Below the pieces are notes generated by a model. It worked only from the letters and a program-made list of their open reading frames with translations. It had not been told where the DNA came from and made no database searches. Positions 1 to 64,000 of a DNA stretch of 64,000 nucleotides are shown piece after piece (positions within the stretch are counted from its first letter, which is position 1; every line of letters begins with the position of its first letter). Made by a program: the position numbers and the translations under genes. The stretch lies in assembly GCA_910577205.1 (NCBI GenBank), contig CAJTMA010000008.1:2575-66574 (forward strand), given 5' to 3'. This DNA is from an uncultured Alphaproteobacteria bacterium (lineage in GTDB: Bacteria; Pseudomonadota; Alphaproteobacteria; RF32; CAG-239).

Positions 1-2836
1 GCTTTAACCAGTCCCAGCCTTTGACAACCGGACGGGAAACATCCAACATAACATCGCCGGACATTCCCAGCACCATATCCTCTACAGAGGCCGCCGGCAG
101 CACCAATTTTCCCGAAGCATTAAAGCGCCCGGAGCGCAAGCCGTAAACCTCGCCGCTCCAATAGCTTCCCGCCACATCTTGGTCTTCAAGATTAAAATTA
201 AGCTGCAATTCAGGTTTATCACCAAGCTTAAGCTCAGCCTGTGTCATAACATTCCGATCATTCAGCAAGGCATTAAAGCTGCCGATTTTAATCTTATCAT
301 CCCGAACATCTGCCGAAACTGCGGCTTTCTTAAATACATAGCCGTTCCAAACCAAATCACCGATATTAAATTTTCCGGTCAGCGTAAAAGTTTTGTAGAA
401 ATCATAACTCAAACGCTCTTTATCCCAAAACGGCTTTGCCAGAAAATCAATCCGCTCGCCGCCGGCTTCCGGCCGCAACGCCATATTGGGCTGAACAGTT
501 GTGCCGCTCTTGGCATTGCCATTATAAAAGAATTTTTCAGGTTCAAAGCGGTTAATATCCAACTCGGTCACAATGTTCGGCTTCGCGCCGCTCTTGTCAA
601 CCCACAGCGTTCCCTGAAAATTATTAGCGCCGACAAACGCATTCATATTGGTTAACTTAAAGATTTTTTCATTTCCGGCAATATGCCCTGTCAGGTTAAA
701 CAACCCCAGTGCATACCCTTTGGGATGATAATTAAAATTAAGGACATTGGCCAATTTAACAAAATCAGGCGCTTTCAGTTCCAGTTCGCCGTTTAACAGG
801 TATCCCTCTTCATTATTGCTGATTCTGCCGCTGTAGCTCAAATCAATATTACCCAGTTTAGATACCGTATTAACGGCAGCCTTATCCATACCGCCGGTCA
901 CAATCCCTTGTGATTTGAATTGCTGCATATCGTTCAAATCAACATTTGGCTTTGGCAATTCAAACTTATTCATAAAAGAGTCAAGATTTTTGGTTTCTAT
1001 GCTATACTTCAGATTTGTTACCTGCGGCTCTTTGCCAAAACCGCTCACCTGCCCTTCGGCACTTACTGCCGCATTGGCAATGCCACCGATTGACAATTTG
1101 CTGATATCCATCACGCCTTTAGCCGTCTTGAGAGATACCTCGGTATTTTCAAACGGCGTATTTTCATAAATGCCCAAATCCAACGTCCCCCGGAAATCGA
1201 CATCAAAATCATTCAATCCGGCAAGCTGCCCAAAACGATAAGCCAACCGTTCTTTAAACGGTTTATCCGTTAATTCTTTAGGCAGTCCCGGCAGATAATT
1301 ATCAAAATTAATACTATCCGATGTCAGCGATAAAAAATATTGAGGACGCTCGCCGCGGATAATCCCGGCCTCCCCCTTGACCACCGTTTTATCTAAAGTC
1401 ACATCCAAAGGCGAAATCTTAATATTATTCAACGTACCGGACACATCGGCTTTACCGGACATCCGCCGATAGGTCGACTGCGCCACCGGAGTAATCTCAT
1501 AGCCAAGCCATGACATAAACTTCAGCGTATCATTACAGGAAAGTTCCGTTTCCAGATTATAGGTCAGCTTTTCATCATTCTCAAAAATATCGCCCTGAAC
1601 ACGAGCCTGTGTTTCCCCGGGAAAAACGCCGCTTAACTCGCGAATATTAAAACTGTTATTGACATAGTCTGCGCTAAATACAAAATCGCGGATCCCCTGA
1701 TTATTATAAGTGGTTTTAATGGCTTTCAAATCAGCCAAAACATCAAAGTCAAAAGCCGGCTCATATACAGCCTCCGGAGCGCTTTGGGCTGCCGCGGCCT
1801 TTTTCAGCAAAGCCACCCACGGCGTCAAATCCAAATCCGTCATATTAAACGCCATTTCAATTCTGCGCCGCTCCTCCGGCTCGCTGCCGTCAATGGCAAA
1901 TTCATTTTCAAACAGCGGAACCAAAATATTTCCGGCACCGGCAGAAGTCCCGAACTTCACCACAATATTTGACATATTGATTTTAGTTTTGCTGGTTTCC
2001 AACTCCATCGACATCGCCAGAGGATAATCTAAGTCTTCATCCAACACCTGATTGGGAAATGTACTGTCAAAAAATTCCTTAAATTTTTTCGATTCGACAA
2101 TCATATTGCCGCTGATGGCATCATTTTTCAGCAGTACCGTCCCGTCAAAACGCAGATAAGACTGGGATGCCGGTTGGTTCAACACAAAATTGACCGACGT
2201 TGCAAAACTTTCCGAAAACTGCCCCAAGGAAATAGCAAATCCTTCGGGATTGCGCCCTTTGACATAGCTTCCTTCAATACGATACGGCCCAAAAACACTC
2301 TCGGCAATAACTTCGCCATTTAAATTATCAAGCTGGGTATTGACGCCGTGCTTTTCATCTTCAAAATTAACTTTGGCTTTTTCCAAAATGACACTGTCCA
2401 AAGCAACTTCCACATTTTCCAAATTGCTTCTCTGTTCGTCAGTCATGGGCGTTTGCCAGTTAAGTTTTCCTTCAGGCATAACCTTAACCCACATTTCCGG
2501 CTCAACCAAGGACATCATCTGCACTTCAAAGTTACCTTGCAACAACGGCCCGAGAGCCAGATTCGCAATCAGGCTTTTAATCGTAGCCAGCGGCTTTTCA
2601 GCCTCGGGTGTCCCATCAGGATTAAATACTTTGATATCTGTTGCCGTCAGCTTCGGAGATGGCAGCAGCGTAAAGCTGACCGGCCCGTCAAAAACCACGC
2701 GTTTTCCAGTAATATCATTAAACTGGGCGGCAATTTTATCCTTATGCTGATTCCAGTCAATCATTGAGATATAAACGGATACCCCGCCGATTGCCAGAAC
2801 AATCACAGCCGCCAAAATTAACCATATTTTTTTCAC
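1..2836 (-). CDS. AsmA-family protein, partial (3' end lies beyond the window start)
   Basis: The frame is open to the window edge, so it is absent from the ORF track. Reading the reverse strand from GTG 2836 (AGGAGA 6 nt upstream) gives VKKIWLILAAVIVLAIGGVSVYISMIDWNQHKDKIAAQFNDITGKRVVFDG. That is one N-terminal membrane anchor followed by a DWNxxK opening that I associate with AsmA N-terminal domains. No long competing ORF exists on either strand across 1-2836. The family call is from memory. Confidence 0.65.
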   Translation of the reverse strand, partial: MKKIWLILAAVIVLAIGGVSVYISMIDWNQHKDKIAAQFNDITGKRVVFDGPVSFTLLPSPKLTATDIKVFNPDGTPEAEKPLATIKSLIANLALGPLLQGNFEVQMMSLVEPEMWVKVMPEGKLNWQTPMTDEQRSNLENVEVALDSVILEKAKVNFEDEKHGVNTQLDNLNGEVIAESVFGPYRIEGSYVKGRNPEGFAISLGQFSESFATSVNFVLNQPASQSYLRFDGTVLLKNDAISGNMIVESKKFKEFFDSTFPNQVLDEDLDYPLAMSMELETSKTKINMSNIVVKFGTSAGAGNILVPLFENEFAIDGSEPEERRRIEMAFNMTDLDLTPWVALLKKAAAAQSAPEAVYEPAFDFDVLADLKAIKTTYNNQGIRDFVFSADYVNNSFNIRELSGVFPGETQARVQGDIFENDEKLTYNLETELSCNDTLKFMSWLGYEITPVAQSTYRRMSGKADVSGTLNNIKISPLDVTLDKTVVKGEAGIIRGERPQYFLSLTSDSINFDNYLPGLPKELTDKPFKERLAYRFGQLAGLNDFDVDFRGTLDLGIYENTPFENTEVSLKTAKGVMDISKLSIGGIANAAVSAEGQVSGFGKEPQVTNLKYSIETKNLDSFMNKFELPKPNVDLNDMQQFKSQGIVTGGMDKAAVNTVSKLGNIDLSYSGRISNNEEGYLLNGELELKAPDFVKLANVLNFNYHPKGYALGLFNLTGHIAGNEKIFKLTNMNAFVGANNFQGTLWVDKSGAKPNIVTELDINRFEPEKFFYNGNAKSGTTVQPNMALRPEAGGERIDFLAKPFWDKERLSYDFYKTFTLTGKFNIGDLVWNGYVFKKAAVSADVRDDKIKIGSFNALLNDRNVMTQAELKLGDKPELQLNFNLEDQDVAGSYWSGEVYGLRSGRFNASGKLVLPAASVEDMVLGMSGDVMLDVSRPVVKGWDWLK

Positions 2837-2876
2837 GCGCGTTCTCCTGCGAATATGTGAACAGATAAAATAATCT

Positions 2877-2905
2877 TTGCTAAATCCAAACAATTTTCCT
2901 ATAGT
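2877..2905 (+). promoter_or_regulatory. Candidate sigma70 promoter for the cdd-deo cluster
   Basis: TTGCTA (2877-2882), a 17-nt spacer, then TATAGT (2900-2905). It lies 45 nt upstream of the cdd ATG in the divergent asmA/cdd spacer. Confidence 0.4.
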
Positions 2906-2950
2906 ATAAACCAGAAATCATTAATAAAGCTTTTAAGGACAAACATCAAG

Positions 2951-3352
2951 ATGACCATGGTTTCCGATTTATTTGCCGCAGCACAAAAAGCCTTTGGCAA
3001 AGCCTATGCGCCTTATTCCAAATTTTGTGTCGGAGCAGCCATACTGGGCGACGACGGAAAAATATATAACGGCTGCAATGTCGAAAATGTTTCCTACCCT
3101 TGCGGCACTTGCGCCGAAGCCGGAGCTATTGCTGCCATGATTGCCGGGGGAAGCAAATCCATCAGCGAAATCCTTATCTTGGCAGACAGCCGTGAACTCA
3201 TTAAACCTTGCGGCGCTTGCCTGCAGCGCATTGCCGAATTTGCCGGAAACGACACCCTGATACATCTTGCCAACCTGACCGGCGTTCAACAAACGCTCAA
3301 ACTTTCTGACCTTATGCCTCTGGCTTTTGCCGCACAGGAGTTATCCCGATGA
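2951..3352 (+). CDS. cdd: Cytidine deaminase (small homotetrameric type)
   Basis: 133 aa. It carries the zinc-ligand motifs CGTCAEAGAI and PCGACLQRIAEF. An ATGA overlap joins it to the next gene. Confidence 0.9.
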   Translation: MTMVSDLFAAAQKAFGKAYAPYSKFCVGAAILGDDGKIYNGCNVENVSYPCGTCAEAGAIAAMIAGGSKSISEILILADSRELIKPCGACLQRIAEFAGNDTLIHLANLTGVQQTLKLSDLMPLAFAAQELSR

Positions 3353-4155
3353 TACACAAAATTGCTGAACAAATTCGCACCCGTTTAGGCACAAAACGGC
3401 CGGAAACCGCCATTATCCTTGGGTCTGGCTTAGGCGCATTAGCCGAAGAAATAACCGATTCCGTCACCATTAACTACGCAGACATTGACGGTTTTCCGCA
3501 AAGCACCGTCCAAGGACACGGCAGCCGCCTGATTGCCGGACAATTGGAGGGGCAAGAAGTCCTGTGTATGCAGGGGCGTTTTCATCTCTACGAAGGACAT
3601 AAACCGCAGGTCATCAACACCGTTATCAAAGCTTTTCAGCTGCTGGGCATAAAGAACCTGATTGTTACCAATGCAGCAGGCTCTCTTAATCCTGACTTTT
3701 CTCCCGGCTCTCTGATGCTTATCCGCGACCATATAAATTTTTCGGGAACTAATCCGTTAATCGGCCCTAACGATGATACACTCGGCCCGCGTTTTCCGGG
3801 AATGGCTGATGCCTACACCGCCGAATACCGCGAAAAAGCCCGCCGAATTGCCGCAAACTTAAACATCCGTCTGAACGAAGGCGTTTATCTCTGGGCGCTC
3901 GGCCCTTGCTTTGAAACCGCAGCAGAAATCAAAATGTTTCAAGTCTTAGGTGGTGACGCAGTCGGTATGTCTACCGTTCCTGAAGTGATTTGCGCGGTGC
4001 ATTCCGGCATGAAAGTCCTCGGCTTATCCGTCATTACCAACTACGGAACAGGCATGAATCAAAGCGCCCCCAGCCACGAAGAAACCTTGCGTGAGGGCAA
4101 TAAAGCCGCCGCTGATTTGACCCGTTTGGTCAAACAATTTATAAAGGAGATGTAA
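3349..4155 (+). CDS. punA: Purine nucleoside phosphorylase (trimeric PNP/MTAP family)
   Basis: 268 aa. The pattern GSGLG..DIDGFPQSTVQGHGSRL..QGRFHLYEGH matches PNP family 2. It is embedded in a deo-type cluster. Confidence 0.85.
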   Translation: MIHKIAEQIRTRLGTKRPETAIILGSGLGALAEEITDSVTINYADIDGFPQSTVQGHGSRLIAGQLEGQEVLCMQGRFHLYEGHKPQVINTVIKAFQLLGIKNLIVTNAAGSLNPDFSPGSLMLIRDHINFSGTNPLIGPNDDTLGPRFPGMADAYTAEYREKARRIAANLNIRLNEGVYLWALGPCFETAAEIKMFQVLGGDAVGMSTVPEVICAVHSGMKVLGLSVITNYGTGMNQSAPSHEETLREGNKAAADLTRLVKQFIKEM

Positions 4156-4156
4156 A

Positions 4157-4891
4157 ATGGATGACGTTACCGCCGCCAAAATTTTGATAAGCTGTCTGGA
4201 CCTCACTTCTCTCGGCGAACATGACACTGAATATCAGATTGAAGATTTATGCGCCCGCGCCGAAACGCCATACGGTCACGTCGCCGCAGTTTGCATTTGG
4301 CCGCAATTCGTTGCCTTGGCAAAGAAGAAACTGAAAAAAACGCCGGTCAAAATTGCAACTGTTGTCAATTTTCCGCATGGAGGAGCTGATTTCAACAAAC
4401 TCCGCGCAGAAATCAAACAAGCGCTTAAATTCGGCGCAGACGAAATTGACGCTGTTTTTCCCTACCATGACTTTTTAGATGGCAATTTAGACACCTGCGA
4501 ACGTTTTATGGAAACAATCGTTGACAGCTGCGGCGAAGCCACAACCAAAATCATCCTGGAAACCGGAGAACTGGTTCAAGCAACCAAAATTGCAACCGCC
4601 ACACAACTATGCTTAAATCATGGTGTAGGCTTCATCAAAACCTCAACCGGCAAAACCCCGGTTTCCGCAACGCCGGAAGCCGCCAACATCATTTTGGAAA
4701 CCATAGCTTCTTCTCGCCGCAAAGCAGGCTTTAAAGCCAGCGGCGGCATTCGCACTATTGAAGATGCCAAAAAATATCTGACCTTATCCCAAACCATCAT
4801 GGGCGGCAATTGGATTTCTCCCGAACACTTGCGTATCGGAGCCAGTTCGCTGCTGGATAATCTGTTGCAAACCATCAAACAAGGATATTAA
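4157..4891 (+). CDS. deoC: Deoxyribose-phosphate aldolase
   Basis: 244 aa. It has KIILETGEL and the Schiff-base lysine motif FIKTSTGK. A 1-nt spacer separates it from punA. Confidence 0.9.
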   Translation: MDDVTAAKILISCLDLTSLGEHDTEYQIEDLCARAETPYGHVAAVCIWPQFVALAKKKLKKTPVKIATVVNFPHGGADFNKLRAEIKQALKFGADEIDAVFPYHDFLDGNLDTCERFMETIVDSCGEATTKIILETGELVQATKIATATQLCLNHGVGFIKTSTGKTPVSATPEAANIILETIASSRRKAGFKASGGIRTIEDAKKYLTLSQTIMGGNWISPEHLRIGASSLLDNLLQTIKQGY

Positions 4892-4892
4892 T

Positions 4893-6206
4893 ATGCTGCC
4901 TCAGGAAATCATTCGCAAAAAACGCAACCGCCAAACCCTGACAAGTGATGAAATTGCCGGATTTATCAATGGCATCACCGACGGAACAATCATGGATGCA
5001 CAGGCCGCTGCCTTAACAATGGCTATTTTTCTCAACGGATTAAACGCCGACGAAACCGTTGCCCTTACCATGGCTATGCGGGATTCCGGGGATGTCCTAA
5101 ACTGGCAGGAGTTTGACGCTCCGATTGTCGATAAACATTCTTCCGGCGGCGTTGGAGATAAGGTCAGCCTTATGCTTGCGCCATTATTGGCTGCCTGCGG
5201 CGTATATGTGCCGATGATTTCCGGCCGTGGCTTAGGGCACACCGGCGGAACGCTGGATAAATTCGATTCTATCCCCGGCTATCAAACCATGCCCGATAAT
5301 GACCTCTTCCGCCGCACGGTTAAAGAAGCAGGCTGCGCCATCATCGGACAAACCGGAAACCTGGCACCCGCCGACAAAAAAATTTACGCCATTCGCGATG
5401 TCTGCGGAACGGTTGAATCAGTCGAACTGATAACCGCCTCCATTCTTTCCAAAAAACTTGCTGCCGGCTTGGAATATCTGGTTATGGATTTGAAATGCGG
5501 CAACGGCGCTTTTATGGATAATCTGGAAAACGCCCGACAGCTGGCACATTCCATTGTCAAAGTTGCCAATGGCGCCGGAACTCGGACTTCCGCCCTGATT
5601 ACCGATATGAATCAGGTTCTCGGACACACCGTTGGAAATGCTTTGGAAATGGCTGAAGCCGTCGATTTCCTCAAGGGACAGAAAATCGATTCCCGACTGC
5701 GGGAAATAACGCTAGCGCTTTGCGCCGAACTCTTGGTTAATGCCCAACAGGCAGCATCTGAAAACGAAGCCCGCGCTAAATTGCAAACAGCATGGGACAG
5801 CGGCCGCGCACTGGAACATTTTGCCCGCATGGTTACCCTGCTCGGCGGCCCGGCAGACTTCTGCGACCGCCCGACACACTACTTAGCTAAAGCGGCAATC
5901 ATCCGCCCGGTCTACGCGCAACACGCCGGCTACGTCAACGCAATGCAAACCAGAGATATCGGCTTAAGCCTGATTAAACTCAAAGGCGGCCGCGTTCGCA
6001 GCGACCAAAAACTGGATTATGCTACCGGATTTACAGAATTTTGCCAAATCGGCGATTATCTTGACAGCAACAAACCGGTAGCCATCATCCACGCACAGAA
6101 CGAAAGCGATTTTGAACAAGCGGCAGCAGACCTACAGGCAGCAATTTCTCTCAACGAAACAAAGCCAACAACCACTGCCCCCGTTATTGAAAAAATTACG
6201 GCTTAA
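4893..6206 (+). CDS. deoA: Thymidine/pyrimidine-nucleoside phosphorylase
   Basis: 437 aa with the DKHSSGGVGDK and SGRGLGHTGGTLDK motifs. Confidence 0.92.
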   Translation: MLPQEIIRKKRNRQTLTSDEIAGFINGITDGTIMDAQAAALTMAIFLNGLNADETVALTMAMRDSGDVLNWQEFDAPIVDKHSSGGVGDKVSLMLAPLLAACGVYVPMISGRGLGHTGGTLDKFDSIPGYQTMPDNDLFRRTVKEAGCAIIGQTGNLAPADKKIYAIRDVCGTVESVELITASILSKKLAAGLEYLVMDLKCGNGAFMDNLENARQLAHSIVKVANGAGTRTSALITDMNQVLGHTVGNALEMAEAVDFLKGQKIDSRLREITLALCAELLVNAQQAASENEARAKLQTAWDSGRALEHFARMVTLLGGPADFCDRPTHYLAKAAIIRPVYAQHAGYVNAMQTRDIGLSLIKLKGGRVRSDQKLDYATGFTEFCQIGDYLDSNKPVAIIHAQNESDFEQAAADLQAAISLNETKPTTTAPVIEKITA

Positions 6207-6210
6207 CCCA

Positions 6211-6240
6211 ATCCCCGGTCAATCCGGGGATTTAAATTTA
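6211..6240 (+). terminator. Terminator-like hairpin after deoA
   Basis: ATCCCCGG-tcaat-CCGGGGAT followed by TTAAATTTA. The U-tract is weak. Confidence 0.45.
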
Positions 6241-6266
6241 CAACAAAATAAATTTATACAAAATCC

Positions 6267-6476
6267 ATGTTTGAAATTCCCTTTTTGTTATGGCTCAATA
6301 ACACATACAAGCGGCATAATAAAACACTGTCATCAAAACTTCCGAATTATGTCAACCGTCCATTCATCAACCATAACCTCATCCACTCGCTGCCAACGCT
6401 TGCAGGGTTAAGTTTTGACCTCCAAGACAACACTAAAAACCTGTTCAGTGATGAATATATTCCCGAACAGCCTTGA
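6267..6476 (+). pseudogene. C-terminal remnant of a sulfatase-fold phosphoethanolamine transferase (EptA-like)
   Basis: The 69-aa ORF reads MFEIPFLLWLNNTYKRHNK..HNLIHSLPTLAGLSFDL. It resembles only the extreme C-terminus of EptA-type enzymes; from memory, E. coli EptA ends VPMLLWLSPDY.KRY...QDNLFSTLLGLTGV. The ~480 upstream residues are absent and there is no SD. Confidence 0.55.
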
Positions 6477-6523
6477 CCTTCCTTTTCCTCCTTACTAAAA
6501 TAATTAACAACAAGGAGAAAAAC

Positions 6524-7717
6524 ATGACACGGGTATTTATTCTGATGATGGATTCGTTCGGTATCGGCGGCGCGCCGGACGCAAGCGATTTCGGCGATGG
6601 CGGCGCGGCAACTTTTGAACACATCGCCGCCGCTCATCCCGATTTGAACATTCCTAACTTAATCAGCCTCGGACTGGTTAATGCCGCACAAGATGCAACA
6701 GGACAACCAATCCGCCTGATGCCTAAATCATCCCCGACAATGAATCTTCCCGCAGCCTTCGGACATATGAAAGAAATGAGCCGCGACAAAGATACAGTAT
6801 CCGGACACTGGGAAATGGCCGGTCTGCCCAACCTTAAAGGCTGGGGACATTTCAAACCGGATTACCCGTCTTTTCCGCCGGAACTGATTGAAAACATCTG
6901 TAAAGAAGCCGGGCTAAGCGGCATTCTCGGCAACAAAGCCGCCTCAGGCACGGTCATCATTCAGGAACTCGGCGAAGAACATATCCGGAGCGGAAAACCT
7001 ATTTGTTATTCATCTGCCGACAGCTGTTTTCAGATTGCCGCCCATGAAGAACATTTTGGGCTGGAGAACCTTTACCGCCTATGCGAGATCGCTTATAAAC
7101 ACGTCCAACCTTACCGCATCGGACGTGTCATCGCCCGTCCCTTTATCGGCGAAAAAGCAGGAGAATTCACCCGCACCACCCGCCGCCGCGACTATGCCGC
7201 CCAGCCTTTCGGCGAAACCTTGCTGGATAAAGCCAAAAATGCCGGACGAAGAGTCTTTGCCATCGGCGCTATTAATGACATTTATGCCCACCGCGGCATT
7301 ACTGACCCAATCCATGCCGCAGAACTTCCCGGCTTATGGGACGCCACTCTTCAAGCGATGAAAGACGCGCCTAACGGCAGTTTGGTCTTTACGAATTTTG
7401 AAGACTTTGATATGTACTACGGGCATCGCCGCGATATAAAAGGCTATGCCCAAGCTTTGGAATATTTCGATTCGCGCCTGCCGGACATTCTGCCCCTCCT
7501 CAAAGAGGATGATGTTGTGTTTATTACGGCCGATCACGGCAACGACCCGGCATTTAAAGGGACGGACCACACCCGCGAACAAGTGCCGGTACTTATGTTT
7601 GGCAAAAACATCCGTCCCCGCAATTTGGGACAACGTGACACCTATGCCGACCTTGGACAAACAGCGGCAGACTTTCTGGACATCCCGCCCCTAAACAGTG
7701 GGAAAAGCTTCAAATGA
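6524..7717 (+). CDS. deoB: Phosphopentomutase
   Basis: The track ORF starts at 6473. AAGGAG lies 6 nt upstream of ATG 6524, giving MTRVFILMMDSFGIGG, a canonical phosphopentomutase N-terminus. The ITADHGNDP metal-site motif is present. Confidence 0.9.
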   Translation: MTRVFILMMDSFGIGGAPDASDFGDGGAATFEHIAAAHPDLNIPNLISLGLVNAAQDATGQPIRLMPKSSPTMNLPAAFGHMKEMSRDKDTVSGHWEMAGLPNLKGWGHFKPDYPSFPPELIENICKEAGLSGILGNKAASGTVIIQELGEEHIRSGKPICYSSADSCFQIAAHEEHFGLENLYRLCEIAYKHVQPYRIGRVIARPFIGEKAGEFTRTTRRRDYAAQPFGETLLDKAKNAGRRVFAIGAINDIYAHRGITDPIHAAELPGLWDATLQAMKDAPNGSLVFTNFEDFDMYYGHRRDIKGYAQALEYFDSRLPDILPLLKEDDVVFITADHGNDPAFKGTDHTREQVPVLMFGKNIRPRNLGQRDTYADLGQTAADFLDIPPLNSGKSFK

Positions 7718-8472
7718 GTTGGACTGCACCTAATTTGCCAAAGGGTAAACACTTATTCTTTGACCGTCATGGCGGTGTTTCTGCCGGAAAATATGCCAGC
7801 CTGAATTATAGCATAAAAAGTGAAGACAGCAGGGAAAATATATTGCAAAATCTTTCCTTGGCTGCCGCCCGCTATAATTTGCAAAGAGAAAACCTGACCA
7901 TTCTCAAGCAAGGCGTCAGTGATAAAGCCGTCTTCATTTCTCAAGCCGAACGCTACCAGCAATTCGCCGACGGCATGGTCACCACCGCCTCCGGAATTAT
8001 ATTAGCCATACGCACCGCCGATTGCTGCCCGGTGCTGTTTTATGATGACGCGCATCAGGTTATCGGTGCGGCTCATGCCGGCTGGCGAGGTGCGCTTCGC
8101 GGTATTCTGGAAAATACGCTGAACCTGATGCTTGAACACGGCGCTCAAACAGCAAACACCCGCGCCGCACTCGGCCCATGCCTGCAACAACCGTCTTTTG
8201 AATGCCAATCAGACATGAGAGATGAGTTTCTGCAGACCGACATAACTGCCGAACGCTTTTTTGCTCCGGGTAAAGATGTAAAACATTTTCATTTTGATTT
8301 AGAAGGATTTGTCATCAGCCGGCTGCAAAACTTCGGCCTGACAAATATCTCAGCCTCCGGCATCGACACCTATCAAAATGAAAATTATTTCAGTTACCGT
8401 CGCAACTGCCACCGTAAATTATTAAACAGCCAATACGACTATCCGACCCACTTATCAACTATAACCCTTTAA
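7714..8472 (+). CDS. pgeF: YfiH/PgeF-family (DUF152, laccase-domain) protein
   Basis: 252 aa with the ADCCPVLFYD and AAHAGWRG motifs. An ATGA overlap joins it to deoB. Confidence 0.8.
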   Translation: MSWTAPNLPKGKHLFFDRHGGVSAGKYASLNYSIKSEDSRENILQNLSLAAARYNLQRENLTILKQGVSDKAVFISQAERYQQFADGMVTTASGIILAIRTADCCPVLFYDDAHQVIGAAHAGWRGALRGILENTLNLMLEHGAQTANTRAALGPCLQQPSFECQSDMRDEFLQTDITAERFFAPGKDVKHFHFDLEGFVISRLQNFGLTNISASGIDTYQNENYFSYRRNCHRKLLNSQYDYPTHLSTITL

Positions 8473-8535
8473 CATCTTCCTTTTTAGCGGAAATTCCGTT
8501 AAACTGACGGCAATATTAATTTTGAAAGCACTTGC

Positions 8536-9702
8536 ATGACCCCGCTCGGAAAACTAACTTTTGCTGTCATCGGCCTCCGCCTGTTTGGCGGCGCAGGTTT
8601 TTTATGGGGAATGTTCCTGGGACATATTCTAATAGACCGCTCGCTGGTCAAAACCTATATTAAAACGCGGCTAAACCAGCTTGATGATACGATTCGCCTC
8701 ATGCTCCCTTTCCGTTTTTACCGTTACTACAATTACCTGATTGATCATGTTTTAGGCAAACTCTGGGGTGTTGTTCTCGGCAGCATAACCTTTGGCTGGG
8801 CAGGCATTGCTATCCTGGGCATCGCGGGACATTTACTGTTTGACTGCCAACGCTGCAAAAACTGCAAAGATTTGCGCTACGCATTTGAAGATTTTTGGAA
8901 TAAAAACCTCGGCAAAATTTCAGGCGGACTGATTGGTTTTTCATGTCACAGCAAAATACTGCTGTTTACCGGGGTTATCCTCGGCTTTTTCTTTGATTCA
9001 TTCCGTCTGGAAGGCGGCTTGCGCACCAAACTTAAACTGGGTCCGGTTCTGAATTTCTGGTATAAAGTAAACCCCTTAAAACTAGCTTTGCGCTCACAGG
9101 AAGCCCGCGACGTTTCATTTGTACAATCCATGGCCGGCTTAGCGGCTAAGATATCTAAAGCTGACGGTTCTGTCAGTGAAAACGAAATCCGCACCTTTAA
9201 AAAACTTTTCAATACAGATAAAAATCCTCAAATTGCCCGCATATTTAATGAGGCCAAACAAACCGTTTCCGACTACCAATCCTACGCCAAGCAATTAAAA
9301 ATATTATCGCGCGATAATTTGGATATGAAAGAAAGCATCATCGAAAACCTGTTCAAAATCGCCGTTGTCGATGGCGAAATCTTAAGCGATGAACAAGATA
9401 TGCTGGAAGATATTGCCAATATTATCGAATTGCCGCAAGGGAACTACACCATCATAAAAGACCGCTTCATTGCGAAGCCTTGCAACGATTCGCTGCAAGA
9501 TTACTATCAGGTTCTCGGCGTTTTCTACAATGCGGGAGATAAAGAAATCAAACGCCGCTGGAAAGAGCTCATCAACCAATACCACCCTGACTTGGCACAA
9601 GCGAAAGGCGCTTCTCCTGAAGAAATCGAAAATTACACCCTGAAAATGGCAGAAATCAATAACGCCTATGAACAAATCATGAAAAGCCGCAAAGCAGGGT
9701 AA
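8536..9702 (+). CDS. DjlA-like membrane co-chaperone (TerB-like domain plus C-terminal J domain) with an extended hydrophobic N-terminus
   Basis: 388 aa. The first ~170 aa are hydrophobic. A TerB-like segment follows (AKISKADGSVSENEIRTFKKLF..VVDGEILSDEQDML), then a J domain (DYYQVLGV..YHPD). Confidence 0.7.
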   Translation: MTPLGKLTFAVIGLRLFGGAGFLWGMFLGHILIDRSLVKTYIKTRLNQLDDTIRLMLPFRFYRYYNYLIDHVLGKLWGVVLGSITFGWAGIAILGIAGHLLFDCQRCKNCKDLRYAFEDFWNKNLGKISGGLIGFSCHSKILLFTGVILGFFFDSFRLEGGLRTKLKLGPVLNFWYKVNPLKLALRSQEARDVSFVQSMAGLAAKISKADGSVSENEIRTFKKLFNTDKNPQIARIFNEAKQTVSDYQSYAKQLKILSRDNLDMKESIIENLFKIAVVDGEILSDEQDMLEDIANIIELPQGNYTIIKDRFIAKPCNDSLQDYYQVLGVFYNAGDKEIKRRWKELINQYHPDLAQAKGASPEEIENYTLKMAEINNAYEQIMKSRKAG

Positions 9703-9765
9703 AACATGACACACAACCTCACTAAACATCACGCCAATCATTTGTGCAGCCCCAAGCCTCCCTTC

Positions 9766-9962
9766 ACAGGAGAACAACATTAGATGTCCGCCAAACACAC
9801 AATAATTCGAGCAACAGTTGCGAGAAAGAATTGCGCATTTAACGGAATAGATAATATTTGTTCCACGGAGCGCAGAAGCGGAGTGTACACGATAGTACAT
9901 GAGCATTCGAGCACAGGAGAACAACATTAGATGTCCGCTAAATGCACAATAATTCTCGCAAC
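9766..9962 (+). repeat. 146-bp-period direct duplication of the SD, ATG and first codons of the radical SAM gene
   Basis: 9766-9816 and 9912-9962 differ at 5 of 51 positions: cacaggagaacaacattagatgtccgc(c/t)aaa(ca/tg)cacaataattc. The junctions share attcgagca. Confidence 0.85.
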
Positions 9963-11295
9963 CATTAATGCCCGCTACTCCCACACCTCCTTCGGGCTCA
10001 GATATTTGAAAGCAAACCTGCACAAATTTGAAGAATGCTGCCAAATAATGGAATTTAGCCACGACCTGATGGTTCAGGAAGTTGCCGAAACAATTATTAA
10101 CGGAAAACCGGATGTTGTCGGATTAAGCTGCTATATCTGGAACATTGAAGATATGCTACGCGTGGCAGAAATTATTAAGGCGATATTGCCCCAAACATTG
10201 CTGGTTTTTGGCGGGCCGGAAGTTTCATATGAATATGATGGATTTTTACCCTATTGCGATTATCTGATAAAAGGCGAAGGCGAATATGCCCTTTATCATT
10301 TGTTGCAAGCATGGCAAACAGGAAATTTGCCGAAAAATAAAGTTTTGGAAGAACCCGTCTGCGATGTCAACACGCTGAAACTGCCCTATTACCTCTATAG
10401 CGATGATGACATCGCCCACAGGCTGATTTATGTGGAAGCCACCCGCGGCTGCCCGTTCACTTGCGAATTTTGCTTATCATCCCTGTCACGCGGCGTAAGG
10501 GAATTCAACCTTGACAAGTTTCTGTCTGAGATGGAAATACTCATCAACCGCGGCGTTCGGCAGTTCAAGTTTGTAGACCGCACCTTTAACCTGAAATTCG
10601 CCAATGTCAAACGTATGTTAGACTTTTTTAAAACCCGTTGGCGCGAGGGCATGATTCTTCACTTTGAGATATTTCCGGATAAACTCAGCCCGCAAATGCT
10701 TGAAGAAATCAAAAATTTCCCAACCGGCGGCCTGCATTTGGAAGCAGGTGTGCAGAGTTTTTATGAGCCATCTCTTCAAGCCATCTCCCGCAGACAGGAT
10801 GAAGCCAAAACAATTGCCAACCTGAAATATATCAGCGAACAAACCGGGGCGGATATTCATGCCGACTTGGTTGCAGGACTGCCACACGCCACCTTTGCAA
10901 CTTTCGCCGAAGATTTCAACAAACTCTTTGCCTGTCGTCCGGCAGAGCTGCAAATTGGTATACTGAAACGTTTGCGCGGCGCGCCGATTGACCGCCACAC
11001 AGACATATTTAAAATGGTTTATTCCAAATATCCGCCATATGAAATTATGCAGACTTCCACAATGTCTTATAACGAGCTTCAACAGATAAAACGCCTCGCG
11101 CGTTATTTTGACATCTTCTACAATGCCGGAAATTTTAGGGAAGAAACCCAAAATCTGACAAGCTTTGCCGATTGGCTGGATTTCAGCAATTACATCTGGA
11201 CAAACTACAGGCAAACCCATAAAATATCCCTAAAACGCCAAGCCGAAATATTAAAGGACTATCTCAATGCGCGAAGAACTGCTGCCCTACTTTGA
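9931..11295 (+). CDS. B12-binding-domain radical SAM protein (DUF4080-type layout)
   Basis: 454 aa. An N-terminal B12-like segment (PDVVGLSCYIWN) precedes the CPFTCEFC CxxxCxxC cluster motif. Confidence 0.85.
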   Translation: MSAKCTIILATINARYSHTSFGLRYLKANLHKFEECCQIMEFSHDLMVQEVAETIINGKPDVVGLSCYIWNIEDMLRVAEIIKAILPQTLLVFGGPEVSYEYDGFLPYCDYLIKGEGEYALYHLLQAWQTGNLPKNKVLEEPVCDVNTLKLPYYLYSDDDIAHRLIYVEATRGCPFTCEFCLSSLSRGVREFNLDKFLSEMEILINRGVRQFKFVDRTFNLKFANVKRMLDFFKTRWREGMILHFEIFPDKLSPQMLEEIKNFPTGGLHLEAGVQSFYEPSLQAISRRQDEAKTIANLKYISEQTGADIHADLVAGLPHATFATFAEDFNKLFACRPAELQIGILKRLRGAPIDRHTDIFKMVYSKYPPYEIMQTSTMSYNELQQIKRLARYFDIFYNAGNFREETQNLTSFADWLDFSNYIWTNYRQTHKISLKRQAEILKDYLNARRTAALL

Positions 11296-12010
11296 AGAAC
11301 GCGAAACGCCGATAGATATGGTGGTACTTCACTGCAGCGCCTATAACGTCGAAACCATCATTAAGTGGATGCACGAATATCAGATAAGCGCCCATTATAT
11401 TATCGACGAGCAAGGCAACATAACCAAGCTGGTTAATGAATCAAAACGCGCTTATCACGCCGGGGCGGGATTTTGGCGCGGGAAAGAGCGCAGTCCCAAC
11501 TCCCGTTCCATAGGCATTGAACTTGTCAACTTCAGCCTTGGGCAAAACGCCTATGCTCCGGCTCAAATTGAAAAACTTATCTTTTTTCTAAAAAAACTGA
11601 TAAATAAATATCAAATCAGTCCGGAGATGATTGTCGGACATTCTGATATCACGCCATTGCGCAAAGCAGATCCCGGCAAAGCTTTTCCGTGGAAACAGCT
11701 TGCCAAAGCGGGCATCGGACTATGGTATCAGCCACGCAACGCAGAGAAAATGCACACCTCTGACATAAAAAATCTTTTAGCCACCATCGGCTATGACACT
11801 CGTACCCCTGAAGCTGTCAATGCCTCAGCTTATGCATTCTGCCGCCATTTCGCACCACAATTTGTCCATACAGATACTGATATTTTGCACCTTGTTGACC
11901 ACATATTGCCGGATAATTTTGATTTTATGAACACCCCAGAATTCCTCAAAATACTCAAAGCCACAGCGTATTCTTACACGACTGCCGCTAAACAAACAAA
12001 AATATTTTAG
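11267..12010 (+). CDS. N-acetylmuramoyl-L-alanine amidase, AmpD/amidase_2 family
   Basis: 247 aa with VVLHCSA, HYIIDEQG, AYHAGAG.WRG, SIGIELVN and GHSDI..KADPG..FPW. It overlaps the previous gene by 29 nt; an alternative ATG lies at 11318. Confidence 0.8.
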   Translation: MREELLPYFEERETPIDMVVLHCSAYNVETIIKWMHEYQISAHYIIDEQGNITKLVNESKRAYHAGAGFWRGKERSPNSRSIGIELVNFSLGQNAYAPAQIEKLIFFLKKLINKYQISPEMIVGHSDITPLRKADPGKAFPWKQLAKAGIGLWYQPRNAEKMHTSDIKNLLATIGYDTRTPEAVNASAYAFCRHFAPQFVHTDTDILHLVDHILPDNFDFMNTPEFLKILKATAYSYTTAAKQTKIF

Positions 12011-12046
12011 GTTGCATTTTAACAGCAAATACACTATTATTCTTCT

Positions 12047-12550
12047 ATGACTGATAATAAAACAACGCCAAATATTTTCTTTGTTGAAGCTTTATTGCAC
12101 CTACTATTTCTGATTGGTGCTTTTATGTTTATTAATCCTTGGATAAATTTTCCTTATCCTGACGGAAACAAATACGAATTAATCAAATATTACAGCTTAT
12201 TAACCACTGAAGTCAGCACAGTTTTTATATTGATTAGCTTGCCCTTTCCGCTAAAAGTCGACAGAGGACTTTTTTTACTTATAATTCTTGTCACTTTTCC
12301 AACATTTTTTATTTTTGCGAGATCAATACACGAACTTCTTATTGTAATAACTAAAGACAGCCAATCACCAGAAATCAAAATGTTTTTCAACTACTATAGC
12401 TATGCAAAAACACTTCCTCTCATCCTTTACATATTAGGTTACATTAACAAAAAACTGTTCTGGATTATGGCCTCCATCCCTATCGCCTGTTTCTTTTTTT
12501 CTGTCATCTGGTTTGAACTTTTCAGTAAACCTTTCTATTGGAATCAATAA
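12047..12550 (+). CDS. Small 4-TM membrane protein, paralog A (candidate immunity or holin-like)
   Basis: 167 aa with four hydrophobic segments. By eye it is about three quarters identical to 14594-15139, and the first 44 nt are identical. It shares the YILGYINKKLFW motif. Confidence 0.6.
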   Translation: MTDNKTTPNIFFVEALLHLLFLIGAFMFINPWINFPYPDGNKYELIKYYSLLTTEVSTVFILISLPFPLKVDRGLFLLIILVTFPTFFIFARSIHELLIVITKDSQSPEIKMFFNYYSYAKTLPLILYILGYINKKLFWIMASIPIACFFFSVIWFELFSKPFYWNQ

Positions 12551-12572
12551 TATCTTCATCCATTAATAACCA

Positions 12573-12610
12573 CAGGAAGATAAAATGAAAAACAACATTT
12601 TATCTTCCTG
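12573..12610. terminator. Bidirectional intrinsic terminator between convergent genes
   Basis: CAGGAAGATAAAATG-aaaaacaa-CATTTTATCTTCCTG, a perfect 15-bp stem. Confidence 0.75.
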
Positions 12611-12635
12611 ATATTTAGCTTACCTTCAATCAGAA

Positions 12636-14369
12636 TCAAAAATCTTCTTCGTCTGGTTCATCGTCGTGATTTTCTGATGCATAACTTGAACGGACATAAG
12701 ACTTGATTTCATCTTCCTTTTCATCTTTCAAATGATTAAACGCCGATGTCGTTTTATCACCGATATCATTATCTTCCTTAAGCGCTTCATACCCTGAAAC
12801 CTTTTGCCCAATCTCGTTTAACCCTTTCTGCAAAAAGCTTCCACCATCATTAGGACGAATAGACGACATTGTCTGCTGAAGCGTTTCTTTCTCAAACGGC
12901 TGTTGACGTTTTTGCTCCATCACATTGGATAATCCGCCATACCCAATACTTTGCTTCACCTTATCCACACCATAACGGCTCAAAGCCTCCTTCGTGCGGG
13001 AAGTTGTTTTAGCACCCAAAATACCATCTTCCTTTAAGGCAGAACCATCACCAAAAGAATTCAACCCTTTTTGTAAAGATTTAACTCCCAAAGGTGCAGC
13101 TTGCTTTGCAACAGCTTCATATGCCTGATTAAGTGTCATTCCGCCATTCAGCCGCAACTCACTTCGTTCTTGTGCTTGAGCTTTTTTGGGCTCAGAAACT
13201 AATTGCCGGCCAAATTCATCACGTTTGACAGCCTCCGTACCGTAATAATGATCATACCACTTTCCCTGCATCTCATCCGCCTGCTTTTTACGTCTAATAT
13301 CCTTATTTTCATAAAGATAATGGCGCATTCCGCTTTTCAATTCCTCCTCGGTAATCTGCTCCACCGGCTTATACAAAATATCTTCATCAGGATTATTATG
13401 CTTTTTTAACGCCTCTAAAATAGAATTTTCTTCAACAGAATATTCCTCAGGCTTAGCGATGGCTGACAATTTATCACCGGACAACGGCGTAACCGATTTC
13501 TCATCAGGCTTAGGCGACTGCAGTGCAACTTGACGGTCAGCCCTTTGCGGCAGATTAATCCGTGTCCCCTCTTTCAAGCTCATGTTTTCATTAAAACTGG
13601 CATAGGCCGGATTGATTTGCGCATCACGCTGCAGATTTTGAACCATATCTTCTTTAGAAATCCCATGCTTATCTCCGATTTGCGCCAAATCCTCGCCTGC
13701 TTTGGCTTTCACGCTTCGGGTTTCCAAATTCTTCTCATCATAGCGTCGCAACTTATCTCGATTTTCCCAAATCTCACGCTGCAAATCTTCTTTCGTCAGC
13801 TTCGCCCCATATTTATTAAATAAATCAATACCGATTTCCACCATCGGACTATCTTTACTATCAAAATCAACCCAATCTAAATGTTTTAACCTTTCAACAC
13901 CCCATTGCCCAAAGTCATCAGTCACAGCCCCTCCTTTGGTTACCAAGTCATTATACCCCGCTGCTGCTAAAGTATACCCATAGGAAATATTTCCCCAAAA
14001 ATCATGATCATAAATATACGAATTATCTCCCGGAATCTTACCACCAAACACCACCGGCTGTCGTCCCGAAGAATTAATCTCATCTTTCCGATAATAACTT
14101 GGCAAAATCTTTTTCATCGCTGGTTTATGATCCCATGCCCCTATTCGATCACCTTTACTTGTAGAATTACGGTAAACCTGTTTCAGATTTGATATATCTT
14201 TTGACCGCAATAAATAGCCATTCCCTAAAATTGATTTTTTATTATCCTCTCGCATTCTAAGTATTTCAGGATCACTATGACGTGACATCATATCTTGATA
14301 AACCCTCTCCAATGCTTTTTCATAGTCTTCCACATCAATTTTATTACTTTTAGCAATATCATTTTTCAT
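12636..14369 (-). CDS. LysM plus two PG_binding_1-like repeats protein with an unassigned N-terminal ~230-aa domain (cell-wall-targeting effector or lysin candidate)
   Basis: The start is set at ATG 14369 (MKNDIAKSNK, GGAGAT SD), because the track extension to 14474 runs through terminator hairpins. A LysM-like segment reads GEDLAQIGDKHGISKEDMVQNL..LKEGTRINLP. Two repeats follow: LQKGLNSFGDGSALKEDGILGAKTT and LQKGLNEIGQKVSGYEALKEDNDIGDKTT. There is no signal peptide and the tail is acidic. Confidence 0.7.
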   Translation of the reverse strand: MKNDIAKSNKIDVEDYEKALERVYQDMMSRHSDPEILRMREDNKKSILGNGYLLRSKDISNLKQVYRNSTSKGDRIGAWDHKPAMKKILPSYYRKDEINSSGRQPVVFGGKIPGDNSYIYDHDFWGNISYGYTLAAAGYNDLVTKGGAVTDDFGQWGVERLKHLDWVDFDSKDSPMVEIGIDLFNKYGAKLTKEDLQREIWENRDKLRRYDEKNLETRSVKAKAGEDLAQIGDKHGISKEDMVQNLQRDAQINPAYASFNENMSLKEGTRINLPQRADRQVALQSPKPDEKSVTPLSGDKLSAIAKPEEYSVEENSILEALKKHNNPDEDILYKPVEQITEEELKSGMRHYLYENKDIRRKKQADEMQGKWYDHYYGTEAVKRDEFGRQLVSEPKKAQAQERSELRLNGGMTLNQAYEAVAKQAAPLGVKSLQKGLNSFGDGSALKEDGILGAKTTSRTKEALSRYGVDKVKQSIGYGGLSNVMEQKRQQPFEKETLQQTMSSIRPNDGGSFLQKGLNEIGQKVSGYEALKEDNDIGDKTTSAFNHLKDEKEDEIKSYVRSSYASENHDDEPDEEDF

Positions 14370-14385
14370 AAGCTTTATATCTCCA

Positions 14386-14444
14386 TAAAAAAAATCCGCC
14401 AAAAATGGCGGATAAATAAAAAACCCCGAACCAGACAGTCGAGG
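14386..14444 (-). terminator. Two tandem intrinsic-terminator-like hairpins inside the 5' leader of the LysM gene
   Basis: Read on the minus strand, the first is CCTCGA-ctgtctggt-TCGGGG followed by TTTTTTATTT. The second is ATCCGCC-attttt-GGCGGAT followed by TTTTTTTT. The second U-tract ends 16 nt before the ATG. Confidence 0.6.
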
Positions 14445-14593
14445 AGTTAAGGACACACTTATAGCAAGTGGCAATTAAACTTTTAGACTAAAACCACAAC
14501 AAAATCAAGAATAAAATCCTAAAATCCACAATAAATATAAATTGATTTAAAATTACTTATTGCACTTTAAATTTTAATCTTTACAATAGGCTT

Positions 14594-15139
14594 ATGACTG
14601 ATAATAAAACAACGCCAAATATTTTCTTTGTTGAAGCATTATTACACCTGCTGGTTCTTACTAATGCCTTTATGTTTTTTAACCCGTGGATTAATTTTCC
14701 TTATCCTAGCGAAAACAAATACGAATTAATCAAATACTACAGTTTATTAACAATAGAAGTAAGCTCGGCCTTTCTGCTGATTACCATGCAGTTCCGACTA
14801 AAAGTCGATAGAGGACTTTTTTTACTCATAATTCTTGTCATTTTTCCGACATTCTTTATATTTGGAAAATCAATGCAAGAACTTTTTAATATATTAGCCA
14901 AAGATAACCAATCACCAGAAATCCACACTTTTTTTAAACATTATATTTTTAAATATTATAATCGATATGTATCAATAACCCCTCTAATCATTTACATATC
15001 AGGCTACATTAATAAAAAACTGTTCTGGATTATAGCATCCATCCCCATTGCCTGTTTCTTTTTTTCTGTTATCTGGTTTTTCATATTGAGCGAACCTCTA
15101 TACTATTCTCATCTTGGGGATAATACTTTTACTCGTTAG
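14594..15139 (+). CDS. Small 4-TM membrane protein, paralog B
   Basis: 181 aa. It opens MTDNKTTPNIFFVEALLHLL as in paralog A and carries YISGYINKKLFWIIASIPIACFFFSVIWF. Confidence 0.6.
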   Translation: MTDNKTTPNIFFVEALLHLLVLTNAFMFFNPWINFPYPSENKYELIKYYSLLTIEVSSAFLLITMQFRLKVDRGLFLLIILVIFPTFFIFGKSMQELFNILAKDNQSPEIHTFFKHYIFKYYNRYVSITPLIIYISGYINKKLFWIIASIPIACFFFSVIWFFILSEPLYYSHLGDNTFTR

Positions 15140-15231
15140 CATATATTAAAGTCCGATTATCGCCCAGCAACATCCTTTGCTTATTGCATATAACCATTGC
15201 TTTTTTTTAATTTACACAATATACTGTTTTC

Positions 15232-15705
15232 ATGATAAATCTTAAGAAACTACATCGCCCTTTTCAGCTAGTGCTCCATTTAGCGCTTCTTTTTATCATT
15301 GTGATAAATATCACACCAATAATAAATCACTATATTCCAGGCTCTCAAGACTGCAAAAAAATACATGACTACAGTTTACAAATTGTCTGCCTAAGTACAA
15401 TCTTCTTTCTCATAACAATGCAATGGCAACAGAAAGTTCACAACTTCGCGCTAACATCCATTATCTTATGTACTTTATTTAATATGTTGCTGTCAGCCGC
15501 TTGCATCCACCGGCATTTTATGATTTATACTTTTGGCCCTCTGCCAACGTCAATAGAGCTTATCCTTTTAACTTCATCCAAGATGGGCTTTCTCGCCCTG
15601 CTCATCTATATTTCCGGCTTTATTAACAAAAAACTGTTCTGGAGCTTAGCCACATTTTCACTTTTATATATGCTGTCCGTGTTCATATATTACTGGGATA
15701 TGTAA
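15232..15705 (+). CDS. Small 4-TM membrane protein, divergent paralog C
   Basis: 157 aa. It has the same topology and the YISGFINKKLFW motif but is otherwise diverged. Confidence 0.55.
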   Translation: MINLKKLHRPFQLVLHLALLFIIVINITPIINHYIPGSQDCKKIHDYSLQIVCLSTIFFLITMQWQQKVHNFALTSIILCTLFNMLLSAACIHRHFMIYTFGPLPTSIELILLTSSKMGFLALLIYISGFINKKLFWSLATFSLLYMLSVFIYYWDM

Positions 15706-15723
15706 ACCAGATTATTTATCCCG

Positions 15724-16182
15724 TCACACAAAATTAAACGCATCCAACACACCCTGCAAAATATAGGCGGCCGCTCCGGCATCCAGTGATTTTTTACGTT
15801 TTGAGCGGGACAAATCAGCTTCTTTAATCATCATATTTTCCACCGCTGAAGACGACAATCTCTCATCCCAGAAAAAATAAGGAAGTTTAACCTCCTGAGC
15901 CAAGCGCTGCGCAAACTTGCGAACCTCCTGCGCAATATCCCCTTCTTCCCCATTCATCTGCAAAGGCAGGCCATAAACAATGCCGCCAATTTCTTTTTCT
16001 CTGATAATTTTCTGAATCTCAGCCAAATCCGCTTGAAAATTCCCGCGTTGAATAATCTTATACGGCGTTGCCGTCATCAACAGCAAATCAGAAACCGCAA
16101 CACCCAAACGTTTTGAACCATAATCAAACCCCAACAAGGCTTTGTATGGTTTCAACTGTGTTTTAAATTCTGCAATGGTCAT
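15724..16182 (-). CDS. ruvX: Holliday-junction-resolvase-like / pre-16S rRNA nuclease YqgF
   Basis: 152 aa. LGFDYGSKRLGVAVSD at the N-terminus is typical of the YqgF family. Confidence 0.85.
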   Translation of the reverse strand: MTIAEFKTQLKPYKALLGFDYGSKRLGVAVSDLLLMTATPYKIIQRGNFQADLAEIQKIIREKEIGGIVYGLPLQMNGEEGDIAQEVRKFAQRLAQEVKLPYFFWDERLSSSAVENMMIKEADLSRSKRKKSLDAGAAAYILQGVLDAFNFV

Positions 16183-16333
16183 TTTGCCTCCTCAACTCAA
16201 GGGTAAACGAAAAAACAAATTAGTCAATCCGTATTAATTATCCCAAACTAAACCATATGATAATGGAAAATTAATACTCTGCGATTAATATAATGCTCAA
16301 TGGAAAACCCTGTTTTAAAATGGTGATAACACA

Positions 16334-17638
16334 ATGAAACTCAGATACTTTTTAGCACTGGCTTTATGCCTGTTCTGCACCCCGGCCAAAGCCGAATTGC
16401 AGATTGATGTCAATGGCGCAATGCGTGACCCGCTGCCCATTGCCTTTCCTGAAATGATTCACGAAGGATTCTTCCTCGGACAAACCGGCAATAAAATCCG
16501 CGACGTCGTCATTGCAGACTTAGAGCGCTCCGGCCTGTTTAAAATCATTCCCGAGGGGAGCTATATCCAAACGCTGACCTCCATCAACGAACAACCAAAC
16601 TTCGTAGACTGGAAAGCTATTAATGCCCACGCTCTGGTTCAAAGCGCCATTACGGAAATTGACAGCAATCATTTGAGAATTGAATTTCGCCTGTGGGACA
16701 TTTATGCCCAAAACCAACTTAAAGGGCAATCTTTCACCACCACTAAAAACAACTGGCGGCGGGTCGCCCACGTTATTGCCGACGCTATTTATGAACGTCT
16801 GACCGGTGAAAAAGGCTATTTTGACACCCGCATTGTTTATGTTTCAGAAACAGGTCCCAAAACCAAACGCACCAAACGTCTGGCAATTATGGATCAGGAT
16901 GGTGAAAACCATAAATTCCTCACTTCTGGAAGCTCTATGGTGCTGACACCGCGTTTCTCACCGAACCTGCAAAAAGTAACCTATATGTCTTATGCCGGCG
17001 ATACGCCTCGCGTGTATATTTTGGATATTGAAACCGGGCGTCAGGAACTTCTCGGCAATTTCCCGGGCATGACCTTTGCGCCGCGTTTCTCACCCGACAG
17101 CAACAAAGTCGTTTTGAGTTACGCTTCTCGCGGCAAAAGTAACATTTATGAAATGGATTTACGCAGCCGTACCAGCAAACAACTGACCTCCGGCAGTGCC
17201 ATCGACACCTCGCCGAGTTATTCTCCTGACGGTGAAAAAATTGTCTTCAACTCTGACCGCGGCGGCAACCAGCAGCTTTATGTCATGAACGCCGACGGCA
17301 GCGACATCCACCGCATCAGCTTCGGCTCAGGCCGCTATGCAACGCCGGTATGGTCCCCGCGCGGCGACTACATCGCCTTCACGAAAATGGCCGGCGGACA
17401 ATTCTATATTGGCGTCATGTATCCTGATGGCTCCGGCGAACGCCTGTTGGCCAGCGGTTTTCTGGTCGAAGGCCCAACCTGGTCGCCAAACGGCCGCGTC
17501 CTGATGTATTTCCGCCAGGACAGCAGCACCGCTTCCCCGGTCAAAATTTATTCAATTGACCTGACCGGATACAACGAACGGCAGATTGTTACCCCGGGCG
17601 AAGGCTCTGACCCGGCATGGTCACCGCTTCTGCCTTAA
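16334..17638 (+). CDS. tolB: Tol-Pal system beta-propeller protein TolB
   Basis: 434 aa. It has a signal peptide and repeated SPxxSPDG/WSP.G propeller blades ([32 protein letters not shown]). Confidence 0.92.
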
Positions 17639-17648
17639 AATCACCATT

Positions 17649-17672
17649 CCCCCTCTGCCAAAGCAGAGGGGG
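17649..17672 (+). terminator. Hairpin after tolB
   Basis: CCCCCTCTGC-caaa-GCAGAGGGGG, a perfect 10-bp stem. The U-tract is poor. Confidence 0.45.
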
Positions 17673-17692
17673 ATATTCATATTGAGAAAACT

Positions 17693-18328
17693 ATGGCTAA
17701 AATAAAATATTGTATTTGGGATGTTGGCAACGTTATCTATAATTATACCCTAGAACCGTTGCATAACTGGTGCGAACAGCATACCGCCGACTTAGACACC
17801 TTTCGCCGCAACAAAGGAAAATTTAATTATAATGCATACATGAAAGGACAAGTTCCTTACCCTGAACTATGCCGCCAAATCTGCGAATTTTATGCAGTGC
17901 CTTATCACAAAAATCACCCTATTGAAATAAATAAAGCCTTTCATGCCGGAATAAAAAACTACCACCCGCAAACCCGCCAAATACAGGAAGAACTGCAGCG
18001 CCAGGGCATACCAAACTGTATCTTGTCAAATGCCCTGCCGATTCTGGCTGATGACAACAAAGCCGCAGACCTAATCCCCCCCGAACGCCAGTTTTGTTCA
18101 TTTGACTTAGGCTTGCTGAAACCCGATCCGGAAATCTATCGCGCCGTACAACAAAAACTGGGCTGCCGATTTGAAGAACTGATTTTTGTCGACGACAAAC
18201 ATAAAAATACCCAAGCTGCCGCCGAATTAGGAATCCACGCCATCACCTTCAAACCTCAAACAATAATTGATGAAATTCATCAAATCATCTCGCCGCATAA
18301 TATACCGATTAAAAATAAAACAAGATAA
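17693..18328 (+). CDS. HAD-superfamily hydrolase (subfamily IA-like)
   Basis: 211 aa. Motif I is WDVGNVIY; LLKPDPEIY and FVDDKHKN are also present. Confidence 0.7.
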   Translation: MAKIKYCIWDVGNVIYNYTLEPLHNWCEQHTADLDTFRRNKGKFNYNAYMKGQVPYPELCRQICEFYAVPYHKNHPIEINKAFHAGIKNYHPQTRQIQEELQRQGIPNCILSNALPILADDNKAADLIPPERQFCSFDLGLLKPDPEIYRAVQQKLGCRFEELIFVDDKHKNTQAAAELGIHAITFKPQTIIDEIHQIISPHNIPIKNKTR

Positions 18329-18354
18329 AATTTAAGGATTCAATCGGATACTAC

Positions 18355-18731
18355 TATACGAGTTAAAAAACTCGGAGAATGTGGCATATAATAAGAATTA
18401 AGAGAGAAAAAAGCGCAGCATACATAGAGAAGTATGTGAGCATCTTTCCTACACGCCAATTCTGTATTAGATACCATTATACGAGTTAAAAAACTCGGAG
18501 AATGCGGCATATAATAAGAATTAAGAGAGAAAAAAGCGCAGCGTACACAAGAGTATATGAACATCTTTCCACACGCCAATTCTGTATTAGATACCATTAT
18601 ACGAGTTAAAAAACTCGGAGAATGTGGCATATAATAAGAATTAAGAAAGAAAAAAGCGCAGCGTACATAAAAGTACGTGAGCATTTTTTCTACTCGCTAA
18701 TTCTGTATTAGATGACCATTATACGAGTTTT
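18355..18731. repeat. Tandem array of 3.1 copies of a 120-123 bp unit
   Basis: The unit marker tatacgagtt recurs at 18355, 18478, 18598 and 18720. Each unit holds CGAGTTaaaaaAACTCG and a GCGCAGCGTACA..GTA(C/T)(G/A)TGA(G/A)CA hairpin. The array fills the whole HAD/lepA spacer. Confidence 0.9.
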
Positions 18732-20537
18732 TTATTGGTCGCCAATACGCAACGCCTCAATAAACGCCGATTGCGGCACTTCGACCTTGCCAAACTGGCG
18801 CATACGCAATTTGCCTTTTTTCTGTTTATCCAACAATTTGCGTTTACGCGTTATATCACCACCGTAGCATTTGGCCGTCACATCTTTGCGCAGTGCCGAA
18901 ATGGTTTCGCGGGCAACAACGCGTCCGCCGATAGCGGCTTGAATGGGAATTTTAAACAGATGCCGCGGAATGAGGTCTTTAAGCCTTTCACAAATTTGGC
19001 GGCCGCGGGCTTCTGCTTCGGTTCGGTGACACAGGAAAGCCAGAGCATCTACCGGCTCTTCATTAATCAAAATCTGCACTTTAACCAAATCAGAAGGATG
19101 ATAGCCGATAAGCTCATAGTCAAAACTTGCATAACCGCTGGTGATAGATTTTAATCTGTCATAAAAATCAAACACGATTTCATTGAGCGGAATCTTATAA
19201 ACCACCATTGCCCGAGTGCCGACATAAGTCAAATCTTCTTGTTCTCCGCGGCGCTCCGTACACAATTTCAAAACCGCCCCGAGATATTCGTCGGGCACGA
19301 GAATAGTCGCTTTTACCCATGGTTCTTCAATACTGGCAATCGTAGACGGATCTGGCATATCTGCCGGATTATGCAACGTAATCTGGTTGCCGTTGCTCAG
19401 ATTGATTTTATAAGCGACTGATGGCGCAGTGGTAATCAAGTCCAAATCAAACTCACGGCCTAAACGTTCCTGAATAATTTCCATATGCAGCAACCCTAAG
19501 AAACCGCACCGGAAGCCCAACCCCAAAGCCGCAGAATTTTCATTCTGATAATCAATACTGGCATCATTAAGCTTTAGTTTTGCCAAAGCATCTTTCAGGT
19601 TATCATACTGGCTGCTGTCCACCGGAAAAATCGAGCAAAACACAACAGGAATTGACGGTTTAAAACCTTTCAACGGCTCCGCACAAGGCAGCTTGTTGTC
19701 GGTAATAGTATCGCCGATACTGCAATCGCTGACGCTTTTAATACTGGCCGTAATAAAACCGACTTCACCAGGATAAAGTGCATCAACATCCTGCATCTTA
19801 GGCGTAAATACGCCAACCTTATCAATAGAATAAACAGCATTATTCGACATCATGCGGATTTGCTGCTTTTTGCGCAGCACGCCGTCTTTCACCCGCACCA
19901 AAATAATAACCCCCAAATAAGAATCATACCAGCTGTCAATCAACAACGCCTGCAAAGGTTTGTTTTCATCTCCGCTTGGAGCAGGCAAATTCTGAACAAT
20001 AGCCTCCAGCAGTTCGGGCACACCCAAGCCGGATTTTCCGGAAGTTTCAATTGCTCCGGATGTATCCAACCCGATAACATCCTCAATTTGTTTTTTCACA
20101 CGTTCCGGCTCTGCTGACGGCAAGTCAATCTTATTCAAAACCGGCAAAATCTCATGGTTGTTGTCGATAGCCATATAGACATTGGCCAATGTCTGCGCCT
20201 CTACCCCCTGGGTAGCATCCACCACCAGAACCGATCCTTCACAAGAAGATAATGAGCGTGACACCTCATAAGAAAAGTCAACGTGCCCCGGCGTATCAAT
20301 CAGATTAAGCTGATATTCCCTGCCATCCTGCGCTCTGTAATTCAAGCGCACGGTCTGGGCTTTAATCGTAATGCCTCTTTCGCGTTCAATATCCATGGAG
20401 TCCAGAATCTGCTCCTGCATTTCACGTTTTTGCAAACCGCCGCAATATTCAATAATCCGATCCGCCAAAGTTGATTTGCCATGGTCGATATGCGCAATAA
20501 TCGCAAAGTTTCTGATACATTCTAAATTTGTAGCCAT
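18732..20537 (-). CDS. lepA: Translation elongation factor 4 (LepA)
   Basis: [21 protein letters not shown]1 motif and DTPGHVDF are present, and the protein is LepA-like along its full length. The start is set at ATG 20537 ([11 protein letters not shown]); the track start at 20555 is also possible. Confidence 0.95.
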
Positions 20538-20669
20538 TTTACAGTCTTTACCCATTTAAATCTGTTAGTTACAACATAGATAAATGATAAATTGATTTTA
20601 GGCAATATAATATTGATTATATCAGAAAAATTGCTTATACTGATTGAAGAACAACAGCGGGAGGGCATC

Positions 20670-21107
20670 ATGAGAAAAATGATTGATATTGACTTCGGTT
20701 CTTCACGTTATGACGAGCTTGTCGAACTTCGCTACAAAATCCTCCTGGAACCCCTCGGCCTCAAATTTCTTGACCTCCACCGCGCCAAAGAAGCCAACTA
20801 TTTACACATCGGCTGCATAGAATGCCTTGATGACAGGCTTATCGGCGGCTTAATCCTTGCTCCGGTCAACAATGAAGAAATCCGCCTGATGCAAGTAGCG
20901 GTAGACACCAGATATCAAGGAGAAGGAATCGGCCGGGAGCTGGTAAAATATGCCGAGAAGCGGGCGCATGAAGCCGGATACAGCAAAATCGTCATGCACG
21001 CTATGCTGTCAGTAGTTCATTTTTATGAAAAGATGAACTACAAGCAAGAGGGTGACATCTTCGAAGAGAACGGCATTACTTTCGCTAAAATGGTCAAAGA
21101 TATTTAG
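20670..21107 (+). CDS. GNAT-family N-acetyltransferase
   Basis: The start is at ATG 20670 with GGGAGG upstream. The acetyl-CoA motif is QVAVDTRYQGEGIGRELV. Confidence 0.8.
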   Translation: MRKMIDIDFGSSRYDELVELRYKILLEPLGLKFLDLHRAKEANYLHIGCIECLDDRLIGGLILAPVNNEEIRLMQVAVDTRYQGEGIGRELVKYAEKRAHEAGYSKIVMHAMLSVVHFYEKMNYKQEGDIFEENGITFAKMVKDI

Positions 21108-21203
21108 CTCTCTGGTTTTGTCCATTACCGTCAAATTACCTTTACATTTGAGTATTTTATGCTATGATGCCGTATGTTCACTCCAACGCGGCAGGACAAA
21201 GCG

Positions 21204-22085
21204 ATGACAGAGCCACAAAAAACCATGAGCAAGAAGCAAATCTTTCAGCAAGTGAAACAGCTCTGTATGCAACAAAAGTTCACCGCTTCCCGCCATTTGA
21301 TTTGCCAAGCAGCCGGTGTCAATACACCTGACCCGATGAAAGTCAGCCGGGACGAACTTCGCCGCAAAACAGACCACCCTCTCATCCGCGGGATGCTGAA
21401 TATTGAAGACGCTTTTGTATCCCTCCAGCAGGCTTTTTTGAAAGATGAGCCTCAGGAACTGGAGGCAGAAATCGCAGCCCAAAAATTAGAAGGCATTCTC
21501 CCGTTAATGACCAACAATCCGGAAAAACTCCACGTCCGCTATTGGATTAGCAGCTGCCATAGCTATATGCCGGATATCACGCCAGAAACCCGTTTGGAAA
21601 ACATTAAAGAAATCATCAACCTAATTCCCAAAGGAAAAAACGATTCTTTGCTATATTCATACAGCCTGCTTACTTATGAACTAAACGCCCCGGCAGCAGA
21701 CAAATATCACATAATAAAATCAGCTTATCAAAAGACCAATAAAAACGGACACCTGCCGCAAAGCTACAAAGAGATGTTAAGCAAAACGGGCTTCAGTTAT
21801 TATCAGGTTTTATATAATACGGCAGCCGACAGAAACACACCATACACGCAGCGCTGTGATGCCGTATATGAAGCCGTAGACGTTATTAAAGATTTAGATT
21901 ACAGTATGTCCCATAAATGCCGGGCACGCATTAGCTTGCTAACCAGCCTTGAAAAACTTCAACATCAGCAAAATGATTTTAAAGGTATTCAAAAAACTTT
22001 CCAATTGCGGCAAAAATACGCCAATCACCTTGATAATATTATTCGGTTATTCCCCAACCGCAAAGACGAACAGTTATACCGCTGA
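21204..22085 (+). CDS. Hypothetical protein
   Basis: The ORF 21174-22085 is 303 aa. ATG 21204 has an AGGA 8 nt upstream, whereas 21174 has no SD. I recognise no motif. Confidence 0.45.
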   Translation: MTEPQKTMSKKQIFQQVKQLCMQQKFTASRHLICQAAGVNTPDPMKVSRDELRRKTDHPLIRGMLNIEDAFVSLQQAFLKDEPQELEAEIAAQKLEGILPLMTNNPEKLHVRYWISSCHSYMPDITPETRLENIKEIINLIPKGKNDSLLYSYSLLTYELNAPAADKYHIIKSAYQKTNKNGHLPQSYKEMLSKTGFSYYQVLYNTAADRNTPYTQRCDAVYEAVDVIKDLDYSMSHKCRARISLLTSLEKLQHQQNDFKGIQKTFQLRQKYANHLDNIIRLFPNRKDEQLYR

Positions 22086-23012
22086 TTAACTGGCGTTAAT
22101 CAAACTGTCCGTAATCATGCTGTCACTGATAACCTCGGCATCCACCATATAATTGATAATCGAAGATGCTAAAGAAATAACCATTAACCCCATTATGATA
22201 GCCGATAACCAGCGCCAATTTATCACGCCGAAAAAGCCGCCGACAGCCACAGCCATAATACCAAACCCGGCAACGGCATAAATAATTTCCCGCAACCCGC
22301 CGAAAATAAAAAGCCCCTTTTCTGTCAGCTCGCTAAACAAACTGCCGGAAGATGATGTCCCTCCTCCAACAGCAGAAGATGCCCCTGAAGAAGAAGCCGT
22401 TATCGACGAGGCAGCTTTTCCTCCTGCGTCCGAAGATGACGTGGCCGTCGGTGAAGAAGTTATCATTCCCGGCACTTCAACCGCATTTTCCTCAACCGGC
22501 TTGCCAGCAGATGCTGAAGCTTCCTGTTCCTCCTGTGCCTTTTGTGCTTCTTTGGCCTTCCGTTCTTCTTCCGCTTTGTTTAACTTGTGTTGTTCCTGCA
22601 AATATTTAAGCTGTTTAGAAATGGAACGCAGACACTCTTTATATTCGTCAAGCTGCTTGCCGTCTTCGCCTCCCCAACATTCTTCTGAATATTTTGTTTG
22701 ACTGTTTTGATACTCATATTTCTTTTTATCAATCAACGCTTGTCTTTCAGATTTGCTAAGTTTTTTATACTCGCCTTCTTTATTTTCAATTGCCGCAAGC
22801 AATTTTGAATGTTCGGTGCTTCGTTTCCGATATTCAGGCATACATTTATCATCCAGTTTTTTTTGCAAAGCAGAACTTTTAGCTCCGATTTCATTATTAA
22901 GCTTAGCTAATTCAGTAGAGTCATTCATAAATGCTGTTGCACAGCTGTAATCCGCATAAGCCGGAAAACATATGCCAATGCCGAGCAATATTCCCATCAA
23001 ATATTTACACAT
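22086..23012 (-). CDS. Secreted coiled-coil protein with a Ser/Ala/Gly-rich linker and a C-terminal two-TM hairpin
   Basis: ATG 23012 has GAGGAG 7 nt upstream. The N-terminus looks like a signal peptide (LLGIGICFPAYA). A K/E-rich coiled coil follows, and the protein ends in GLFIFGGLREIIYAVAGFGIMAVAVGGFFGVINWRWLSAIIMGLMVISLA. Confidence 0.55.
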   Translation of the reverse strand: MCKYLMGILLGIGICFPAYADYSCATAFMNDSTELAKLNNEIGAKSSALQKKLDDKCMPEYRKRSTEHSKLLAAIENKEGEYKKLSKSERQALIDKKKYEYQNSQTKYSEECWGGEDGKQLDEYKECLRSISKQLKYLQEQHKLNKAEEERKAKEAQKAQEEQEASASAGKPVEENAVEVPGMITSSPTATSSSDAGGKAASSITASSSGASSAVGGGTSSSGSLFSELTEKGLFIFGGLREIIYAVAGFGIMAVAVGGFFGVINWRWLSAIIMGLMVISLASSIINYMVDAEVISDSMITDSLINAS

Positions 23013-23200
23013 CAATCATCTCCTCGCAGATACAAACCCTTTATAGATTACCAAAACATTTTAGATTTGTAAATAGAGGATAAGGGGCGATATATTTTTT
23101 CGCTATACCATGTTAATCTTTAGATTAAATAAATATCCCGGGGTAAAGTCGGGGGGCTATATAGCCCCGATAAACCGGAGTACTGCAAGGAATAAATAAC

Positions 23201-23228
23201 AAAAAAGGCAGCGAATGCTGCCTTTTGT
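23201..23228 (-). terminator. Intrinsic terminator after ettA
   Basis: On the minus strand: GGCAGC-attc-GCTGCC followed by TTTTTT. Confidence 0.7.
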
Positions 23229-23238
23229 ATAAGATGGG

Positions 23239-24915
23239 CTAAGCCAATTTTTTATAACGCACACGATGCGGTTGAACAGCCTCATCACCAAGACGGCGGC
23301 GTTTATCCTTTTCATATTCTTCAAAGTTGCCCTCAAACCACACAACCTGGCTGTCGCCTTCATAGGCCAGAATATGTGTTGCCAAACGATCTAAGAACCA
23401 ACGGTCGTGCGAGGTGACGAAAACGCATCCGGGATATTCCATGATACCCTCTTCCAAAGAACGCAGCGTATCAACATCAAGGTCATTGGTCGGTTCGTCA
23501 AGAAGAATAACATTTGCCCCTTTACGCAGCATTTTAGCCAGGTGAACACGGTTGCGCTCACCACCGGAGAGCTGCCCCACCTTTTTCTGCTGGTCAGTGC
23601 CTTTAAAATTAAACTGCCCGACATAAGCACGCGACGGCATTTGTTTTTTGCCAAGTTCAATAATATCCAACCCATCGGAAATTTCTTCCCAAACGGTTTT
23701 GTTAGAATCAAGCTCTTCACGCGATTGATCGACATAACCCAAATCAACAGTATCGCCAATTCTGATTACACCGCTGTCCGGCTGTTCCTGTCCGGTAATC
23801 ATACGGAACAAAGTGGTTTTACCCGCACCGTTCGGCCCGATGATGCCGACAATAGCGCCCTTCGGAACTTTGAAAGACAGATTATCAATCAGCAGGCGGT
23901 CACCATAACCTTTAGAAATTCCGGTGGCTTCAACAACCAAATCGCCCAGACGGTCAGTCATCGGAATAGAAATATGAGCCTGAGAAATCTTTTCCTTGCC
24001 GGATTCGGCCAACAGCTCTTCATAAGCATTAATACGCGCCTTAGATTTTGCCTGACGCGCTTTCGGATTTTTGCGAATCCATTCCAATTCGTTAGCCAAA
24101 GTCCGCTGGCGAGAGCTTTCCTCACGCGATTCCTGCTCCAAACGTTTTTGTTTTTGTTCCAGCCATGAGCTGTAATTGCCCTCATAAGGAATACCCTGAC
24201 CACGGTCAAGCTCCAGAATCCAGCCGGTAACATTATCAAGGAAGTAACGGTCGTGGGTAACCATAACCACAGTTCCGGTATAATCTTTCAGGTGTTGTTC
24301 CAACCAAGCAACGGATTCGGCATCCAAATGGTTGGTCGGTTCATCCAAAAGCAGCATATCGGGTTTTTGCAGCAGCAAACGGCACAAAGCAACACGACGT
24401 TTTTCACCACCGGAAAGTTTGGTTACATCGGCATCTGCCGGCGGACAACGTAAAGCATCCATGGCAATTTCAATTGTGCGCTCCAAATCCCAACCGTTGC
24501 AAGCATCAATTTTTTCTTGCAATTCCGCCTGCTCATTAATCAAATCATTCATTTCATCATCGGTCATCGGTTCGGCAAATCTGGCAGAAACTTCTTCAAA
24601 TCTCTTAAGCAAATCTCTGGTTTCGCCCAAACCGTCCATGATGTTTTCCATAACGTTTTTATTCGGATCAAGCTTAGGTTCTTGCTCCAAATAACCGACC
24701 TTTACGCCGTCTGCAGCCCATGCTTCGCCATTAAACTCCTTGTCTACGCCGGCCATAATTTTCAGCAGGGTAGATTTACCCGCGCCATTGACACCGAGAA
24801 CGCCAATTTTAGCCCCCGGCAAAAAGGACAGGGTAATCCCCTTAAATAATTCTTTCCCCCCCGGAAAAACTTTAGTTAAATTCTGCATGACATAGACGTA
24901 TTGATATGCGGCCAT
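23239..24915 (-). CDS. ettA: ABC-F translational throttle EttA
   Basis: 558 aa. It resembles E. coli EttA (recalled from memory) along its whole length: [73 protein letters not shown]. Confidence 0.95.
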
Positions 24916-24992
24916 TTTATTATCTGCTCCATTTTAATATGATTATTTATTTGCGGTGAGTATAACGGAAAAAGCACAAGTTTCAATCATTA

Positions 24993-25667
24993 TTAATATG
25001 AGCGCTTAATATGCTTTATGGATGTATCGCCTTGATATGAATTTGTATAACCGTTCGGGCGGGACTCCGGCTGCTGCATTTCCGCCCCGGCATAACCTGC
25101 CGGTTCTAGAATTGCCGGAGCAGACTGCCCGGGAATATAATCCGGATTAGAAACGGGAGCACCATCGGTTTTAAACTGCAATGCTCCGGCCGGAATTTTG
25201 CGGTTAGCACGCTTTTTATAAATCTTTTCAGCCTGAGAACGGCCATTATCACCTTTTTTATACACCAAGGTCGCATCATATGGATGCCGCGGCGTAAAAA
25301 TATTCCCGTCAGGCATTTTAATTGTGCCGTCTGCATAAAGCGTTGCCCGGAATATTAATTGGTTATCAAAGCGGCGGTTAATCTGCTCGCATTCGTAAAA
25401 ACCATCCATTTGTTTGGAAATATAGGCATCGGCTTTAGCTTCATTATATACGCGCATTCCTTCAGCCTGCTGGCGATCAGACGAAGCCTTGGTAATTAAA
25501 ATAGAACGCGCCAACATTTCAAAAGTGTCAAATTTGGAAGCGCCGCAAGCAAGCCCCTGCCCCGAAACAATACCCAAAGCCTTAACTTCTTCAATATACG
25601 GCTCAGCCGAAAATGCCAAACCGGCATTCAGCAGCAAAAGACCCGAGATTAAAGCAACTTTTTTCAT
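24993..25667 (-). CDS. Secreted hypothetical protein
   Basis: ATG 25667 has a GAGGGA SD. The signal peptide is MKKVALISGLLLLNAGLAFSA. I recognise no motif. Confidence 0.55.
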   Translation of the reverse strand: MKKVALISGLLLLNAGLAFSAEPYIEEVKALGIVSGQGLACGASKFDTFEMLARSILITKASSDRQQAEGMRVYNEAKADAYISKQMDGFYECEQINRRFDNQLIFRATLYADGTIKMPDGNIFTPRHPYDATLVYKKGDNGRSQAEKIYKKRANRKIPAGALQFKTDGAPVSNPDYIPGQSAPAILEPAGYAGAEMQQPESRPNGYTNSYQGDTSIKHIKRSY

Positions 25668-25757
25668 ATTATCCCTCAACTAGCCTCGTAATTATAAAAA
25701 CTTTTTGCCGAAAAGCAAACCCTGTCTTACTTTTTTACCAAGTTTCTAAAAATAGAG

Positions 25758-25786
25758 TTGACAAAGCGTACGTTTTAGAATATGTT
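25758..25786 (+). promoter_or_regulatory. Candidate sigma70 promoter for rpmJ
   Basis: TTGACA (25758-25763), a 17-nt spacer, then TATGTT (25781-25786). Confidence 0.45.
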
Positions 25787-25817
25787 GCGGTCAAACTTAT
25801 CGTATAAGGAAAGAAAA

Positions 25818-25943
25818 ATGAAAGTATACAGTTCTTTAAAATCAAAGAAAGTACGCGATAAAGATTGCAAGGTCGTTCGTCGTAAAGGCCGCGTATATGT
25901 CATCAATAAAAAGAACCCGAAGCTCAAAGCTCGTCAAGGTTAA
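25818..25943 (+). CDS. rpmJ: 50S ribosomal protein L36
   Basis: At 41 aa it is below the ORF-track cutoff. My own translation is [41 protein letters not shown], with AAGGAAAG upstream. Confidence 0.9.
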
Positions 25944-25973
25944 TATTGATAAATTTGATTTCATGTTTTTAAA

Positions 25974-26002
25974 AAGCCCGCAGTTTTCAAGCGGGTTTTT
26001 TG
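25974..26002 (+). terminator. Intrinsic terminator after rpmJ
   Basis: GCCCGC-agttttcaa-GCGGGT followed by TTTTTTG. Confidence 0.7.
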
Positions 26003-26035
26003 TTGTATCCTAAACCATCAGAGATTAAACCCAAG

Positions 26036-26350
26036 CCTGTACTGCGCAGTAATTTTGAACGCCTCTAAACCCAAAGTTTGGATAGCGTGTGCTCAGAATA
26101 AATTTGGAGAATGAGTTGAGAGCAAGCTGGAATAAACTTGATAAAGGCCTGTGCTGCGAAGTAATTTTTTGAACGACACAACAAACTAAAAGTTTGAATA
26201 GCGTGTGCTCAGAATAAATTTGGAGAATGAGTTGAGAGCAAGCTGGAATAAACTTGATAAAGGCCTGTGCTGCGAAGTAATTTTTTGAACGACACAACAA
26301 ACTAAAAGTTTGAATAGCGTGCGCACAGAATAAATTTGGAGAATGAGTTG
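26036..26350. repeat. Tandem array of about 2.8 copies of a 112-117 bp unit
   Basis: The unit marker cctgt(a/g)ctgcg recurs at 26036, 26148 and 26265. Copies 2 and 3 are nearly identical over ~85 bp, and each unit contains aaatttggagaatgagttgag. Confidence 0.9.
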
Positions 26351-26365
26351 AGTAGTAGGCGTTGA

Positions 26366-26416
26366 GGGCGAAAGTACCGCAGCGTAGACAGACCTACGTG
26401 AGGACACTTTCGACCC
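26366..26416. repeat. Long imperfect palindrome of the dispersed hairpin-core family
   Basis: GGGCGAAAGTaCCgCAGCGTAG-acagac-CTACGTGaGGaCACTTTCGaCCC. It lies between the tandem array and the pyk stop. Confidence 0.7.
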
Positions 26417-26449
26417 GAAAACAACGCACTAATCAACCATTATACAAAT

Positions 26450-27877
26450 TTATTCCGGGATGTAGACCGTATGCAACATATTAGTCCTCCCCTTCTTGCC
26501 AAGAGGAAAACCAGCCGTAATAATGATGTGCTGTCCGGGCTTGGCAAAACCGTTTTCTACGGCTATTTTGCGGGCGATGTCTTCCACTTTGTCAAAACTT
26601 TTGAAACTGTCTTTATTGACAAAGCTTTTAGCACCCCAAACGATTCCCATACGGCGGGCAACGGTTAAATCGGGCGTAATTGCCAAAATCGGCAGATTCG
26701 GACGTTCGCGGGCGGTTAAGAATGTTGTCAAACCAGATGCGGTGTAGGTGATAATTGCGGCCACATTTTTCAAAACACAGGAAACTTCGCTGGCTGCAAA
26801 AGTAATAGAATCAGCTTCACCGGCGTGCTTGGGCGTCAATCGTGAAGACTGCATCAAAGTATAAAACAACGGATCTGTTTCTACTTGCTGAATAATATTA
26901 TTCATCATGCGAACGGCTTCAACAGGAAAATCCCCTGCGGCGGTTTCTGCTGAAAGCATAACAGTATCTGCCCCATCATAAACTGCTGTCGCCACATCAG
27001 ATACTTCTGCACGCGTCGGAGTCGGAGCTTTAATCATCGATTCCAGCATCTGAGTTGCAATAATGACCGGGCGGCCATATTTGCGACAGGCAGACACAAT
27101 TTTCTTCTGCATAACAGGAACGGTTTGAATCGGGCACTCAACCCCCAAATCGCCGCGCGCTACCATAATTGCGTCAGAAAGCTGAATAATCTCATCCAGC
27201 TCTTCAATAGCGCTCGGCTTTTCTAATTTAGAGATAATCCATGCACGGTCACCGATAAGCTTGCGCGCTTCACGCACATCCTCAGCCTGCTGCACAAAGG
27301 ACAAGCTAATCCAATCTACGCCGAGTTTAAGCGCAAATTCGATATCCGCACGGTCTTTCTCGGTAATTGCAGAAATCGGCAGTTTGATATTCGGCAGATT
27401 AACCCCTTTATGGCTGGACAACGGCCCACCGACAACAACAGTTGTTTCCGCGCTTGACGCATCGCATTTTTCAACGTGCAACCGGATATTGCCATCATTC
27501 AGCAGCAAATCATCGCCCGGCTTAAGAGCCGCAAAAATTTCCTTATGCGGCAGATTGACACGCGTTTCATCCCCCGGTGTCGCATCCATATCAAGCGTAA
27601 ATTTCTGACCGTTTTTCAATTCAATTTTACCATCTTTGAAAATACCGACACGCAGTTTCGGCCCTTGCATATCAGCAACAATGGTTATATGTAAGTTCTT
27701 TTCTTTAGCCAGTTTGCGAACTGTATCATAGCGTTCTTTGTGTTCCTCGTGTGTTCCGTGGCTGAAATTAAAACGGAATGCGTCTGCCCCGGCATCAATC
27801 AACTGCTCAATTTTTTCTTTAGAAGCAGTAGACGGCCCAATGGTGGCCAGAATTTTAGTACGAGTCATTTGTGGCAT
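26450..27877 (-). CDS. pyk: Pyruvate kinase
   Basis: 475 aa with TKILATIGPS, MVARGDLGVE and the overall PK layout. Confidence 0.95.
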   Translation of the reverse strand: MPQMTRTKILATIGPSTASKEKIEQLIDAGADAFRFNFSHGTHEEHKERYDTVRKLAKEKNLHITIVADMQGPKLRVGIFKDGKIELKNGQKFTLDMDATPGDETRVNLPHKEIFAALKPGDDLLLNDGNIRLHVEKCDASSAETTVVVGGPLSSHKGVNLPNIKLPISAITEKDRADIEFALKLGVDWISLSFVQQAEDVREARKLIGDRAWIISKLEKPSAIEELDEIIQLSDAIMVARGDLGVECPIQTVPVMQKKIVSACRKYGRPVIIATQMLESMIKAPTPTRAEVSDVATAVYDGADTVMLSAETAAGDFPVEAVRMMNNIIQQVETDPLFYTLMQSSRLTPKHAGEADSITFAASEVSCVLKNVAAIITYTASGLTTFLTARERPNLPILAITPDLTVARRMGIVWGAKSFVNKDSFKSFDKVEDIARKIAVENGFAKPGQHIIITAGFPLGKKGRTNMLHTVYIPE

Positions 27878-28043
27878 ATTATTTTATCCTTACTGTTAAA
27901 CCTTTTTATTGCCCGTAATATAACAACAAATATATTAACAAGCTATTTATTTAAACCTTTTGTCATACAAATTTATTACTTGTCAAAAAGCGCGGCCTTT
28001 GCTAAAGTCAGCGAAAACACAAATAACACAAGGAGTGACTAAA

Positions 28044-28286
28044 ATGAGTGAAGTTGGCGGTATTGCCGTAGACAGACTGCGTTCTCTGATTGAAAGAATT
28101 GAACGCCTTGAAGAAGAAAAAGCTGCGATTGCATCTGACATCCGCGACATTTTTGCCGAAGCCAAAGGCGCCGGATTTGACGTTAAAATTATGCGTACGA
28201 TTCTCAAATTGCGCAAAATGAACGCCGCCGACCGCGACGAGCAGGAAATCCTTTTGGAAACCTACCGCAAAGCTTTGGATATGTAA
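28044..28286 (+). CDS. gapR: DUF2312 / GapR-like nucleoid-associated protein
   Basis: The start is at ATG 28044 with an AGGAG SD. The 80-aa product contains LRSLIERIERLEEEKAAIASDIRDIFAEAKGAGFDVKIMR, typical of the alphaproteobacterial UPF0335 family. Confidence 0.8.
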   Translation: MSEVGGIAVDRLRSLIERIERLEEEKAAIASDIRDIFAEAKGAGFDVKIMRTILKLRKMNAADRDEQEILLETYRKALDM

Positions 28287-28289
28287 TCC

Positions 28290-28323
28290 AAAATCCCCGT
28301 TCTGACAGGAACGGGGATTTTTC
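28290..28323. terminator. Bidirectional intrinsic terminator
   Basis: ATCCCCGTTC-tgacag-GAACGGGGAT, flanked by an A-run and TTTTTC. Confidence 0.8.
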
Positions 28324-28331
28324 TACTCATA

Positions 28332-29840
28332 TCAATATTTTACTTGTTCAACAATAACTTTATTACCTAACGCACAAGTATAAACAACACCAAAGTCTGT
28401 TATTTCATAATCAACATAATTATCCGCAGGTGCAAATTTCAAACTATAATAACCATTATCAAATTCTTTAAGCACATCTGTATAACCGTCAGCATTATTA
28501 ATAATAACACATTTCCATATCGGAAAATGGTCAACCATTGTCACAACATTATTTCCGCGCCCCGGACTGATAGTATCGTTACCTTGATAGGAATAAATTT
28601 CATCATCTCCGCTTCCCCCTTCAACACGCGTTTCCGTAGGGCCGCAATGAACTTCATTATTACCGCCAGTACAATAAATGTCAACTGAACGTGCCGGAGG
28701 ATAAGAACCGCTGGCATATATGACATCATCCAGTTCTGTTCCTACAACAACTTTTTTAGCCGTCGTCCCGGTCGGCATTCCGTCTGTTTCGGCAATCCCC
28801 AATTCAGTATAAAGATTCCAAGAGGAAAAAAGATTAGAATAATTTCTCTCCCTATCATTCCCTTTAATTTTCAAAAACTTCCGAACAGCTTCGGTAAAAT
28901 GGGTTTGCATACACCGATAACATTTTTCCTTATAACCGGGAATATTTAAAAGTTTATCTTTCATTCCCTGCCAGCGGGCATTCATAAATGCCACAACCAA
29001 ATTAACATTATCAAAATCATCCGTAACCGGTAAAGAGCAATGAGCATTTTCAGGAGTAGGCAAACTGTTCAAGATTTCCCCCATAAAAGCACAAGCTTCC
29101 ATAAAACGGCGATTTTGTATTCCTTTACTGATATTTCCTGCTTCTGCATTACAATTATACAAAACCTGATACCATGCTTCCATTTTGCCAATAAGTTTAG
29201 ATGTTTCATCACCATCACTGGTATATAAACGCAAAGCATTTTTCATCTTCGGTCCGATATAAGCCTTAGAACCGACCGGAGAATTATAGTTCAAGGAATA
29301 TAATGCCAAACGTTCATTCTTTGTCAAATTATTCCATACAGAAATTTCCGTATTAAAAACATCCTTAACACCGACGATACCATAACCATCATCCACCCCA
29401 CCTAAATAAGCCGCATAAGCCACTTGCTCAAAGGCACGGATATTTGCACCTTCCCAATCTTCTTGATCTTTCAACTTTAATCTGGCTTCATCTTCCGGAT
29501 AATCTGAATTTTCCCCAAAAGGTTCGCCAGCTCGATGAGACAGCAGATATTTCAGTTCAGCCAAAATAGTGCTTTCCCCTTTAATATCCCACTTTCCATC
29601 AACATATTCATAATGTTTTACTTCAGAACTCCAAGTTTTTTTAGTACCTTGATAAAAGCTATTGATATAGTCTTGCAAAAATTTATCATTTTTGTCATCC
29701 AAACGCACACCAATCCCATGGGTAGGATATCCACCATTCTTGTCATCATAATAAATACCATTTCTATCACCTTCCGACTTAAACAAAAAATCTTTTACTT
29801 CTGTTGCCGTCGGATCAATTTTAGTCGCAGTCTCAGTCAT
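28332..29840 (-). CDS. Lysozyme-like (GH24-type motif) protein with C-terminal RTX-like glycine/aspartate repeats; effector candidate
   Basis: 502 aa with no signal peptide. The N-terminus has KSEGDRNGIYYDDKNGGYPTHGIGV (E...Y.D..G..T.G.G), LTKNERLALYSLNYN and IQNRRFMEACAF. The C-terminus has GGSGDDEIYSYQGNDTISPGRGNNVV. Confidence 0.6.
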   Translation of the reverse strand: MTETATKIDPTATEVKDFLFKSEGDRNGIYYDDKNGGYPTHGIGVRLDDKNDKFLQDYINSFYQGTKKTWSSEVKHYEYVDGKWDIKGESTILAELKYLLSHRAGEPFGENSDYPEDEARLKLKDQEDWEGANIRAFEQVAYAAYLGGVDDGYGIVGVKDVFNTEISVWNNLTKNERLALYSLNYNSPVGSKAYIGPKMKNALRLYTSDGDETSKLIGKMEAWYQVLYNCNAEAGNISKGIQNRRFMEACAFMGEILNSLPTPENAHCSLPVTDDFDNVNLVVAFMNARWQGMKDKLLNIPGYKEKCYRCMQTHFTEAVRKFLKIKGNDRERNYSNLFSSWNLYTELGIAETDGMPTGTTAKKVVVGTELDDVIYASGSYPPARSVDIYCTGGNNEVHCGPTETRVEGGSGDDEIYSYQGNDTISPGRGNNVVTMVDHFPIWKCVIINNADGYTDVLKEFDNGYYSLKFAPADNYVDYEITDFGVVYTCALGNKVIVEQVKY

Positions 29841-29876
29841 TGACTTTTTCTCCTTAAAAGTTAATTGTTAGTTAGA

Positions 29877-30905
29877 TTAATAAGATAATAATTTGTTAAT
29901 TTTTTCATTCAAAGGCTTAGCTTTTTCTTCTTGTTTCAAAAACATCAACCTATGAGCCAGAGCGTCCTTACCATAATTATCTTTGAGATGAATATCTGTT
30001 CCGCAATCAATGAACATTTGCACTAATTCCAACGTTAATTCCGTACTTTCCCGTCCCTCTACCGAACTAGATAAAAAGTACATCAGTGCCGTATAACCTT
30101 GCGTATCTTGAACATTCGGATCAATTCCTTTTGCACAGAGAAAAGGCATCATCTCCGACAAATATTTTGCATTAGTCGAAAACAATAAAGAGCGATGTAA
30201 CAAAGGATCAACGTAATTAACCGCTTCCGGTTTCATCTCAATAATTTTTTTCAGAACATTCCTAGGAGTCATCAACACATATGCCCCTCCATAACACTTT
30301 TTATTGGACACATATTCAGTAACATTTGCCCCTTTGCTTAAAACATAATCAAAAACTTCCTTCTTCCGCATTTGATCAAAATTTCTGTCTCCCATATATG
30401 CCGGACAATCATCAACAGCTATTTCTCCGTTAATATCGGCTCCGTCTTTTATTGCCTTATCTGCCAATTTAAAATCACAAATATTTCGGCTATAATCTAT
30501 TATTCCCGTTTCTGCATCTCTTACAAACTTACAAGCAGTGTCGAGGTAAAAACTTAACTGGCGATTTTTTACCCACTGAATCCCGTAGAGATAAATAGAT
30601 TTCAGACAGTCTTTTTTATTTTTAGTTTTCGGATCGCACTCAAATTTATCACGCTTATCTACCCATCTCTTCCATACTTTTCTTGCCGGTGTATAGCCTC
30701 CATCTAAAACAAAAGCCTGATAGCGTTTGATTTTCGTATAACGTTCAGCCAGTTCATTATCCAGTTTGGCTAAATCATCATCGGCACAAACCAGTTTCTC
30801 CGCTTCTGTCTGCACATTAGCGCAATCAAAACTCGGTTTAACCGCAGCCATAATTTCTGCCGAATAAAAAACGCCTGACAAAACAAGCAATAAAAACTTA
30901 AACAT
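29877..30905 (-). CDS. Secreted DUF1311 (LprI lysozyme-inhibitor-like) plus ankyrin-repeat protein; immunity candidate
   Basis: 342 aa. The signal peptide is MFKFLLLVLSGVFYSAEIMA. FDCANVQTEAEKLVCADDDLAKLDNELAERY...WKRWVDKRDKFEC matches the DUF1311 logic. The C-terminal half has ANK-like repeats (GYTALMYFL..FIDCGTDIHLKDNYGKDALAH). Confidence 0.6.
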   Translation of the reverse strand: MFKFLLLVLSGVFYSAEIMAAVKPSFDCANVQTEAEKLVCADDDLAKLDNELAERYTKIKRYQAFVLDGGYTPARKVWKRWVDKRDKFECDPKTKNKKDCLKSIYLYGIQWVKNRQLSFYLDTACKFVRDAETGIIDYSRNICDFKLADKAIKDGADINGEIAVDDCPAYMGDRNFDQMRKKEVFDYVLSKGANVTEYVSNKKCYGGAYVLMTPRNVLKKIIEMKPEAVNYVDPLLHRSLLFSTNAKYLSEMMPFLCAKGIDPNVQDTQGYTALMYFLSSSVEGRESTELTLELVQMFIDCGTDIHLKDNYGKDALAHRLMFLKQEEKAKPLNEKINKLLSY

Positions 30906-31064
30906 TGGTATATTCCCCTCTCAGTTGTTGAATACACTTAATCTCTATCACAAAATTTCAAATTTTGCAATTCAAAACTATCGCCAAAAGAAAATAAAGC
31001 AGAGAAACACACCTTAAAGTTAGAGGAACAAAGTCTTTAAGTGGAATTTATTCCTGTGTATAAC

Positions 31065-31583
31065 TTACAATCTCAACACCAGTCCCAGCAATGCTCCCAG
31101 GCAGATGTAAACTATCGGATGCCATTTGATAAAATGTATTGCCGCCAGAAAAGCCACACCGATAAGCGCATTTTCCCAAGACGTCAGTGCTAATTTACCA
31201 ATAACAATTCCCGCAAACAAAATCAGAGCCAATACTGCAGGACGCACGCCGCCTAACACATCCTGAACACAAGCTGATTGCCCAAATTTCCGCAGCAATT
31301 TAGCAATGATGACGATAATAATTACTGATGGCGACACCAAACCGATAGTTGCAGCCAAAGCGCCCCAAAATCCGGCAGTACTATAACCGACATAGGTCGC
31401 CATATTAACCCCCAAAGGCCCGGGAGTTGATTCCGAAACGGCAATCATATCCGCCAAATCCTGCGCTGTGAACCAATCATAACGAACCGTCAAATCAAAA
31501 AGGAAAGGAACTGTCACCAGTCCACCGCCAATAGCAAACAAACCGATTTTGAAAAATTCAAAAAACAACAATGCATAAATCAT
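31065..31583 (-). CDS. chrA: Chromate transporter family (CHR) half-size protein
   Basis: 172 aa. FFKIGLFAIGGGLVTVPF is the CHR signature. It overlaps its partner by 4 nt. Confidence 0.8.
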   Translation of the reverse strand: MIYALLFFEFFKIGLFAIGGGLVTVPFLFDLTVRYDWFTAQDLADMIAVSESTPGPLGVNMATYVGYSTAGFWGALAATIGLVSPSVIIIVIIAKLLRKFGQSACVQDVLGGVRPAVLALILFAGIVIGKLALTSWENALIGVAFLAAIHFIKWHPIVYICLGALLGLVLRL

Positions 31584-32119
31584 TTACGGCTCCTGACATA
31601 ATTCAACACCAATCCGGCAGTGGCCGCCAAAATCACCAGCAATACCGGCGAAGCATTTACACCCAACAACAATCCGAGAGAAATAATAAAAACGCCCCAG
31701 CCCCATTTATTGGTTATTGCCTTTTTCCATAACCCCAGTACAGCCTCGGCAATCAACGCCACCACCACAATTCGTATTCCCGCAAAAGCATGGGAAACAT
31801 AAGGATTATCCATATACAGATTCAGAATATGCGCCAAAGACATAATGATAACCAGCGATGGCGCAATGATTCCCGCCGTTGCCACCACCGCCCCCGTTGT
31901 GCGGCCTTTTTTATAGCCGATAAACGTTGCGACATTGACCGAAATAATCCCCGGCGTTGATTGCCCGATGCAATAATAATCCATCAGTTCTTCATCAGTC
32001 ACCCACTTCTTTTTGTTTGCCAATTCAGCTTGCAATAAAGGAATCATCGCATAACCGCCCCCAAAGGTAAACAGCCCGATTTTGAAAAAAGTGATAAACA
32101 ATTCCGCTAATATTTTCAT
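31580..32119 (-). CDS. chrA: Chromate transporter family (CHR) half-size protein
   Basis: The start is set at ATG 32119 (MKILAELFITFFKIGLFTFGGGYAMIPL). Confidence 0.8.
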   Translation of the reverse strand: MKILAELFITFFKIGLFTFGGGYAMIPLLQAELANKKKWVTDEELMDYYCIGQSTPGIISVNVATFIGYKKGRTTGAVVATAGIIAPSLVIIMSLAHILNLYMDNPYVSHAFAGIRIVVVALIAEAVLGLWKKAITNKWGWGVFIISLGLLLGVNASPVLLVILAATAGLVLNYVRSRK

Positions 32120-32207
32120 ATTCTCAAAAATTCCGTTGTTAAAACACCTCAAACTTACTATATTATCTTTATCTTAAAAACTTTAAATTTCATATAAAGG
32201 ATAAATT

Positions 32208-33335
32208 ATGCTTATCGCCGTCCCCAAAGAGATAAAAAACGGAGAAACCAGAGTCGCCGTCACCCCTGACATCGTAAAAAAATATAAATATATGGGGATT
32301 GAAGTCAGCGTGCAAAGCGGTGCGGGCGAAGCGTCCGGCTTTAGCGACAAGGATTACCGGGAAGCCGGTGCAGACATCAAACAGACAGCCGAAGACACCT
32401 ATAAAAAAGCCACAGCCATTTTCAAAATCTGGGCACCGGAACCGTCTGAAGAACCATACTTAACCCCTGGTCAGGCCGTTTTTGCCAATTTCCAAGCCCT
32501 GACAAACCGCGGACGAATTGAAACTTTTGCCCACTTGGGCTTAACCTGTTTTGCCCTTGAGCTTATGCCGCGTATTTCCCGGGCACAAAGCATGGACATC
32601 TTGTCCTCCCAAAGCAATCTGGCTGGCTATAAAGCCGTTATTGAAGCTGTCAGCCACTTGTCATCAGCCGTGCCGATGATGATGACAGCCGCAGGAACGG
32701 TAGCTCCGGCTAAAGCGCTTATTCTCGGCGCAGGCGTTGCCGGATTGCAAGCTATTGCCACAGCCAAACGTCTGGGAGCCATAGTCTACGCTTCTGATGT
32801 CCGTCCGCAGGTCAAAGAACAAGTGGAATCACTGGGCGGCAAATTTCTGGAAGTCAAGTCTGATGAAAATTTTGAAACAGCCGGAGGCTATGCCAAAGAA
32901 ACCTCTGCCGACTATAAACAAAAGCAGCAGGAAGCCGTTGCCCGGCAACTGACCCAAACAAACTTTGCCGTCACCACCGCGCTTATTCCCGGTCTTCCTG
33001 CGCCGCGGCTGATTACCAAAGCCATGCTGTCAGAAATGCCGGCTGGTTCTGTCATCATTGATATGGCCTCTTCCACCGGCGGTAATGTTGAAGGGACAGA
33101 AGATGATAAAACAGTTATTGTCAATGGCGTAACAATTATCGGAAACTCCAATCTGGCAGCCGCCTTACCCGCTTCCGCCAGTCCCCTGTTTGCCAAAAAT
33201 ATTTTTAACTTTATTGAAACGATGTATGATAAAGAAAATAAAAAACTCAACTATAACTTTGAAGATGAACTAATTAAAGGAACTTGCCTGTGCTTTGACG
33301 GCAAAATCGTTCACCCCTCTTTCTTAGGAGTATAA
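32208..33335 (+). CDS. pntAA: NAD(P) transhydrogenase alpha subunit, part 1 (dI)
   Basis: 375 aa. It is alanine-dehydrogenase/PNT-like, with ILGAGVAGLQAIATAKRLGA as the NAD fold. Confidence 0.92.
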   Translation: MLIAVPKEIKNGETRVAVTPDIVKKYKYMGIEVSVQSGAGEASGFSDKDYREAGADIKQTAEDTYKKATAIFKIWAPEPSEEPYLTPGQAVFANFQALTNRGRIETFAHLGLTCFALELMPRISRAQSMDILSSQSNLAGYKAVIEAVSHLSSAVPMMMTAAGTVAPAKALILGAGVAGLQAIATAKRLGAIVYASDVRPQVKEQVESLGGKFLEVKSDENFETAGGYAKETSADYKQKQQEAVARQLTQTNFAVTTALIPGLPAPRLITKAMLSEMPAGSVIIDMASSTGGNVEGTEDDKTVIVNGVTIIGNSNLAAALPASASPLFAKNIFNFIETMYDKENKKLNYNFEDELIKGTCLCFDGKIVHPSFLGV

Positions 33336-33336
33336 T

Positions 33337-33633
33337 ATGGATATTTGGACACTGCTGACTATTCTCATGCTGGCTTGTTTTGTTGGCTATTTTGTTGTCT
33401 GGGGCGTCACGCCGGCACTGCATTCCCCATTGATGAGCGTTTCTAACGCCATCTCCGGCATTGTCATTCTCGGCGCATTGACTACCGCCGGCATAAGCGA
33501 AATGAATTCCTCAAAAATCATGGGGCTGATTGCCGTCTTTCTGGCTGCGGTAAACATCTTTGGCGGATTTGCAGTATCACACCGTATGCTGCTGATGTTT
33601 CGCAAGAAAAACATCAAAAAGGAGAGCAAATAA
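33337..33633 (+). CDS. pntAB: NAD(P) transhydrogenase alpha subunit, part 2 (membrane)
   Basis: 98 aa with 3 TM segments. It sits between pntAA and pntB as in Rhodospirillum-type split enzymes. Confidence 0.9.
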   Translation: MDIWTLLTILMLACFVGYFVVWGVTPALHSPLMSVSNAISGIVILGALTTAGISEMNSSKIMGLIAVFLAAVNIFGGFAVSHRMLLMFRKKNIKKESK

Positions 33634-34997
33634 TGAGTCACACCTGCTTGTCTTTTATTTACCTACTCTCGGCAATTTTGTTTATTTTTTCGATACGCGG
33701 TTTGGCTTCTCCGGAAACGGCACGGCGCGGTAATCTTCTCGGAATGATTGGTATGGCCGCTGCAATCGCCGTCACCGTATATTCTCCTCTGGTAACGGAG
33801 TATGCGTGGATTCTTGCTGCTTTTTTATGCGGCGGGCTGATTGGCACTTGGAGCACCTTAAAAGTCAAAATGACCTCTCTGCCGCAGATGATTGCCGCTT
33901 TTAACGGTTTAGGCGGCTTGTCTTCAGTCTTCATCGCTGCCGCAGAAATTCTGGCCGGGACGCCAACCTATTTGGAAACATCGCTGGGAATGCTGATTGG
34001 CGCGGTTGCTTTCTCCGGTTCGGTTATTGCTTTTGCCAAACTTCAAGGCCTGATGCCGGCACGCGCATTGGTTTTTCCCGGACAGCAGTTGTTAAACCTG
34101 CTTTTCGGCCTTTCCGTTATTATCACTTGCGTCTGGTTCATCACGACCGGTGACCGAAACCTGTTTTACATATTGGCCGCCTTATCAATCCTGCTCGGCT
34201 TTTTACTGATTTTGCCAATTGGCGGCGCAGATATGCCGGTCGTCATTTCCGTTCTTAATGCTTATTCCGGATGGGCTGCCGTTGGCATTGGCTTCTCCTT
34301 AAACAACGTCTTGCTAATTATTGTCGGCTCGATTGTGGGTGCCAGCGGGGCGATTCTTTCATACATTATGGTCAAAGCCATGAACCGCTCATTGCTAAAC
34401 GTTATGCTCGGCGGTTTCGGAGCAGATAACAAAAACACGCAAAATGAATCTGACGGCTTGAAACGCACGGCTAAAACCGGCAACCCCGAAGATGCGGCTT
34501 TTATCATGGAAAATGCCAATAAAGTCATCATTGTTCCCGGATACGGCATGGCTGTCGCCCAAGCCCAGCATATCTTAAAGGAAATGGCTTCCGACTTAGT
34601 AACCAAATATGGCGTAGAAGTCAAATTCGCCATTCACCCGGTTGCCGGACGAATGCCCGGGCATATGAATGTTTTGCTGGCCGAAGCCAATGTGCCTTAT
34701 GACGATGTGTTTGAATTGGAAGACATCAACCGCGAATTTGCCACTGCTGATGTCGCATACGTTATCGGCGCTAACGATGTCACTAATCCGCAGGCCAAAA
34801 CCAACCCTGCTTCGCCGATTTACGGTATGCCGATATTAGATGTTGAAAAAGCCAAGACCGTTTTCTTTGTCAAACGCTCGCTGGCAACCGGCTATTCCGG
34901 CGTAGAAAATCCGCTGTTTTACGCAGACAATACCATCATGTTGTATGGCGATGCCAAAAAAGTCACCGAAGAAATTGTCCGCGCTTTGGAAAAATAG
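33633..34997 (+). CDS. pntB: NAD(P) transhydrogenase beta subunit
   Basis: 454 aa. A membrane domain is followed by dIII (IVPGYGMAVAQAQH, HPVAGRMPGHMNVLLAEA). Confidence 0.95.
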   Translation: MSHTCLSFIYLLSAILFIFSIRGLASPETARRGNLLGMIGMAAAIAVTVYSPLVTEYAWILAAFLCGGLIGTWSTLKVKMTSLPQMIAAFNGLGGLSSVFIAAAEILAGTPTYLETSLGMLIGAVAFSGSVIAFAKLQGLMPARALVFPGQQLLNLLFGLSVIITCVWFITTGDRNLFYILAALSILLGFLLILPIGGADMPVVISVLNAYSGWAAVGIGFSLNNVLLIIVGSIVGASGAILSYIMVKAMNRSLLNVMLGGFGADNKNTQNESDGLKRTAKTGNPEDAAFIMENANKVIIVPGYGMAVAQAQHILKEMASDLVTKYGVEVKFAIHPVAGRMPGHMNVLLAEANVPYDDVFELEDINREFATADVAYVIGANDVTNPQAKTNPASPIYGMPILDVEKAKTVFFVKRSLATGYSGVENPLFYADNTIMLYGDAKKVTEEIVRALEK

Positions 34998-35026
34998 AAA
35001 AAGCCCGGAATATTCCGGGCTTTTTT
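34998..35026. terminator. Bidirectional intrinsic terminator
   Basis: AAGCCCGGAATATTCCGGGCTT is a perfect 22-nt palindrome flanked by AAAA and TTTT. It overlaps the stop of the convergent gene. Confidence 0.8.
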
Positions 35027-35582
35027 ACAACATCAACAGCAAAGCCATGCCTAACACCGTATAGAGCAGCACGCCGCTCAAATACATTCGTGCCACTCTG
35101 AAATCTGCACCGGAAGGAATAGCATTTTCAATTATAATCGTCTGCAGCAACACATATAAAACATAATTAAAAAATGTCGGGCGCATAAGCGGCAGACCAT
35201 ACCGATTCAAATAAAAAGCTATCGGCAGCAACAACAGCGGCGCCATCGCCGACGGCACGGCGTTGTAAAAGGTAATATTGCTGAACCCCACGCTTCCCAT
35301 GACATAATCGCCTTCGGGACTGCGCTGCGGAAATATCGTAAAATTCACCGGCCGCGCATTAAAAAACGATCCGACCAGATAATGCATCAATTCATGTAAA
35401 AAAGTTCCGGGAATATTGACTAAGGCACTCATCCACATACTGCGGTAAGTCGTATATTTAAATCTCATCAGCACAATCACCAGTAAAATCAAATAAAAGC
35501 GGTTGTCAAAAAAACTCCGTAAAAAAACCGGACTGTTCACATAAGCGCTGACCTTAAAAAAAACCTGCCATAAGATTTCCAT
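35025..35582 (-). CDS. Membrane HExxH protein (M50B-like putative metallopeptidase)
   Basis: 185 aa, multi-pass. FLHELMHYLVG is followed by a Gly-rich loop. The family call is from memory. Confidence 0.45.
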   Translation of the reverse strand: MEILWQVFFKVSAYVNSPVFLRSFFDNRFYLILLVIVLMRFKYTTYRSMWMSALVNIPGTFLHELMHYLVGSFFNARPVNFTIFPQRSPEGDYVMGSVGFSNITFYNAVPSAMAPLLLLPIAFYLNRYGLPLMRPTFFNYVLYVLLQTIIIENAIPSGADFRVARMYLSGVLLYTVLGMALLLML

Positions 35583-35591
35583 ATCCCCTCC

Positions 35592-36185
35592 TCACTTCAA
35601 AACCGTCAAGCCGGCCATATAAGTATTCAGCAATAATTTACACAAGCTTTTCTTATTAATTTTGCTGAAATTATCAAGAGCATTGGTCGTCAGAAAAGAA
35701 CTCATGGAAAACAATGTCAGCCACAACACTTGCCGCGCCAGCTGCCGCTCTTTGACCGCCAAGGTAGCATAAACTTTATCAAACGCCGGCTCCCAAATTT
35801 TTGTTACAGAAATCAGCTTGCGCAAATAAAGTTTCGGCAGTTTGCCATATTCTGCGTGCAAATGAAAATTATATAACAAAAACCACAAATTGCGGTTAGC
35901 CAGCACAAAAGCGACAAAAGCATCCAAATAACGGTTTAACATCTGATACGAACTTTCGCCTTTCGGCGTGCGCATCATAAAGCGGATAAGTTCATCCAGT
36001 GTCTGCTTGTTCTGTTCCAGCACAAAATTATCCATTGTGCCAAACTGGTTGTAAATCGTCCCGACCGAATAGCCTGAAGCTTCTGCCAGCTTACGCGCCG
36101 TCAGGTAGTCAGCACCTTTGTCCTGCACCAGCTGCCGCCCTCTGGCGACTAAAATTTTACGGATATTGTCTTTTGTATTTGTCAT
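35592..36185 (-). CDS. TetR/AcrR-family transcriptional regulator
   Basis: 197 aa. The N-terminal HTH is LTARKLAEASGYSVGTIYNQF. Confidence 0.8.
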   Translation of the reverse strand: MTNTKDNIRKILVARGRQLVQDKGADYLTARKLAEASGYSVGTIYNQFGTMDNFVLEQNKQTLDELIRFMMRTPKGESSYQMLNRYLDAFVAFVLANRNLWFLLYNFHLHAEYGKLPKLYLRKLISVTKIWEPAFDKVYATLAVKERQLARQVLWLTLFSMSSFLTTNALDNFSKINKKSLCKLLLNTYMAGLTVLK

Positions 36186-36279
36186 CTTATATTAACTTAA
36201 TATTTGGAATTTAAAACTATACTAAATCAAAGATGAACACTGTTCAATTTTTTTCTGACAAATTAACAAGGACAACGCT

Positions 36280-37149
36280 ATGAAAAAAGGATTATGGGCT
36301 ATCGGATTGTTTGCTTTGGCTGCCATTTTCCGCTTTACCGCATCTTCGGCACAAACCAGCGACAATTTTTACGATTCTCTGCTGATTTCTGATGAGATTA
36401 AAACCGAAGAAAACGCCGAACAGGCCAAACAAAATGCTGGACGTCTACTCAACAGCAAACCGACAGAGATTAAAATCGATTCGCCATTATTGCGTTCCCA
36501 CCAGAAAAAGCTTCAAAAAATCCAAAAATCTCAAAAATTAAAATCCCAAAACAAGGTTCTTAAAACCCCCGAACCTGCTCCCTTTGGCCTGAACTGGGGC
36601 GCAACTTATGACGAAGTGCAAAAAGACGGCGTAACCCTCACGCCCACCGGTCAGAAAGACTATGTAAATAACTTCACAGCCACTCACCTGCCTAAAAGGG
36701 TCAGCACTTTTCGCGAAATAATCCTCACTTTCGGCATAGAAAACGAACTGTGGCGGATAATTGCTTACGGCAACTTCATTGATGATACGCCTTCTGCAGA
36801 AAAAGTGCTTGAAATTTATAACCGCTACTATCATCTGCTCGAACAAAAATACGGCAATGCCCAACAATTTTACACCCCTAAAGTCATCAATGTTGACCGA
36901 GTCACAGATTTGGGTAACAGCAAAACCAAAACCGAAAGCATTCCTCAGGAACAGGTTATCGGCAACCCTGACTTTTTGCAGGAACTCCAAAACGGCGAAG
37001 CTTTCCTTTATGCCACTTTTGAAAACGGCAAAGTCGGCGCGGCATTAAGCGTCAGTGTGGATGGCCGCGGACAAAGTTACATTACCATTGAATATAAAAA
37101 TCTCACTATTATGCAGGCTCGGGAAAAATCAACCCTCGACGCTCTTTAA
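36280..37149 (+). CDS. Secreted hypothetical protein
   Basis: 289 aa. It has the signal peptide MKKGLWAIGLFALAAIFRFTASSA and a K/Q-rich stretch. I recognise no motif. Confidence 0.55.
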   Translation: MKKGLWAIGLFALAAIFRFTASSAQTSDNFYDSLLISDEIKTEENAEQAKQNAGRLLNSKPTEIKIDSPLLRSHQKKLQKIQKSQKLKSQNKVLKTPEPAPFGLNWGATYDEVQKDGVTLTPTGQKDYVNNFTATHLPKRVSTFREIILTFGIENELWRIIAYGNFIDDTPSAEKVLEIYNRYYHLLEQKYGNAQQFYTPKVINVDRVTDLGNSKTKTESIPQEQVIGNPDFLQELQNGEAFLYATFENGKVGAALSVSVDGRGQSYITIEYKNLTIMQAREKSTLDAL

Positions 37150-37166
37150 CTTAGAAAGGACTATCT

Positions 37167-38534
37167 ATGGCTAAAACCAGCTTTTGCGGCATCTCCGGCA
37201 GCGGCATGAGCGCCCTTGCGCAAATTCTTAAACATCAGGGGCACGAAGTCCGCGGTTCTGACCGCAGCTTCGATCAGGGCAAAGACCAAGCCAACCGCAA
37301 TGCCCTTGAAGCTATGGGAATTAAAATTTATCCGCAAGACGGATCAGCCATAACCGATGATCTGGACACCCTATATGTTTCCAGCGCCGTGGAAGACAGC
37401 ATTCCTGATATAAAAGCGGCTTTAAGCAAAAATATTCCCGTCAAAAAGCGTTCTGACTTGCTGGCCGAGATTTTTCATCAATACCCGCATAACATTGCCG
37501 TCGGCGGCACAAGCGGCAAAACCACAGTCACCGCAATGATAGGCTACATCCTTGATAAACTCGGGTATAAACCAACAATGATTAACGGCGGGCTGCTGCT
37601 TAATTATGCTGATATGCCGGGCATTCCCAACATCATCTGCAACAACGGGGATACCTGCGTGATTGAAGCGGATGAAAGCGACGGCTCAATTGAAAAATAT
37701 TCCCCTTACATCGCCGTTATCAACAACATATCTATTGACCACAAACCGATTCCCGAATTGCAAAAATTATTTGGAGATTTTGCATCCCGCGCCAAACACG
37801 GAGTTGTCGTCAATGCCGACTGCACGGCTTGTGCCAACATTAAAAATCCACAAAAACCGAACTTGTCTTTTTCCATCATCAACCCCAATGCCGATTTTTA
37901 TGCAATGAATATCACCCCTCTGCCCCATGGCGTAAAATATACGTTAGACGGTAAAGATTTCACACTCAAACTTATCGGGCAATTTAACGTTTCTAACGCT
38001 CTGGCCGCAATCGCCGCCTGCTCCCTGCTGGGAATTGATAAATTCGATGCCGCTCAGGCGTTGGAGGGCTTCTTAGGCACACACCGCCGATTAGAAGTTG
38101 TCGGTGTCCGCAACAACATATCCGTGATTGATGATTTCGCCCATAATCCCGATAAAGTCAAAGCTTCCGTTTCTGCTCTCCGCGACTATCCCGGACGCCT
38201 AATCATGATGTTTCAGCCTCACGGCTTTACGCCGATGCGCATGATGGGCCGGCAGATTATTGACGAATTTACCGCGCAAATGAATAATGACGATCTCCTT
38301 CTGCTGCCGGAAATATATTTTGCCGGCGGTTCAGTCACCCGCGACATATCCTCGCAGGATTTGGTCAATTATGCCAAAGAAAAGGGCAAACAGGCTTTAT
38401 TCTTTGCAACCAGAGAAGACTGCGGCCAATTCATTATCGCCAATGCCCGTCCGCAAGACCGCATTGTTATTATGGGCGCGCGCGATAACACACTGCCCGA
38501 ATTTTGCAAAACCATTTTGAAAGAGATAAAATAA
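37167..38534 (+). CDS. Mur ligase family protein (MurC/Mpl-like, probably a murein-peptide recycling ligase)
   Basis: 455 aa with GISGSGMSALAQIL, GGTSGKTT, EADESDGS and DDFAHNP. It lies outside any dcw context and is coupled to ldcA by a TAATG overlap. Confidence 0.7.
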   Translation: MAKTSFCGISGSGMSALAQILKHQGHEVRGSDRSFDQGKDQANRNALEAMGIKIYPQDGSAITDDLDTLYVSSAVEDSIPDIKAALSKNIPVKKRSDLLAEIFHQYPHNIAVGGTSGKTTVTAMIGYILDKLGYKPTMINGGLLLNYADMPGIPNIICNNGDTCVIEADESDGSIEKYSPYIAVINNISIDHKPIPELQKLFGDFASRAKHGVVVNADCTACANIKNPQKPNLSFSIINPNADFYAMNITPLPHGVKYTLDGKDFTLKLIGQFNVSNALAAIAACSLLGIDKFDAAQALEGFLGTHRRLEVVGVRNNISVIDDFAHNPDKVKASVSALRDYPGRLIMMFQPHGFTPMRMMGRQIIDEFTAQMNNDDLLLLPEIYFAGGSVTRDISSQDLVNYAKEKGKQALFFATREDCGQFIIANARPQDRIVIMGARDNTLPEFCKTILKEIK

Positions 38535-39412
38535 TGTTCTGCCTGCAACCCGGAGATAAAGTCGGAATTGTGACCCCTGCCTCATTTATCCGCCAAGGCG
38601 ATATCGACAGTGGTTTGCATTATTTGCAAAGTTTAGGCTTAATACCGGTTCTCGGCCAACACGTTTACAACGAATGGCATTACATGGGCGGCACTGCAGA
38701 GCAACGCGCGGCAGACCTGATGTCTTTCTATCGCGATGACAGCATCAAAGCCATTTTTACCTCACGCGGCGGCGGCGGCAGTTCATATATCCTGCCCCAT
38801 CTGGATTACGAATTAATCAAGGCCAATCCCAAACCGCTTTTCGGGCTGAGTGACATCACTATCCTCCAAAATGCTGTTTATGCCCAAAGCGGCTGCCCGT
38901 CATATACCGGAATGATATTAAAGCAGGATATGAAAGACAATGCCTATGCCATGCCCTCTAACGATTTTCAAAACCTCATCAACGGCAATGAAATGACGTA
39001 CACCGGCGGACAAACCGTTACTTCCGGACACGCCGAAGGCACACTTATCGGCGGCAATTTAACCGCCTTGTCCTACCTGTTCGGCACAACTTATATGCCG
39101 GAACTAAGCGGTAAAATTTTGTTGCTGGAAGACATCGGCGGCAAATCTTTTTGGATAGACTTACGCTTGCAGCAACTACGCCAAACACCTGGTTTTGATA
39201 AACTCCAAGGCATTATATTCGGCGAATTCTCAGATTGCACGATTATTGATAAGGAAGATGGCACTCCCGATGAAATCATCGATACTTTCTGCCAAAATTT
39301 AACCATCCCGGTCATCAAACATTTTCCCTACGGCCATATTCCCGCCCGACACATTCTGCCTGTCGGACTGCCCGTTAAATTTAATGCCGATGACTGCTCC
39401 GTGCGTTTTTAA
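38534..39412 (+). CDS. ldcA: LD-carboxypeptidase (peptidase S66)
   Basis: The start is set at ATG 38534, overlapping the preceding TAA. Motifs are GDKVGIVTPAS, TSRGGGGS, GLSDITIL and FPYGH. Confidence 0.8.
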   Translation: MFCLQPGDKVGIVTPASFIRQGDIDSGLHYLQSLGLIPVLGQHVYNEWHYMGGTAEQRAADLMSFYRDDSIKAIFTSRGGGGSSYILPHLDYELIKANPKPLFGLSDITILQNAVYAQSGCPSYTGMILKQDMKDNAYAMPSNDFQNLINGNEMTYTGGQTVTSGHAEGTLIGGNLTALSYLFGTTYMPELSGKILLLEDIGGKSFWIDLRLQQLRQTPGFDKLQGIIFGEFSDCTIIDKEDGTPDEIIDTFCQNLTIPVIKHFPYGHIPARHILPVGLPVKFNADDCSVRF

Positions 39413-40080
39413 TACAACATCGTTTTAACATACTGCCAATTGCGCTCAGTCAGCCAAAATACCAGTTTATGATATTGGGCGACACCAAACCACAATTTGC
39501 TGTTAAATGCCATCATAAAGCCAATCATCCATAAATTGGCTCCCGGCAAAAACATCAAACAGAATTTATAGGACACCTTCGGCAAATCCGTCTGCTTTTC
39601 ATTAATCTGTGAAGCGACCGTATCCACATGATACGCAACAAAATAGCCCATAATCCCGTTCATAATCAAACTATCGGCATAACGTCCGAACAAAGGAACA
39701 GCCAGCATAAAAAAGAAAGCAAACAAAGGAAAAAAATACGGTGAAATAATTATCAGCCAGTTTCCTTGGCCTTTAAACCCCATTGAACCGCCGGAATCAT
39801 CTTCCGCTGCCCGAATATGCGTCACCTTATGCAAAGTCAACAACGCAAAAAAAGCGTGCGTCAGTTCATGGGCAATAATCTGCATACTGGCTTTGACCGA
39901 AGAGTCAGCCATTGTCCGCGCGATAAAATACATCAAAAAACCGCCAACCATTACCAAATATTTCGGCTGGGCAAAATTAAACCACGACAAAGACTGAACC
40001 AACGCCGGTAACGTCAACAGCATAAATAAAGCTGCCGGCCATTTCAGCATTTCAATAAATCGGTTGACAACAGTCTGCAT
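39409..40080 (-). CDS. Membrane HExxH protein (M50B-like putative metallopeptidase)
   Basis: 223 aa, multi-pass. IIAHELTHAFFALLTLHKVTHIRAAEDDSGGSMGF resembles the HExGH...G..v..i.l...GsG core of M50B-like proteins, as I remember it. Confidence 0.5.
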   Translation of the reverse strand: MQTVVNRFIEMLKWPAALFMLLTLPALVQSLSWFNFAQPKYLVMVGGFLMYFIARTMADSSVKASMQIIAHELTHAFFALLTLHKVTHIRAAEDDSGGSMGFKGQGNWLIIISPYFFPLFAFFFMLAVPLFGRYADSLIMNGIMGYFVAYHVDTVASQINEKQTDLPKVSYKFCLMFLPGANLWMIGFMMAFNSKLWFGVAQYHKLVFWLTERNWQYVKTMLY

Positions 40081-40227
40081 TCAACAATCCTCCGTCTGTT
40101 TGCCCGCAAGAATACGCCATTTTCAAATAAAATTCACCAAATTTAACACACCTATCAACATAAGGCTTGTATTTCTGCTGTTTTGCATTAAGATGAATGC
40201 AAATAAATGCTAATCGAGGATAAGATA

Positions 40228-40527
40228 ATGGATACAAAGGATTTTGAAACTTTTGACTTTCTGATTAATGATGAAGATGAAGTAATGCTTCTGCTGTACC
40301 AGCGCGATGGCGAACCGTCTGACCCGCATATTGAATTAGACAGCGAAGAAAAATCCGCCTTGCTCTATCGCAACAACGATGACACCTTGTTGTTAAATGA
40401 CATTAACACCGAAGTTTTTGACAGCCTGATGGATGCCGACAAACTTTTGGTCTGCGAATTATCCCGCGAAGAAAATGACGAAGAAGCCCAAATCGTTCAC
40501 GCTTATGAAGCTGAAATAAGAGATTAA
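40228..40527 (+). CDS. Small highly acidic hypothetical protein
   Basis: The start is at ATG 40228 with a GAGGA SD. The product is 99 aa and rich in D/E. Confidence 0.5.
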   Translation: MDTKDFETFDFLINDEDEVMLLLYQRDGEPSDPHIELDSEEKSALLYRNNDDTLLLNDINTEVFDSLMDADKLLVCELSREENDEEAQIVHAYEAEIRD

Positions 40528-40546
40528 ACATTAGAATAAACAATTC

Positions 40547-40571
40547 AGCCCCGCTATCGCGGGGCTTTTTT
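40547..40571. terminator. Bidirectional intrinsic terminator
   Basis: AGCCCCGC-tatc-GCGGGGCT followed by TTTTTT. Confidence 0.8.
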
Positions 40572-40579
40572 ATGCACAT

Positions 40580-41872
40580 TTACTTAATCGTAAATATCGT
40601 CTTTTTAGGCTGAGCAGTCAACATCCGCTGGATATAACGCCCTTGATACAAGTTAATACCCAAAGAGTTTCCGACTTCCACGGCTTGCGGATCATCAACC
40701 CGGCAAAGAATCATCTTTGCCCTTTCTGCCCGATTGGCATAATCGGTAAAATGGCTGTCTTCCCGCACCATATCCATAAATGACGGATGCCAGATTATCT
40801 TCAGCAAATCGCCGTTCAATTGCTCGCGGTCAATATATTTCAGCTTATCAACCGTCACCCCGTCAATACAAATTTTATAGCCGCGGTACTGGGCAAAAGT
40901 CTTTGCCAGAATAAAAGCTTTAATATCGCTGAAAATATCAACCAGCTGCAATTCCAAAACTATCGTTGACCGCATTGACGGATTAATGTTTTCATCAAAA
41001 GCCAAAAAGTCATCAGACAAGATTGTTGACACATTCAGGTTCATACTGAAATTATTAGTCAGCGAACCGTCATCATGTTGGCTGACACTGGCCAAAACGC
41101 GTTTATCCAACGTTTCCGTCAAATGCAAAAACAGCCACGGATTAGCCGTCAAATCCACATCCGGCAGCAGCATATCCCGCAAATCGGCAATAGAAACAAA
41201 CACCTCGTCAAAAATCATTTGCGGCGGTGATTTCCCGATAACGGCACAAACCGATTGGCGGCGGATAAGACTGGAGAAATCAGCCATCGCCAAAGTCTTC
41301 TGCACCTTAGCCAGCATCGCAGGGGTCAACTCCCTGCGGAGTTTGCGCGAACCGGCCATCATCGCTGCCTGCGGTGTCTTCGGCGAAACATTGCCGCCGG
41401 CGGCCAATGTCTGATTTTTCAAACTATCCATTAAAGACTGAACTGTCTTTTTAAATTCATCAACCTGCGCCGCCAAATTATAAAATTTAACAAATCCCGC
41501 TTGTTCCAAATCAAAAGCATTTTGCAGCAACGGATCATCATGAAACATAAAACGGATTTTCACCAGACAAGCCTGTATCTCTTCTCCCGAATTTTGGTGA
41601 TAAAACACCACCATATCATCATTCGGCAGCCCAAAAATTTCGCCGCCATTCTTTTTGATGACATTTTCAAAAGTTTCTATCAGACTCTGCCGTTGAAGCG
41701 TCTTAAGCTTCTGGTTTTGCAATTTGCTGAGATGAATATACAACACGCCGTAATTTGGCAGTTCCGCATCTATCTTTGCCAAATAGTCCAATATCAGCGT
41801 ATCCCGTTTAAAAGTGGAATGTTCCGTCACTTTTTCCGGCAGCTTCGGCGTTGTTTTATTAAATAAAAACAT
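40580..41872 (-). CDS. Degenerate GGDEF-like plus degenerate EAL-like protein, paralog 2
   Basis: 430 aa. The EAL-fold landmarks are retained but the catalytic residues are replaced: FDEVFV for EAL, SMNLNVS for NLS, LELQL for E.TE, ICIDGV for DDFG, LKIIW for KID, and LYQGRY for QG. The N-terminal half has GGDEF-like spacing (VLYIHLSKL..GGEIFGLPNDDMVVFY). Confidence 0.5.
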   Translation of the reverse strand: MFLFNKTTPKLPEKVTEHSTFKRDTLILDYLAKIDAELPNYGVLYIHLSKLQNQKLKTLQRQSLIETFENVIKKNGGEIFGLPNDDMVVFYHQNSGEEIQACLVKIRFMFHDDPLLQNAFDLEQAGFVKFYNLAAQVDEFKKTVQSLMDSLKNQTLAAGGNVSPKTPQAAMMAGSRKLRRELTPAMLAKVQKTLAMADFSSLIRRQSVCAVIGKSPPQMIFDEVFVSIADLRDMLLPDVDLTANPWLFLHLTETLDKRVLASVSQHDDGSLTNNFSMNLNVSTILSDDFLAFDENINPSMRSTIVLELQLVDIFSDIKAFILAKTFAQYRGYKICIDGVTVDKLKYIDREQLNGDLLKIIWHPSFMDMVREDSHFTDYANRAERAKMILCRVDDPQAVEVGNSLGINLYQGRYIQRMLTAQPKKTIFTIK

Positions 41873-41881
41873 CCCTCTTCC

Positions 41882-43165
41882 TCACAACAAATCTTCAAGA
41901 ACTTCAGGGTGGATGCAAACAGCCTTCAATGCGCCGGACAACAGCCGCCGCCTTTTCAGACATTGCTGCGCCGTACAGCCGACTGCTCCCGGACAGCGGC
42001 TGCGAACCATGGCTATTTCGATATCATCCATAAACGGCCCTTGAAAAGCGGTAATTCCGTATGAAACACCCCACTTCAGTGCCTTGTCAGAATCACACTT
42101 GGCTAAAATGACTTTCTCTTTGCCAAGCGTTTCAATGATTTCTTTCAAAGCCGGATTAAACGGTTCATCCTCAAGCAGCGGCTCCCAAAACAGCTTAACC
42201 ATATCCGGCTGCAGCGTTTTCAAATTCAACATTTTTAACGCTGCCGGACTGACACCGTCAAGAATAAGCTTATGCCCGCCCTTATGCAAAATCTCCTTGG
42301 CTTCAAAATAAAGTGGCAGATTGTTAAAGACATCTATCAGCTGCACTTCAACCAACACTTTTTGCTCCGGCTTCAAAAAGTTACGGGCAAACTCAACAAA
42401 CTCCCGCGAAAAAACTGAAGACAAATTCAGATTCAGGCTGATTTGCTGCGGCCATTTTTTCAAATCCGCCGCAAAAAAAGCAGCCAGCGTTTTCTTATCC
42501 AAAGCCTGCGTCATATACAGAAACAACCAGCGGTTTGCCACCAAATCCAAATTCCGGTCAAATTGCAGGCTTAAATCTTTAACCGCCACGAAAAACTCTT
42601 GGAACAGAACATCAAACTTGCCCACTCCCTTAATGCGGATAACGCTTTGGCGCTTTACCAACTCCGCAATATCAATCTCATCCAGCTCCGCAATTACATT
42701 ATCAATTTCTCTGGCTTCGACAGGGCGTTTCGCCGGCAGCAACTCACCGTCATTCTGCTGAACATCGCTGACCAGCATTTCTTCAACATACTTATAGAAT
42801 GTCGCAAAATTTTCCGGAAACTCAAAAACCGTGGCAAATTCGCTGCTGTCTTTGCCATGCAAAATCGGATCAGCGGAAAGCCCCTGCCGCAGCTTGGCAA
42901 CGGCCTCGTCCACGGTTTCCTGCGTAATATCCCGCCCCAGAATGACAAAATCGCCGTTTGACATAATATAAAAATAGCCGCGGGCATTCCCCACCACACT
43001 GTCAAACAGCCGCCCCAGAATTTTTACAAATTCCGGATGCCGGTGCTTTGGCTTCAGCTTAGATATGCTGACATACAAAACCGCATAGCCGTACGAATTT
43101 TTGGAAATACGGTCTAACGCATCCAATAAATACTTTTCTGCTTTGCTGCTCTGCTGTCTACTCAT
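41882..43165 (-). CDS. Degenerate GGDEF-like plus degenerate EAL-like protein, paralog 1, with a Cys-rich C-terminal tail
   Basis: 427 aa with AVLYVSISKLK..GYFYIMSNGDFVILG (GGDEF-like). The EAL-like landmarks are FQEFFV, SLNLNLS, VEVQL, LILDGV, VKLFW and AFQGPF. The tail reads CPGAVGCTAQQC..C. Confidence 0.5.
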   Translation of the reverse strand: MSRQQSSKAEKYLLDALDRISKNSYGYAVLYVSISKLKPKHRHPEFVKILGRLFDSVVGNARGYFYIMSNGDFVILGRDITQETVDEAVAKLRQGLSADPILHGKDSSEFATVFEFPENFATFYKYVEEMLVSDVQQNDGELLPAKRPVEAREIDNVIAELDEIDIAELVKRQSVIRIKGVGKFDVLFQEFFVAVKDLSLQFDRNLDLVANRWLFLYMTQALDKKTLAAFFAADLKKWPQQISLNLNLSSVFSREFVEFARNFLKPEQKVLVEVQLIDVFNNLPLYFEAKEILHKGGHKLILDGVSPAALKMLNLKTLQPDMVKLFWEPLLEDEPFNPALKEIIETLGKEKVILAKCDSDKALKWGVSYGITAFQGPFMDDIEIAMVRSRCPGAVGCTAQQCLKRRRLLSGALKAVCIHPEVLEDLL

Positions 43166-43222
43166 TTTCTTGCCGTTATTTACTCAAACTAAATTCAGTT
43201 ATAAACGCTCCGCTTGATATTA

Positions 43223-44362
43223 TCAAGAGTCTTGCTCGGTTGCTAACAGCCGCTGCAATTCACCGGAAACTTCCGCCATCTGATACGGCTTCTGCACAAA
43301 AGCGATATTTTTTCCCGCCGGAATATCCTCCCTTTCGCCGCCGCTGGCAAACATCACTTTTACATTTGGATTTTGCCGTCGCAGCGCTTCATAGGTTTCC
43401 ACTCCGCTCATTCCCGGCATAACCACATCCAGCACCACCGCGTCAATCTCCGGATACCGGGCATATAACTCTATGGCTTCCCGGCCGCTGCCGGCCTCTA
43501 AGACATCCATCCCGGAAATTTTCAGCATTTCCCCCAGCAAACCTCTCAACAGCGGCTCATCATCAACAATCAGTACCCTGCCATTCACTTGCTTTCTCGC
43601 CAAAGGAAAATATACCCTGAAACAACTGCCTTTTCCAACGTCACTATCCACCGTCAAACCCGCAGCATGGCTTTGAACAACCTCCCGAACCACTGACAAC
43701 CCCGTTCCGCCTCCGAATGGTTTTGTTGAAAATGCCGCTTCAAAAATCCGTGACCTCACCGCAGGTTCAATCCCTTTACCGGTATCGCTGACCTCTAAAC
43801 AAACATATTTGCCGGGCTGAACAGCCGCCACTGCTTCCGGCAATTCACCGCCGCTAAAGTCACAATTCGCAGTTTTTATCCGTATTGTGCCGCCTTGCGG
43901 CATGGCCTCAGCGGCATTGACACCCAAATTCATCAGCAGCCGCCGTACCAAATCTGCATTGCCGTTAATTCTGTCTTGCTCTGCTCCGCAAAAACTCTCT
44001 ACAACAATATTGCCTGACACAGAATGCTTCAGCAGGTCAAGAGTTTCACCCACACATTCATTCAGGCTGATAACTTGAAAATCAGGCATTTTATTTTCAG
44101 CCGACAACATACGCCGTCCCTGCTCTCCGGCACGAAGAATAATTTCGGCATAAGATTTTAATTGCGGATTATCCGCTAACTTTAACGCTAATATTTCTGC
44201 TGCGCCGTTCATCCCGGCTAAAAGATTGCGCAAATCATGAACAACCTGCTTAGCTCTACTGACAGCCACATCCGTTTTTCGCTTCAAACAGCACAACATC
44301 ACGCCCAAAACCGTCGCCAAGGCAAAAGCCCCGATTATTATCCCTATTTCCCAGTAATGCAT
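43223..44362 (-). CDS. Hybrid sensor histidine kinase / response regulator with no evident sensor domain
   Basis: 379 aa. One N-terminal TM helix is followed directly by the H-box VVHDLRNLLAG. The N box is LLMNLGVNAAEAM, G1 is DTGKGI and G2 is GGGTGLS. A receiver follows (VLIVDDEP..VVLDVVMPGMSG). Confidence 0.85.
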   Translation of the reverse strand: MHYWEIGIIIGAFALATVLGVMLCCLKRKTDVAVSRAKQVVHDLRNLLAGMNGAAEILALKLADNPQLKSYAEIILRAGEQGRRMLSAENKMPDFQVISLNECVGETLDLLKHSVSGNIVVESFCGAEQDRINGNADLVRRLLMNLGVNAAEAMPQGGTIRIKTANCDFSGGELPEAVAAVQPGKYVCLEVSDTGKGIEPAVRSRIFEAAFSTKPFGGGTGLSVVREVVQSHAAGLTVDSDVGKGSCFRVYFPLARKQVNGRVLIVDDEPLLRGLLGEMLKISGMDVLEAGSGREAIELYARYPEIDAVVLDVVMPGMSGVETYEALRRQNPNVKVMFASGGEREDIPAGKNIAFVQKPYQMAEVSGELQRLLATEQDS

Positions 44363-44528
44363 GATGTTTTCCCGGCAGTCCGATTTCCTATGTTTTAATT
44401 TTACCGCAAGTCCCTTAATGACAGGTTAATCAATCTTTGGTAACCTGAAAATATCGTTTGATTTTTTAATATCTGCCGCTATAATCCGCTTAAAAATAAC
44501 TTGAAATACACTACAGAGGAATTTGCAA

Positions 44529-45980
44529 ATGCTGCCCCCTAAAAATAATTTATTTCCTATCAGAAATGATATCTTAGCCCGCGTTGCTGCCAGTTACTTT
44601 GCTGACCGCTTTGCTCATATTGATGACATCCCGGCTCAGGTTCTGCCTGACGGCTCACAGTGCTATCGCTGCTCTCTGGATAATGACCGTGACGTTGTCC
44701 GCCAGATATGCATGGCTGTCTTGGGAATTTGCCCGGCAGATGAAGAAGGCAAAAACCTGCCGCTGCATGACTATGCTCAACAAGCTTTGGCGCGCACACA
44801 TCTTGAACCGAGCAAAATTTCGGTAATCAATTCTGCCTGTGCTGCCTGCCGCAAAGAACGCTACATCGTCAGCGATTTATGCCGCGCCTGCATTGCCCGC
44901 CCCTGCCAAGTTAATTGCCCGAAAAACGCCATCAGTTTTGTTAACGGCAAAGCTTTTATTGACCAGGATTTGTGCATCAAATGCGGCCGCTGCCACGATG
45001 TTTGCCCTTATTCTGCAATCATTAAAAATGTAATTCCATGTGAAGATTCTTGCCCAGTCGGCGCCATCAGCAAAGACCAGACCGGTAAAGAACACATTGA
45101 TACCGAAAAATGTATTTCCTGCGGCAAATGCTTGAAATCATGCCCCTTCGGCGCGATTGTCGAACGCTCCCAAATGGTAGATGTTCTCAAGGCTATGCAT
45201 GACACAGACAAACACGTTGTCGCCATGATTGCCCCGGCTGTTGTCGGCCAGTTTGCCGGCAATGTAAATAATCTTGTCGGTGCTCTGAAAGCCGCCGGAT
45301 TTGACGATGTTATCGAAGTTGCCGTTGGCGCAGATATCACCACAGAAAAAGAAGCTGCCGAATTTATCGAACGCATGGAAGCTGGTGAAAAATTCATGAC
45401 AACATCCTGCTGCCCGGCTTATTTCCGTGCGGCTCAACTGCACATCCCGGAAATCAAAGAATATGTTTCTTCAACCAAAACCCCGATGTATTACACCGCC
45501 GAATTGGTTAAACAGGAACGTCCAGACAGCGTCGCCGTTTTTGTCGGCCCATGTTTTGCCAAACGTGTTGAAGCCGAAACAGATCCTAATGTCGATTATG
45601 TGCTGACCTTTGAAGAAATGAATGCTATTTTTGCCGGCGCCAGCATTGATGTTGCTGCCGCAACCCCTGCTGAATTCACTAAAATTTCCTGCGCACAAGG
45701 ACGCGGCTTCCCGCTTACCGGAGGCGTTGCCGGCGCAGTCGCATCTTTGGTTGAGGGTAAGGTTGACATCCGTCCTGAAAAGATTGACGGCTTAAGCACC
45801 GAAAACATCAAACTGCTCAAGCGCTATGCCGCTAAAGGCTGTGACTGCAATATGCTTGAAGTCATGAGCTGCCCCGGCGGCTGCATTTCCGGCCCGGGCT
45901 GTATTGCTATGCCCAATAAAGCGACCATTCAGGTAAAGAATTATACCGCTCAAGGCGCTGATTTGAAAAACAAAGCATAA
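44529..45980 (+). CDS. [FeFe]-hydrogenase-family protein with N-terminal ferredoxin-like clusters
   Basis: ATG 44529 has AGAGGA upstream; the track starts at TTG 44523. Several CxxCxxCxxxCP clusters are present. The H-cluster motifs are TTSCCPAY, GPCFAKRVE and EVMSCPGGCISGPGC. Confidence 0.8.
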   Translation: MLPPKNNLFPIRNDILARVAASYFADRFAHIDDIPAQVLPDGSQCYRCSLDNDRDVVRQICMAVLGICPADEEGKNLPLHDYAQQALARTHLEPSKISVINSACAACRKERYIVSDLCRACIARPCQVNCPKNAISFVNGKAFIDQDLCIKCGRCHDVCPYSAIIKNVIPCEDSCPVGAISKDQTGKEHIDTEKCISCGKCLKSCPFGAIVERSQMVDVLKAMHDTDKHVVAMIAPAVVGQFAGNVNNLVGALKAAGFDDVIEVAVGADITTEKEAAEFIERMEAGEKFMTTSCCPAYFRAAQLHIPEIKEYVSSTKTPMYYTAELVKQERPDSVAVFVGPCFAKRVEAETDPNVDYVLTFEEMNAIFAGASIDVAAATPAEFTKISCAQGRGFPLTGGVAGAVASLVEGKVDIRPEKIDGLSTENIKLLKRYAAKGCDCNMLEVMSCPGGCISGPGCIAMPNKATIQVKNYTAQGADLKNKA

Positions 45981-45989
45981 TAAACCAAT

Positions 45990-46018
45990 ACCCCCGCAAT
46001 CCAGCGGGGGTATTTTTT
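45990..46018. terminator. Bidirectional intrinsic terminator
   Basis: ACCCCCGC-aatcca-GCGGGGGT followed by ATTTTTT. Confidence 0.8.
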
Positions 46019-46841
46019 ACTTTTGAAACAGGCGCTTGATTTCTTTCTCTGCCGAGGAACTGAAATAAGGCTGCCATTCGTGATTGGCATTGAACCCTTT
46101 CAAACTTTGTATGGCTTTTTCCCGTATTTCCCCACAGTTCATCCAGGCATCAATCACTGACAAGTTGCCAAGATTAAACAGGGCTTGCTGAAGTTCTTCG
46201 GGCCAAACCATTTCGTCAATGATTTTCACAATCTCATCAACAGACAAACAGTTTCTATTCATCGGCTCGATATAACACTCAGGATAGCCGTTCCAATCAG
46301 AAAAAACATCAAACCTGATAATCTTTGGCAGCAGATGTTCATTCAGAAGTTCCGCTTTTCCGCGAAGTTCATCATACGCAGCAATTAATTCATCATTGCC
46401 GCAGAACATCAGAGCCACATAAGCTTCTTGGGACAGACCAAAATGCAGCAATTCTCTTTCCACCCAGTAGCCAATTCCCCAGTCATCCAATATGCTATAC
46501 GGAATACTGACCGTCAGCGCCTTGGCAAAATTAGACTGCGAAAACCGGAAAAAGCGATAGCGAAATATTTTCCTGTTGCCGCTCTGAATAAGAGCCGGAA
46601 GCATAGAATCTTTAAATGCTCCCTGATGAATAAGTTTTTTCAAAGCTTTGTTGTTACGCGCCTTGATGTATTCCATAACCGTCGCATCACAAACTTCTTC
46701 TGCATTTTTCTGTTCGGGTTTTTCCTTTTTTAGAAAAGCACCCAATAAACTAAAATAATTCATTTCTTTTAATTTTAAGATTAAACATAATAAGAATAAA
46801 TCAAAGGAACTATACTTCCGCCGCCCGAATTTGTCAAACAT
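46017..46841 (-). CDS. Hypothetical protein
   Basis: 274-aa ORF in a rather A+T-rich stretch. The start is uncertain (an internal MNYFSLLGAF is possible). I recognise no motif. Confidence 0.45.
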   Translation of the reverse strand: MFDKFGRRKYSSFDLFLLCLILKLKEMNYFSLLGAFLKKEKPEQKNAEEVCDATVMEYIKARNNKALKKLIHQGAFKDSMLPALIQSGNRKIFRYRFFRFSQSNFAKALTVSIPYSILDDWGIGYWVERELLHFGLSQEAYVALMFCGNDELIAAYDELRGKAELLNEHLLPKIIRFDVFSDWNGYPECYIEPMNRNCLSVDEIVKIIDEMVWPEELQQALFNLGNLSVIDAWMNCGEIREKAIQSLKGFNANHEWQPYFSSSAEKEIKRLFQK

Positions 46842-47002
46842 TTATATTTTGTCCAATACACCTTCTGTAAACCGACAACGACACACTCTATAATTCACCC
46901 TAATCATTGGTGCGGAGCTGAGTTTACCCCAATACAAGCGGCATTAACCATTCAAAATTATTCCGCCTCAATAAATCAGGGATTTTCTGTAAGGAATATA
47001 AC

Positions 47003-47032
47003 AAAAAAGGTTCGGCAAAATCACCGAACCTT
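47003..47032 (-). terminator. Intrinsic terminator after the racemase gene
   Basis: On the minus strand: AAGGTTCGG-tgattttg-CCGAACCTT followed by TTTTTT. Confidence 0.7.
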
Positions 47033-47047
47033 CTTAAATTAATTAAC

Positions 47048-47758
47048 TCAAACATATTGAGAAATAGCTTGCTCTGCGGCAGCTGTCGCATGGCACTCCA
47101 GCGTATTAAACAACGGAATATCCGTATCACCTTGCATCACCAGCAGCGGAATTTCCGTACATCCTAAGATGATACCCTCAACACCCTGCTTCCTGACTAA
47201 ATCGCTGATAACCGCCAGAAAATACATCTTTGAGCTGCCCAAAATCTCATTCCGGCACAATTCCTCAAAAATTATGCGATCGATCTCCTGACAAGCCTCA
47301 TCAGAGGGAATAACGGTTTCTATGCCCATCTGTGCCAGCCGCTCACGATAAAACGTTTCCTTCATCGTAAAACGCGTTCCTAACAAACCAACTTTTTTCA
47401 GCCCGGCATTTTGAATTGCCGTTCCCACCGTATCCGCAATATGCAAAATTTTATGACCACCGACTTCCAGCGTTTCAGCAACTTTATGCATCGTATTTGA
47501 ACAAATGAGAATGAAATCAACTTCCCGAAGAAAAACATCGGCATGATAGCGCAAATAAGCTCCCAGCTCATCCCATTTCTCTTGCTGCTGAATGGCTTCA
47601 ATCACCGCCATATCCAAACTGTCCAGTAAAATTTCCGCGGAATGAGTTCCACCTAAACTCAGATTAACTGTTTCATTGATAATCCGGTAATACTCCAGCG
47701 TCGAAGGCCAAGCCATTCCGCCCAGCAATCCGATTTTCAACATTTTTGTTTCACACAT
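47048..47758 (-). CDS. Aspartate/glutamate racemase family protein
   Basis: 236 aa with IGLLGGMAWPST, ICSNTMH and LGCTEIPLL, which are the two catalytic Cys motifs. Confidence 0.8.
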   Translation of the reverse strand: MCETKMLKIGLLGGMAWPSTLEYYRIINETVNLSLGGTHSAEILLDSLDMAVIEAIQQQEKWDELGAYLRYHADVFLREVDFILICSNTMHKVAETLEVGGHKILHIADTVGTAIQNAGLKKVGLLGTRFTMKETFYRERLAQMGIETVIPSDEACQEIDRIIFEELCRNEILGSSKMYFLAVISDLVRKQGVEGIILGCTEIPLLVMQGDTDIPLFNTLECHATAAAEQAISQYV

Positions 47759-47865
47759 ATTGTTTGATTTTAATGAATAATATGAAAATAATAAAAATAT
47801 GCTCTTTAATTACTAAATATCCAGCAGCTTGTCAACGTTTAACAACTGCTAACCAAAGTTGAAAC

Positions 47866-48517
47866 TTATTGCTCCCCCCACCTTCTCTTTCCATCTTAAA
47901 CATTCCCTCTTCATCTCAACAACTCCCTTTTCTCCTCTACTGCCTCCCCCCCTCCTCGCAACTCCCCCTCTCATCACCTCTGCAAACTCTCCCTTTACCC
48001 TGCCACAATTCTCTCTTCCAACCCGACAAACACCATCCTGTCCGGCAATTCCCCCACTCACCGTTCCTATAAACGCCATCCTCTCCTGCAGCTCTCCCTC
48101 TCTTCGTCCCTGCAAGCTCTTTCCTCCCCGACTGCTATTCCATCGTTCACAACACGTTCTCTCCCCTCTCCCTATTATCTCCCCTTACCAACACTCTCTC
48201 CGACAAAACATTCTCTTTTCTCATCCCACAAACTCTCCCTTTACCCTGCCACAATTCCCTCTTCCAATCCGACAAACGCCATCCTCTCCCGCGACTTTCA
48301 TTCTCTTCATCCCTACAAACACCTCTCCGCCTCGCGACGACAATTTCCTCTCACCCCTGCAAGCTCTTTCCTCCCCGACTGCTATTCCATCGCTCACAAC
48401 ACGTTCTCTCCCCTCTCCCGATGATAACTCCCTTGCCCCTCTCCCCTACAAACATCCTCTTTTTCCCTGCCACAACAAACGATCCTCTCTTCCCGACAAA
48501 GCTTTCTTTCACACCAC
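47866..48517. repeat. C-rich, G-poor tract (plus strand) containing ~246-bp tandem repeats
   Basis: 47983-48043 matches 48229-48289 with 4 mismatches in 61. 48108-48172 matches 48355-48419 with 1 mismatch. A third partial block lies near 48462. By hand count the tract has only ~43 G in ~640 nt. Confidence 0.85.
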
Positions 48518-48547
48518 AAAAAAAGGAGTCCTCTCGGACTCCTTTTT
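48518..48547. terminator. Intrinsic terminator after rplQ (bidirectional shape)
   Basis: AAAAAAA-GGAGTCC-tctc-GGACTCC-TTTTT. Confidence 0.8.
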
Positions 48548-48568
48548 AATACCATTTCTCTAACTGAA

Positions 48569-49015
48569 TTAGTTGGCAGCAGCTTCTTTTTCAGCAGCTT
48601 CGGCAACAGCTTTTTCTGCAGCGACGCGAGCTTTATCAGCAGCGCCTTTAGCTGCAACATCGCGTTCAACCAGTTCAATAATTGCCATCGGAGCAGCATC
48701 GCCATAACGAATGCCAGCTTTCAAAACGCGGGTATAACCGCCGTTGCGGCCTTTATAACGTTCAGCCAAGGTGGAGAAAAGTTTGGAAACAACAGTTTCA
48801 TCACGCAAGAAAGCCAATGCCAGTCTGCGGCTGTTCAAATCACCTTTTTTGGCATAAGTAATCATGTTGTCAGCAAAAGTTCTCAATTCTTTAGCACGCG
48901 GCAGGGTAATATTAATCTGTTCGTGTGTCAGCAAAGCATTTGTCAGGTTAGAGAACAAAGCTCTTCTCTGGCTTCTCGGCATATTTAATTTTCTATGTTT
49001 CATTCCATGTCTCAT
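48569..49015 (-). CDS. rplQ: 50S ribosomal protein L17
   Basis: 148 aa, beginning [24 protein letters not shown], with an Ala/Glu-rich C-terminal tail. Confidence 0.95.
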
Positions 49016-49154
49016 GACATATTCCTTTCTTTTCTCTGTGCTTTGCTAGGCAAAGCGGATAAAACATTTGCTCCCGCCACGGTTTCGACGCTCGCTCATG
49101 CACGGAAACACTTAATTCGGAACTGTTTCTAACATACAATATTCTGAATTGCAA

Positions 49155-49200
49155 GCAAAAAAGAAAGGATTAAAACCACTATTCAATCTTTTCTTTTTGC
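49155..49200. repeat. Long A/T-rich hairpin in the rpoA-rplQ spacer
   Basis: GCAAAAAAGAAAGGATT-13 nt-AATCTTTTCTTTTTGC, with about 16 paired positions. Confidence 0.45.
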
Positions 49201-49293
49201 CAAGTTTAGCCATCAAGACAGAGTTACGTTTGAACCATAGATATCCTCAGCTAAGCCCCAAATACTATCCTGGCTGCAAATCTAGCTGTTTAA

Positions 49294-49311
49294 CTACGCT
49301 GGTGAGCGTAG
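49294..49311. repeat. GCGTAG-core hairpin (dispersed family, inverted orientation)
   Basis: CTACGCT-ggtg-AGCGTAG. A CGAGTaaACTCG mini-hairpin at 49342-49354 resembles the one in the 18.4-kb array. Confidence 0.4.
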
Positions 49312-49375
49312 AGCGTCGTCTAACGTCCCTTAACATTAGCCCCGAGTAAACTCGATTTTTCTGTACAACAACAAT

Positions 49376-49409
49376 AAAAAAACTCCCTTGCAGATAACTG
49401 TAAGGGAGT
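49376..49409 (-). terminator. Intrinsic terminator after rpoA
   Basis: On the minus strand: ACTCCCTT-acagttatctgc-AAGGGAGT followed by TTTTTT. Confidence 0.8.
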
Positions 49410-49425
49410 TTCAATAACTTGCCAA

Positions 49426-50436
49426 TTAGAAGTGTTCATCAACACGACGAATCAATTCTTCGATATTTTCAGGCGGCCAACCCGGAGTATCCATACCCAG
49501 GTGAATCCCCATCTTAGCCAAAACTTCTTTGATTTCATTCAAAGATTTACGGCCAAAGTTCGGAGTACGCAACATTTCTGCTTCTGTTTTCTGAACCAAA
49601 TCACCGATATAAATGATATTATCATTTTTCAGGCAGTTTGCAGAACGAACAGACAATTCAAGTTCTTCAACTTTCTTCAGCAGATTACGGTTGAACGGCA
49701 GTTCTTCTTTTTCTGCTTCAACTTCAGCTTCCGGTTCGTCAAAGTTGATAAACGGTTTCAATTGATCCTGCAAAATACGGGCTGCATAAGCAACAGCATC
49801 TTCAGGAGTAACAACGCCATTGGTATCAACAACCAAAGTCAGCTTGTCATAGTCTGTAACTTGTCCGACACGGGTATTTTCAACTTTGTAAGAAACCTTT
49901 TTAACCGGAGAATAGATTGCATCAACGGCAATAACGCCAATCGGAGCATCTGCTGATTTGTTCTGGCTAGCCGGAACATAACCTTTACCAGTATTAACAG
50001 TGAGTTCCATGCTGATTTTAGCACCGGCATCCAAGTTGCAAATTACCAAATCCGGATTCTTGATTTCAACATCATGACCAGTTTCAATCATTGCAGCAGT
50101 GACCTGACAAGGCCCTTCAGCCTTAAGCGTCATTGTCTTCGGCCCTTCGCCATGAACGGCGACAGCCAAACCTTTGATGTTCAGAACGATGTCTGTAACA
50201 TCTTCTCTCACACCCGGAATCACTGAAAACTCATGCAGGACACCATTAATTTTGATTGCGGTAACAGCACCACCTTGCAGGGAAGATAATAAAACTCTTC
50301 TCAGAGCGTTACCTAAAGTTAAACCAAAACCTCTTTCTAAAGGCTCAACCACAATCTTGGCTCTGTTTCCGCCTTCGCCGGAAACAACTTCTAAGTTTGT
50401 AGGTTTAATAAGTTCTTGCCAATTCTTTTGAATCAC
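49426..50436 (-). CDS. rpoA: DNA-directed RNA polymerase alpha subunit
   Basis: 336 aa, beginning [12 protein letters not shown], with an NTD and a CTD ([22 protein letters not shown]). Confidence 0.97.
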
Positions 50437-50531
50437 TGGTATGTCCTCTTTATTATTGCATATGCATATTTTACAAAAATCAAAAGAGGGCGAGGCCGGG
50501 ATAATCCAGCCTCTCCGTCTCTAACTGAAAA

Positions 50532-50924
50532 TTAAACGCGGCGTCTTTTTCTTAAGCGGCAGCCATTGTGAGGAATCGGGGTAACATCACGAATTGTAGT
50601 GATGGTAAAACCGATAACCTGCAAAGCTCTGATTGCGGATTCGCGTCCAGAACCCGGCCCCTTAACTTCGACTTCCAAAGTCTTCATACCATGTTCTTGA
50701 GCTTTTTTACCTGCTTCTTCAGCAGCAATCTGAGCAGCATAAGGAGTAGATTTACGAGAACCTTTAAAACCTTGAGCGCCCGAAGTAGACCAAGCAACGG
50801 TATTACCCTGTGCGTCGGTAATTGTTACTCTTGTATTGTTGAAAGTAGAATTCACATGAGCTACGCCTGCAGTGATATTCTTCTTTTCTTTTCTTTTAAC
50901 ACGTTGTGTTACTGCTTTTGCCAT
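50532..50924 (-). CDS. rpsK: 30S ribosomal protein S11
   Basis: 130 aa with [18 protein letters not shown]. Confidence 0.97.
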
Positions 50925-50934
50925 GGATACCTAC

Positions 50935-51303
50935 CTATTTCTTCTTATTCGCAATGGTTTTACGTTTACCTTTACGGGTACGGGCATTTTGTTTGGTGCT
51001 CTGACCACGAACAGGCAGACCTTTACGATGTCTCAAACCTCTGTAGCATCCAAGATCCATTAAACGTTTAATATTAACACCGACTTCGCGGCGCAGTTCA
51101 CCTTCAACGACATAAGAACTGTCGATTACTTCACGGACTTTTGCAACTTCTTCTTCGCTCAAATCCTGAACGCGGCGGTCACCGGCGACACCAGATTTTG
51201 CACAAATATCCTGAGCAGTTTTTCTTCCGATACCAAAAATATAAGTCAAAGCTACTTCAATTTTTTTGGCAGTTGGAATATTTACACCAGCTATACGAGC
51301 CAA
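50935..51303 (-). CDS. rpsM: 30S ribosomal protein S13
   Basis: 122 aa, beginning [10 protein letters not shown]. It uses a TTG start with GGAGAG 5 nt upstream. Confidence 0.95.
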
Positions 51304-51374
51304 ATTAACTCTCCATCATCTTTAATTATTACAAAATTCAAAAAGTTGATCACCACTTTTCAAAATTAAGCCGG

Positions 51375-51402
51375 ATTATAGGCTATAATTCGTTAGTGTC
51401 AA
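51375..51402 (-). promoter_or_regulatory. Strong candidate sigma70 promoter for rpsM-rpsK-rpoA
   Basis: On the minus strand: TTGACA, a 16-nt spacer, then TATAAT. Both hexamers are perfect. It lies about 70 nt upstream of rpsM. Confidence 0.6.
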
Positions 51403-51453
51403 CCACCCTTTTACAAAAAAGCGCATTTTTTTACAAAAAATACAAAACTTTAT

Positions 51454-52125
51454 TTAAGCAACCGCCAATAAATCATCAATCTTTTTGGAAGTTGCTTCAA
51501 TTGTTCCCGTCCCGTCCACACATCTGAGCAAACCTTTCTTCTCAAAATAAGGAATAGTCGGATAAGTCAGCGCGCGATAATTGACGAGTCGATTCTGTAC
51601 GGTCGTGCGGTTATCATCCACCCGGCGGTAAAAATCCGTTCCGCCGCAGGCATCACACACACCGTAAACTTTCGGTTTCTGGAACTTGTCATGATATCCT
51701 GCACCGCAACTCATACAGGAATAGCGACCGAGAATGCGCTCCATGATAATTTCATCCGGAACCTGAATCTCAATAACCGCATCCAGCTTAATGCCTTTTT
51801 TACCCAGCATATCTTCCAAAACTTCCGCCTGAGGCAAAGTTCTCGGAAAACCGTCCAGAATAAAACCGTTCTTGCAGTCATCTTCATCGATTCGCGCTGA
51901 CAGCATTTTGATAATCATCTCGTCAGAAACCAAATTACCGCCATCAATTAAAGCTTTAATTTCCAGCCCCAGAGCTGTACCTCTGGCCGCCTCGGCACGC
52001 AGCATCTCACCGGTAGACAAATGCGGAATAGCAATTTTTTCTTTCAGCCGGCGAGCCTGAGTGCCTTTACCACACCCAGGCGCTCCGGTAAAAACCAAAT
52101 GCAAGCCTAATCCGTTCTGATTCAT
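51454..52125 (-). CDS. adk: Adenylate kinase (zinc-lid type)
   Basis: 223 aa with the GAPGCGKGTQ P-loop and a lid carrying CMSCG...CDACGG. Confidence 0.95.
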   Translation of the reverse strand: MNQNGLGLHLVFTGAPGCGKGTQARRLKEKIAIPHLSTGEMLRAEAARGTALGLEIKALIDGGNLVSDEMIIKMLSARIDEDDCKNGFILDGFPRTLPQAEVLEDMLGKKGIKLDAVIEIQVPDEIIMERILGRYSCMSCGAGYHDKFQKPKVYGVCDACGGTDFYRRVDDNRTTVQNRLVNYRALTYPTIPYFEKKGLLRCVDGTGTIEATSKKIDDLLAVA

Positions 52126-53477
52126 TATTTTTTCTTTCCGCGATTAGACAGAGCGGCTTTTTTAATCAACCCCTCATACTGATATGCAATCAGATGGGAC
52201 TGAAGCTGTCCGACAAAATCCATGGTAACTTGAACCACGATAAGCAGGGTTGTTCCGCCCAAAACAAACGGAACAGACAACTTGCTGATTAAAACTTCAG
52301 GCAAAATGCACAGAGCTGTCAAATAGGCTGCCCCCAAAACCGTCAAACGGGTAATGACATAATCCAGATAGTCGGCTGTATTTTTACCCGGACGGATACC
52401 GGCAATAAAACCGCCATGCTTTTTAAGATTATCTGCAGTTTCTTCCGGATTGAAAACAATCGCGGTATAGAAGAACGCAAAGAAAATAATCAATGCGGCA
52501 TACAACCCGAGATACAGCGGTTGACCATGACCCAGCAACTGGCTCAAAGACTGCACCCAAGACGGACCATTTTCGGCAGAGAAGTTAGCAATGGTAATCG
52601 GCAGCAACAGCAAAGAGCTGGCAAAAATCGGCGGAATAACACCCGTCGGATTAATCTTCAAAGGCAGGTGAGAATTTTCGGAAGACATCATCCGAGCCCC
52701 CATCTGGCGCTTAGGATATTGAATAGTGATTTTACGTTGAGCTCTTTCAACCAAAACAATCACATAAATCAAACCGACAATCATTGTCATCAGCAAAGCA
52801 ATAACGCCTAAAGACATTGAACCGACACGGCCGAGTTCAAAAGTCTGCGCCAAAGCACCAGGAATATTGGCAATAATACCGACGGTAATAATCAGGGAAG
52901 ATCCGTTACCGACACCGCGAGATGTTATCTGATCGCCCAGCCAAACGATAAACATCGTACCGCCGACCAAAGAAACAACCGTTGTAAATTTAAAAACATA
53001 TCCCGGATTAACCACGGCAGAAACGCCGGCACTGCCTGTCATTCCTTCCAAACCGACAGCAATACCATAACCTTGAATAATGGTAATCAAGACAGTCAAC
53101 ATTTTGGTATAATGGGTAATTTTACGATGTCCGGCTTCACCATCTTTTTTCAAAGCAGCCAAAGACGGAACAACAGATTGCCCCAGCTGCAAAATAATTG
53201 ATGCCGAGATATAGGGCATAATATTCAGCGCAAAAATCGTCATACGCTCTAATGCACCACCGGCAAACATATTAAACATACCCAAAATTCCGTTTTGATT
53301 ACGGGCAAAAATATCCGACAAAATATGCGGATCAATCCCCGGCAACGGAATAAACGTTCCCAAACGAAAAACAATCAAGGCCAAAACTGTAAACCAGAGT
53401 CTTTTTTTCAACTCTGTCGCTTTGCTAAACGCCGACACATCCATATTGGCGGCCATTTTCTCTGCCAATGATACCAT
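52125..53477 (-). CDS. secY: Preprotein translocase subunit SecY
   Basis: 450 aa, 10-TM layout, with LPGIDP and GGALERMTIFALNIMPYISASII. Confidence 0.97.
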   Translation of the reverse strand: MVSLAEKMAANMDVSAFSKATELKKRLWFTVLALIVFRLGTFIPLPGIDPHILSDIFARNQNGILGMFNMFAGGALERMTIFALNIMPYISASIILQLGQSVVPSLAALKKDGEAGHRKITHYTKMLTVLITIIQGYGIAVGLEGMTGSAGVSAVVNPGYVFKFTTVVSLVGGTMFIVWLGDQITSRGVGNGSSLIITVGIIANIPGALAQTFELGRVGSMSLGVIALLMTMIVGLIYVIVLVERAQRKITIQYPKRQMGARMMSSENSHLPLKINPTGVIPPIFASSLLLLPITIANFSAENGPSWVQSLSQLLGHGQPLYLGLYAALIIFFAFFYTAIVFNPEETADNLKKHGGFIAGIRPGKNTADYLDYVITRLTVLGAAYLTALCILPEVLISKLSVPFVLGGTTLLIVVQVTMDFVGQLQSHLIAYQYEGLIKKAALSNRGKKK

Positions 53478-53511
53478 TTTTACTTCCTTATCTTTTTAAA
53501 ACAAACATATA

Positions 53512-53530
53512 TAGGGAATTAAATTCCCTA
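53512..53530. promoter_or_regulatory. Perfect 9+1+9 palindrome upstream of secY (possible operator)
   Basis: TAGGGAATT-a-AATTCCCTA, ending 35 nt upstream of the secY ATG. Confidence 0.35.
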
Positions 53531-53633
53531 TTAGGCTAAGATATTAATACACTAAAAAATTTTTAATTCAACTAGTTTATGATTTTTATAAACCTTAACA
53601 CACTTGAACAAAGAGATAAAACATCCATCACAA

Positions 53634-53666
53634 CAAAAAAACCTCATCATAAATAATAACGAGGTT
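53634..53666 (-). terminator. Terminator-like hairpin after the 113-aa gene
   Basis: On the minus strand: AACCTC-15 nt-GAGGTT followed by TTTTTTTG. Confidence 0.5.
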
Positions 53667-53690
53667 TTAGAGTTCAGGACTTTACATTCA

Positions 53691-54032
53691 TTACCTATCA
53701 TGAAGCTTCTTTTGTTTCAGAATCTCCATCAAATGCTTTTTATCATCCATACCGGCAGTTCCCTTTTCGCTTTCTTCAGGAATCTTTATTCTATTTCTCA
53801 ATGCTTGAATTTTATCCGAATGATTTTCCTTCGGCATATTTGTAAAAATACCTTTTTCTGGGTCAAAACCTTCCGGAAGATCAGAACGTTCATCTAAAGA
53901 AAAACTCATTTTCTCAGGGTCAAAGCCTTCAGGTAGTGAACTCTCAACCTTCCCCTCCTTATTTCCCAAGAAATCTTTAAGTTGCTCTTCCGATAATTGT
54001 TCCCCACTTTTAATATTGTCCAAATCCAACAT
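53691..54032 (-). CDS. Hypothetical charged protein inserted between rplO and secY
   Basis: 113 aa. GGAAGGAGAT SD lies 5 nt upstream of the ATG. It has an internal duplication, LPEGFDPEK twice, and no TM segment. The block is A+T-rich. Confidence 0.6.
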   Translation of the reverse strand: MLDLDNIKSGEQLSEEQLKDFLGNKEGKVESSLPEGFDPEKMSFSLDERSDLPEGFDPEKGIFTNMPKENHSDKIQALRNRIKIPEESEKGTAGMDDKKHLMEILKQKKLHDR

Positions 54033-54135
54033 AGCATATCTCCTTCCTTTATTTAGTTACAATATATCAGACTCGCAATTGTTTGTCAACAAATACTGGG
54101 CGGCGGAAAAATTTTTGGCAAATACCTCATTGCAA

Positions 54136-54172
54136 ACAAAAAAACGGCTGGCAAACAGCCAACCGTTTTTTT
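54136..54172. terminator. Intrinsic terminator after rplO
   Basis: AAAAAAAA-ACGGCTGGC-aaaca-GCCAACCGT-TTTTTT. Confidence 0.75.
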
Positions 54173-54191
54173 GTTTTCTTTGCTTACGAAA

Positions 54192-54650
54192 TTAAGCTTC
54201 GATAAAATTAACTTTACCACCGGCTTTTTCGACAGCGGCAACAGCTGCTTTAGAAGCAGAGTTAACCGAAATAGTAACTTTGCTGGTGATTGCACCGCGA
54301 GCCAACAGACGAACACCGTCTAAAGTCTTGGTTACAATACCGGCAGAGGACAGAGCAGCCAAATCAATTGCATCAGCCGACAATTTACCGGCATCAACAG
54401 CTTTTTGAATGGTGTCCAAATTAACCACAGCGAATTCTTTGGCAAACGGATTTTTGAAACCGCGTTTCGGCAAACGACGGTAAATCGGCATCTGACCGCC
54501 TTCAAATCCATTTACAGCAACACCGGAGCGGGACTTCTGACCCTTTTGGCCGCGTCCACAGGTTTTGCCCTTACCGCTGCCGATACCACGACCAACGCGG
54601 ATACGGTTTTTGGTAGCGCCTTCGTTGTCTTTTAATTCATTAAGTTTCAT
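54192..54650 (-). CDS. rplO: 50S ribosomal protein L15
   Basis: 152 aa, beginning [30 protein letters not shown]. Confidence 0.97.
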
Positions 54651-54688
54651 TGTTTTTCACCTTAATTCATACTAGGACTTTGATAAAT

Positions 54689-54765
54689 GAGCCTGCTGTT
54701 GTTGAATTTGAGACCGCCGTGTACATCATAGTACACAAGGCCTCAAATTCGGCAACTTGAGGCTC
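54689..54765. repeat. 77-bp imperfect palindromic element in the rpmD-rplO spacer
   Basis: GAGCCTgctGTTGttGAATTTGAGaCCgccGTGTAC-atcata-GTACACaaGGcCTCAAATTCggCAACttgAGGCTC. The core matches the hairpin at 9883-9904. Confidence 0.8.
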
Positions 54766-54777
54766 GTTTTGCAAAGC

Positions 54778-54960
54778 CTATTCCTCGACTTTTACCAAAT
54801 GAGGAATCTTATTAACCATACCACGGATGGAGGGAGTATCTTCCAACTCAACGGTCTTGCCCATTTTGTTCAGGCCGAGCCCTTTTAAAGTAGCTCTTTG
54901 AACAGCCGGACGACCGATAGGGCTTCCGATTTGGGTAACTTTAATAGTTTTTTTAGCCAT
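54778..54960 (-). CDS. rpmD: 50S ribosomal protein L30
   Basis: 60 aa, beginning [17 protein letters not shown]. Confidence 0.95.
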
Positions 54961-54963
54961 TGA

Positions 54964-55539
54964 TTATGCCTCCTCTTTATCCAATTTAGCATTAGCGGTA
55001 TTCTCGCGGCGGCTGACAATATCCCCGACTTTCTTGCCACGTTTAGCAGCAACCATACGAGGAGAATTGATAGCTTCCAGAGCGTTGAAGGTGGCCTTAA
55101 TCATATTGTAAGGGTTGTTAGAACCCAATGATTTAGCAACCACGTCCTGAACACCTAATACTTCAAAGATAGCGCGCATCGGACCACCGGCAATAACACC
55201 GGTACCGGCCGGAGCAGTTCTCAAAACCACTTTACCTGCACCGAAACGGCCGGCAACGTCATGGTGAAGAGTTCTGCCTTCGCGCAGTGGAATGCGAACC
55301 ATGTTCTTTTTAGCTTCATTGGTAGCTTTAGTAATAGCATCAGGAACTTCGGTAGCTTTACCGGAACCATAACCAACGCGGCCTTTCTGGTCACCAACGA
55401 CAACGACAGCGGCAAAAGACATATTACGTCCGCCTTTGACGGTCTTGGCAACACGGTTGATATGAACTAATTTTTCAACCAATTCATCTTTCTTTTCGTT
55501 TTTATTTGAACGACGATCTGCAGCTTGTGCTTGTGCCAT
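54964..55539 (-). CDS. rpsE: 30S ribosomal protein S5
   Basis: 191 aa with [15 protein letters not shown] and VVVGD.KGRVGYG. Confidence 0.97.
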
Positions 55540-55550
55540 TTCTTAAACTC

Positions 55551-55913
55551 CTAGAATTTCAAACCAGCGGCGCGAGCAGCGTCTGCCAGAGCTTTAACAC
55601 GACCGTGGTAAATGTAGCCGCCTCTATCGAATACGACTTCACTTACGCCGGATTTAGCAGCTCTTTCAGCTACCACTTTACCGATGAAGCTGGCTGCTTC
55701 AACTGTAGATGATTTTTGGATATTCTCGCGAACTTCTTTATCCAGTGTGGAGGCAGAAACAATCGTGGAACCTTTTACGTCATCAATGATTTGCGCATAG
55801 ATATGCTTTCCGCTGCGGAAAACTGACAATCTCATTTTGCCGTTAGCAGCGCTTTTCAAAGCTGTTCTTACGCGAGCTTTTCTTTTTTGAAATAATTCTC
55901 TTGGCGTATTCAT
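55551..55913 (-). CDS. rplR: 50S ribosomal protein L18
   Basis: 120 aa with [18 protein letters not shown] and [21 protein letters not shown]. Confidence 0.97.
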
Positions 55914-55924
55914 CTAATTAATCC

Positions 55925-56464
55925 TTATTTTTTCTTACCTTCTTTACGACGGATATATTCACCGCTGTACTTAACGCCCTTGCCTTTGTACGGCTCAGGT
56001 TTTCTGTACTTGCGGATTTCCGCAGCAATCTGACCAACTAGCTGTTTATCAGCACCAGAGATAGAAATCTGGGTCGGGCTCGGGCAAGCCAGAGTAATTT
56101 CTTTCGGAGCCTCAAAATTAACATCATGAGAGAAACCCAAAGATAATACCAGCTTGTGAGAACCTTCAACGCGGGCTTTATAACCAACGCCGACCAGTTC
56201 CAAATCTTTCTTAAAGCCTTCGCTAACGCCTTTAACCATAGAGTTAATCTGGGCTCTGGTTGTTCCCCACAAAGTTCTTGCCTGTTTGCTGTCAGACAAA
56301 GGAGAAACGACAACTTTGTTATCTTCTAATTTTGCTACGACATGACCATCGTCATAAGTATAGCTAAGTTCACCTAATTTACCTTTAGCAGTAACAACAT
56401 TGTTGTCAACAGTAACGGTAACACCATTAGGGACGATAACCGGATATTTTCCAACTCTAGACAT
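55925..56464 (-). CDS. rplF: 50S ribosomal protein L6
   Basis: 179 aa, beginning MSRVGKYPV, with PEPYKGKGV. Confidence 0.97.
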   Translation of the reverse strand: MSRVGKYPVIVPNGVTVTVDNNVVTAKGKLGELSYTYDDGHVVAKLEDNKVVVSPLSDSKQARTLWGTTRAQINSMVKGVSEGFKKDLELVGVGYKARVEGSHKLVLSLGFSHDVNFEAPKEITLACPSPTQISISGADKQLVGQIAAEIRKYRKPEPYKGKGVKYSGEYIRRKEGKKK

Positions 56465-56476
56465 CCTATTTCTCCC

Positions 56477-56875
56477 CTAGAATACTTGACAAAGAACTTC
56501 ACCGCCGACATTGGCTTTTCTAGCATCATGATCGCTCATAACTCCGCTCGGAGTAGAGATGATAGAAATACCCAAGCCGTTGTAAACTCTCGGCAGGTCC
56601 TTAACGCTTGAATAAACGCGACGACCCGGCGTAGAAACACGGTAAATTTCGGTTATGACGGAAGTGCCTTCATGGTACTTCAATTTAATATGAAGTTCAT
56701 CAATGCCCGGTTTAACGTTGACTCTTTCGTAGCCTTCGATATAACCTTCTTTTTTCAAAACTTCCAAAACATTTTCACGCAAGCGGGAAGCAGGTGATAC
56801 AACTTCACTCTTCTTCGCTCTTTGTGCGTTTCTAATGCGTGTGAGCATATCGCCCAAAGTATCAGACATAGACAT
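56477..56875 (-). CDS. rpsH: 30S ribosomal protein S8
   Basis: 132 aa with [13 protein letters not shown]. Confidence 0.97.
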
Positions 56876-56887
56876 GACTGTAACCTC

Positions 56888-57193
56888 CTACCAGCTTGAT
56901 TTTACTAAACCAGGAATTTCACCGAAGCTGGCCATATCTCTTAATTCGACACGGCTGACACCGAACTTCCTGTAATAACTACGAGAACGACCCGTCAGTT
57001 TGCACCGGTTTCTAACACGGATTTTAGCTGAGTTGCGGGGCAGTTCTGCCAATTTTAATGTCGCCTGGAATCTTTCTTCCGGAGAAGCGTTTTTATCCAT
57101 AACGATATCTTTGAGTTTCTGACGGCGGTTGTTAAACTTTTCTGCCATCTTAACTCTTTTCAAGTTTCTATAAACTGAACTTGTTTTTGCCAT
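56888..57193 (-). CDS. rpsN: 30S ribosomal protein S14 (long form)
   Basis: 101 aa ending [11 protein letters not shown]. Confidence 0.97.
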
Positions 57194-57207
57194 AGTAAAA
57201 TCTCCGC

Positions 57208-57747
57208 TTATTTCTTGATAGGCATATTAAAACCGTCAAGCAGCATTTTAGCTTCTTCATCGGTCTTAGCCGTTGTACAAATCACGATATCCATACCCCG
57301 AACGTTTTCAACTTTTTCATAGTTGATTTCAGGGAAAATGATTTGCTCTTTAATACCAAAAGCGAAGTTGCCTCTGCCGTCAAAATTCTTACCGGTAATA
57401 CCGTGAAAGTCTCTGATGCGCGGCAAAGCCATGTTAACCAATCTTTCCAAGAACTCGTACATTCTATCAGAACGCAGAGTAACCTTGCAGCCAATCGGCA
57501 TTTCTTCACGCAGTTTAAACGTTGCAATAGATTTGCGAGCTTTGGTAACAACCGGTTTCTGACCGGCAATCAAAGCCATTTCATCTACGGCATTGTTGAG
57601 TTTTTTCTTGTCTGTTACGGCATCGCCGACGCCCATATTCAGAACAATTTTAGTCAACTTCGGAATCTGATGTGGATTTTGGTAACCGAATTTTTCCACA
57701 AGAGATTTCTTTATGACTTCGTTATACAATTTTTCAAAGTTTGTCAT
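57208..57747 (-). CDS. rplE: 50S ribosomal protein L5
   Basis: 179 aa with KIVLNMGVG and [20 protein letters not shown]. Confidence 0.97.
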
Positions 57748-57757
57748 AAAATTTCCC

Positions 57758-58081
57758 CTATTTCTTCTCGATTACTTCACCGGATTTGCGAGCAAAACGT
57801 ACTTTATTTCCGTTTTCTTCTTTGTAACCAATTTTGCTTGCTTTACCAGATTTCGGATCCACAATTGCAACATTAGAAACATTGATCGGTGCTTCTTTGG
57901 TGATGATGCCGCCCGGGGTAGTCTGGCTGGGTTTGGTGTGTCTTTTAACCAGATTGACACCTTGAACAACCACTTTACCTTCGCTCGGCATAGCCTTAAC
58001 GACTTCACCAGTTTTGCCTTTGTCATCACCAGCGATGACAATTACCTGATCACCTTTTTTAATTTTCATTTTAAGGCTCAT
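57758..58081 (-). CDS. rplX: 50S ribosomal protein L24
   Basis: 107 aa with [18 protein letters not shown]. Confidence 0.97.
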
Positions 58082-58449
58082 TACAATACCTCCGGTGCTA
58101 ACGAAATTATTTTCATAAATTTCTTCGCACGCAATTCTCTGGTAACAGGGCCGAAGATACGAGTACCGATAGGCTCACCGTCTTTATTGATGAGAACTGC
58201 AGCATTATTGTCAAAACGGATAACAGACCCGTCTTTACGTCTAATGTCGCTTGCTGTGCGAACGATTACGGCTTTGCATACGTCGCCTTTCTTAACGCGG
58301 CCTTTCGGCATAGCGTCTTTGATGGAAACGACGATAACATCACCCACAGAAGCATGCATTCTCTTGGAGCCTCCAAGAACCTTAATGCACTGCACCTGAC
58401 GCGCTCCTGAATTATCTGCAACATCCAGGTTGGTTTGCATCTGTATCAT
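58081..58449 (-). CDS. rplN: 50S ribosomal protein L14
   Basis: 122 aa, beginning [17 protein letters not shown]. Confidence 0.98.
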
Positions 58450-58467
58450 TGTTTTACTTCCTTTTCT

Positions 58468-58704
58468 CTAGGCGTTATCACTGATAACAGTCCAAGTCTT
58501 GGTTTTGGAATAAGGTCTGGATTCTTCAATCTTGACAATATCACCAACTTTGAACTGATTATTTTCATCATGAGCAGCAAACTTTTTGCTTCTCTTAACG
58601 AACTTCTTATAAACAGGATGCATAACCTGACGCTCTACACTGACTACGACAGTCTTATCCTGCTTATCACTAACAACAACACCTTGAAGAATTCTTTTAG
58701 GCAT
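58468..58704 (-). CDS. rpsQ: 30S ribosomal protein S17
   Basis: 78 aa, beginning [21 protein letters not shown]. Confidence 0.97.
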
Positions 58705-58715
58705 ATTTTTCTCTC

Positions 58716-58913
58716 CTAACTATTCTTCTTGCGCTCAGAAATGAGCGTGTTGATTTTTGCTATTTCACGACGGACACTTCTTATTACAGCAGTATTTTGT
58801 AATTGTCCAGTAGATTGTTGGATTCTTAAGTTAAATTGTTCTTTTTTATTTTCGAGCAATTTAGCTTCCAACTCATCCAATGACATAGCGCGAAGATCTT
58901 TAATTTTAGTCAT
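58716..58913 (-). CDS. rpmC: 50S ribosomal protein L29
   Basis: 65 aa with [24 protein letters not shown]. Confidence 0.95.
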
Positions 58914-59341
58914 TATGCTTCTCCCTTATCCGAGTTCAAGCGTTTAACAAACTTGGTCTTGATCGGCAGTTTGGCAGCACCCAGAGCAAATGCCTGACGG
59001 GCAGTTTCCTCATCGATGCCTTCAGCTTCGAACATAATACGACCAGGGTGAACCCTTGCGCACCAGTATTCGACAGAACCTTTACCTTTACCCATACGGA
59101 CTTCGGCAGGTTTATCAGATACAGGAACATCCGGGAAAATACGAATCCATAAACGGCCGGCTCTCTTCATCTGACGGGTAATCGCACGACGAGCTGCTTC
59201 AATCTGGCGAGCTGTAATACGATCCGGAGACAAAGCTTTCAGACCGAAGGAACCGAAACTCAATTCGGTACCGCCTTTGGCATTACCGTGAATACGGCCT
59301 TTATGCTGTTTGCGGAACTTTAATCTTTTTGGACTTAACAT
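58913..59341 (-). CDS. rplP: 50S ribosomal protein L16
   Basis: 142 aa, beginning [16 protein letters not shown]. Confidence 0.98.
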
Positions 59342-59353
59342 TTCTCTTTACCT

Positions 59354-60022
59354 TTACTTCTGCTCGGCTAATTTCTTATCCTGGGCCATCGGGTCATGAG
59401 CCATGATTTCGCCCTTGTAGATCCAAACTTTAACGCCGCAGGCGCCATAAGTTGTATGAGCCGTAGAGGTTGCATAATCAATATCTGCGCGCAGGGTATG
59501 CAGAGGCACACGACCTTCACGGTAATATTCGGTACGGGCAATTTCAGCACCGCCTAAACGGCCGGAGCAGCAAACCTTGATACCTTCAGCACCCAAACGC
59601 AAAGCAGACTGCATAACTCTCTTCATTGCACGGCGGAAAGCAACACGTCTTTCCAACTGCTGAGCGACAGAGTCGGCAACCAGCTGAGCATCCAGTTCAG
59701 GCTTTCTGACTTCCAGAATGTTCAGCTGAACTTCGGAATCAGTCATCTTCTGGATATCTTTTCTTAAATTTTCGATATCCTGGCCTTTTTTACCGATAAC
59801 AACACCCGGTCTTGCAGAGTGAATAGTAACTCTGGCTTTTTTAGCAGGACGTTCGATAACGATTCTGCTGATACCGGCCTGAGCCAATTTCTCTTTCAAG
59901 AACTCTTTGATTTTCAAATCTTCGTGGAGGTAGTCAGTGAACTTATCATCTGCATACCAACGGGAATCCCAAGTGCGGTTAACACCTAAACGAAGACCGG
60001 TAGGATTTACTTTCTGTCCCAT
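59354..60022 (-). CDS. rpsC: 30S ribosomal protein S3
   Basis: The start is set at ATG 60022 ([13 protein letters not shown]), 4 nt after the rplV stop. The track start at 60037 would overlap rplV. Confidence 0.97.
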
Positions 60023-60026
60023 TAAC

Positions 60027-60401
60027 TTACTCCCCACGCTCTGTAACGACGATGGTCAGGTTGGAGAACGGTTTCAATACCCGAGCTCCGCGGCCGCGAC
60101 CACGTGCGTGCATACGTTTCATTACTAAACCTTTACCGACATAAGCTTCGCTGACGAAGAGTTTATCGATATTTAACTGGTGATTGTTTTCAGCATTGGC
60201 AATTGCAGACTGCAATACAGCCAAAGCAGCTTTTGCGATTCTCTTCTTGGAGAAGCTCAATTCAGCAACAGCTTTTTCAACATTCAAACCACGAATTGAC
60301 TGAGCAACCAAATTCAGCTTGCGAGGGCTGGTGCGGAGAGAATTGCAAACGGCCATAGCCTGATTTGCAGCAACTCTTCTTTCATTATTAGACTTTGCCA
60401 T
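60027..60401 (-). CDS. rplV: 50S ribosomal protein L22
   Basis: 124 aa with [17 protein letters not shown]. Confidence 0.97.
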
Positions 60402-60403
60402 AA

Positions 60404-60682
60404 TTAACCTCTCTTAGCCTTTTTGTCTGCTGCGTGACCGTAGAATGTACGGCTCGGAGCGAACTCACCAAATTTGTGGCCGACCATATCCTCAGTAACC
60501 AAAACCGGGATAAACTTGTGGCCATTGTGAACACCGAATGTTAAACCGACAAACTGCGGCAACATAGTGGAGCGGCGGGACCAGATTTTGATAACTTCAT
60601 TACGGCCCGAAGCTCTTGCTTTATCAGCTTTCTTCAGAAGATAGCCATCAACAAACGGCCCTTTCCATACGGAACGTGTCAT
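60404..60682 (-). CDS. rpsS: 30S ribosomal protein S19
   Basis: 92 aa, beginning [12 protein letters not shown], with [10 protein letters not shown]. Confidence 0.98.
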
Positions 60683-60694
60683 TAGCGTTTCTCC

Positions 60695-61531
60695 CTATTT
60701 CTTTTTGTTTTCATGACGAGACCGCATAATATACTGATCCGTCTTCTTGTTAGAACGAGTTTTAGCACCTTTGGTCGGTTTACCCCAAGCAGAAACAGGA
60801 TGACGACCACCAGATGTACGGCCTTCACCACCACCATGCGGGTGATCAACCGGGTTCATAGCCACACCGCGGGATTGCGGTCTGATGCCCAGCCAACGTG
60901 TGCGGCCGGCTTTACCCAAAGATACGTTTTGGTTATCCGGGTTCGAAACAGCGCCGACAGTAGCCAGACATTCTTCACGAACCACGCGGAGTTCACCAGA
61001 ACTCAATTTCAACTGTGCATAACCGGCATCTTTACCGACAACCTGAGCGTAACAACCTGCAGAACGAACCAATTGTCCGCCTTTGCCTGCTTTCAGCTCA
61101 ATATTGTGAATAATAGTACCAACCGGCATATTCTTCAAAGGCATAGCATTACCCGGCTTAATATCAGCTTTATCAGCTGAAATGATTTTATCGCCGGCTT
61201 TTAATCTTTGAGGAGCGAGGATATATGCCTTCTCGCCGTCTTCATAGCTAACCAGAGCAATGAAAGCCGAACGGTTCGGGTCATATTCGATTCTCTCAAC
61301 TGTTGCCTCGGCATCGAATTTATTACGTTTGAAGTCGATGATACGCAGTTTGCGTTTGTGTCCGCCACCGATTCTGCGACTTGTAACGTGTCCGAAATTA
61401 TCGCGCCCACCGGACTTGGTCAGTCCGATTGTCAAAGACTTCTCCGGAGCACCTTTGTACAGTTCGCTTCTATCTACGATAACGAGCTGACGCAGGCCGG
61501 GAGATGTGGGCTTATATTTTTTTAAAGCCAT
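60695..61531 (-). CDS. rplB: 50S ribosomal protein L2
   Basis: 278 aa with [23 protein letters not shown]. Confidence 0.98.
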
Positions 61532-61534
61532 GTC

Positions 61535-61852
61535 CTAAATTCCTGTTGTAACATCAATATTTTGACCATCGGCAAGAGTAACCAATGCTTTTTTGTAATC
61601 AGAGCGTTTGCCCAGAAAACCCTTAAAGCGTTTTTCTTTACCGAATTGACGAATTGTATTCACCTTATTTACCTTAACGTTAAAGATAGCTTCAACAGCA
61701 GCTTTAACTTCATCTTTGCTGGCAGACAACGGAACCAGGAAGGTTACTTTGCCGGCTTCAGAAGACAACATAGATTTTTCGGTGATTACCGGACGAACTA
61801 ATGTATCATACATAGCTGCAGTCACATTGTTTGTTTTTGCTGATTTACTCAT
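61535..61852 (-). CDS. rplW: 50S ribosomal protein L23
   Basis: The start is set at ATG 61852 ([19 protein letters not shown]). It forms an ATGA overlap with the rplD stop. Confidence 0.95.
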
Positions 61853-62469
61853 TTCAATCTCTCCTCCAAGCAATTCACTGCATCTTTAGTCAACACGAGT
61901 TTGTCTTTTCTTAAGATGTCATACACATTGGCACCGATTGTCGGCAGAACGTCAACGCCTGCGATATTGCGGCTGGCCAAAGCGAAGTTGACATCAACTT
62001 CCTTGCCATCGATAAACAAGCAATTTTTCAACCCGCAAGCATCCAATTTGACTTTCAAATCTTTAGTTTTAGGAGCTGACAATTTTGCTTCGTCAACGAT
62101 TACCAGGTTGCCCTCTTTGGCTTTCGCGGAGAGAGCTGTTTTCAGACCGAGTTTTCTGAATTTTTTAGTCAGTTCGTGAGAGTGGTCGCGAACAACCGGA
62201 CCAAACACGATACCGCCTTTGCGGAATTGAGTACCCTTACGAGAACCCTGGCGCGCATTACCTGAACCTTTCTGTTTGAAAGGTTTAGCCGGAGTCAAAG
62301 CAACTTCGGAACGGCCTTTGGTCTTGTGAGTACCAGCCTGCAAGCGGGCTAACTGCCACTTAACAACCCGGTGCAAAATATCGGCGCGAACTTCAAGACC
62401 GAAGATAGCATCGTTCAGTTCGATAGAACCGACATTTTTATTTTCGAGATTTAAGATGTCCTGTTTCAT
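61849..62469 (-). CDS. rplD: 50S ribosomal protein L4
   Basis: 206 aa with [15 protein letters not shown]. Confidence 0.97.
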
Positions 62470-62489
62470 ATTTTCAAATCCTTATAATC

Positions 62490-63215
62490 TTATGCATTCT
62501 CGGCTGAAGATTCTTCAGCTTTAGCTGCAACAGGTTCATCAACTTTTTTCAGACCGGCAGGCATCGGCAATTGGACATTAGCCGGCTTTTTAATAGCATC
62601 GGTAACGCGAACCCAAGCATTTTCACAGCCAGGAACGCCGCCTTTAACCATAATTAAGCCTTTAGCATTGTCAACGGCAACAACACGCAGATTTTGAACG
62701 GTAACGCGTTCAGCACCCATGTGACCAGCCATTTTTTTGCCTTTAAATACCTTACCCGGATCTTGTCTTTGTCCTGTAGAACCATGAGAACGGTGAGAAA
62801 TAGACACACCGTGAGATGCTTCCAAACCGGCAAAGTTGTGACGCTTCATAACACCGGCAAAACCTTTACCGATTGAAGTAGAGCAGACATCAACATACTG
62901 ACCGGGAACGAAGTGTTCTACAGATAATTCATCGCCAACCGACAACAAGCAATCTTCAGAAACTCTGAATTCACCCAATTTTTTCTTCGGTTCAACGTTA
63001 GCTTTAGCAAAATGTCCTTTCAGAGGTTTGGATACATTCTTGGCTTTAACAGCACCGGTACCAAGCTGTACCGCTGTATATCCGTCTCTTTCGGCAGTTT
63101 TGACATCAACAACCTGCAGGCCGTCAACACTCAAAACAGTAACCGGGACATGAGTTCCGTCGGCTTCAAAAATGCGGGACATACCCAGCTTTTTTGCAAT
63201 AAGACCCGTACGCAT
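62490..63215 (-). CDS. rplC: 50S ribosomal protein L3
   Basis: 241 aa, beginning [16 protein letters not shown], with [13 protein letters not shown]. Confidence 0.98.
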
Positions 63216-63284
63216 TATTATTTATTCCTTTTTCAATTGGTTGACTTCTGTTATTTCAAAAAGCCAACATTGTTACATTGATTT

Positions 63285-63596
63285 TTAGAGTTTAATCTCT
63301 ACATTAACACCTGCAGCCAAATCCAGCTTCATCAAAGCATCAACAGTCTGCGGTGTGGGATCTACGATATCCAGAAGTCTCTTGTGAGTACGGATTTCAA
63401 ACTGTTCGCGAGATTTTTTATCAACGTGCGGAGATTTGTTTACCGTAAACTTCTCGATTTTTGTAGGCAGAGGAATCGGACCTCTGACATTAGCCCCGGT
63501 TCTTTTGGCAGTGTGCACGATTTCTTTGGTAGACTGATCGAGCAGACGATGATCAAAAGCCTTGAGGCGAATTCTGATATTTTGTGTATCCATCAT
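63285..63596 (-). CDS. rpsJ: 30S ribosomal protein S10
   Basis: 103 aa with [14 protein letters not shown] and [11 protein letters not shown]. Confidence 0.98.
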
Positions 63597-63674
63597 TTTA
63601 TTTTGTTTTCCTATAACTAGAACGCAAAAAATTTAGATAAGGCTAAACTTGGTGCCCTCTAAATGTTAAACTCG

Positions 63675-63710
63675 GCAGCACATACGTTGAGAGGTGCTGC
63701 AGTATTTTTT
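63675..63710. promoter_or_regulatory. Hairpin in the S10-operon leader region (possible attenuator or orphan terminator)
   Basis: GCAGCAC-12 nt-GTGCTGC. On the plus strand agtaTTTTTT follows; on the minus strand cgagTTTaacaTTT follows. It lies about 80 nt upstream of the rpsJ ATG. Confidence 0.3.
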
Positions 63711-64000
63711 ATATTCTTCACTATGAATAGAGTCACCCTATCCATAATTACGTGAGGGACTTGTAACATAATTGAGTCTAATATGCAAGCAAAAAAATAC
63801 AAATTTTTCACTTTTTTATTTTTACGAATCCCAGACTCAGACTCTGTTTGAGTCACATTGACAAAATTTCCACTCCGAGTCCAAAACAGTCTAAAAGCAG
63901 ACACGAATTAAATTCATGCCATGGCCGTTATCCGGCCAACTGCCGCCGGCTGTTTTTCCCGAAACGCTGCCAAACCAACGCCGTGTCAAACTGCCTTTCC

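Follow-up and report, generated by a model that had tools for sequence, protein, structure and literature searches.

A chromosomal Ntox44-domain protein with wall-binding modules, encoded among membrane proteins of an undescribed family in a gut alphaproteobacterium

Within a 64,000-nt stretch of DNA from an uncultured alphaproteobacterium (hereafter the window), we describe a locus that we take, with slightly better than even confidence, to be a toxin/immunity module fixed in the chromosome, of the polymorphic-toxin type and with an inverted, cell-wall-anchored architecture. By sequence, the N-terminal domain of its central protein genuinely belongs to the Ntox44 polymorphic-toxin superfamily, and the small membrane proteins encoded around it (4TM-a, 4TM-b and 4TM-c) are probably the antidotes of this toxin. 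The locus comprises the following features:

12047-12550, plus strand: 4TM-a, ORF of 167 aa on the ampD side of the toxin gene, candidate immunity protein
12573-12610, minus strand: terminator-like hairpin with a 15 bp stem, just past the toxin stop, where the 4TM-a and toxin genes converge
12636-14369, minus strand: central toxin-like ORF of 577 aa, with a GGAG ribosome-binding site
12639-12704, minus strand: acidic tail, after PG_binding_1-like repeat 2
12720-12857, minus strand: PG_binding_1-like repeat 2, residues ~505-550, GSFLQKGLNEIG...LKEDNDIGDKTT, an internal repeat in the alignment
12960-13097, minus strand: PG_binding_1-like repeat 1, residues ~425-470, GVKSLQKGLNSFG...LKEDGILGAKTT
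13545-13733, minus strand: LysM-like segment, residues ~213-275, aligning with the region that matches Pfam LysM in relatives
13734-14327, minus strand: Ntox44 domain, residues ~15-212 (Pfam envelope residues 77-186, at 13812-14141)
14370-14480, minus strand: 5' leader of the toxin gene, an inverted repeat and then two terminator-like hairpins, directly before the ribosome-binding site
about 14424-14444 and 14394-14413, minus strand: the two terminator-like hairpins with U-runs, in the toxin leader
about 14453-14472, minus strand: conserved inverted repeat in the toxin leader, GCCACTTGCTATAAGTGTG
14594-15139, plus strand: 4TM-b, paralogue of 181 aa, head-to-head with the toxin gene
15232-15705, plus strand: 4TM-c, diverged paralogue of 157 aa

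All ORFs described in an earlier account made from the letters alone (the sequence-only reading), namely a long one on the minus strand and three encoding small membrane paralogues, are present, and the block is flanked, as proposed there, by Amidase_2/AmpD-like (E=2.5e-27) and RuvX (E=8e-43) genes. Its description as A+T-richer also holds, with a GC of 0.29-0.36 in the 4TM genes and spacers versus 0.44 for the window; the shift is modest in the central toxin gene (GC 0.41). GC3 is 0.33 in 4TM-a, 0.31 in 4TM-b, 0.36 in the central gene and 0.44 in 4TM-c, compared with 0.43-0.58 in six neighbouring genes, and the composition shift is therefore more than an amino-acid effect. That the block is a recent island is not borne out, since its synteny extends to relatives with toxins no more than 50-63% identical.

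The first ~230 residues of the central protein had been left unassigned, and Pfam identifies an Ntox44 domain in them (PF15607, polymorphic toxin type 44; 31.7 bits versus a Pfam cut-off of 24), which scores above the gathering cut-off in 18/18 family members. A GN..YG core that the sequence-only reading likened to those of some polymorphic-toxin domains was the right lead, as it corresponds to the GNxxxG motif of the Ntox44 family (PMC3482391). The window protein carries the motifs WDHK (79-82), YDHD (120-123), GNISYG (126-131) and D170/D173; all superfamily-invariant residues are retained (WDHK, D123, N127-I128, G131, G138, D173, G180 and L183), and the toxin domain appears intact. A profile of residues 1-212 finds 392 proteins, and Pfam Ntox44 was present in 127 of the 133 tested. 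Many of the retrieved proteins carry the domain at the C-terminus, behind RHS, WXG100, Hcp, PAAR-like or MuF modules, and other fusions in the superfamily involve CHAP, SLT, M23, LysM and PG_binding_1. An N-terminal Ntox44 domain fused to wall-binding modules is an unusual and inverted layout.

Translation of the toxin ORF starts at ATG 14369, with GGAG ahead; the mechanical ORF reaches TTG 14474, but an MKND-type ATG is the start in 17 aligned homologues. Consistent with the earlier description, neither a signal peptide nor a transmembrane segment is seen, because the protein has no hydrophobic 19-residue window, and the Ntox44 domain begins at about residue 13, which leaves no space for an N-terminal export signal. 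No trafficking domain or secretion apparatus was identified for the central toxin, a point against the toxin/immunity reading. The Ntox44 domain is followed by the LysM-like segment, a helical linker, the two PG_binding_1-like repeats and the acidic tail (AF2 model, mean pLDDT 77). The acidic tail, the repeats and the LysM-like segment agree with the sequence-only reading. The LysM-like segment is assigned through relatives: Pfam LysM matches 11/18 family members (best E=0.0015), and more distant relatives with E down to 5e-9, but the window protein itself not significantly. PG_binding_1 is weak in the window protein (Pfam E=0.0098) and matches 17/18 family members (best 2.7e-5), PG_binding_3 matches 13/18, and the family alignment shows an invariant LQ.GLN...LKED..G.KT in the internal repeat (repeat 2).

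The flanking membrane proteins are true paralogues, as claimed, but the four helices assigned to each do not emerge cleanly from the family hydropathy profile, which gives 4-5 hydrophobic segments. 4TM-a and 4TM-b are 73% identical in protein, with direct repeats of 80-83% DNA identity over 300 + 142 nt; 4TM-c is 31-35% identical to both; its orthologue by position is the copy next to ruvX in the relative L007 (59% identical). The family shares the motif Y-I-S-G-[YF]-I-N-K-K-L-F and the conserved residues H18, K70, Y128, K135 and F138, with K135 an arginine in 2/10 copies and replaced in 2 later-found members. With no Pfam, NCBIfam or PHROG match and only 17 clusters among 5.8 billion proteins, the 4TM proteins are a previously undescribed, unannotated integral-membrane family. 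The array had been called expanding, which is not borne out: copy number is 1-3, made up of old diverged copies and lineage-specific duplications (in-genome pairs 73%, 56% and 50% identical). Between the window and the relative L001, 4TM proteins are 25-32% identical and the toxin 63%. Such fast divergence together with lineage-specific duplication looks like immunity-like evolution. Against the toxin/immunity reading, the toxin domain has changed far less than its 4TM partners, so that a simple signal of pairwise co-evolution is missing.

In every context having upstream DNA, a 4TM member lies head-to-head with the toxin gene. These contexts represent four distinct neighbourhoods: the syntenic ampD/ruvX site in the window, L001 and L007, and three unrelated ones in L004, L009 and L011. 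P0041, the one distant 4TM member whose context was looked up, adjoins a toxin gene too. The L019-L022 lineage (at least 24 contigs) has a frameshift in the toxin gene and a truncated version of the single 4TM partner, and such pseudogenisation across a widespread lineage shows the module to be dispensable. The L004 module is surrounded by lysozyme-like and RTX proteins, and a VirD4/TraG-like gene adjoins the homologue only in L011/L012.

These contexts bear on the idea that the module has been domesticated, with a wall enzyme or scaffold and its membrane partners serving in the producer's own wall turnover and antagonism lost. The ampD-like/ruvX position is conserved in the relatives with 50-63% identical proteins, and this vertical inheritance at one chromosomal site, which fits housekeeping as well, counts against a toxin/immunity module; a housekeeping role also fits the absence of mobile-element genes among the ORFs of the block. 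Peptidoglycan-recycling genes are near in the window: the AmpD-like gene is the direct neighbour, and 37167-39412 contains genes of the Mur-ligase family and for LD-carboxypeptidase. However, we consider a housekeeping role very unlikely given the unrelated neighbourhoods in L004, L009 and L011, the dispensability and decay of the module, the fast evolution and variable copy number of the 4TM partners, a GC3 below that of neighbouring genes, and the confinement of the family to a narrow group of gut alphaproteobacteria.

The strict co-occurrence and co-decay of toxin and 4TM genes would be explained equally well, and to the detriment of the toxin/immunity reading, by a dedicated exporter. The 4TM proteins would then be channels, holin-like or otherwise dedicated, through which the leaderless protein crosses the inner membrane much as in type 10 secretion or with TtsA, the protein acting on the producer's own wall or exiting through it. 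The lack of a signal peptide in a protein with periplasm-facing wall-binding modules agrees with this, as does a weak resemblance in Foldseek (probability 0.6-0.7, E about 1) between its C-terminal part and the region of TtsA that binds peptidoglycan. We nevertheless regard this as improbable, because the partners, at 157-181 aa, have 4-5 hydrophobic segments and lack a charged tail at the C-terminus, because up to three diverged paralogues are unusual for holins, and because Ntox44 superfamily members with export modules of their own still have membrane or exported neighbours. The domesticated endolysin-plus-holin module offered as an alternative by the sequence-only reading is not supported: there was no match to holin or endolysin families in PHROG, Pfam or NCBIfam, the genes are divergent rather than a co-directional cassette, and phage context is absent.

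We considered the neighbours of classical Ntox44 toxins, using non-redundant toxin genes that have an ORF downstream on their own strand (n = 48) and, as controls, ORFs in the same loci. By a crude hydropathy rule and ORF calls made in this analysis, the downstream gene encodes a TM-like segment in 37/48 cases (77%) versus 25/79 control ORFs (32%; Fisher p = 5.6e-7), and the segment lies inside the first 50 residues in 35/48. Individual inspection gave the same picture for WXG100-Ntox44, for RHS-Ntox44, for Hcp-Ntox44, where the next gene encodes a lipoprotein, and for an annotated Ntox44 gene on a Streptomyces plasmid, which precedes a 3-TM protein. This frequency of membrane-anchored or exported partners supports membrane immunity and envelope action and conflicts with the RNase label, a hint that the Ntox44 family, catalogued as RNase, may act on the cell envelope. 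Together with the Ntox44 identity and the 4TM linkage, it makes toxin/immunity the better supported of the two readings first proposed.

That label has published support. The sole biochemical activity published for Ntox44 is the divalent-cation-dependent RNase activity of TseR (review PMC13577199), an effector reported there and elsewhere (PMC13141884) as active against bacterial and eukaryotic cells; Ntox44 is also listed among characterised nuclease domains (PMC9635880) and grouped with predicted RNases by Pfam and Zhang et al. (PMC3482391, PMC12165300). Fold searches matched the window domain to no peptidoglycan hydrolase, and the peptidoglycan-directed catalytic domain suggested earlier thus finds no support. 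With an activity like that of TseR, the target would be expected in the cytoplasm and the immunity protein to be soluble, which counts against our preferred reading, and the catalytic residues are conserved with classical Ntox44 members. The window protein could accordingly be a cytoplasm-acting RNase toxin whose LysM and PG_binding modules only dock on target walls, with 4TM proteins that are not classical toxin binders and might block inner-membrane import or serve an unrelated role. We think this unlikely, as membrane-anchored or exported downstream proteins, including the lipoprotein after the Hcp fusion, are unexpected for immunity to a cytoplasmic nuclease, and the ORFs of the window locus include no soluble candidate immunity gene.

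The leader of the toxin gene has a fold z of -2.9, and its tandem hairpins recur in L001 and L007, where changes in the stems compensate each other; L009 and L011 hold a single hairpin. In the toxin/immunity reading, the two intrinsic-terminator-like hairpins would keep expression off until a signal for antitermination or derepression, perhaps working at the conserved inverted repeat or close to it, releases it. The wall-binding modules would retain and concentrate the toxin in the periplasm or sacculus, where it may hit a target in the envelope of competitor or sibling cells and not cytoplasmic RNA, and 4TM immunity proteins in the inner membrane would neutralise it at the periplasmic face or within the membrane.

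Classical Ntox44 toxins (PF15607; Zhang et al. 2012, PMC3482391), such as the Yersinia pseudotuberculosis PAAR-Ntox44 effector TseR, have ~200 residues homologous to the window protein and share with it the WDHK, YD..GN..YG and acidic motifs and a partner gene next door. TseR is reported as an RNase (PMC13577199), an activity we do not assume for the window domain. The domain is N-terminal here and C-terminal in the classical toxins, and the window protein lacks RHS, PAAR, Hcp, WXG100 or LXG modules and is instead fused to LysM-like and two PG_binding_1-like modules. Classical downstream partners are of two kinds with no Pfam family, one 3-TM (~125-140 aa) and the other with a single anchor (~200-220 aa), which like the 4TM proteins are membrane-embedded or exported and genetically coupled to the Ntox44 gene. 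Their genes lie downstream, often overlapping the toxin stop, whereas the partners here are head-to-head, multi-copy, multi-pass membrane proteins of a new family that is not homologous to the 3-TM family (hhalign probability 1.8%). Both this lack of homology and the divergent orientation, where classical immunity genes are downstream and co-transcribed, speak against a toxin/immunity module.

Holin-endolysin systems and type 10 secretion (Salmonella Typhi TtsA) likewise place a leaderless wall-binding protein beside small membrane proteins, but the window protein has no muramidase, amidase or peptidase domain, and the gene order is divergent and outside any phage context. Pore-forming colicin operons (colicin A/Cai, E1/Cei) encode a small 3-4-TM inner-membrane immunity protein on the opposite strand from its own promoter; the colicin genes are tightly regulated, and the operons are plasmid-borne and SOS-regulated with a lysis gene. 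No sequence similarity to these systems was found (Pfam), and the likeness would lie in opposite-strand integral-membrane immunity, the toxin fold and mechanism (a pore-forming domain) being unrelated. Other comparisons are TelC-TipC of Streptococcus intermedius, an LXG lipid II phosphatase with membrane-anchored immunity, and colicin M-Cmi. With no sequence or fold similarity detected to either, they may still serve as a working analogy of an aspartate-rich, metal-dependent toxin on the outside of the membrane held in check by membrane-anchored immunity. Xanthomonas T4SS antibacterial effectors (X-Tfe) combine a catalytic domain, a PG-binding domain and a C-terminal signal with periplasmic immunity. 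The window protein has no visible XVIPCD-type C-terminal domain and the window no T4SS genes, but it may be likened to these effectors as a leaderless protein with an N-terminal, putatively enzymatic domain followed by PG-binding modules and with candidate immunity located in the envelope.

The block between the AmpD-like gene and ruvX contains the four genes proposed in the sequence-only reading, and its central gene is preceded by a leader of its own. The features are as follows:

12047-12550, plus strand: 4TM-a, small membrane protein, ORF of 167 aa
12636-14369, minus strand: central toxin gene, ORF of 577 aa
14370-14480, minus strand: toxin-gene leader, with, in order, an inverted repeat, two hairpins with U-runs and a ribosome-binding site (RBS)
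14594-15139, plus strand: 4TM-b, paralogue of 4TM-a, ORF of 181 aa
15232-15705, plus strand: 4TM-c, third paralogue, ORF of 157 aa

Mechanical ORF calling carried the central gene back to a TTG at 14474 (612 aa). Because a GGAG precedes the ATG at 14369 and an equivalent Met starts 17 homologues, the length of 577 aa originally read from the sequence is right. The flanking genes encode an Amidase_2/AmpD-like protein (E=2.5e-27) and RuvX (E=8e-43), djlA-like, radical-SAM, tolB and lepA genes lie beyond them, and the window belongs to the core chromosome (ribosomal proteins, SecY, RpoA, pyruvate kinase). GC content was 0.29-0.36 across the membrane-protein genes and spacers versus 0.44 for the whole window, and GC3 was 0.31-0.36 in 4TM-a, 4TM-b and the central gene, 0.44 in 4TM-c and 0.43-0.58 in six neighbouring genes; the A+T-rich shift of the block is genuine yet moderate. 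We rejected a recent horizontally acquired island because synteny is conserved in relatives, although GC3 is still low. A tRNA scan of the window found none, and hence no tRNA-linked island boundary. A Pfam survey covering 28 of its other large ORFs recovered one RTX protein beside genes of core metabolism and ribosomal/SecY/RpoA genes, with no T1SS, T4SS or T6SS apparatus genes.

Wall-turnover genes are abundant around the module: the AmpD-like gene adjoins it, and at 37167-39412 a Mur-ligase-family gene lies beside an LD-carboxypeptidase (Peptidase_S66) gene, possibly for peptidoglycan recycling of the Mpl/LdcA type. The window also holds two intergenic tandem arrays, one at 18347-18729 between a HAD-like gene and lepA (120 bp x 3.1 copies, 90% matches), which yields a spurious repetitive 114-aa ORF, and one at 26073-26352 (116 bp x 2.4 copies, 98%). 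A 51-nt direct repeat (9765-9815 and 9912-9962; 90% identical, 147 nt apart) covers the intergenic region between the djlA-like and radical-SAM genes and the beginning of the latter.

The first ~230 residues of the central protein had been left unassigned; however, Pfam PF15607 (Ntox44, 'bacterial toxin 44') matched residues 77-186 at 31.7 bits against a gathering cut-off of 24 (E=2e-7), and matched 18/18 aligned family members (best E=4.6e-13). Ntox44 is defined by DxK, GNxxxG and acidic D..D motifs (Zhang et al. 2012, PMC3482391). In the central protein these are D80-H-K82, G126-N-I-S-Y-G131 and D170/D173, invariant across the family, with the acidic pair spaced DxxD, not DxxxD, in this alignment; the 'GN..YG core' pointed out in the sequence-only reading is the GNxxxG motif. 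When aligned with classical Ntox44 proteins, the central protein kept all superfamily-invariant residues (W79 D80 H81 K82, D123, N127 I128, G131, G138, D173, G180, L183). At the level of sequence, domain identity and an intact active-site signature are established, and the domain looks catalytically intact. Homology to the superfamily spans about 200 residues from residue ~13 of 577, which leaves a targeting signal no room at the N-terminus.

When 1.84 billion representative proteins were searched with a profile built on residues 1-212, 392 proteins were recovered (E<=1e-3), and 127 of the 133 tested were Pfam Ntox44. Members of the close family (about 11 clusters, E<1e-30) carry the domain at the N-terminus, and many other matches carry it at the C-terminus, where RHS repeats, WXG100, Hcp (TssD) and PAAR-like/DUF4280 are among the preceding modules. 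It is also combined with subtilase, CHAP, SLT or M23 domains in large secreted proteins and, in a few proteins, precedes LysM and a Phage_Mu_F segment. Ntox44 is a widespread domain, used by T6SS, T7SS, RHS and phage-head delivery systems and even transferred to corals. With the N-terminal domain as query, tblastn gave no match in phage records and only three Streptomyces Ntox44 genes in plasmids.

The AF2 model of the whole central protein had a pLDDT of 77, and that of residues 1-212 (pLDDT 74, pTM 0.75) consisted largely of helices, apart from a short beta-hairpin at 107-121. In Foldseek searches of both models against PDB and BFVD no match reached E<1; TtsA and the intimin LysM region were matched weakly, and only by the C-terminal wall-binding parts. 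A PDB sequence search with the full protein returned only a chance match to MoaB (E=0.19). Ntox44 domains are expected to be mostly alpha-helical, and no solved Ntox44 structure was found for fold comparison, TseR, the PAAR-Ntox44 effector of Yersinia pseudotuberculosis, being without an experimental structure (10.64898/2026.05.10.723254). The predicted fold offers no functional or mechanistic lead.

The remaining domain sketch of the sequence-only reading was essentially right, LysM being its least certain element. In the central protein itself PG_binding_1 fell under the cut-off (E=0.0098) and LysM went unreported; across the family PG_binding_1 was present in 17/18 members (best 2.7e-5), PG_binding_3 in 13/18 and LysM in 11/18 (best 0.0015), and more distant relatives with N-terminal Ntox44 carry clear LysM (5e-9) and PG_binding_1 (4.5e-12). 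Both C-terminal repeats contain the motif LQ.GLN...LKED..G.KT. The central protein has no hydrophobic segment, and so neither signal peptide nor TM helix, and no trafficking domain by Pfam or NCBIfam; searches of NCBIfam and PHROGs with the toxin and the 4TM proteins gave no match.

The toxin family comprises 25 clusters (90% identity, 5.8-billion-protein collection), all of 570-615 aa and unnamed or 'hypothetical', with genome matches in Candidatus Scatocola faecipullorum (Alphaproteobacteria, Rhodospirillales; chicken gut) and the MAG 'Alphaproteobacteria bacterium UBA7488'. In every locus having upstream DNA, one to three 4TM genes stand head-to-head with the toxin gene, which answers the co-occurrence check proposed earlier in favour of linkage. 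The opposite-strand, head-to-head and convergent partner layout is the same in the window and in five further loci.

Toxin loci sharing the partner layout of the window (identity is that of the toxin)
Window: ampD/ruvX site; three 4TM copies
L007: 50% identical; ampD/ruvX site as in the window; three 4TM copies, arranged as in the window
L001 (Ca. Scatocola): 63% identical; ampD/ruvX site; two 4TM copies
L004: 38-39% identical; unrelated neighbourhood; two 4TM copies
L009: 829-kb contig; unrelated neighbourhood; one 4TM copy
L011: unrelated neighbourhood, adjoining a VirD4/TraG-like gene; one clear 4TM copy and one doubtful

In one widespread lineage (L019-L022; at least 24 metagenome contigs) a frameshift splits the toxin gene into 179 + 421 codons and the single adjacent 4TM gene (P0041, 142 aa) stops short of the conserved C-terminal motif, so that toxin and partner decay together.

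Other small or wall-directed genes accompany some homologues. Two paralogous small proteins with lipoprotein signals (117 and 120 aa; L008, 1881-2593) lie convergent at the 3' end of the toxin homologue P0021, on a contig that begins at the toxin gene, the side where 4TM genes would lie falling outside it. In L004 (1-12300) the Ntox44/4TM module clusters with a 1314-aa RTX protein with a lysozyme-like N-terminus, a Phage_lysozyme-family protein, several signal-peptide proteins and a PG_binding_1 + lysozyme-like gene that is split in L004 and intact in L002; the cluster looks like an arsenal of wall-directed effectors. The window itself encodes a 502-aa protein with RTX (HemolysinCabind) repeats (28332-29840, minus strand), whose N-terminal half resembles the lysozyme-like parts of the L004 RTX and Phage_lysozyme-family proteins (E=7e-13 and 6e-6), and an adjoining signal-peptide protein with weak ankyrin matches (29877-30905, minus strand). 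Together these may form a second wall-directed effector/immunity pair of the genome, one of T1SS type.

As first supposed, the three small proteins are genuine paralogues: 4TM-a and 4TM-b are 73% identical, and 4TM-c is 31-35% identical to both. Of the four hydrophobic helices originally described, the family hydropathy profile shows four strong segments, together with a short fifth that carries Y-I-S-G-[YF]-I-N-K-K-L-F. The family consists of 17 clusters without Pfam domain or name, and its profile gave only chance matches against PDB. Sequence divergence is much faster among the partners than in the toxin, 4TM proteins of the window and L001 being 25-32% identical versus 63% for the toxin, and between the window and L007 the ruvX-side copy is the only recognisable orthologue (59%). 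Duplications are lineage-specific, with in-genome pairs 73%, 56% and 50% identical. Strict linkage to the toxin, co-decay with it and fast duplicative evolution are established properties of these partners.

At the DNA level, 4TM-a and 4TM-b form direct repeats (12046-12537 versus 14593-15102; 83% and 80% identity over 300 + 142 nt) that bracket the toxin gene, and if they recombined, the toxin gene would be lost together with one of the copies. The ampD-side copy is absent from Ca. Scatocola.

The first element of the leader on the toxin strand is a conserved inverted repeat, GCCACTTGCTATAAGTGTG, and the conserved repeat of the leader is given as GCCACTTGCTATAAGTG. Two terminator-like hairpins follow, each then a U-run (about 14424-14444 and 14394-14413), with the RBS directly after the second. 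This layout recurs in L001 (5857-5978) and L007 (3992-4050), where the inverted repeat is almost invariant despite protein identities of just 50-63%, and where compensatory changes occur in the second stem. In L001 an 11/12 sigma-70-like promoter also lies just upstream. A single hairpin with a T-run occupies the same place in L009 (4940-4970) and L011 (2266-2291), and L004 has a 54-nt spacer with no hairpin. An Rfam scan of the window returned no family, and thus no known riboswitch in the leader. From these three to five sequences, the leader looks like a candidate attenuation or antitermination control, which would be sensible for a toxin gene; if so, this compact, conserved tandem-terminator leader is a candidate switch for toxin expression.

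Immunity against a cytoplasmic nuclease is expected to be a soluble cytoplasmic protein, and we therefore examined the neighbours of classical Ntox44 toxins. Downstream of a WXG100-Ntox44 gene (L013) and of another Ntox44 gene (L017) lie genes for mutually related proteins of ~200 aa, anchored in the membrane at the N-terminus. The downstream neighbour of an RHS-Ntox44 gene (L014) encodes a signal-anchored protein of 204 aa, and that of a WXG100-Ntox44 gene in an NCBI genome (L018) a multi-pass protein of 130 aa. On a Streptomyces plasmid, a gene annotated 'polymorphic toxin type 44' overlaps by 4 nt with the next gene, which encodes a 3-TM protein of 103 aa, and an Hcp-Ntox44 fusion (L104) precedes a 132-aa protein bearing a lipoprotein signal. 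Scanning metagenomes with a profile of classical Ntox44 yielded 80 loci, 62 of them non-redundant, of which 48 had a qualifying downstream ORF (same strand, >=80 aa, start between 60 nt before and 120 nt after the toxin stop). By a crude rule whose 'negatives' include several missed lipoprotein-signal proteins or dubious high-GC ORFs, a TM-like segment was present in 37/48 downstream ORFs (77%; within the first 50 residues in 35) versus 25/79 control ORFs of the same loci (32%; Fisher one-sided p = 5.6e-7). Ntox44 toxins, then, generally tend to have membrane or exported neighbours.

An unannotated 3-TM family with the motif x-[IV]-G-[IV]-N recurs downstream of classical Ntox44 toxins. In hhalign it was unrelated to the 4TM family, and we do not claim a common immunity family; since the two are not homologous, their resemblance is of kind, not descent.

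These neighbours conflict with the 'RNase toxin' annotation of Ntox44, under which the site of action would be cytoplasmic. That function is a prediction in PMC3482391-derived annotation, and there is real counter-evidence to an envelope site: secondary sources (PMC13577199, PMC13141884) report an experimental RNase activity for TseR, described as divalent-cation-dependent (PMC13577199). The membrane or exported proteins downstream of most classical toxins argue, indirectly, against a cytoplasmic site. A broader proposal, which we hold only tentatively and with the chances against it, is that Ntox44 as a whole is a mainly envelope-acting superfamily mis-filed as RNase. Its members could, for example, be metal-dependent hydrolases whose phosphodiester or pyrophosphate substrate is lipid-linked or wall-associated and lies on the outer side of the cytoplasmic membrane, with immunity proteins that are membrane-embedded or exported. 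The alphaproteobacterial proteins would then represent a 'toxin-first' form tethered to the cell wall, with a new 4-5-TM family providing immunity and the tandem-terminator leader acting as the switch. If this is right, the database function 'RNase' is at odds with the location of Ntox44 immunity proteins and the target becomes a directly testable question; if the site of action is wrong, the locus is another Ntox44 toxin with an odd domain order.

On balance, the locus is somewhat more readily seen as a toxin/immunity module, comprising a leaderless Ntox44 toxin and one to three inner-membrane immunity proteins, than as anything else. The LysM/PG_binding modules would tether the toxin to peptidoglycan and so retain it in the periplasm, its action would be in the envelope, and the 4TM proteins would protect rather than export. 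The main weakness is that linkage alone fits a dedicated exporter of the leaderless toxin equally well. We prefer immunity because, even where Ntox44 toxins come with T6SS, T7SS or RHS export modules, the canonical immunity position is still taken by membrane or exported proteins, because the locus offers no other conserved neighbour as immunity protein, and because the 4TM proteins lack any resemblance to holins. Should the immunity reading hold, the locus would define a new family of small membrane proteins as candidate immunity factors and show that, in gut Alphaproteobacteria that are poorly known, a polymorphic-toxin domain has become part of a wall-binding protein without a leader, and how such leaderless wall-binding proteins are exported becomes a question.

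The sequence-only reading had offered both a toxin/immunity system and a holin/endolysin module; Ntox44 identity, linkage and co-decay support the former, though the peptidoglycan-directed (hydrolase) activity suggested with it is conjectural, and the latter is not supported. No endolysin catalytic domain (muramidase, amidase, endopeptidase, transglycosylase) was matched in Pfam, NCBIfam or PHROG, and none of five 4TM family members matched a holin family in PHROG or Pfam. In a holin-endolysin cassette or T10SS the holin is co-directional with the lysin, whereas here the genes are divergent, and we rejected such a cassette on all three counts. In classical polymorphic toxins (Zhang et al. 2012) the toxin domain is C-terminal, behind an RHS, PAAR, LXG/WXG, filamentous haemagglutinin or similar module, and the immunity gene is immediately downstream and co-directional. 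The catalytic domain here is of the known Ntox44 family, but the locus departs from the classical one in its N-terminal toxin domain, its lack of a trafficking module and its divergent candidate partners on the opposite strand. Pore-forming colicins are envelope-acting, with membrane immunity proteins encoded on the opposite strand, and the gene layout appears most similar to theirs. TelC/TipC and colicin M/Cmi likewise pair envelope-acting toxins with membrane immunity, and the proposed site of action would most resemble these. The module may also be likened to the Xanthomonas X-Tfes, which are leaderless effectors combining a catalytic domain with PG-binding.

What the first reader, a model, noticed from the sequence alone, without database searches (positions are those of the whole stretch)
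28332..30905. Two-gene module pairing a secreted LprI(DUF1311)-ankyrin protein with a leaderless lysozyme-like/RTX-like protein (effector-immunity candidate)
This is an A+T-rich minus-strand pair with a 36-nt spacer. It is bounded by strong terminators and by housekeeping genes (gapR-like, chrA). The downstream 502-aa protein has GH24-type lysozyme landmarks: a catalytic-Glu context KSEG..YYDD..G.PTHGIG, LALYSLNYN, and NRRFMEACAF. It also has an unassigned middle region and Gly/Asp nonapeptide-like repeats near the C-terminus (GGSGDDEIY, YQGNDTISP), and it lacks a signal peptide. The upstream 342-aa protein has a signal peptide and a DUF1311 domain, the fold of the mycobacterial lysozyme inhibitor LprI, followed by ankyrin repeats. 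A periplasmic lysozyme-inhibitor-type protein encoded just ahead of a muramidase-like exported protein fits an antibacterial effector plus cognate immunity. I have not seen this domain pairing described.
Basis: partly seen in the sequence, partly recalled or inferred. Interest (0 to 1): 0.7.

Follow-up and report, generated by a model that had tools for sequence, protein, structure and literature searches.

The report
Swappable RTX-lysozyme toxin and immunity cassette
This is a two-gene module in an uncultured alphaproteobacterium: a cell-wall-cutting lysozyme built for type I secretion, preceded by a periplasmic inhibitor-type protein, and the pair is exchanged as a unit between close relatives, as expected of a bacterial toxin with its antidote.

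Summary
Two co-oriented ORFs lie at the stated coordinates, 36 nt apart, in a region of 36.9% GC against 44% for the window.

The 502-aa protein has three parts:
- a divergent GH24 (T4-lysozyme-type) domain with the catalytic Glu/Asp/Thr triad conserved;
- a helical linker;
- a short RTX beta-roll with a C-terminal beta domain, and no signal peptide.

The 342-aa partner has a signal peptide, a DUF1311/LprI domain and ankyrin repeats.

A signal-peptide DUF1311 gene sits directly upstream of a homologue of the lysozyme in every related locus whose upstream gene could be read. Two of those loci also carry type I secretion ABC and membrane-fusion genes.

Between near-conspecific genomes (pyruvate kinase 99% identical) a 2.4-kb cassette with sharp boundaries is replaced, and the partner drops to 36% identity. 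In five loci, including two natural chimeras, the partner allele follows the lysozyme-domain allele and not the C-terminal half.

The best reading is a type-I-secreted muramidase toxin with a periplasmic immunity protein. No activity, binding or secretion was tested.

DUF1311 immunity next to lysozyme-like effectors is already described for type VI secretion. I rate this a new variant of a known kind.

The parts
29877..30905 (-). Partner gene, 342 aa: proposed periplasmic immunity protein (signal peptide, DUF1311/LprI domain, ankyrin repeats)
   Evidence: ORF. The family has 11 homologues (alignment A2). The AF2 model has pLDDT 77.7.
30843..30905 (-). Signal peptide, about residues 1-21 (MFKFLLLVLSGVFYSAEIMAA); no lipobox
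   Evidence: Hydrophobic N-terminus, 12-residue Kyte-Doolittle mean 2.24. The cleavage site was read by eye, not predicted with a dedicated tool.
30540..30836 (-). DUF1311/LprI-type domain, residues 24-122, with conserved Cys28/40/90/100
   Evidence: PF07007 scores 14 bits directly, below the cut-off. Ten of 12 family members give weak LprI hits. BLASTP gives 7e-19 to the L004 partner, which passes PF07007 at 30.8 bits over the full model.
29880..30470 (-). Ankyrin-repeat region, residues 146-342
   Evidence: PDB phmmer gives 1e-12 to designed ankyrin proteins. Foldseek finds DARPins at 3e-5 and the Bd3460 ankyrin immunity protein (5cea) at TM 0.62. All 12 members match the Ank Pfam families.
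29841..29876 (-). 36-nt spacer with an AAGGAG ribosome-binding site and no terminator; the two genes are probably co-transcribed
   Evidence: Sequence; terminator scan.
28332..29840 (-). Effector gene, 502 aa: GH24-like muramidase, helical linker, RTX beta-roll, C-terminal beta domain; no signal peptide
   Evidence: ORF. The AF2 model has pLDDT 85.5 and pTM 0.85. There are 19 homologues.
29055..29840 (-). Divergent GH24 (T4-lysozyme-type) domain, residues 1-262, with a family-specific insertion at about residues 46-130
   Evidence: Profile against PDB: all five hits are GH24 lysozymes, best E = 0.0025. Of 40 distant hits, 35 are PF00959 members. HHalign gives 99.8%. Foldseek finds T4 lysozyme, gp5 and EC340 at TM 0.53-0.59 normalised to the target, but with E above 0.01.
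29709..29774 (-). Catalytic motif E23-x8-D32-x7-T40-H-G-I-G, equivalent to T4 lysozyme E11/D20/T26
   Evidence: Alignment to T4 lysozyme and conservation in A1 and A3. E, D and T are invariant or nearly so in the 40 distant relatives.
28836..29054 (-). Helical middle region, residues 263-335, conserved in the family, function unassigned
   Evidence: AF2 helices 276-298 and 307-325. Conserved M286, N287, Y303, F315.
28536..28835 (-). RTX beta-roll, residues 336-435; the Pfam RTX hit is at residues 405-433 (nt 28542-28628)
   Evidence: PF00353 scores 30.7 bits against a cut-off of 23. PDB hits are CyaA RTX and AlgE6 R-modules. Nonapeptides TGGNNEVHC and GGSGDDEIY.
28335..28535 (-). C-terminal beta domain, residues 436-502, the presumed carrier of the type I secretion signal
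   Evidence: AF2 strands 443-499. Fold similarity to serralysin C-terminal domains and AlgE R-modules. The secretion signal itself is inferred, not shown.
28368..30744 (-). Replaceable 2.38-kb cassette: partner codon 55 to its end, plus all but the last 12 codons of the effector
   Evidence: In blastn against the close relative L012, homology of 96% stops at 30745 and resumes at 92% at 28367. The same left boundary appears in L009 and L001.
30745..30848 (-). Conserved left anchor (partner codons 20-54, KPSFDC..EKLVC.DD.LAKLDNELAE), more conserved than the flanks; candidate recombination site
   Evidence: 85-87% nucleotide identity to L009 and L001, where the flanks are 72-77%. The same breakpoint after 'DDELAK' is seen between L002 and L006 in another lineage.
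28293..28312 (-). Intrinsic-terminator-like hairpin after the effector stop, lying between the effector and the convergent gapR gene
   Evidence: Scan; sequence AAAAATCCCCGTTCCTGTCAGAACGGGGATTTT.

Best explanation
The two genes form a toxin-immunity cassette.

The 502-aa protein is made in the cytoplasm without a signal peptide. It is most likely exported unfolded in one step by a type I secretion system that recognises its C-terminal end, and it folds outside the cell when its RTX repeats bind calcium. Its N-terminal 260 residues are a divergent GH24 (T4-lysozyme-type) muramidase that cuts the glycan strands of peptidoglycan.

The upstream 342-aa protein is exported by Sec into the periplasm. 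There its DUF1311/LprI domain and ankyrin repeats bind and block the muramidase domain of the matching allele. This protects the producer and its kin from enzyme that reaches their cell wall.

The immunity body and the muramidase domain are exchanged together by recombination. The left anchor is a conserved stretch in the immunity gene's first 54 codons. The right junction lies either inside or at the end of the effector gene. Strains of one species therefore carry different, probably non-cross-protecting, alleles.

Shown here: the domain identities, the conserved adjacency, the hypervariability with sharp boundaries, the allele co-variation, and type I secretion genes next to homologous pairs in relatives.

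Inferred: enzyme activity, inhibition by the partner, export by type I secretion in this genome, and how the enzyme would cross a target's outer membrane.
For: Domains
- RTX scores above the Pfam cut-off.
- GH24 is supported by the conserved E23/D32/T40 triad and by the profile search against PDB, which hit only GH24 lysozymes.
- Of 40 distant relatives, 35 are PF00959 members, and the relative in L002 passes PF00959 at 33.4 bits.
- Fold hits go to T4 lysozyme and RTX beta-rolls.
- The partner's DUF1311 domain rests on a homologue that passes PF07007. Its ankyrin repeats are supported.
- The partner alignment shows eight invariant or nearly invariant cysteines, of ten in the window protein, plus a signal peptide. 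Both fit a periplasmic protein.

Linkage
- A signal-peptide DUF1311 gene lies directly upstream, on the same strand, of a homologue of the effector in L001-L006, L008, L009, L012, L015, L016 and L017.

Hypervariability
- Flanking proteins are 71-99% identical between the loci compared, while the partner is 34-39% and the GH24 domain about 46-56%.
- In L012, pyruvate kinase is 99% identical to the window's but the cassette differs, with sharp boundaries at 30745 and 28367.

Co-variation
- Writing each locus as partner / GH24 / middle / tail: the window is A/A/A/A, L017 is A/A/A/chimeric, L009 and L012 are B/B/B/B, and L001 is B/B/A/A.

Decay pattern
- In L012 and L013 the effector is broken just after the catalytic Glu while the partner is intact.

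Type I secretion
- An ABC transporter with a C39 domain and an AprE/CyaD-type membrane-fusion gene lie next to homologous pairs in L015 and L016. The window proteins match those pairs at E = 2e-36, 2e-34 and 5e-22.
- All eight closest long relatives carry RTX repeats after the N-terminal domain.

Precedents
- A DUF1311 protein neutralises a periplasm-acting cell-wall effector (PMC12981562).
- LprI proteins are proposed immunity partners of lysozyme-like type VI effectors (PMC9796082).
- An ankyrin protein serves as immunity against a peptidoglycan hydrolase (Bd3460, PMC4686830).
Against:
- The window protein itself is below the Pfam cut-off for PF00959, and the partner is below the cut-offs for PF07007 and Ank_2.
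- Foldseek E-values for the effector are all above 0.01.
- No type I secretion genes were found among the window ORFs scanned. The rest of the genome could not be read.
- Only about four or five degenerate RTX nonapeptides are present.
- The partner gene abuts the 5' end of the effector gene. Co-inheritance of the partner and the GH24 domain could therefore reflect physical adjacency in one recombination tract rather than selection for matching.
- A one-step type I substrate never passes through the producer's periplasm. Periplasmic immunity only makes sense if the enzyme can re-enter Gram-negative cells, and no uptake or receptor-binding module was identified.
Confidence: 0.66

Rival explanations
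1. The pair is a housekeeping cell-wall remodelling enzyme with its own periplasmic regulator, that is, an autolysin and its inhibitor acting only on the producer's wall. The analogy is with LprI-domain proteins that control peptidoglycan homeostasis.
For: A Salmonella periplasmic LprI-domain protein is reported to control cell-wall homeostasis (PMC7933661, abstract listed). The pair sits among housekeeping genes at a fixed chromosomal site.
Against: The enzyme has no signal peptide but has RTX repeats, so it would not reach its own periplasm by the usual route. A housekeeping pair would not be 34-47% identical where the flanks are 71-99% identical. It would not be swapped as a cassette within one species. 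It would not be found next to giant RTX genes and type I exporters.
Confidence: 0.08
2. The lysozyme-RTX protein is secreted against Gram-positive competitors or for nutrient release. The DUF1311-ankyrin protein is a general shield against foreign lysozymes, such as those of an animal host, and is not a specific antidote.
For: LprI of M. tuberculosis is described as a lysozyme inhibitor (cited). One relative, L016, comes from a record labelled as a gut metagenome. A secreted muramidase has direct access only to walls that lack an outer membrane.
Against: A general shield would not need to change allele together with the neighbouring enzyme domain. It would not diverge to 36% between genomes whose pyruvate kinase is 99% identical. 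The strict adjacency in every locus read argues for a specific partnership.
Confidence: 0.12
3. The partner is not an inhibitor. [quoted passage not shown]
For: FrpD binds the N-terminal domain of the type-I-secreted RTX protein FrpC with very high affinity, and its role is unsettled (PMC5233953; PMC6759196). Long relatives of the effector carry the same self-processing module as FrpC. Ankyrin repeats are general protein-binding scaffolds.
Against: DUF1311 has tested and proposed immunity roles against cell-wall effectors. An intact partner next to a broken effector fits an immunity gene kept for protection, not a helper that is useless without its client. A periplasmic helper cannot meet a one-step type I substrate during export.
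Confidence: 0.1
4. The module is a remnant of a prophage lysis cassette: an endolysin with an accessory gene.
For: GH24 is the classic phage lysozyme family. The region has lower GC than its surroundings. The partner gives hits to PHROG families of unknown function.
Against: There are no phage genes, integrase or tRNA nearby. The effector has no PHROG match. RTX repeats and type I exporter linkage are not phage features. The site is syntenic across several genomes.
Confidence: 0.02

Closest known systems
Type VI secretion lysozyme-like or cell-wall effectors with DUF1311/LprI immunity proteins (Pantoea hcp-island genes, PMC9796082; WHIX effectors, PMC12135965; EHEC Etse4/Etsi4, PMC12981562)
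   Same: A peptidoglycan-targeting toxin is encoded next to a signal-peptide DUF1311/LprI protein. An intact immunity gene is kept beside a broken effector, as with Etse4/Etsi4 and as in L012 here.
   Different: Here there is no PAAR, VgrG, Hcp, WHIX or other type VI delivery domain. The carrier is an RTX, type-I-type C-terminus. The toxin domain is N-terminal and the immunity gene is upstream. The immunity protein is fused to ankyrin repeats.
RTX bacteriocins of alphaproteobacteria (Rhizobium leguminosarum RzcA and relatives) and the single 'putative lysozyme' noted among predicted RTX proteins (PMC3034196)
   Same: These are RTX proteins with an antibacterial role, exported by type I secretion, in Alphaproteobacteria.
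   Different: Their mechanism was described as uncharacterised in that review, and that text mentions no immunity partner for them. Here a catalytic domain and a candidate immunity protein can be named. No sequence comparison with RzcA was made.
FrpC/FrpD of Neisseria meningitidis and 'clip-and-link' RTX proteins with a self-processing module (PMC7078468, PMC5233953; antibacterial effector-immunity hypothesis in PMC6759196)
   Same: The layout is N-terminal cargo domain, then RTX, then type I secretion, with a neighbouring protein that binds the N-terminal domain. Long relatives of the window protein (P0016, P0038, P0040) carry PF26745 SPM after the GH24 module.
   Different: The 502-aa window protein ends before the point where relatives have the SPM. 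FrpD is an outer-membrane lipoprotein of a different fold. [quoted passage not shown]
Pesticin and its immunity protein Pim of Yersinia pestis (from my own knowledge, not checked here)
   Same: A bacteriocin whose killing domain is a T4-lysozyme-like muramidase, neutralised by a periplasmic immunity protein.
   Different: Pesticin has N-terminal receptor-binding and translocation domains (FyuA/TonB) and no RTX repeats. No such uptake domain was identified here. No homology to pesticin or Pim was tested.
Bd3459/Bd3460 of Bdellovibrio bacteriovorus (PMC4686830)
   Same: An ankyrin-repeat protein protects the producer from its own secreted peptidoglycan hydrolase. Bd3460 is a structural match to the partner's ankyrin region (5cea, TM 0.62-0.63 normalised to the target, E about 1e-3).
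   Different: The Bdellovibrio enzyme is a DD-endopeptidase, not a muramidase. Bd3460 has no DUF1311 domain. The match may reflect only the shared ankyrin fold.
LprI (Rv1541c) of Mycobacterium tuberculosis, founding member of PF07007
   Same: The DUF1311 fold family and its proposed role as a lysozyme inhibitor.
   Different: LprI is a lipoprotein reported to act on host lysozyme. The window protein has no lipobox, is fused to ankyrin repeats and is paired with a bacterial GH24 enzyme.

Membership tests
GH24 / Pfam PF00959 Phage_lysozyme | Score at or above the Pfam gathering cut-off (22.3 bits) | tested here: not met
   The window protein scores 12.9 bits, E = 0.14, at residues 170-247 only. 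The homologue in L002 scores 33.4 bits, and 35 of 40 distant profile hits are PF00959 members.
GH24 / Pfam PF00959 Phage_lysozyme | Catalytic Glu, Asp and Thr in the E-x8-D-...-T-x-G-x-G context of T4 lysozyme (E11/D20/T26) | tested here: met
   E23, D32 and T40-H-G-I-G align with T4 lysozyme. They are conserved across the family and in the distant relatives.
GH24 / Pfam PF00959 Phage_lysozyme | Profile-level homology over both lobes | tested here: met
   The family profile hit only GH24 lysozymes in the PDB, best 7m5i at E = 0.0025, with both lobes aligned. HHalign to the distant set gives 99.8% and E = 1e-28 over residues 12-263. That set was picked by the same profile, so only its Pfam membership is independent evidence.
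GH24 / Pfam PF00959 Phage_lysozyme | T4-lysozyme fold | tested here: inconclusive
   The AF2 model has pLDDT 85.5. Foldseek hits to T4 lysozyme, gp5 and endolysin EC340 give TM 0.53-0.59 normalised to the target, but E is 0.03-0.4 and the RMSD is large, because the whole three-domain model was searched.
GH24 / Pfam PF00959 Phage_lysozyme | Muramidase activity on peptidoglycan | not testable with these tools
   Needs an enzyme assay.
RTX protein / type I secretion substrate | Gly/Asp nonapeptide repeats (PF00353) at or above the cut-off, placed C-terminally, with no N-terminal signal peptide | tested here: met
   30.7 bits against a cut-off of 23, residues 405-433 of 502. There are beta-roll matches to CyaA and AlgE6. 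The N-terminus is not hydrophobic.
RTX protein / type I secretion substrate | A cognate ABC transporter, membrane-fusion protein and TolC-type channel in the same genome | not testable with these tools
   None was found among the window ORFs scanned, and the rest of the genome is not available. In relatives, ABC-C39 and AprE-type MFP genes lie beside homologous pairs (L015, L016).
RTX protein / type I secretion substrate | Secretion that depends on the C-terminal signal | not testable with these tools
   Needs a secretion assay.
DUF1311 / LprI (PF07007) | Score at or above the Pfam cut-off (22 bits) over the whole domain | tested here: not met
   The window partner scores 14 bits, E = 0.067, covering model positions 1-47 only. 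The L004 partner scores 30.8 bits over positions 1-106, and the window N-terminus matches it with BLASTP E = 7e-19 over 131 aligned positions. A profile search against the PDB found no DUF1311 structure.
DUF1311 / LprI (PF07007) | Exported protein with the conserved Cys pairs of the helical domain | tested here: met
   A signal peptide is present, and C28, C40, C90 and C100 are nearly invariant.
DUF1311 / LprI (PF07007) | Binds and inhibits a lysozyme | not testable with these tools
   Needs binding and inhibition assays, or at least a complex prediction, which was not available.
Ankyrin repeat proteins | Repeated helix-turn-helix units recognised by sequence and fold | tested here: met
   Ank_2 scores 22.2 bits, below the cut-off of 27.3, for the window protein. 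All 12 family members match the Ank families, best 1e-8. PDB phmmer gives 1e-12 and Foldseek gives 3e-5.
Polymorphic toxin-immunity module | Conserved adjacency of the toxin and immunity genes across genomes | tested here: met
   The arrangement is the same in all related loci whose upstream gene was readable. In L014 the upstream gene is cut by the contig end and shows no DUF1311 motif in the part seen.
Polymorphic toxin-immunity module | Hypervariable cassette in conserved flanks, with the immunity allele matching the toxin-domain allele | tested here: met
   The caveat is that the two co-varying segments are physically adjacent.
Polymorphic toxin-immunity module | Toxicity of the toxin domain and specific neutralisation by the cognate immunity protein | not testable with these tools
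   Needs expression experiments.
Type VI secretion effector | A delivery domain or neighbour (PAAR, VgrG, Hcp, MIX, FIX, WHIX, Rhs) or a T6SS gene cluster nearby | tested here: not met
   No such domain is present in the effector. No T6SS genes were seen in the window ORFs scanned.
Clip-and-link RTX proteins (FrpC type) | Self-processing module (PF26745) after the N-terminal cargo | tested here: not met
   The window protein ends where long relatives continue with a Pro-rich linker and the SPLVLDLDGDGIE module. The SPM is recorded for P0011, P0015-P0017, P0016, P0038 and P0040.

The most novel reading that the evidence does not exclude
This locus may be the short form of an undescribed class of type-I-secreted polymorphic toxins built as a mirror image of CDI and Rhs systems.

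The variable toxin domain, here a GH24 muramidase, is at the N-terminus, because the type I secretion signal is C-terminal. The immunity gene lies upstream. The toxin-immunity cassette is swapped by recombination between two conserved stretches: one in the immunity gene's leader and first DUF1311 helix, and one in downstream conserved modules (the helical linker and RTX region, or the self-processing module in long relatives).

In relatives, arrays of such cassettes sit beside giant RTX genes and their exporters. If this reading is right, it would give the long-known RTX bacteriocins of Alphaproteobacteria a defined killing mechanism and immunity. It would also support the idea that FrpC-type RTX proteins are antibacterial effectors.
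Probability: 0.4. Interest if true: 0.72.

Novelty: new variant of a known kind. Interest (0 to 1): 0.6.

Why it matters
Type I secretion is rarely considered a route for enzyme toxins used between bacteria, and the RTX bacteriocins of Alphaproteobacteria have had no known mechanism (PMC3034196). This module names three things that can be tested directly: a catalytic domain, a candidate antidote, and a natural set of allele swaps, including chimeras, that predict which antidote protects against which enzyme.

It also raises a concrete open question. How would a secreted 55-kDa muramidase reach the cell wall of a Gram-negative target, which the existence of a periplasmic antidote implies?

The lysozyme-domain family is small, with 144 cluster representatives at E <= 0.001 among 1.84 billion proteins. 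None of the homologues listed by the homologue searches carries a source annotation name. It is therefore easy to miss in routine annotation.

Tried and rejected
- Direct Pfam and NCBIfam scans gave sub-threshold scores for the lysozyme, LprI and ankyrin domains. I did not accept the assignments on these scores alone.
- HHalign of the family profile against the single T4 lysozyme sequence gave only 4% probability and aligned just the catalytic motif.
- A DUF1311 profile searched against PDB sequences found only designed helical bundles at E above 0.1.
- PHROGs gave nothing for the effector, which argues against a recent phage endolysin origin.
- Foldseek on the whole effector model gave no hit below E = 0.01.
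- No type I, type VI or other secretion genes were found in the window ORFs scanned or around the pairs in L002, L003 and L005-L009.
It was rerun without them.
- The weak NCBIfam hits to Legionella Dot/Icm ankyrin effectors (E = 5e-4 and 4e-3 against cut-offs of 500-600 bits) were dismissed as generic ankyrin similarity. The partner's signal peptide and conserved cysteines point to the periplasm, not to a host cell.

Full report
**1. What is in the sequence**

Two ORFs on the minus strand occupy exactly the reported coordinates: 29877-30905 (342 aa) and 28332-29840 (502 aa). They are separated by 36 nt containing an AAGGAG ribosome-binding site and no terminator. They are probably co-transcribed. 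The pair is 36.9% GC, against 44% for the window and 44-45% for the flanks.

Downstream lies a good hairpin plus T-run (28293-28312), between the effector and the convergent gapR gene (PF10073, 113 bits). Upstream, between chrA and the partner gene, no terminator-like site was found. So only one of the two claimed terminators is there.

**2. The 502-aa protein**

- Pfam gives RTX repeats above the curated cut-off (PF00353, 30.7 bits against 23, residues 405-433). It gives only a sub-threshold lysozyme hit (PF00959, 12.9 bits).
- The motif SEGDRNGIYYDDKNGGYPTHGIG matches T4 lysozyme E11/D20/T26 as E23/D32/T40, with the same Glu-Asp spacing. The three residues are conserved in all homologues that have an N-terminus.
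- A profile of the first 335 residues hit five PDB sequences. All are GH24 lysozymes or endolysins, the best at E = 0.0025, and both lobes align in register.
- The same kind of profile, searched against 1.84 billion cluster representatives, found only 144 proteins at E <= 0.001. Of 40 distant hits scanned, 35 are PF00959 members and 7 also carry RTX repeats. All eight of the closest long relatives scanned carry RTX repeats after the N-terminal domain, in proteins of up to 3004 aa.
- A homologue in locus L002 passes PF00959 outright at 33.4 bits.
- The AlphaFold model is confident (pLDDT 85.5, pTM 0.85). It shows an alpha/beta N-lobe and helical C-lobe, then a helical linker, then a beta-roll and a beta domain.
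- Foldseek matches are statistically weak (E above 0.01) but coherent. They are T4 lysozyme, T4 gp5 and endolysin EC340 (TM 0.53-0.59 on the target), plus CyaA RTX block V, AlgE6 R-modules and serralysin C-terminal domains.
- There is no signal peptide.

I conclude that this is a divergent GH24 muramidase domain with a family-specific insertion at about residues 46-130. It is fused to a short RTX, type-I-type C-terminus.

**3. The 342-aa protein**

- It begins with a hydrophobic leader.
- Next comes the motif KPSFDC..TEAEKLVC.DDDLAKLD...W...RD.FEC...C, with four nearly invariant cysteines in this domain and eight conserved overall.
- Pfam LprI/DUF1311 is weak for this protein (14 bits). However, ten of the 12 family members give weak LprI hits.
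- The N-terminal 125 residues match the partner protein of locus L004 with BLASTP E = 7e-19. That protein passes PF07007 over the full model at 30.8 bits.
- The C-terminal 200 residues are ankyrin repeats. PDB sequence search gives 1e-12, Foldseek gives 3e-5, and one structural match is the ankyrin immunity protein Bd3460 of Bdellovibrio.
- There is no lipobox.

A Sec-exported, disulfide-rich DUF1311-ankyrin protein is the best description.

**4. Are the two genes partners?**

In every related locus where the gene upstream of an effector homologue could be read, it is a same-strand, signal-peptide protein carrying the PSFDC...EKL[IV]C.D.EL motif.

| Locus | Partner upstream of the effector homologue |
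|---|---|
| L001, L009-L011, L012/L013, L017 | DUF1311-ankyrin; same chromosomal site as the window |
| L002, L003 | DUF1311-only protein of about 155 aa |
| L004 | DUF1311 plus an unrelated 320-aa domain |
| L005, L006/L007, L008 | DUF1311-ankyrin |
| L015 | Two DUF1311 domains plus ankyrin |
| L016 | DUF1311-ankyrin |

The only unreadable case is L014, where the contig cuts the upstream gene.

**5. A replaceable cassette**

Three relatives share the window's gene order: pntAB, chrA, chrA, the pair, gapR, pyk. Flanking proteins are 71-98% identical, but the partner is 39% and the effector 43-60%.

At the DNA level the contrast is sharp. L012 is 96% identical to the window up to position 30745 (partner codon 54). 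It is then unalignable, apart from a 67% patch in the conserved lysozyme C-lobe. It becomes 92% identical again from 28367, the last 12 codons of the effector. The pyruvate kinases of these two genomes are 99% identical, while the partner bodies are 36% identical.

The left boundary at 30745 recurs in L009 and L001. There, partner codons 20-54 are 85-87% identical in DNA while the flanks are 72-77%. In a different lineage, the partners of L002 and L006 are likewise identical up to '...DDELAK' and then diverge. Those two loci share the same chromosomal site but carry different pairs.

**6. Which part does the partner follow?**

Splitting the effector into the GH24 domain, the middle region and the RTX-plus-tail region gives the following:

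| Locus | Partner | GH24 | Middle | Tail |
|---|---|---|---|---|
| Window | A | A | A | A |
| L017 | A | A | A | chimeric (69% identical to the window's tail) |
| L009, L012 | B | B | B | B |
| L001 | B | B | A | A |

The partner allele matches the GH24 allele in all five loci, whereas the C-terminal modules re-assort. This is what specific recognition of the enzyme domain predicts.

There is a caveat. The partner gene is physically next to the 5' end of the effector gene, so a single recombination tract would give the same picture.

In L012, and independently in L013, the effector is interrupted just after the catalytic Glu while the partner is intact. This pattern is also reported for a type VI effector and its DUF1311 immunity gene.

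**7. Export route**

No secretion genes were found in the window ORFs scanned. Two relatives supply the link.

- In L015, an ABC transporter with a C39 domain and an AprE/CyaD-type membrane-fusion protein are followed by small genes, then the partner, then a 722-aa GH24-RTX protein, then a 3938-aa RTX protein.
- In L016, the same two exporter genes lie beside a DUF1311-ankyrin gene and a 3004-aa GH24-RTX protein.

The window proteins are clearly homologous to these. The effector matches P0038 at 37% over 260 aa, E = 2e-36. The partner matches the L015 and L016 partners at E = 2e-34 and 5e-22.

Long relatives also carry PF26745, the calcium-triggered self-processing module of FrpC-type RTX proteins, after the GH24 module. 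The window protein ends before that point. In L003, the 3' end of the effector gene repeats a stretch found inside a neighbouring 1950-aa RTX gene. This hints that such modules serve as recombination handles. I did not pursue it further.

**8. Mechanism proposed**

Shown: the domains, the linkage, cassette replacement, allele co-variation, and exporter linkage in relatives.

Inferred:
- The protein is exported by type I secretion and folds with calcium outside the cell.
- Its GH24 domain cleaves peptidoglycan.
- The periplasmic DUF1311-ankyrin protein blocks the matching allele.

The weakest step is access. One-step secretion bypasses the producer's periplasm. A periplasmic antidote therefore implies that the enzyme can enter Gram-negative kin, yet no receptor-binding or translocation module was recognised. 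The unassigned helical linker and the C-terminal beta domain are the only candidates.

**9. Comparison with what is known**

- DUF1311/LprI proteins next to lysozyme-like type VI effectors are proposed immunity proteins (PMC9796082, PMC12135965).
- One DUF1311 protein has been shown to rescue the toxicity of a periplasm-acting cell-wall effector (PMC12981562).
- An ankyrin protein protects Bdellovibrio from its own peptidoglycan endopeptidase (PMC4686830).
- RTX bacteriocins exist in Alphaproteobacteria with an unknown mechanism, and one putative lysozyme was noted among predicted RTX proteins in 2010 (PMC3034196).
- An effector-immunity reading of FrpC/FrpD has been suggested (PMC6759196).

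In six literature searches I found no description of any of the following: a GH24-RTX protein paired with a DUF1311-ankyrin protein, an N-terminal toxin with an upstream immunity gene forming a cassette, or its within-species allele replacement. The library is not exhaustive.

**10. Verdict**

It is a new variant of a known kind, not a new category. Interest is 0.6.

Noticed in passing
window 12636-14474 (-), with 12047-12550 (+), 14594-15139 (+) and 15232-15705 (+): A 612-aa ORF carries a Pfam Ntox44 'bacterial toxin 44' domain (31.6 bits against a cut-off of 24, residues 112-221). It is flanked by three small multi-pass membrane ORFs that look related by eye. Two of them were compared and are 71% identical (E = 1e-86). 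This looks like a second toxin locus with an array of candidate immunity genes.
   Followed up: partly
L012 1533-3046 and L013 (close relative of the window organism): The type B effector is split: a 42-aa ORF ends just after the catalytic Glu, and a 414-aa ORF carries the rest. The upstream partner gene is intact. The same gene calls appear in two independent samples. This looks like effector decay with retained immunity.
   Followed up: partly
L003 8038-18937; L015; L005: The SPLVLDLDGDGIET... self-processing module (PF26745) recurs three times in L003: at the 3' end of the GH24 effector gene, in a small upstream ORF, and near the 5' end of a neighbouring 1950-aa RTX gene, with near-identical sequence. 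L015 and L005 show similar arrays next to giant RTX genes. These may be stored N-terminal cassettes that can recombine onto a large RTX scaffold. In the sequences I read, the residue before the Pro is Ser rather than the Asp of FrpC.
   Followed up: partly
window 26073-26352: A 116-bp tandem repeat (2.4 copies, 98% matches) lies in the intergenic region downstream of pyruvate kinase. It produces spurious ORFs at 26025-26407. It is partly shared with L012 and L009.
   Followed up: partly
window 40580-41872 (-) and 41882-43165 (-): Two adjacent paralogous ORFs of 430 and 427 aa (26% identity, E = 1e-45) have no Pfam match at 1e-5. They lie next to a hybrid histidine kinase/response-regulator gene at 43223-44362.
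   Followed up: partly
L002 versus L006/L007: The same chromosomal site (SfsA, M24 peptidase, RadC, the pair, GDYXXLXY, DUF2157, SulP) holds two quite different pairs in two MAGs. One has a 155-aa DUF1311-only partner with a canonical PF00959-type effector. The other has a 407-aa DUF1311-ankyrin partner with the insertion-bearing effector type. The partner's C-terminal domain seems to vary with the insertion in the enzyme's N-lobe.
   Followed up: partly
window 44523-45980 (+): An Fe-only hydrogenase large subunit with ferredoxin domains is present. Together with GapR this suggests an anaerobic alphaproteobacterium. One relative of the effector comes from a record labelled as a gut metagenome (L016).
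   Followed up: no
L016 1-21015: The 3004-aa GH24-SPM-RTX gene, its DUF1311-ankyrin partner and the type I exporter genes lie among conjugation genes (relaxase, TraG/VirD4-type coupling protein, TrbI). In that organism the system may therefore ride on a mobile element.
   Followed up: no

Follow-up and report, generated by a model that had tools for sequence, protein, structure and literature searches.

A strand-asymmetric minisatellite behind the rplQ terminator of an uncultured gut alphaproteobacterium, and its possible role as a composition-based transcription barrier

Introduction

Why should a bacterial chromosome keep, directly behind the terminator of rplQ, a stretch of more than 600 nt in which one strand is almost devoid of G? 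An earlier note on the 64-kb window considered here (the window being the whole stretch of DNA that was analysed) drew attention to such a tract and offered three readings: (a) a Rho-utilisation region on the plus strand, (b) a minus-strand RNA that either soaks up a protein in the manner of CsrB/RsmY or forms a leader of the following racemase gene, and (c) a triplex- or i-motif-forming DNA. We have asked what the tract is made of, how it changes between strains and species, and which of these readings, or of several others, its properties favour.

Results

An extreme composition between two genes

The tract (47866-48517, 652 nt) holds 124 A, 297 C (45.6%), 43 G (6.6%) and 188 T on the plus strand, a C/G ratio of 6.9, in agreement with the earlier hand count of about 43 G with C as the commonest base. 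Its minus strand, which is the sense strand of rplQ, consists of 45.6% G, 28.8% A, 19.0% T and 6.6% C and is thus 74% purine. No other 600-nt stretch of the 64 kb is as poor in G or as skewed between purines and pyrimidines. The plus-strand difference %C-%G, taken over 78-nt intervals, averages 39% inside the tract (minimum 30.8) and 6.4 +/- 7.1 outside it (maximum 29.5), and the GC skew of the minus strand is +0.75 compared with +0.11 in the window's other intergenic DNA; the earlier impression that nothing comparable occurs in the window holds, as no other intergenic region is alike. The sequence is 100% identical across three independent assemblies and hence is not an assembly artefact.

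Could this skew simply reflect the mutational background of the genome? Third-codon-position skew amounts to 0.20-0.36, against 0.75 in the tract, and the tract has more A than T, opposite to the excess of T over A at third codon positions of minus-strand genes (plus-strand genes show a slight excess of A over T). Background mutational skew does not account for the tract. An origin by C-to-T deamination of the non-template strand was likewise rejected, because the tract is poor in T, with A exceeding T on the sense strand, and because its excess of G goes far beyond the third-position skew.

Read along the minus strand, the order is rplQ, a hairpin with its U-run, the tract, an AT-rich region and the racemase gene, the very context that the earlier note had described, and ORF, folding and Pfam data bear it out. 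The last gene before the tract, rplQ (48569-49015, minus strand), is a 148-aa ORF for ribosomal protein L17, whose identical product on other contigs has Pfam Ribosomal_L17 on record. Behind it lies a bidirectional intrinsic terminator (48513-48547), a 12-bp hairpin with a GC-rich 7-bp core (GGAGUCC/GGACUCC), a U7 run on the minus strand and a U5 run on the plus strand, which folds with -19.9 kcal/mol (z -4.9) on the minus strand and -17.7 kcal/mol (z -6.8) on the plus strand and is 100% conserved across all strain variants. A consensus terminator scan did not list it, and we infer that the A/U extension of the stem consumes the T-run. At the far end, the AT-rich region between the promoters (47759-47865, 97% conserved in strain L089) leads to a minus-strand gene of the Asp/Glu racemase family (47048-47758; Pfam PF01177, E 6.6e-32). 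Within this region we read from the sequence a candidate racemase promoter on the minus strand, TTGACA (47835-47830) and TAATTA (47812-47807) with a 17-nt spacer. As this candidate lies downstream of the tract, the tract would not be a leader of the racemase gene, contrary to one half of reading (b). A promoter scan also returned a plus-strand sigma-70-like site, TTGATT-17-AATAAT (47764-47792), which points into the C-rich strand; because the scan gave three sites where shuffles lead one to expect 4.1, it does not speak for a function.

A degenerate 22-nt unit in higher-order repeats

On the minus strand the whole tract (47866-48517) is built on a basic period of ~22 nt, in which a T-rich island (GTTTGT) is followed by G's and then by a purine run of 10-17 nt. 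The pyrimidine positions of this strand yield a sub-period of ~22.25 nt (power 22.4 compared with a 95% null of 7.5), which escaped the earlier reader and is detectable even inside a single higher-order unit. Two such units can be delimited on the minus strand: unit 1 (47983-48228, 246 nt), by block matches to the unit 246/247 nt on, and unit 2 (48229-48475, 247 nt), by block matches and a BLAST self-match. Seed extension gave a 95-nt block (unit-1 copy 47983-48077) that recurs at a spacing of 246 with 81% identity and a 71-nt block (unit-1 copy 48108-48178) that recurs at a spacing of 247 with 96% identity, while the self-match spans 256 nt at 79.7% identity with 13 gap openings. A third copy is present as fifteen-nt fragments, and the earlier description of two ~246-247-bp units plus a partial third is therefore correct. 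The length of 246 nt corresponds to about 11 x 22.4 nt. Tandem Repeats Finder reported nothing in the tract of the window, probably because it holds only about 2.6 diverged copies.

An EM motif search of the tract did not reveal a specific binding site, the one pattern it recovered being a succession of purine run, T island and G run that carries only about 6 bits; the FtsK-orienting KOPS motif (GGGNAGGG) and motifs resembling the recombination hotspot Chi were inspected by eye. A homopolymer of seven C (47946-47952; G7 on the minus strand) reads as eight in the alignment of strain contig L085, which may be a true length polymorphism or a sequencing error.

The open frame across the tract

A plus-strand frame is open over 234 codons (47859-48563), spans the tract and was called by gene callers on other contigs, and it might thus be taken to encode a protein rich in Pro, Ser and Leu. 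We give this next to no credence. A strand so poor in G has few stop codons by composition; the frame begins with TTG and has no Shine-Dalgarno sequence, passes through the terminator hairpin and lacks a period-3 signal (0.74, where the null gives 0.65 and neighbouring genes reach 5-10). With offsets of 246 and 247 nt the repeats do not stay in frame, and strain alleles differ by frame-shifting indels. Pfam returned zero matches, and a search with the translation gave three, all of them the same locus in other strains rather than homologues, while at L009, a related locus introduced below, the C-rich strand is not open. The tract is non-coding, and its plus-strand RNA is probably untranslated.

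Rapid turnover between strains

Among strains the tract measures 405, 652 or 969 nt between identical terminator and promoter flanks, with the qualification that the 405-nt allele may be a short-read assembly collapse. These strains differ by a dS of 0.01-0.07 and are 98-99% identical in the flanks, yet their higher-order repeats differ: strain contig L085 lacks exactly one 247-nt unit (unit 2) with a clean alignment gap, and strain L089 carries 3.3 copies of a 166-nt repeat. The three alleles nevertheless share one composition (A.29, C.06-.08, G.44-.46, T.19-.21). A colinear block of the tract is 7.4% diverged compared with a dS of 0.04-0.07 in flanking genes. Its point substitutions have a normal ts/tv (1.2-2.8) and cross freely between purine and pyrimidine, so that selection on single sites is not apparent. 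The tract thus evolves by gain and loss of units together with point changes at about the neutral rate, and what is inherited in it is base composition and orientation only. Head-to-tail units of 246/247 nt with ~80% identity, whose number is polymorphic among close strains, are what defines a minisatellite or VNTR, and the tract is a non-coding, strand-asymmetric minisatellite spacer, grown from a degenerate ~22-nt unit into higher-order units of 246/247 nt here and of 166 nt in another strain.

Does such a spacer need a function at all? Conceivably, a purine-rich segment of ~21 nt beside the hairpin was amplified by slippage and unequal recombination into a fast-turnover repeat that does nothing, at a point where synteny ends, with the core ribosomal operon on one side and variable DNA on the other, and the composition was inherited from the seed unit. 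We regard this as nearly as likely as the Rho barrier favoured below. The variable length and repeat layout between nearly identical flanks, the divergence of the colinear block with its normal ts/tv and the low information content of the repeat unit, about 6 bits, all speak for it. So does the sequence directly after the hairpin, TTTGTGGTGTGAAAGAAAGC, which appears already to resemble the repeat unit, as does the genome's tolerance of further large intergenic regions. The tract is, moreover, absent from the nearest other species and from most relatives with a co-oriented downstream gene, and the region beyond rplQ is non-syntenic among relatives. The earlier note had called for a check of conservation in relatives and had named absence from close relatives as a sign of junk expansion; by that sign the alternative is alive.

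Similar tracts at other operon ends

Against neutrality stands the recurrence of the same extreme composition and orientation in lineages too diverged for neutral retention. Among about 55 related loci, strongly skewed tracts occur only directly after a terminator of rplQ (the window species and L009) or of rpoA (L014 and L015), and beyond the window species these are three related MAG loci from two further lineages. Each of these tracts starts within ~0-70 nt of the terminator of an operon that is very highly expressed and stops at the next promoter or gene, and its G-rich strand is always the sense strand of the operon. Such skew was not seen elsewhere in about 1 Mb of sampled relatives, nor in the window's other intergenic regions, which again weighs against a neutral origin, and slippage alone is insufficient, since L014 and L015 have the same composition without internal repeats. 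Because L014 and L015 are orthologous, only three lineages are independent, and lineage support for the rule of position and orientation is numerically weak; the orientation rule is also confounded with replication direction, along which r-protein operons are oriented, in a genome that is strongly replication-skewed.

The tracts of different lineages share composition only, and homology between them was rejected: k-mer sharing did not rise above a first-order Markov null. Even between the orthologous L014 and L015, whose flanks are conserved (dS 0.21-0.36), the tract core is just 66% identical, compared with 60.5 +/- 1.7 in shuffles. At L009 the C-rich strand starts directly after the stop codon of a convergent gene, for which an obvious hairpin terminator was not found, and a promoter-like site lies just upstream of the tract on the G-rich strand. 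A BLAST search of plasmid and phage collections with the tract of the window came back empty, and a metagenome scan with L17 did not uncover a new tract-bearing species.

Readings of the purine strand and of DNA structure

How might the purine strand act, if it acts at all? The motif counts behind the CsrB/RsmY-like reading were accurate: the minus strand contains 46 GGA (about 45 by hand), among them four A[GC]AGGATG[GT], and one AGGATC, and an RNA of this strand could in principle sequester CsrA, or some other RNA-binding protein, on its many GGA. GGA is, however, not enriched over dinucleotide shuffles (46 against 40.6 +/- 4.2, a value reached by 59/500 of them), and neither are ANGGA (14 against 11.4), AGGA or (ARN)n motifs of the Hfq type, the last having been searched for together with (AG)n, which showed no enrichment either. 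GGATG, at 6 against 2.8 (6 was reached by 27/500 shuffles), speaks for the sponge, but its copies are partly mutual duplicates within the repeat units. Of the 46 GGA, the MFE structure places only 3 in small hairpin loops (12 nt or less). No Rfam family, those of Csr/Rsm included, matched the tract at either setting (gathering score; E<=10). On the minus strand, the stretch from the rplQ hairpin to the tract lacks a promoter-like site and the distal end lacks a terminator-like one, so that the tract is not a transcription unit by itself; and the sequence is unconserved even between strains. We therefore consider a sponge RNA highly improbable. The related idea of a ribosome sponge was dropped, as the Shine-Dalgarno-like AGGAG and GGAGG are depleted rather than enriched.

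That the tract adopts a non-B structure (H-DNA triplex, G-quadruplex or i-motif), with blocked polymerases or more recombination as the result, is suggested by the strand asymmetry, with 74% purine on one strand, and by the structural instability of the locus between strains. The canonical signatures are missing: homopurine mirror repeats whose arms reach 9 nt are absent from the tract, its longest uninterrupted purine run is 17 nt compared with a shuffle mean of 20.8, and G3+N1-7 quadruplex motifs number 0 against 0.6 in shuffles, which also leaves zero matching i-motifs on the C strand. Reading (c) is accordingly very unlikely. Published work retrieved on polypurine and intrastrand-triplex repeats concerns G/C-run triplex motifs (PMC4666352), a different class that is not applicable to the tract.

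Alternatively, the minus strand may be functional as such, either because read-through RNA from rplQ, rich in G and poor in C, forms R-loops, as very stable RNA:DNA hybrids, or pause arrays that insulate the next promoter or because it provides a Rho-proof linker to the racemase gene. The position of the tracts, which adjoin the terminator of a highly expressed operon and run to the next promoter or gene, would suit this, as would the promoter-like site in front of the G-rich strand at L009, and in the E. coli model G-rich motifs of the non-template strand disfavour Rho termination (PMC6144790). But the terminator is strong, so that little read-through is expected, the window tract has no promoter in front, canonical G4 motifs are absent and purine runs are shorter than random, and a bacterial precedent for the mechanism was not found in the literature. 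We hold this reading to be improbable, if less so than the two preceding ones.

The C-rich strand as a Rho substrate

In E. coli and Salmonella, every tested template with a C>G bubble of more than 78 bp terminated Rho-dependently in vitro (PMC6144790), and Rho favours RNA that stays unstructured, rich in C and poor in G over at least 70-80 nt (PMC6407284). We applied the criteria of C>G bubble (~78 nt), YC-dimer spacing and low structure from these two sources. The plus strand forms the largest bubble area of the window, with a mean C-G of 39% over >570 positions of the 78-nt interval. It contains 220 YC dimers, and the longest chain spaced by 9-13 nt has 20 links, where four are asked for. 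Folding of its RNA gave an MFE of -27.1 kcal/mol over 652 nt (z -0.26) and hence little structure. Reading (a) is thus compatible with the sequence as far as bubble, YC chain, low structure and constant orientation are concerned. What tells against it is that the bidirectional hairpin (48513-48547) already terminates in both directions, which would make a Rho site redundant, that the sole plus-strand promoter-like match lies within chance expectation, that the nearest other species and most relatives with a co-oriented downstream gene lack the tract, that its point substitutions bear no mark of selection, and that ~80 nt would suffice, so that neither the 400-970 nt of the tracts nor their 22-nt period is explained. 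No Rho domains were found among the ten large ORFs scanned in the 64-kb window.

Discussion

What, then, might keep the composition while the sequence turns over? Our preferred reading, which we put tentatively at about 0.4, is that the tract works through composition alone, as a direction-selective transcription barrier that depends on Rho. We envision that plus-strand RNA, on its way from the region of the racemase promoter to the tail end of the ribosomal-protein/rpoA operon, would present, with its ~46% C, 7% G, richness in pyrimidines and essential lack of structure, an ideal loading surface for Rho, and that stray or divergent antisense transcription would thereby be halted, either ahead of the bidirectional hairpin or jointly with it. 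Read-through from rplQ in the other direction would give a G-rich, C-poor RNA and thus a poor Rho substrate. As Rho needs composition rather than sequence, a tract of this kind would be free to drift, expand and contract.

A more far-reaching version of the Rho barrier, which we consider rather doubtful, would make the tract a composition-coded 'transcriptional diode' that guards the 3' end of the ribosomal-protein/rpoA super-operon throughout a clade of gut Alphaproteobacteria. It might then renew itself as a minisatellite, with a pyrimidine strand that loads Rho onto any transcript heading for the operon and a purine strand that is Rho-proof, and it might have arisen, or have been kept, independently after rplQ and rpoA terminators in several lineages. 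Selection would act on composition and orientation only, and such an element would therefore be invisible to homology searches.

If composition alone is what counts, the tract would represent a functional non-coding element whose composition and orientation are conserved while its sequence is not, a class that annotation by homology or covariance does not see, and it would offer a natural, extreme substrate on which to study, beyond model organisms, how Rho polices antisense transcription where very highly expressed operons end. If it is neutral, it would still provide a hypervariable marker beside a universally conserved gene, which separates strains of an uncultured gut bacterium. Short-read assemblies also break at it, in a predictable place.

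Immunoglobulin switch regions carry G-rich repeats on the non-template strand and form R-loops and G-loops when transcribed. The tract resembles them as a long, degenerate tandem repeat with an excess of non-template G downstream of a strongly transcribed unit; it differs in being bacterial, in lying behind a strong terminator and in having no canonical G4. With the sponge RNAs CsrB, CsrC and RsmX/Y/Z it would share a purine-rich RNA with dozens of GGA triplets, but here GGA stays at the compositional level and is not displayed in loops, and a covariance-model match, an own transcription unit and sequence conservation are absent.

Closer relations may be sought among rut regions and C>G bubbles of E. 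coli, Salmonella and B. subtilis, which likewise give C-rich, G-poor, pyrimidine-rich and unstructured RNA with many YC dimers at 9-13-nt spacing and no sequence consensus, and in the suppression of antisense transcription by Rho, since the tract sits where antisense or convergent transcription would enter the tail of the operon. Compared with rut regions, it is 5-12 times longer than needed, far more skewed than is typical (C/G as given above), built from tandem repeats, hypervariable in length between strains and placed beside a bidirectional intrinsic terminator. In its architecture it is comparable to bacterial intergenic minisatellites or VNTRs, such as the mycobacterial MIRU type, which are also head-to-tail arrays whose unit number varies among close strains and within which assemblies break or collapse. 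It departs from these by its extreme strand asymmetry, by a very degenerate ~22-nt unit nested in higher-order units, and by the analogous, non-homologous tracts that occupy the same type of site in other species.

A Repetitive, G-Poor Tract between rplQ and a Racemase Gene

The + strand of the tract at window positions 47866-48517 (652 nt) holds 124 A, 297 C, 43 G and 188 T, and nowhere else in the 64 kb is G so scarce or the purine/pyrimidine skew so strong. Measured over 78 nt at a time, %C-%G within the tract has a mean of 39% and a minimum of 30.8%; the rest of the window has a mean of 6.4 +/- 7.1 and a maximum of 29.5. The scarcity of G and excess of C reported in the earlier note are hence confirmed, as are its repeats of about 246-247 bp: a 95-nt block recurs at a spacing of 246 (81% identity) and a 71-nt block at a spacing of 247 (96% identity), a third copy is present as short fragments, and gapped alignment of the tract with itself yields 79.7% identity over 256 nt. 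Tandem Repeats Finder reported no repeat in the tract. The motif counts given earlier proved exact (46 GGA, four A[GC]AGGATG[GT] and one AGGATC). Pyrimidine positions on the - strand recur with a period of ~22.25 nt (power 22.4; 95% null, 7.5), and because this period is detectable inside a single unit as well, the 246-nt unit can be described as about eleven degenerate ~22-nt sub-units. These have the rough form GTTTGT-N-GGG followed by a purine run of 10-17 nt; GTTTGT occurs 6 times (0.4 expected) and GGGAGAG 9 times (1.1 expected). Three independent assemblies agree on the tract in full, so it is no artefact. A C7/G7 homopolymer within it (47946-47952) reads as 8 in the strain variant L085, through either slippage polymorphism or sequencing error.

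All relevant genes around the tract lie on the - strand. In that order, rpoA (50436..49426), which has a hairpin terminator to itself (about 49378-49412, -18.4 kcal/mol), is followed by a 410-nt spacer (49016-49425), rplQ (49015..48569) and a hairpin flanked by U-runs (48513-48547), whose folding energy is -19.9 kcal/mol on the - and -17.7 kcal/mol on the + strand. The tract separates this hairpin from a 107-nt AT-rich region, which leads to an Asp/Glu racemase family gene (47758..47048; Pfam PF01177). Since a candidate racemase promoter read from the sequence (TTGACA-N17-TAATTA, 47835-47807) lies downstream of the tract, the latter would be spacer DNA separating two transcription units rather than the racemase 5' leader that the earlier note had considered.

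The host is an uncultured human-gut alphaproteobacterium, and the best matches of its L17 are MAGs from gut and rumen. Within the rpoA-rplQ spacer, the first ~260 nt differ by species, and the last ~150 nt, leading up to the rplQ start (about 49016-49165), show 73-90% identity across >40 related loci; this segment has no Rfam match and looks like an rplQ promoter or leader. Elsewhere in the window, Pfam gave no match at E<=1e-5 for two consecutive - strand ORFs of about 430 aa (40580-41872 and 41882-43165), and none for a 274-aa ORF adjoining the racemase gene (46017-46841). Four stretches of 400-770 nt (25680-26449, 40081-40579, 27878-28331 and 18329-18731) contain no ORF of >=110 aa and no Rfam or tRNA match, and are of ordinary composition.

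Origins and Functions That Find No Support

Could the tract merely exaggerate a background strand bias? The genome has a strong skew of the replication type: on the - strand, GC skew at third codon positions reaches +0.36 in + strand genes and +0.20 in - strand genes. The - strand is thus probably the leading one, and transcripts antisense to its genes would in general be C>G. Elsewhere in the window, intergenic DNA has a - strand skew of +0.11 (range -0.11 to +0.41) at 25-47% GC, against +0.75 at 52% GC in the tract, which accordingly is unmatched elsewhere in the window, as had been claimed. Background mutation bias does not account for these values. The tract also has A>T, the reverse of the T>A that - strand genes show at third positions (in + strand genes these positions, on the - strand, are slightly A>T, AT skew +0.05), and deamination of the non-template strand predicts a T-rich sense strand, whereas that of the tract is T-poor.

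A coding function is contradicted on several grounds. The period-3 signal (0.74, null 0.65) is far from the 5.2-10.6 of rplQ, the racemase gene and rpoA; Pfam searches of both strands gave no match; offsets of 246 and 247 place the repeat copies in different frames; the database relatives of a 234-codon + strand frame all come from this locus in other strains and have frame-shifted ends; and the C-rich strand of the analogous tract at L009, a related MAG locus, is not an open frame. The tests likewise contradict a CsrB-like protein sponge, another proposal of the earlier note: GGA is near its frequency in dinucleotide shuffles (46 against 40.6 +/- 4.2), as are ANGGA (14 against 11.4) and AGGA (12 against 13.5), small hairpin loops hold only 3 of the 46 GGA, and the - strand has neither a promoter ahead of the tract nor a terminator behind it. 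The tract matches no RNA family of Rfam, whether at gathering score or at E<=10; Hfq-type ARN repeats show no enrichment, and the Shine-Dalgarno cores AGGAG and GGAGG are rarer than expected. By canonical criteria, triplex or i-motif DNA fares no better, there being no homopurine mirror repeat with arms >=9 nt and no G3+N1-7 quadruplex motif, and the longest purine run (17 nt) falling short of the shuffle mean of 20.8.

Composition Recurs without Sequence

Among strains of the same species, contigs reveal several alleles of the tract. L173 is colinear with the 652-nt window type (95% identical, 5 indels); L085 (405 nt) lacks exactly one 247-nt unit, which could be assembly collapse; L089, L090 and L091 carry 969 nt with a 166-nt unit in 3.3 copies; and L092 has a further arrangement. 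Between L089 and the window, the terminator is 100%, the promoter region 97% and the genes 98-99% identical (dS 0.012-0.066), and the best colinear tract block diverges by 7.4%, about the synonymous rate or somewhat higher. Substitutions show an ordinary ts/tv (1.2-2.8), purine-pyrimidine changes being free. With such length and unit variation and about-neutral divergence between near-identical flanks, the tract has the behaviour of an unstable minisatellite free of sequence constraint, yet every allele keeps its base composition (A.29, C.06-.08, G.44-.46, T.19-.21). In several short-read assemblies of this species, contigs (L083, L086, L087 and L088) break off within the tract, in or close to the 71-nt block of 96% identity; the tract is a predictable assembly breakpoint beside rplQ.

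Across species, DNA downstream of rplQ shows no synteny. The tract and the racemase gene are both absent after rplQ in the nearest other species (L001-L003, L17 identity 95%; L093-L096, nucleotide identity 87%). Composition and orientation do recur elsewhere. Among about 55 related loci, |GC skew| >= 0.6 is found at only three further places: directly after the rplQ terminator in L009 (291 nt, period 30.5 nt) and directly after the rpoA terminator in the orthologous L014 and L015 (about 280 nt, no internal repeats). In all three, the G-rich strand is the operon sense strand (A.27-.31, C.07-.12, G.41-.44, T.14-.22), and the window, L009 and L014/L015 tracts have no k-mers in common in excess of a first-order Markov null. 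When L014 is compared with L015, identity is 87-89% for the terminator and for the AT-rich region downstream and 66% for the tract core, barely over the shuffle null of 60.5 +/- 1.7 (dS 0.21-0.36). What recurs is composition, orientation and position, not sequence.

In these two gut MAGs the G-rich, C-poor tract (L014 2700-2975, L015 2690-2975) precedes an AT-rich promoter-like region and a 210-aa ORF (L015 3176-3808) without Pfam match, inserted between rpoA and rplQ. Downstream of rplQ, a cold-shock-like gene (L015 4781-4982) is followed by a milder G-rich/C-poor stretch (C 12%, G 39%).

Functionless repeat DNA, amplified from a purine-rich segment adjoining the hairpin at a breakpoint between core and variable DNA, is the main alternative to the barrier proposed below, and we consider it nearly as probable. 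The first ~20 nt past the hairpin already resemble a unit, and this alternative agrees well with the neutral rate of change, the polymorphism among strains and the lack of a tract in the nearest species. It does not agree with the return of the same extreme composition and orientation after rpoA/rplQ terminators in diverged lineages, nor with the L014/L015 tract being free of repeats.

A Possible Direction-Selective Barrier

How might composition alone be of use? What persists in the tract is the very property that is known to define Rho loading regions. The RNA favoured by Rho is unstructured, rich in C and poor in G, spans at least 70-80 nt and has C at regular intervals (PMC6407284). For E. 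coli and Salmonella, Rho-dependent termination in vitro was obtained with each template tested whose C>G bubble exceeded 78 bp, and G-rich motifs in the non-template strand weigh against it (PMC6144790). In the + strand tract RNA, C/G is 6.9, 20 YC dimers form a chain with a spacing of 9-13 nt, and the MFE is -27 kcal/mol over 652 nt; the - strand RNA is its opposite in these properties. We envision that the tract acts as a direction-selective transcription barrier, a reading drawn from composition to which we assign a probability of roughly 0.4. Rho would terminate transcripts that set out from the racemase promoter region in the direction of the operon tail, whereas the sense direction would be Rho-proof; at L009, incoming transcription would stem from a convergent gene without its own hairpin. 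A composition-only requirement would leave sequence and repeat number free to change. The Rho utilisation suggested in the earlier note is thus compatible with the data but unproven. Against such a barrier, the sole + strand promoter-like match is within chance expectation, the bidirectional hairpin renders a Rho site partly redundant, and tract length and 22-nt period are left unaccounted for. Alternatively, a role on the sense strand, as an R-loop or pause insulator or a Rho-proof linker, is conceivable.

The tract is a real feature, and as far as could be found no earlier description of it exists. It offers a testable case of possible composition-only conservation, with functional evidence that is indirect and drawn from few independent lineages. 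It fits best as an unusual variant, asymmetric between its strands, of familiar elements: a minisatellite between genes whose composition is that of a rut region.
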